Shown here: positions 1 through 1,384 of the stretch, piece by piece | Numbering within the stretch: position 1 is the stretch's first letter | Layout of the letters: every line of letters starts with the position of its first letter | NCBI RefSeq assembly: GCF_003334815.1 | Contig: NZ_QOWO01000098.1 | Reading direction: 5' to 3' (one strand) | Source: Escherichia coli | Lineage (GTDB): Bacteria; Pseudomonadota; Gammaproteobacteria; Enterobacterales; Enterobacteriaceae | Length of the DNA stretch: 1,384 nucleotides | The notes under the pieces: generated by a model | What the model was told of the DNA's origin: nothing | The model's input: the letters and a program-made list of their open reading frames with translations, nothing else | The model's database searches: none | Program-made: the position numbers and the translations under genes

Positions 1-43
1 GTATACAATCAGGAGAATAGGTAAAATCCATAATACTATAGCT

Positions 44-82
44 AAAAAAATATATACGGGGATCAGGCGTCTGTATGCCCGT
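44..82 (-). terminator. Weak candidate intrinsic terminator downstream of the FinO-like CDS
   Basis: On the minus-strand RNA, a short GC-containing stem (ACGGG 82-78 pairing with CCCGU 60-56; 5 bp around a 17-nt loop) is followed by AUAUAUUUUUUU (complement of 55-44). The stem is short, the loop is large, and the site lies about 105 nt past the stop codon, so confidence is low. Confidence 0.2.
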
Positions 83-187
83 TCATGTTTATTCAGGATG
101 AATAAAATCTTCTCCGCTTCTGAATCACACATAACATTCTCTTCCCATTTTTTCTGATACGTAATGTCCACCTGTTATCAGGAGTGT

Positions 188-790
188 TTATTGCCCAGAA
201 ATATTCTCCTGCTGTGCCTGCATCCTGAGCCACTTTTGTTCTAATGTCGCCAGTCTGCGACCGGCACTCTGTGCTTCAGAGTCTGAGACCTGCCCTTTGG
301 GGTGACCATCCAGGCCATAACGTGGGACGCCGGCGACAGCTGTCCGCTGCAGATATACGCGGCGGGATGTGATGCAGGACACTGCACAGAGCCATTCGTC
401 CATGGTCAGTTCTGTCTCCGGGTGTTCTGCCAGAAATGCTGAAATATCATTGTTTATGCCAATTTTCAGGGGAATAAATCCACCACCTTCAGCACGAAGA
501 TGAGGAAACAGGGCCTTTATTTTTTCCACGCACTCGTGAGTATACTCACGGGTCCAGTGGGAGGGACGTGGAAAACGGTGTCTTTTCTTTTTCTTCTTCC
601 TGGCTGGCGCTTCGGGGATATGTGTTTCGACGGCAGATGAATTTATTCCGGCGGGGGCTGATTCTGCCGTCTGTTCAGTAAATACAGGTGCGATAATATC
701 TGTTTTTTCGGATAAGGACGGTGGCGAAAAAGTACGACGTTTTTTCACCACAATGACGGGAGTTTTCCTTTCTTCCTGATTTTTTCCCAT
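188..790 (-). CDS. ProQ/FinO-family RNA-binding protein (FinO-domain RNA chaperone) with a basic N-terminal extension
   Basis: Complete 200-aa ORF with ATG start (complement of 788-790) and TAA stop (complement of 188-190). An in-frame stop lies just upstream (812-814 on the minus strand), so this is the first available start. A GAGG Shine-Dalgarno (complement of 796-799) sits 5 nt upstream of the ATG. The C-terminal region (about residues 86-190, roughly nt 221-535) carries motifs I recall as conserved in ProQ N-terminal domain and FinO: F-P-x-L, PLKIGI, T-S-x-x-x-YL, and G-x-x-R-Y-G-L-DG-x-P-x-G-x-V. The N-terminal ~85 residues are low-complexity and basic, including KKKKKRHR (nt 575-598), resembling the FinO N-terminal region. 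Family assignment is from memory of conserved motifs, not from a search. Confidence 0.85.
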   Translation of the reverse strand: MGKNQEERKTPVIVVKKRRTFSPPSLSEKTDIIAPVFTEQTAESAPAGINSSAVETHIPEAPARKKKKKRHRFPRPSHWTREYTHECVEKIKALFPHLRAEGGGFIPLKIGINNDISAFLAEHPETELTMDEWLCAVSCITSRRVYLQRTAVAGVPRYGLDGHPKGQVSDSEAQSAGRRLATLEQKWLRMQAQQENISGQ

Positions 791-795
791 AAATA

Positions 796-799
796 CCTC
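796..799 (-). promoter_or_regulatory. Shine-Dalgarno / ribosome-binding site (GAGG) for the FinO-like CDS
   Basis: The minus strand reads CGAGGTATTT-ATG; the GAGG core is 5 nt upstream of the start codon at 790. Confidence 0.5.
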
Positions 800-821
800 G
801 GCTGGCTGGTTTTACTCTTTA

Positions 822-849
822 ATAATATCACAATTCATAAATTAGTAAA
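822..849 (-). promoter_or_regulatory. Candidate sigma70-type promoter for the FinO-like gene (minus-strand -10 TATTAT at 822-827, -35-like TTTACT at 844-849)
   Basis: Read on the minus strand, TATTAT matches TATAAT at 5 of 6 and TTTACT matches TTGACA at 4 of 6, with a 16-nt spacer. The predicted start would be around 814-815, giving a short leader that includes the GAGG ribosome-binding site. Weak and unverified. Confidence 0.2.
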
Positions 850-1074
850 TTTCCCATCAGGTGATTTTTCATGGCTAATAAGTCCGTTCTCTGAGTATTT
901 ATACTCGAGGTAGTAACAGTTATGGCGTGACAGTCGAATTGATATTCTACTGAACCCTGACAGAAACATGGTTGATATATTCTCTCACTTTAATGTTGTC
1001 ATGATATAAATAAAAACAATTCATTTGAAAGGATATCAGAAGAAGATATCGGGGCGCACAGTTCATCTCTGCCT

Positions 1075-1102
1075 TTGTTTCATGGGGTGTTCTTTGTATA
1101 TT
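1075..1102 (+). promoter_or_regulatory. Candidate sigma70-type promoter for the plus-strand ORF (-35 TTGTTT 1075-1080, 16-nt spacer, -10 TATATT 1097-1102)
   Basis: The -10 hexamer matches TATAAT at 5 of 6 positions; the -35 is weak (TTG only); spacing is 16 nt. The predicted transcription start would be around 1109-1110, about 35 nt upstream of the ATG. An alternative is an extended -10-like TGnTATAAA at 1002-1010. This is pattern matching only. Confidence 0.25.
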
Positions 1103-1127
1103 TTACTTACTGTTTAAGCATGTACAT

Positions 1128-1133
1128 AAGGAG
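1128..1133 (+). promoter_or_regulatory. Shine-Dalgarno / ribosome-binding site (AAGGAG) for the plus-strand ORF starting at 1144
   Basis: Perfect AAGGAG core, 10 nt upstream of the ATG at 1144. Confidence 0.55.
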
Positions 1134-1143
1134 TGCTTTCATT

Positions 1144-1384
1144 ATGCCAATGATACTTGTAAAGAAGAATCCCCGGGGCAAAGTGATTCGGGAGCTTAGC
1201 AGTGAGGAAGAGACTGCAGTAAAGACGGTCTGTGGACTGAAAAAGCCAGCAACCATGGCACTACATAACCTGGCCAATGATATTCTCCGGGAAATGCGTG
1301 AGTATGATGCATGGTTACAGTGTGACTGTATTCCGGGAGATTCGCCGGCCATGAATTTTGCTGCTCTTAAAAACAATACGGGTA
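1144..1384 (+). CDS. Hypothetical protein, 5' end only (continues beyond the window); function not recognised
   Basis: ATG at 1144 is preceded by AAGGAG (1128-1133) with a 10-nt spacer. The frame stays open for 80 codons to the window edge: MPMILVKKNPRGKVIRELSSEEETAVKTVCGLKKPATMALHNLANDILREMREYDAWLQCDCIPGDSPAMNFAALKNNTG. Composition is balanced and protein-like, unlike the overlapping antisense ORF. It was absent from the supplied ORF track, presumably because it has no stop in the window. An in-frame ATG at 1120 is an alternative start, but the Shine-Dalgarno is positioned for 1144. Confidence 0.55.
   Translation, partial: MPMILVKKNPRGKVIRELSSEEETAVKTVCGLKKPATMALHNLANDILREMREYDAWLQCDCIPGDSPAMNFAALKNNTG

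Follow-up and report, generated by a model that had tools for sequence, protein, structure and literature searches.

FinO/ProQ-family proteins and the locus under study

The closest described counterpart of the locus analyzed here is fopA, formerly yafB, which lies between yafA and yagA on plasmid pCol1B9 of Salmonella strain SL1344 and whose product forms a separate branch within the FinO/ProQ family (Gerovac et al., RNA 2020, PMC7491321). Inc, an antisense RNA, and the leader of repZ are both bound by FopA at about 1 uM; the protein makes Inc–repZ pairing about sevenfold faster and shields Inc from RNase, and it helps Inc to repress repZ and holds down plasmid replication (PMC7491321), an effect that has been summed up as copy-number control in a review (PMC9977716). 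A figure legend in the original study describes the FopA protein as strongly raised late in stationary phase as well as under SPI-2-inducing conditions (PMC7491321).

The window analyzed in this study is a stretch of 1,384 nt from Escherichia coli (GCF_003334815.1, NZ_QOWO01000098.1). An earlier note, made from the sequence alone, had described it as a FinO-like CDS in sharp compositional contrast to very AT-rich, non-coding flanks and had taken this contrast as support for an accessory or mobile origin. The gene content, plasmid context, base composition and promoter organization of the window were compared with those of pCol1B9, related plasmids and the E. coli K-12 core chromosome.

The window is part of the backbone of I-complex conjugative plasmids

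The window is identical to pCol1B9 of Salmonella Typhimurium SL1344 at 1381 out of 1384 bases, and dozens of plasmids from E. coli and Salmonella contain it at 100% identity. Among 5426 complete E. coli genomes, the locus was found in 1067, and plasmids hold 1175 out of the 1197 places at which it occurs; the other 22 places are chromosomal and are possibly integrated plasmids or assembly artefacts. A total of 1476 plasmids in PLSDB match the locus (1368 of them conjugative), including plasmids of Salmonella, Shigella, and Klebsiella, and the typing given by PLSDB for five carrier plasmids is IncI-gamma/K1 or IncK2/Z, MOBP and MPF_I. Plasmid pEc631_1 (IncK2/Z), which contains the window at 100% identity, carries the tra, pil, shufflon, and excA genes of the I type. 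The gene order yafA-fopA-yagA, with RepA/RepZ located 3–5 kb away, is shared by pCol1B9 and pEc631_1 and the order agrees with the published description (PMC7491321); the Inc RNA is encoded outside the window. The window is thus backbone DNA of the I-complex conjugative plasmids (IncI1/I-gamma/K/Z; MOBP, MPF_I), which gives a name to the mobile element that the earlier note had proposed in general terms, and the variable presence that it had suggested as a check is evident among the E. coli genomes. Conserved core synteny together with a genome-average composition, which would have spoken for a core locus, was not what was found, and the conclusion of a mobile origin stands.

Codon usage, the other check that had been suggested, agrees with this placement. 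The GC content at third codon positions (GC3) of fopA is 45.8% compared with 56.3 ± 3.5% in K-12 core genes (z = −3.0), and the log-likelihood of its synonymous codons under a model of the core genes (−1.223) is below that of all 42 core genes and within what is typical for plasmid genes (−1.161 ± 0.109). The synonymous-codon usage of fopA is therefore atypical for the host core, and the composition of its synonymous sites does point to a non-core origin.

Two further observations were made on related plasmids. A fopA homologue with approximately 81% nucleotide identity is located at positions 2487–3095 of NZ_CP024248.1, an IncF multi-replicon plasmid typed as non-mobilizable, near a gene for an A24 prepilin peptidase; it may represent leftover I-type plasmid DNA in another replicon, away from an Inc/repZ partner. 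In pEc631_1, a phosphoethanolamine transferase gene adjoins an IS5-like ISKpn26 transposase gene (47653–50112) and may be a determinant of the mobile colistin-resistance type, a matter unrelated to the question of composition.

The fopA gene and its product

The only long ORF of the window runs on the minus strand from position 790 to 188, a strand assignment that the earlier note did not give, and encodes a protein of 200 amino acids. Residues 84–186 match Pfam family PF04352 (model positions 4–102 of 109, E = 2.4e-12, 47.2 bits), which bears out the description as a FinO-like CDS, and the closest solved structure is the N-terminal domain of E. coli ProQ (PDB 5nb9, E = 1.5e-5). The protein is identical to FopA of pCol1B9_SL1344 at 199 out of 200 positions without gaps (P23 in the window, L23 in SL1344), and the gene is accordingly referred to as fopA (= yafB), encoding a FinO/ProQ-domain RNA chaperone; the chaperone function is taken from the literature for the protein that is one residue apart from the one encoded here. 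Its scores against the NCBIfam models for FinO (NF010317, 25.7 bits) and for the ProQ equivalog (NF003434, 24.5 bits) are far below the curated cut-offs of 136 and 127 bits, respectively. Judged by these profiles, FopA is classified as a member of the FinO/ProQ family, yet as neither FinO nor ProQ.

The transcription start sites mapped by Cappable-seq on pCol1B9 (PMC10268837 Table S1) include none inside fopA (188–790). Terminator-like sites within the fopA CDS were rejected as artefacts of a tract of Lys codons and of coding sequence. Two such hits on the plus strand (559–618 and 581–598) are the complement of the Lys run KKKKK (codons 65–69) and are most likely false positives.

Base composition of the window

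The contrast between fopA and its flanks is real and is half as sharp as had been stated. The hand-counted GC values of the earlier note were accurate for the stretches chosen (28.3% for 1–60, 58.3% for 241–300, and 23.3% for 811–870), but these stretches are extremes of the profile and do not represent their segments. Analysis in 60-nt bins and over whole segments confirmed that the CDS is richer in GC than the flanks: the complete fopA CDS (188–790, minus strand) has a GC content of 49.9% and the flanks 35.2% (Fisher p = 6e-7 for the whole segments), a difference of approximately 15 rather than 30 percentage points. By segment, the GC content is 36.4% for 1–187, 34.6% for 791–1143 and 46.9% for the 5′ part of yagA (1144–1384). 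The same contrast is repeated in seven diverged homologous loci. The flanks are non-coding only in part, as bases 1–132 belong to the yafA coding sequence and 791–1143 are intergenic.

Within the CDS, 60-nt bins range from 36.7% GC (at about 421–490) to 65% (311–370). The Arg/Ala/Gly/Pro-rich C-terminal half of the FinO domain is encoded by the GC-richest part (211–420, minus strand), where 60-nt windows have 57–63% GC. A 60-mer with 58% GC is unremarkable, since 60-mers with at least 58% GC make up 21% of the windows in a stretch of the K-12 core and 27% on the carrier plasmid. A compositional split inside fopA, which might have indicated a chimeric gene, was rejected because the 3′ and 5′ halves (52.6% and 47.2% GC) do not differ significantly (p = 0.19).

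The GC content of the fopA CDS is at the average of host and plasmid: pEc631_1 has 51.4% GC overall, and its coding sequences, ranked by GC content, have fopA at the 34th percentile. In a stretch of 50 kb of the K-12 core chromosome, coding DNA has 52.8% GC and non-coding DNA 44.2%, and intergenic regions of at least 100 nt range from 35.0% to 51.6%. The low end of that range includes the regions between aroP and pdhR (35.0%, with a minimum of 18.3% in a 60-mer) and between gcd and hpt (35.6%). Because promoter regions of core genes in K-12 also reach approximately 35% GC, the contrast alone is no sign of horizontal transfer; the earlier note was right about the origin of the locus, but AT-rich flanks are insufficient as an argument for it. 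The fopA–yagA region is itself slightly below the lowest of the 18 intergenic regions in the K-12 sample.

The divergent fopA–yagA promoter region

The intergenic region between the divergent fopA and yagA genes (791–1143, 353 nt) is the third most AT-rich among the 38 intergenic regions of pEc631_1, which have a mean GC content of 47%. The start sites on pCol1B9 were taken from a Cappable-seq study of SL1344 in mid-log LB (Middlemiss et al. 2023, PMC10268837 Table S1) and transferred to the window by subtracting an offset of 5525; they describe a near-identical plasmid in Salmonella, a host other than that of the window, under one growth condition. The sites that fall in the window are 16(+), 28(−), 35(+), 130(−), 813–815(−), 821(−), 1018(+), 1109(+), and 1311(+), of which those at 813–815, 821, 1018, and 1109 correspond to pCol1B9 positions 6338–6340 and 6346 (both −), 6543 (+), and 6634 (+).

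The start sites of fopA at 815–813 and 821 (minus strand), with a leader of 23–25 nt that contains a GAGG Shine–Dalgarno sequence, are preceded by a predicted promoter (813–849, minus strand) with a −35 element TTTACT (849–844), a 16-nt spacer and an extended −10 element TGaTATTAT (hexamer 827–822). A consensus scan predicted this promoter independently (849–822, minus strand), and the start expected from it, at approximately 815, is the mapped one. On the plus strand, a distal yagA promoter (1002–1018) has an extended −10 element TGaTATAAA (1002–1010), a start at 1018 and a 126-nt leader, and a proximal one (1095–1109) has −10-like sequences TATATT/ATATTT (1097–1103), a start at 1109 and a 35-nt leader. 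The yagA gene, of which the 5′ part lies in the window (1144–1384, plus strand), encodes 448 amino acids in full, has a GC content of 47.6% and is annotated as 'protein YagA'; searches of YagA against Pfam and NCBIfam gave no significant hit.

The AT-richest patches of the intergenic region (811–870 and 961–1050) are located upstream of the start sites of fopA and of the distal yagA start, respectively, and the 45 nt upstream of these starts contain 22–24% GC. The −35/extended −10 core of the fopA promoter is kept in seven loci with 81–100% identity, and the 100 nt upstream have a GC content of 27–34% in all of them. This AT-richness persists even where the DNA beyond position ~853 is replaced by another gene. 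In a subset of IncI-gamma/K1 plasmids, homology ends at 847–853, which coincides exactly with the −35 edge of the fopA promoter, and a hypothetical gene takes the place of yagA and the colicin genes.

Predicted folds of the 126-nt yagA leader and of the fopA leader were no better than those of shuffled sequences (z = 0.71 and 0.64) and gave no evidence for a riboswitch or structured leader. With a cut-off of E ≤ 1, an Rfam search of the window gave a single chance-level match, to tpke11 (17.8 bits, E = 0.97; gathering score 43). The 126-nt leader of yagA contains a candidate TTG-initiated ORF of 30 codons (1025–1117, plus strand).

The yafA side of the window

The left flank contains the 5′ part of yafA (1–132, minus strand, 35.6% GC), whose first 44 codons lie in the window and which continues beyond its left edge. 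The translation, MCDSEAEKILFILNKHERAYRRLIPVYIFLAIVLWILPILLIVY, agrees with the N-terminus of an annotated hypothetical protein of 164 amino acids on pCol1B9 and includes the hydrophobic helix or segment IPVYIFLAIVLWILPILLIVY. The GC content of the full-length yafA gene is 37.8% and that of the next ORF 38.2% (together approximately 760 nt), and the 28% GC of bases 1–60 results from the Ile/Leu/Phe/Tyr codons of this AT-rich gene. Pfam and NCBIfam searches assigned neither YafA nor the product of the next ORF to a family.

A spacer of 55 nt (133–187, minus strand) separates fopA from yafA. A terminator scan found none on the minus strand of the spacer, and the fold of positions 120–200 on that strand was no better than those of shuffled sequences (z = 0.35). 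As the spacer lacks a convincing terminator, co-transcription of fopA and yafA is likely.

It is ambiguous where yafA starts. The annotated ATG (132–130) contains the Cappable-seq start site at 130, and an in-frame GTG at 171 would give YafA 13 extra residues (MDITYQKKWEENV). The Cappable-seq table also flags a divergent (bidirectional) pair at 28(−)/35(+) within yafA; together with 16(+), these sites are all within the stretch of 28% GC and look like promoter-like intragenic sites in AT-rich coding DNA. In pEc631_1, yafA is reduced to an ORF of 74 amino acids and 651 nt (2913–3563) are unannotated, so that pEc631_1 and pCol1B9 differ in the DNA beyond the window's left edge.

Most probable explanation of the contrast

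The contrast is most probably ordinary, a reading to which we assign a probability of roughly 0.9: a known I-complex backbone in which a CDS of average composition is placed between the AT-rich yafA gene and AT-rich promoters. The window, located a few kb away from the replicon, comprises the 5′ end of yafA, fopA, the divergent promoter region and the 5′ end of yagA, and the contrast can be divided into three ordinary parts. The first is the CDS of average composition, in which the amino acids encoded by the C-terminal half make the DNA locally rich in GC; the second is the downstream, AT-rich yafA gene (38% GC), which encodes a hydrophobic protein; and the third is the 353-nt upstream region, in which the two AT-richest patches correspond to the extended −10 promoters (sigma-70) of fopA and yagA. 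The AT-richness of these patches would be maintained for promoter function. By analogy with the published work, the encoded FopA would bind Inc, speed its pairing with the repZ leader approximately sevenfold and thereby restrain replication.

Two points count against this explanation. The fopA–yagA region is at the AT-rich extreme, third lowest of the 38 regions on the plasmid and under the lowest of the 18 from K-12, so that more than promoter composition may be involved. Furthermore, the start sites come from a near-identical Salmonella plasmid under one condition.

Alternative explanations

A possible but less probable alternative, which is compatible with the ordinary reading, is that the AT-rich flanks are recombination junctions at which the yafA and the yagA–colicin modules have been swapped around a conserved cassette of fopA and its core promoter. 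Among 40 plasmid matches sampled at even spacing, ends of homology recur on the left side (42–63, 165, and 209) and on the right side (847–853, in 6 out of 40). Beyond position ~853, pMB9698_2 and a Klebsiella plasmid contain a different, co-directional gene of 350 amino acids with the promoter core kept, and the truncation of yafA in pEc631_1 also agrees with exchange on the left. With recurrent end-points and a retained promoter core, fopA and its core promoter would therefore act as a conserved unit whose neighbours can be exchanged. However, both of the examined plasmids with the junction at 853 have the same replacement, which may reflect the inheritance of a single event and not a hotspot, and breakpoints obtained by megablast are approximate. 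A repeat search of the window found short matches of chance size only and no notable inverted repeats, and neither recombination sites nor repeats at the junctions.

The earlier note had associated AT-rich flanks with silencing by H-NS. According to this explanation, which we consider unlikely, the flanks are nucleation sites for H-NS/StpA, the locus is silenced during exponential growth, and relief of silencing in stationary phase or under SPI-2-like conditions accounts for the pattern of FopA. H-NS prefers AT-rich DNA, and such an expression pattern is common to many H-NS-repressed genes. The AT-richness of the 353-nt region and of the ~760 nt of yafA and the next ORF (34.6% and 38% GC, against approximately 52% for host coding DNA) agrees with this explanation, as does the higher FopA level described in the figure legend for late stationary phase and SPI-2-inducing conditions (PMC7491321); that rise is compatible with control by H-NS or sigma-S and demonstrates neither. 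Over the locus as a whole, the GC content is mixed (35–38% in the flanks, 49.9% in fopA, 47.6% in yagA). Several findings argue against silencing. Equally AT-rich promoter regions, down to 35%, are found between K-12 core genes. The high-affinity H-NS motif TCGATAAATT is not enriched, with 2 matches (at 2 mismatches) against 2.24 expected from shuffled sequences, and start sites of both fopA and yagA, which are start sites and not expression levels, were detected in mid-log LB on the near-identical pCol1B9. A search of a paper library for the IncI1/pCol1B9 family found no data on H-NS occupancy or hns dependence. Finally, pEc631_1 (51.4% GC) carries psiB and has no annotated hns gene; by the scheme of PMC12826799 we would place it in the PsiB class rather than in the AT-rich, hns-encoding class, a placement that is ours and not that of the paper.

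More speculative still, the AT-rich fopA promoter might act as a sensor of H-NS, StpA, Fis or sigma-S that ties copy number to growth phase or host background. If so, it would represent, through FopA and Inc/repZ, an undescribed regulatory input to the copy-number control of I-complex plasmids.

The weakest alternative, a sampling artefact of three hand-picked 60-mers without real compositional structure, draws on the choice of stretches near the extremes and on the 36.7% stretch inside a CDS with a mean of 49.9%, but it is refuted by the highly significant whole-segment test (49.9% against 35.2%, p = 6e-7) and by the recurrence of the contrast in the seven diverged loci.

Significance and comparison with known systems

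The fopA gene, the function of FopA and the plasmid family have all been published, and the gain of this analysis is in the corrections: the element now has a name, most of the left flank is coding, and the contrast, half as pronounced as described, does not by itself mark horizontal transfer. I-complex plasmids rank among the main carriers of ESBL and AmpC genes, and the regulation of fopA is for that reason of some practical relevance, although nothing found here goes beyond the literature.

The locus is most similar to fopA of pCol1B9, with which it shares the neighbours yafA and yagA, the kind of plasmid and the intergenic DNA (3 differences in 1384 nt). The FinO protein of F-like plasmids and the chromosomal ProQ have the FinO/ProQ domain (PF04352) in common with FopA. 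The likeness to FinO extends to the role as a plasmid-borne antisense-RNA chaperone, which for FopA is known from the literature, whereas the targets differ: Inc/repZ in replication control for FopA and FinP/traJ in conjugation for FinO. As presented in the review (PMC9977716), PcnR of IncI2 plasmids (PMC8053102) is another plasmid-encoded protein of the FinO family; it reduces the copy number of its plasmid, and the review places it near FopA in the phylogeny. In contrast to FopA, PcnR reportedly binds the repR leader directly and independently of an antisense RNA (PMC8053102, cited in PMC9977716). The H-NS-silenced islands (Navarre 2006; Lucchini 2006) resemble the locus in their mobile origin and in a GC content of the flanks at least 15 percentage points under the host average. 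Unlike in those islands, the AT-rich DNA consists here of a few hundred bases of promoter region and a small AT-rich gene, the central gene has a host-like GC content and the start sites are active in mid-log phase.

Follow-up and report, generated by a model that had tools for sequence, protein, structure and literature searches.

The DNA analysed here, called the window throughout, is a stretch of 1384 nt from Escherichia coli in which one complete gene lies between the beginnings of two others. The complete gene occupies 188..790 on the minus strand and encodes, from ATG to stop, a FinO-domain RNA chaperone of 200 residues with a match to PF04352, which is identified below as FopA (formerly YafB). 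Its ProQ/FinO domain spans residues 84-186 (233..541, minus strand) and is preceded by an N-terminal extension of residues 1-77 (560..790, minus strand), a basic region with predicted disorder. On the same strand as fopA and downstream of it, the first 44 codons of yafA (1..132, minus strand) run off the window, as do the first 80 codons of yagA (1144..1384, plus strand), which is divergent from fopA, at the other end. The 55-nt gap between yafA and fopA, read on the minus strand, is free of terminator-like sites; the two genes may thus be co-transcribed. The N-terminus of YafA resembles a membrane segment (IPVYIFLAIVLWILPILLIVY). A Shine–Dalgarno sequence, GAGG, can be read 6-9 nt upstream of the fopA ATG (796..799, minus strand), and a promoter-like site lies 5' of the gene at 822..849 on the same strand (TTTACT, 16 nt, TG-TATTAT). 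The latter is a consensus match and only a candidate; the window holds two promoter-like sites versus 3.0 expected from shuffling, i.e. not above expectation. The GC content is 35-37% in the flanks compared with 46-58% within fopA, in agreement with the AT-rich context noted in a preliminary description of this DNA.

The fopA reading frame is not a chance ORF, because its product has more than 120 homologues in databases and is labelled ProQ/FINO family protein in more than 1000 plasmids, and because a near-identical protein has been seen experimentally: a protein identical at 199 of 200 positions was purified and was found by mass spectrometry (Gerovac et al., 2020, RNA 26:1448; PMC7491321). 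Other features of the window were assessed and set aside. An Rfam scan of the window at E <= 1, including the fopA–yagA intergenic region and the strand antisense to fopA, gave no match. A simple pattern scan placed terminator-like hairpins inside the fopA coding sequence at 559-588 and 597-618 on the plus strand and at 503-483 on the minus strand. The plus-strand hairpins (559-618), considered as the end of an antisense transcript, are most likely a by-product, as their T-runs are the complement of AAG/AAA lysine codons, and the minus-strand hairpin, considered as a terminator, falls within the coding sequence and is treated as an artefact of the pattern scan. The direct and inverted repeats of the window are all at most 23 nt, imperfect and scattered, and are treated as chance occurrences; a 46-aa ORF at 93-233 (minus strand) and other short ORFs overlapping fopA are mechanical reading frames that lack support.

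The ORF at 188-790 is fopA, the gene for the FinO-domain RNA chaperone of the conjugative plasmids of the I complex (IncI1/IncK/IncB-O/IncZ). We draw this conclusion because the identity of the protein, the alignment of the window, the order of the genes and the residues Y146 and R157 all agree. The encoded protein is identical at 199 of 200 positions to FopA of Salmonella Typhimurium SL1344 plasmid pCol1B9 (WP_000517689.1; E = 2e-154), the sole difference being a proline at position 23, the majority residue of the family, where pCol1B9 FopA has a leucine. At the nucleotide level, the window aligns with positions 5526-6909 of pCol1B9 (NC_017718.1) with three mismatches in 1384 nt (99.8% identical), and the counterpart protein, annotated as ProQ/FINO, is encoded there at 5713-6315 on the minus strand. 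Window positions 1-132 (minus strand), once translated, match residue for residue the start of YafA of pCol1B9, a 164-aa protein (5163-5657 of the pCol1B9 stretch, L002), and the yagA annotated at 4520-5866 of the stretch from plasmid pEc631_1 (L001) corresponds to the window from 1144 on. The order yafA–fopA–yagA is therefore the same in the window and in pCol1B9, as in the published description, in which fopA sits between yafA and yagA (PMC7491321). The conserved FinO-domain residues reported for FopA are Tyr146 and Arg157 (PMC7491321), and the window protein has tyrosine and arginine at these positions. A 34-nt segment of the yafA 5' region (L002 5541-5574, window 16-49) recurs at L002 4784-4817 with 94% identity; the two copies lie about 750 bp apart in pCol1B9, beyond the next gene, and may be left over from an earlier rearrangement.

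The gene is widespread and overwhelmingly plasmid-borne. With the whole window as query, megablast matched 1476 plasmids in PLSDB; for 706 of these the identity is >=99%. Most come from three genera, Escherichia with 1130, Salmonella with 208 and Shigella with 105 records. Many are 100% identical to the window over its full 1384 bases, with the ORF labelled "ProQ/FINO family protein" and yagA as its right neighbour. The preliminary description had expected a mobile element to carry the gene, which proved correct: 1368 of the 1476 matching plasmids are predicted to be conjugative (MOB-suite), and all three plasmids that we inspected are MOBP/MPF_I with I-complex replicons, CP040264 and CP027600 being typed as IncK2/Z and pCol1B9 as IncI-gamma/K1. 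Among complete E. coli genomes, the fopA coding sequence occurs in 1059 of 5426 (about one in five), at 1130 places, 1119 on plasmids and 11 on chromosomes. The 11 chromosomal places are presumably integrated plasmid segments. The window holds neither Inc nor repZ, the replication-control genes discussed below, and its plasmid of origin would, judging from identical database copies, be one of these plasmids. In pCol1B9, yafA encodes a protein of 164 aa; in pEc631_1, an IncK2/Z plasmid, a truncated form that starts at the same ATG has about 61 codons (L001 3323-3547, minus strand), so that the plasmid backbone diverges just to the left of the window.

The assignment of the protein as a FinO-domain RNA chaperone, already made in the preliminary description, is supported by profile, fold and published biochemistry. 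A search of Pfam-A gave a single and significant match, to PF04352 (ProQ/FINO; E = 2.4e-12, 47.2 bits), covering residues 84-186 and model positions 4-102 of 109. For structure prediction with AlphaFold2 (AF2), 23 full-length homologues with identities down to 52% were aligned. The resulting model, which is moderately confident (mean pLDDT 62.8, with values below 50 at residues 100-112), is built, from residue 81 up to the C-terminal end, of helices with two short strands, whereas residues 1-71 have pLDDT values below 50 and no predicted secondary structure; a FinO fold behind a disordered N-terminus had been anticipated. When this model was compared with the PDB using Foldseek, the top 21 matches were all FinO-domain structures, with modest E-values of 5.6e-3 to 7e-2, namely RocC with and without RNA, FinO (1DVO), Lpp1663 (6s10) and NMB1681 (3mw6). 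By sequence, the nearest PDB entries are the N-terminal domain of E. coli ProQ (5nb9; E = 1.5e-5, profile E = 4.8e-8) and Legionella RocC; FinO 1DVO was not found by the single-sequence or the profile search of the PDB at E <= 1 and was found by fold only. Matches of residues 110-164 to MHC class I proteins in the PDB profile search (E of about 2e-3) are spurious and receive no support from the fold search. No solved FopA–RNA structure was found in the sequence search of the PDB.

The residues that would contact RNA are fully conserved. G111, Y146 and R157, which line the 3'-nucleotide pocket, are invariant in the 23 homologues, and align with Gly52 (the turn glycine of KIGI), Tyr87 and Arg97 of RocC, the tyrosine and arginine also corresponding to Tyr70 and Arg80 of ProQ. 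In the RocC–RNA structure, Tyr87, Arg97 and the turn glycine grip the terminator hairpin at its 3'-terminal nucleotide (PMC9674577). The family-level profiles place the protein outside both named groups. The NCBIfam model for FinO (NF010317), with a cut-off of 136 bits, gives 25.7 bits in a weak alignment that spans residues 7-196, and the equivalog model for ProQ (NF003434), whose cut-off is 127 bits, gives 24.5. Since both scores are far under the cut-offs, FopA is, as judged from these profiles, an orthologue of neither FinO nor ProQ. The protein ends 14 residues past the FinO domain, and has neither the ProQ linker nor the ProQ C-terminal domain, whose absence had been pointed out at the outset. 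In agreement with this, FopA has been described as a distinct branch, with its own N-terminal domain containing two positive stretches and without the FinO N-terminal and ProQ C-terminal domains (PMC7491321).

The N-terminal extension is basic and of low complexity, as the preliminary description had stated, with both lysine/arginine runs at the residues given there. The first run, K16 K17 R18 R19, closes basic stretch 1 (residues 9-19, KTPVIVVKKRR; 734..766, minus strand), and the second, K65-K69 R70 H71 R72 F73 P74 R75 P76 (KKKKKRHRFPRP), falls in basic stretch 2 (residues 64-76, RKKKKKRHRFPRP; 563..601, minus strand). The net charge of residues 1-83 is +9, compared with -1 for residues 84-186, and in each homologue the extension contains 15-21 lysines and arginines versus 4-10 aspartates and glutamates. 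The two stretches are conserved in different ways. KTPVIVVKKRR is a near-invariant short motif, with a mean top-residue frequency of 0.93 versus 0.81 for the FinO domain, so that the motif is more conserved than the domain, and I13, V15, K16, K17 and R19 are invariant among the 23 homologues. Basic stretch 2, with a K/R fraction of 0.58 and a top-residue frequency of 0.63, keeps its charge rather than its sequence, and the linker between the stretches (residues 20-63) is variable, with indels. The resemblance to the N-terminus of FinO that had been suggested holds insofar as both are basic and disordered; it does not extend further, as the region is distinct from the FinO N-terminal domain (PMC7491321) and the protein scores under the FinO family cut-off. 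We infer that this disordered basic extension supplies the annealing activity of FopA.

The RNA partner of the pCol1B9 protein has been established experimentally. The RIP-seq reads of FopA were dominated by Inc, a cis-antisense RNA of about 70 nt directed against the leader of repZ on the same plasmid; repZ mRNA was co-enriched, and the chromosomal RNAs STnc1590, mgtM and STnc700 were also pulled down (PMC7491321). Purified FopA bound Inc, a repZ leader fragment and their complex alike (apparent KD, about 1 uM), accelerated Inc–repZ duplex formation approximately sevenfold and shielded Inc from RNase A (PMC7491321). RNA binding by the protein that is 199/200 identical to that of the window was thus observed by RIP-seq, EMSA and RNase footprinting, and the phylogenetic distributions of fopA and of Inc/repZ were found to be alike (PMC7491321). 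The same co-occurrence is seen in the plasmids inspected here, in which an Inc/repZ-type replicon accompanies fopA on one molecule. In pCol1B9, the Rfam family PK-repZ matches positions 294-442 of L002 (194.5 bits), with a CopA-like match on the antisense strand, next to the rep gene and 5.3 kb from fopA; in CP027600, whose copy of the window is 100% identical, PK-repZ matches positions 4461-4612 of the corresponding stretch (L003; 173.5 bits), again with an antisense CopA-like match, 3.6 kb from fopA. The preliminary description had supposed that the RNA target of the protein is unknown and probably encoded nearby. An antisense RNA is indeed encoded 3.6-5.3 kb away, but the target was already known to be Inc (PMC7491321). 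The role in conjugation that the FinO archetype would imply did not hold up, as the FopA system acts on replication through Inc/repZ instead.

The rep-leader/Inc stems of the two plasmids (L002 294-442 versus L003 4461-4612) differ by paired, apparently compensatory substitutions, while the loop GAACTTGGCGGAACG is unchanged. Given near-identical fopA windows and differing stems, one FopA allele serves different Inc alleles, of the IncI1 type and of the IncK2/Z type. The paired stem changes and the constant loop fit structure-based rather than sequence-based recognition.

From these observations we propose the following mechanism. The C-terminal FinO domain would grip structured RNA with a short 3' tail through the pocket formed by the glycine turn, Tyr146 and Arg157, with Inc, whose gene lies 3.6-5.3 kb from fopA on the plasmid, as the main ligand. 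FopA would protect Inc and speed the formation of the kissing complex and of the duplex with the repZ leader; this pairing would in turn block the pseudoknot and the leader-peptide translation that are needed for production of the RepZ initiator, and with less RepZ the plasmid copy number would be held down. We put the probability of this explanation, comprising the identity of the gene as fopA and the Inc chaperone mechanism, at roughly 0.9. The window's allele would behave like FopA of pCol1B9.

The last step of the mechanism deserves separate comment. According to a 2023 review, the pairing of Inc breaks the 5' pseudoknot required for repZ translation, so that Inc/FopA limits plasmid copy number, and pCol1B9 tunes its copy number and cuts its fitness cost via Inc/FopA, for which the 2020 paper is credited (PMC9977716). 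In the text of that paper (PMC7491321), however, the word 'deletion' occurs zero times, 'copy number' refers to the protein only, and there is no measurement of plasmid copy number; the step to copy number and fitness cost thus appears to have been inferred by the review. The case for repression of replication in vivo is therefore made by in vitro kinetics together with what the review states; a later primary study on the effect of FopA on copy number was not found in the literature searched. Copy number would fall in vivo through FopA.

The binding data bear on an alternative in which FopA acts as PcnR does, that is, mainly by binding the repY/repZ leader stem-loop and blocking translation of the leader peptide independently of the antisense RNA. 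Such a mode was raised as a possibility for the ProQ/FinO proteins of IncI1 and IncB/O plasmids (Yang et al., 2021, NAR 49:3981; PMC8053102), PcnR is phylogenetically near FopA (PMC9977716), and the affinity of FopA towards the 5'UTR fragment of repZ alone is about that for Inc, with repZ mRNA enriched in the co-immunoprecipitation. Yet Inc, not repZ, dominates the RIP-seq reads, and Inc–repZ pairing is measurably accelerated by FopA, which makes it unlikely that direct leader binding is the principal mode. The antisense-chaperone and direct-binding modes are compatible with one another, and direct binding is possible as an additional mode. We consider it quite improbable that FopA has instead been selected mainly for reprogramming host transcripts (STnc1590, the mgtM leader, STnc700/his leader), with Inc as a secondary ligand. 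Several chromosomal RNAs were enriched with log2 fold changes above 4, and FopA builds up late in stationary phase as well as under conditions that induce SPI-2 (PMC7491321); nevertheless, Inc far outweighs the other ligands, fopA and Inc/repZ share the same phylogenetic distribution, and an identical gene is found in plasmids of E. coli, Salmonella, Shigella and Klebsiella, hosts that differ in these chromosomal RNAs.

The two remaining explanations concern the identity of the gene itself. An IncF FinO orthologue that controls conjugation through a FinP/traJ-like antisense pair would share with this protein the common plasmid location, the similar length, and the order of a basic disordered N-terminal extension and a FinO domain, and the weak NCBIfam FinO alignment does cover residues 7-196. 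This reading is nonetheless very improbable: the NF010317 score of 25.7 bits compares with a cut-off of 136, 1DVO is absent from the sequence matches at E <= 1 and is matched by fold at 23% identity, Rfam scans of 12 kb of pCol1B9 and 6.5 kb of CP027600 contained no FinP/traJ element, and the ligand found by experiment is Inc (PMC7491321). Still further from plausible, with hardly any probability left to it, is the reading that the gene is proQ of the chromosome or one of its paralogues in core-genome synteny. Its point of departure is that the best PDB sequence match is E. coli ProQ 5nb9 (E = 1.5e-5; profile E = 4.8e-8). Against this stand the NF003434 score of 24.5 bits versus 127, the termination of the protein 14 residues after the domain without the ProQ linker or C-terminal domain, and the location of 1119 of the 1130 E. 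coli places on plasmids, which also bears out the preliminary view that the gene differs from chromosomal proQ.

Returning to FopA as a chaperone of Inc, the conservation of the N-terminal motif and the differing Inc alleles lead us to a tentative extension of the model, to which we would give somewhat less than an even chance. Here, KTPVIVVKKRR may be a separate functional module, and FopA may be a generic structure-reading chaperone that works in trans between co-resident I-complex plasmids. As such a module, the motif may be, for example, a strand-annealing element or a contact for a second partner. If action in trans is true, the copy number and the incompatibility of co-resident I-complex plasmids would be affected by FopA.

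A publication of 2020, followed by a review in 2023, covers fopA together with its domain, its unusual N-terminus, the RNA that it mainly binds and its activity as a chaperone. The practical relevance of the gene lies in its carriers, the IncI1/IncK/IncB-O plasmids by which ESBL and further resistance genes are spread. As a regulator that would keep such plasmids low-copy and low-cost, and one present in about one fifth of complete E. coli genomes, FopA is relevant to plasmid persistence.

Among known systems, the closest is FopA (YafB) of pCol1B9 itself, which agrees with the protein of the window in its 200 residues, Tyr146 and Arg157, its two N-terminal basic stretches and its yafA–fopA–yagA neighbourhood. 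The differences are L23 in place of P23 and the occurrence of the identical window also on plasmids typed as IncK2/Z, of which the two examined depart from pCol1B9 in an Inc stem altered by paired changes (CP027600) and in a truncated yafA (pEc631_1). PcnR of IncI2 plasmids is likewise a small plasmid-encoded protein of the ProQ/FinO family that restrains the replication of its own plasmid (PMC8053102), and is placed near FopA phylogenetically (PMC9977716); the likeness is drawn here from its published description. Unlike FopA, PcnR acts directly on the stem-loop of the repR leader and is antisense-independent (PMC8053102; PMC9977716), and its replicon is IncI2, whereas the inspected fopA plasmids are IncI-gamma/K1 or IncK2/Z. 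FinO of IncF plasmids (1DVO) shares the FinO fold with FopA (Foldseek probability 1.00, 23% identity over 121 columns) as well as a basic disordered N-terminal extension (PMC9977716), and is also a plasmid-encoded chaperone for a cis-antisense RNA pair. Its N-terminal region is nevertheless distinct (PMC7491321), and it serves FinP/traJ in conjugation rather than Inc/repZ in replication. ProQ of the E. coli/Salmonella chromosome (5nb9) and Legionella RocC (7rgs/7rgt/7rgu) have in common with FopA the FinO domain, including the residues of the 3'-nucleotide pocket, but both are chromosomally encoded, carry C-terminal extensions and act on trans-encoded or many RNAs, whereas in FopA the extension is N-terminal and the gene is plasmid-borne.

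Follow-up and report, generated by a model that had tools for sequence, protein, structure and literature searches.

The 5′ end of yagA at the edge of an I-complex plasmid sequence from Escherichia coli: a backbone gene with a predicted zinc-binding module and a Bax1-like nuclease domain

The window considered here is the whole stretch of 1,384 nucleotides of Escherichia coli DNA that was analysed. At its left edge lie the first 44 codons of yafA (1..132, minus strand), recognised by their identity to the N-terminus of YafA from plasmid ColIb-P9. A 55-bp gap separates them from fopA (yafB; 188..790, minus strand), which is located directly upstream of yafA and encodes a FinO-domain RNA-binding protein of 200 aa, annotated as “ProQ/FINO family protein” and matching both the FinO and the ProQ models of NCBIfam. 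On the other side of an intergenic spacer (791..1143), a plus-strand frame starts at position 1144 and runs without a stop for 80 residues (MPMILVKK...ALKNNTG; 1144-1383), still open at the end of the window.

This frame represents the beginning of yagA, codons 1-80 plus one base (1144..1384, plus strand). The gene belongs to the backbone of the I-complex conjugative plasmids, where it lies between fopA and the colicin Ia/Ib gene. The frame is 100% identical to the annotated yagA of NZ_CP040264, and its 80 residues are 100% identical to ‘protein YagA’ (WP_087891097). Many plasmids of E. coli and Salmonella contain the whole window at 100% identity, with I-complex backbones (IncI1, IncK2/Z) providing the perfect matches; pO111-CRL115, the one identical plasmid that was typed, proved to be IncK2/Z with MPF_I according to replicon typing. 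The IncI1 reference ColIb-P9, in which the gene order is yafA, fopA, yagA, colicin, is 99.2% identical to the window. The YagA proteins of the IncI1 plasmids ColIb-P9, R64 and pESBL are identical over the 80 residues and are encoded in this same gene order, so that no sequence difference separates them from the window copy, although a Tn21-family insertion has probably cut the latter short after codon 80 (see below).

Plasmid records name the plus-strand ORF “yagA: protein YagA” (448 aa). Copies that have been cut are recorded as a “DUF8534 domain-containing protein” pseudogene, a label that NCBI also gives to the same 80-codon stub. The cluster representative, 98% identical, and about 90 homologues carry a precomputed PF27227 label (Pfam name ‘Endonuc-like_C’). 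For YagA, AFDB returned the SwissProt entry P04481, “Uncharacterized protein in cib 5′ region”, and judging by this name, the ORF that precedes the colicin Ib gene has, in our view, long been catalogued. The gene is therefore an already annotated, already known and ordinary member of the plasmid backbone. A previous reading of these residues, made from the sequence alone (hereafter the sequence-only reading), could not place them in any family; they belong to yagA, to Pfam PF27227 and to what NCBI calls “DUF8534”. The same reading described the function as unrecognised, and this description holds: yagA has never been characterised in the literature, and searches on DUF8534, PF27227 and Endonuc-like_C found no papers.

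The coding status of the frame is well documented. A word-indexed homology search returned 116 clusters and an exhaustive search 530 representative clusters at E≤1e-3. When the 80 codons were compared with six homologues at 40-58% amino-acid identity, divergence at the third codon position amounted to 0.50-0.66 per site, against 0.23-0.34 at position 2, and because position 3 diverges more than position 2 the frame (1144-1383, plus strand) is coding. The proposal of a real plus-strand protein-coding gene was thus confirmed. The opposite strand does contain an 89-aa ORF (1107..1376, minus strand), which could in principle have been the real gene, with the plus-strand frame open by chance. Against this, the plus-strand frame has hundreds of homologues whose divergence is biased to the third position, whereas the corresponding reverse frame is interrupted by stops in five of the six homologues. 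All detected homology lies on the plus strand. The probability that the antisense ORF is the gene, or that the yagA frame is a chance ORF, is in our view negligible, and the ORF is excluded as a gene and classed as a shadow ORF, which settles in favour of the plus strand a doubt that the sequence-only reading had raised.

Translation signals are clearly present upstream of yagA. A Shine-Dalgarno sequence, AAGGAG (1128..1133, plus strand), can be read 10 nt before the ATG at 1144, and at four of five diverged homologous loci AAGGAG or GGGAG is found and the layout SD-ATG-NCN-ATG is kept. The strong ribosome-binding site noticed earlier is therefore not only present but conserved. The description of yagA as divergent from the FinO-like gene across a long AT-rich spacer was likewise accurate: the fopA-yagA spacer (791..1143) measures 353 bp and has 34.6% GC, compared to 47-50% in the two flanking genes. 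No direct or inverted repeats and no operator-like symmetry were found in it. A search for LexA boxes identified a single site with one mismatch, which lies within a coding region and does not exceed chance expectation, and none in the spacer, while Rfam returned for the window just tpke11 at E 0.97, which is chance level. The promoter scan called no site on the plus strand, and its total was not above that of shuffled controls. Below the scan threshold, a candidate yagA promoter may be read as TTGTTT-16 nt-TATATT (1075..1102, plus strand), with TTGTTT at 1075-1080. Some 40 nt before the ATG, the block GTATATTTT (1096-1104) is shared without change by three I-type plasmids with YagA proteins that are just 57-58% identical; this block, which the consensus scan did not call, may represent the yagA -10 element. 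A candidate promoter for fopA is located at 822-849, some 230 bp from the candidate yagA -10.

The right edge of the window deserves attention. At least twelve plasmids that match the window perfectly, among them NZ_CP104118 and pO111-CRL115, have the Tn21-family inverted repeat GGGGTCGTCTCAGAAAACGG starting directly after position 1384, which is the last yagA base before the repeat (1384..1384); the junction was also seen in two of the collected loci (L002, 7384/7385; L009, 5462/5463). In three of these plasmids the inverted repeat itself contains IS4321. The truncated product would consist of 80 YagA residues followed by 19 or 21 junk codons and a stop. On the other hand, 1074 plasmids carry yagA uncut across the position corresponding to 1384, where the intact sequence continues as ...ACTCTTTATCTGTCC. 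Because the end of the window coincides with the Tn21 junction, a Tn21-family transposon has probably interrupted the source copy after codon 80 and left an inactive pseudogene stub, and the window is probably an assembly contig broken at the transposon end. This deduction depends solely on the endpoint of the window, since pEc631_1, with an intact yagA, is also 100% identical to it. The sequence-only reading had regarded closure of the frame within a few codons past the edge, combined with a lack of homologues, as a sign against its own proposal. Closure probably does occur here, but the cause is trivial, since identical plasmids carry a Tn21-family insertion right after codon 80, and homologues are abundant.

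The neighbouring gene product, YafB, has been described as FopA, encoded between yafA and yagA (PMC7491321). In a GradR/RIP-seq study FopA was shown to be an RNA-binding protein whose dominant ligand is Inc, the antisense RNA of repZ, and a common phylogenetic distribution of FopA and Inc/repZ has been published. The named targets are Inc, repZ, STnc1590, mgtM and STnc700, and yagA is not among them. Although FopA is encoded beside yagA in I-complex plasmids, it is an unrelated FinO-domain protein directed at Inc/repZ, and its distribution tracks repA rather than yagA. PLSDB contains 3181 plasmids with a FopA homologue and 1444 with a YagA homologue. Diverged FopA proteins in IncI-gamma/K1, IncI2 and an IncFIA/IncN plasmid had no YagA beside them (three of three sampled), and in the two of these with an annotated repA (IncI-gamma/K1 and IncI2) it lies within 3 kb of fopA.

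It had been suggested that yagA and the FinO-like gene form a co-regulated, divergently transcribed accessory module in which yagA would be the cargo or a regulated target. The two genes are indeed neighbours throughout IncI1/K/Z plasmids, and FopA binds structured RNAs, with a full target list longer than the named top ones. Adjacency also occurs in the diverged plasmid pSA20121591.1 of S. diarizonae (L019), where proteins 42% (FopA) and 58% (YagA) identical to those of the window are encoded directly downstream of repA (6133-6669 and 6995-8347, respectively). In that plasmid, however, the pair is arranged in tandem on one strand, and since the orientation of fopA and yagA differs between the two lineages, no shared control region or divergent promoter is conserved. 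Whether YagA is consistently found next to a FinO-like gene was checked as the sequence-only reading had proposed: in a tblastn search with FopA, a FinO gene adjoined YagA in two of 16 context types, with differing orientations, and none was found in the other 14, which include a related repA-yagA plasmid with a YagA 57% identical to ours. pSA20121591.1 was the sole case of adjacency found outside IncI1/K/Z. Conversely, FopA exceeds YagA in number of plasmids and occurs without it in the three sampled types. Insertions often destroy yagA and leave fopA intact, and the spacer lacks the repeats or operator-like symmetry mentioned above. With orientation, distribution and published targets (Inc/repZ and chromosomal sRNAs) all against it, co-regulation of the two genes is rejected as highly improbable, and neither the module nor the role of yagA as cargo or target of FopA was borne out.

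Some observations concern the remaining surroundings of fopA. The product of yafA resembles a small membrane protein, and the K2/Z-type plasmids that match the window perfectly have a yafA that is likewise shortened, to a stub of 61 aa. A stretch of about 47 bases at positions 3-49 of the window occurs in two copies in ColIb-P9 (4771-4817 and 5526-5572; 87% identity) that flank a yafA-containing segment, which suggests that recombination between short repeats has inserted or removed this segment. In IncI-gamma/K1 plasmids (L024, 2250-3806; L023, 2253-3809), the position upstream of fopA that is held by yagA in IncI1 is occupied by a gene for a 518-aa AAA ATPase matching the PADLOC candidate defence family HEC-04 (E 9e-42) and ATPases of the AriA/PtuA/GajA type. 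The slot flanking fopA looks like a variable position for conflict or cargo genes.

An AlphaFold2 (AF2) model of YagA built on 28 homologues (pLDDT 81.5, pTM 0.79) points to a protein of four parts: (i) an N-terminal alpha/beta domain (residues 1-100) bearing a C60-x-C62...H91-x3-C95 motif; (ii) a disordered basic linker (about 100-155); (iii) a middle region, helical and beta-rich; and (iv) a C-terminal alpha-beta-beta-beta-alpha-beta unit (328-423). In this model the part encoded in the window takes in the first beta-hairpin and two helices, together with the C60-x-C62 half of the zinc motif, while H91 and C95 are encoded beyond the window. The W-L-Q-C-D-C-I-P-G-D segment to which attention had been drawn was found again as residues 57-66 (nt 1312-1341), and its beginning, W57-L-Q-C60-D-C62 (1312..1329, plus strand), is the first half of the C-x-C...H-x3-C zinc-binding motif. 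In an alignment of 70 diverse relatives with 19-58% identity to YagA (alignment A2), C60, C62 and H91 are kept in all 70, C95 in 67 and W57 in 64.

Conservation is equally high in the C-terminal unit, where E330 is kept in 70 of the 70 relatives, D376 in 69, E394 in 68 and K407 in 69; S327 (70/70) and K357 (69/70) in the same domain show comparable values. Foldseek against the PDB gave Bax1 and TnsA as top matches, and in a PDB search with the profile of the alignment Bax1 chains were the sole matches. According to this profile, P375-D376-F377 and E394 of YagA align to P304-D305-F306 and E318 of AfBax1, the alignment strings being “PDF...vviETMGy..eYl.rK” for YagA versus “PDF...VYIEIAGFWTDEYLRKK” for AfBax1. 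The metal-binding site proposed for Bax1 comprises E275, D305 and E318, and the D305A substitution significantly reduced the activity of its nuclease domain (PMC7293015). With a Pfam-A model set that did not include PF27227, DUF790 was the sole match of YagA searched alone (residues 369-415, i-E 0.4), and the DUF790 HMM matched 33 of the 70 relatives at E≤0.1 and seven at E≤1e-3. A phmmer search of YagA against PDB sequences gave nothing meaningful, no match was found in PADLOC or PHROGs, and NCBIfam returned a sub-threshold restriction endonuclease match (11 bits against a cutoff of 800).

Taken against the features that define PD-(D/E)XK enzymes, YagA shows the alpha-beta-beta-beta-alpha-beta core fold and the three acids of catalytic type, namely E330 in helix 1, D376 in strand 2 and E394 in strand 3. 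The lysine of the (D/E)xK signature, expected two residues past the strand-3 acid, is absent, as YagA reads E394-T395-M396 at this position. Variants of this type are known, and the absence is compatible with membership of PD-(D/E)XK. The conserved K407 (69/70) is situated in the following helix, as in Bax1, and its position in the alignment and the model suggests that it stands in for the canonical lysine. These comparisons of sequence and model show that YagA ends in a domain of the PD-(D/E)XK nuclease type; among characterised proteins, the nuclease domain of archaeal Bax1 is the closest to it.

Resemblance to Bax1 nevertheless has clear limits. The similarity extends over about 40-130 residues, the DUF790 match of YagA itself has an i-E of 0.4, and the N-terminal and Cas2-like domains of Bax1 are replaced in YagA by the N-terminal zinc domain. 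Bax1 is a partner of the XPB helicase in archaeal DNA repair, whereas YagA is bacterial and plasmid-borne, and its neighbourhoods contain no consistently adjacent XPB-type helicase; it is therefore not assigned to Bax1/DUF790. To Hjc, VRR-Nuc, Vsr and TnsA no significant sequence similarity of YagA was found. Those nucleases consist of a single domain or carry other embellishments, and they have the canonical ExK lysine that YagA lacks.

A closer likeness in overall architecture is offered by DUF1173 (PF06666). Laganeckas et al. (PMC3045609) described DUF1173 proteins as being of ~400 aa, with an N-terminal CysXCysXnHisX3-5Cys motif and a C-terminal domain that is PD-(D/E)XK-related, lacks an active-site signature and is related to DUF790. 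Both families thus combine an N-terminal CxCxnHx3-5C zinc motif with a C-terminal PD-(D/E)XK-like domain in about 400-450 aa. Full-length structural matches link YagA to proteins named DUF1173 (Foldseek E 1e-23 to 1e-28, TM 0.53-0.70), a name that annotators have also given to some YagA relatives. The PF06666 HMM, however, did not match YagA at E≤10, and among the relatives it matched none of the 70 at E≤1e-3 and four at E≤0.1. While DUF1173 has been reported without a catalytic signature, the YagA family retains E, D, E and K, and we treat it, on the strength of these putative site residues, as a sister of DUF1173 with an apparently intact site. Literature searches on DUF1173 yielded nothing functional.

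The missing ExK lysine, together with the full-length match to proteins named DUF1173 (Foldseek E 1e-23 to 1e-28), a family of the same architecture described without an active-site signature (PMC3045609), leaves room for the view that YagA has the PD-(D/E)XK fold but no catalytic activity and acts as a DNA-binding or scaffolding factor, as has been proposed for DUF1173. We consider this unlikely. E330, D376, E394 and K407 are each present in 68-70 of the 70 relatives at identities down to about 20%, and the YagA residues align to a site in Bax1 that is supported by mutation; catalysis, or at least metal binding, is the likelier reading because such conservation would otherwise be hard to explain. 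An active nuclease is thus, on balance, the more probable nature of YagA as judged from alignment and model.

The activity that we predict for YagA is that of a metal-dependent, probably structure-specific DNA endonuclease. In such an enzyme the zinc module and the basic linker would hold the DNA, E330, D376 and E394 would bind Mg2+, and K407 would be supplied from the next helix. Cleavage at a structure (fork, flap, junction or single-strand/double-strand boundary) would be more likely than cleavage at a sequence. Structure-specific cutting is favoured because structures or lesions are the targets of the nearest relatives (Bax1, VRR-Nuc, Hjc, TnsA and Vsr), and also because no methyltransferase or other partner travels with yagA. 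What suggests this specificity, then, is the kind of relatives that YagA has, together with its gene neighbourhood.

Published and distributional data describe yagA as dispensable. In the TnSeq analysis of pESBL (PMC4288162, Table 2) the ORF at 40146-41492 (plus strand), which corresponds to yagA by its coordinates, received a non-essential probability of 1.00, with 0.00 for maintenance and 0.00 for transfer; fopA scored 0.95 as non-essential in the same experiment. The I-complex TraDIS paper does not mention yagA, nor does the main text of the RNA-seq paper on early conjugation of pESBL. About 19% of the plasmid matches span less than 80% of yagA, and published insertions in or beside the gene comprise Tn21, ISEcp1-blaCTX-M-55, ISEcp1-blaCMY-2 and an ampicillin-resistance cassette.

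Sixteen distinct contexts of YagA homologues were compared, drawn from Enterobacterales, Rhizobium, sphingomonads, Rhodanobacter and Roseomonas, and all of them are plasmids or integrated elements. In about 12 of the 16, a small count that has no background control, the homologue has a rep or par gene no more than 7 kb away. In Pectobacterium a gap of 48 bp separates Rep3 and yagA, which likely form an operon, while the arrangement is RepB-SopA-ParB-yagA in Enterobacter 638 and ParA-ParB-x-x-yagA in Serratia. No conserved small partner ORF was found beside the homologues, since only two closely related par-linked loci share neighbours, and no cognate methyltransferase travelling with YagA was detected in the neighbourhoods. 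From this we regard yagA as a stand-alone accessory gene of plasmids and integrative conjugative elements across Proteobacteria, usually located beside rep or par genes.

Several individual loci can be added to this picture. Homologues adjoining rep or par genes include those of loci L003, L005, L006, L010, L013, L017, L018 and L021. In L003, a partial yagA-like fragment (9724-9912; residues 387-447, 44% identical) follows some 400 bp downstream of the full-length homologue and looks like the remnant of a duplicated or replaced copy. In Providencia rettgeri (L016, 928-7332) a homologue 48% identical to YagA is located in a chromosomal island integrated beside smpB, which also carries an integrase, AlpA, a DUF3987 protein and a DNA methylase. 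Because of this chromosomal location the YagA family is not confined to plasmids.

The role of a predicted nuclease in such a setting could be in conflict with other mobile DNA or in the processing of plasmid DNA intermediates. The former, a plasmid-borne nuclease serving anti-phage or anti-plasmid defence or the exclusion of competing mobile DNA, is a more specific role nested within the explanation given above, and we put it forward tentatively, as possible rather than probable. Its attraction lies in the accessory nature of the gene, dispensable for both maintenance and transfer, and in its company: in IncI1, yagA adjoins colicin Ia/Ib; the equivalent slot of IncI-gamma/K1 holds the AAA ATPase of the AriA/PtuA/GajA type that matches HEC-04 (E 9e-42); and some distant homologues are found near Hachiman, HEPN or RES genes, or near anti-restriction genes of the leading region. 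Yet these defence neighbours are inconsistent, YagA itself has no PADLOC or PHROG match, and the commonest neighbours, rep and par genes, are equally compatible with a role in DNA maintenance.

As a sequence feature yagA is ordinary, being present in more than 1,400 sequenced plasmids. It is, however, carried by epidemiologically major resistance plasmids (IncI1, IncK, IncZ) and blaCTX-M, blaCMY-2 and Tn21 resistance modules have landed there repeatedly. To what was known, the present analysis adds the prediction of a zinc DNA-binding module combined with a Bax1-like nuclease, with E330, D376, E394 and K407 as the residues concerned, and it brings together the published dispensability of the gene and the repeated insertions of resistance elements in or beside it; the idea of a cargo gene controlled by FopA is set aside as unsupported. 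A wider and more speculative proposal, to which we attach a low probability, is that the YagA family (at least 530 clusters) represents unrecognised stand-alone, structure-specific nucleases with which conjugative elements act against other mobile DNA. Such nucleases might, for example, cut intermediates that incoming plasmids or phages form during replication or transfer. If this is true, the frequent destruction of yagA by resistance transposons in IncI plasmids would mean either a cost or a relaxed need for this function in clinical hosts.
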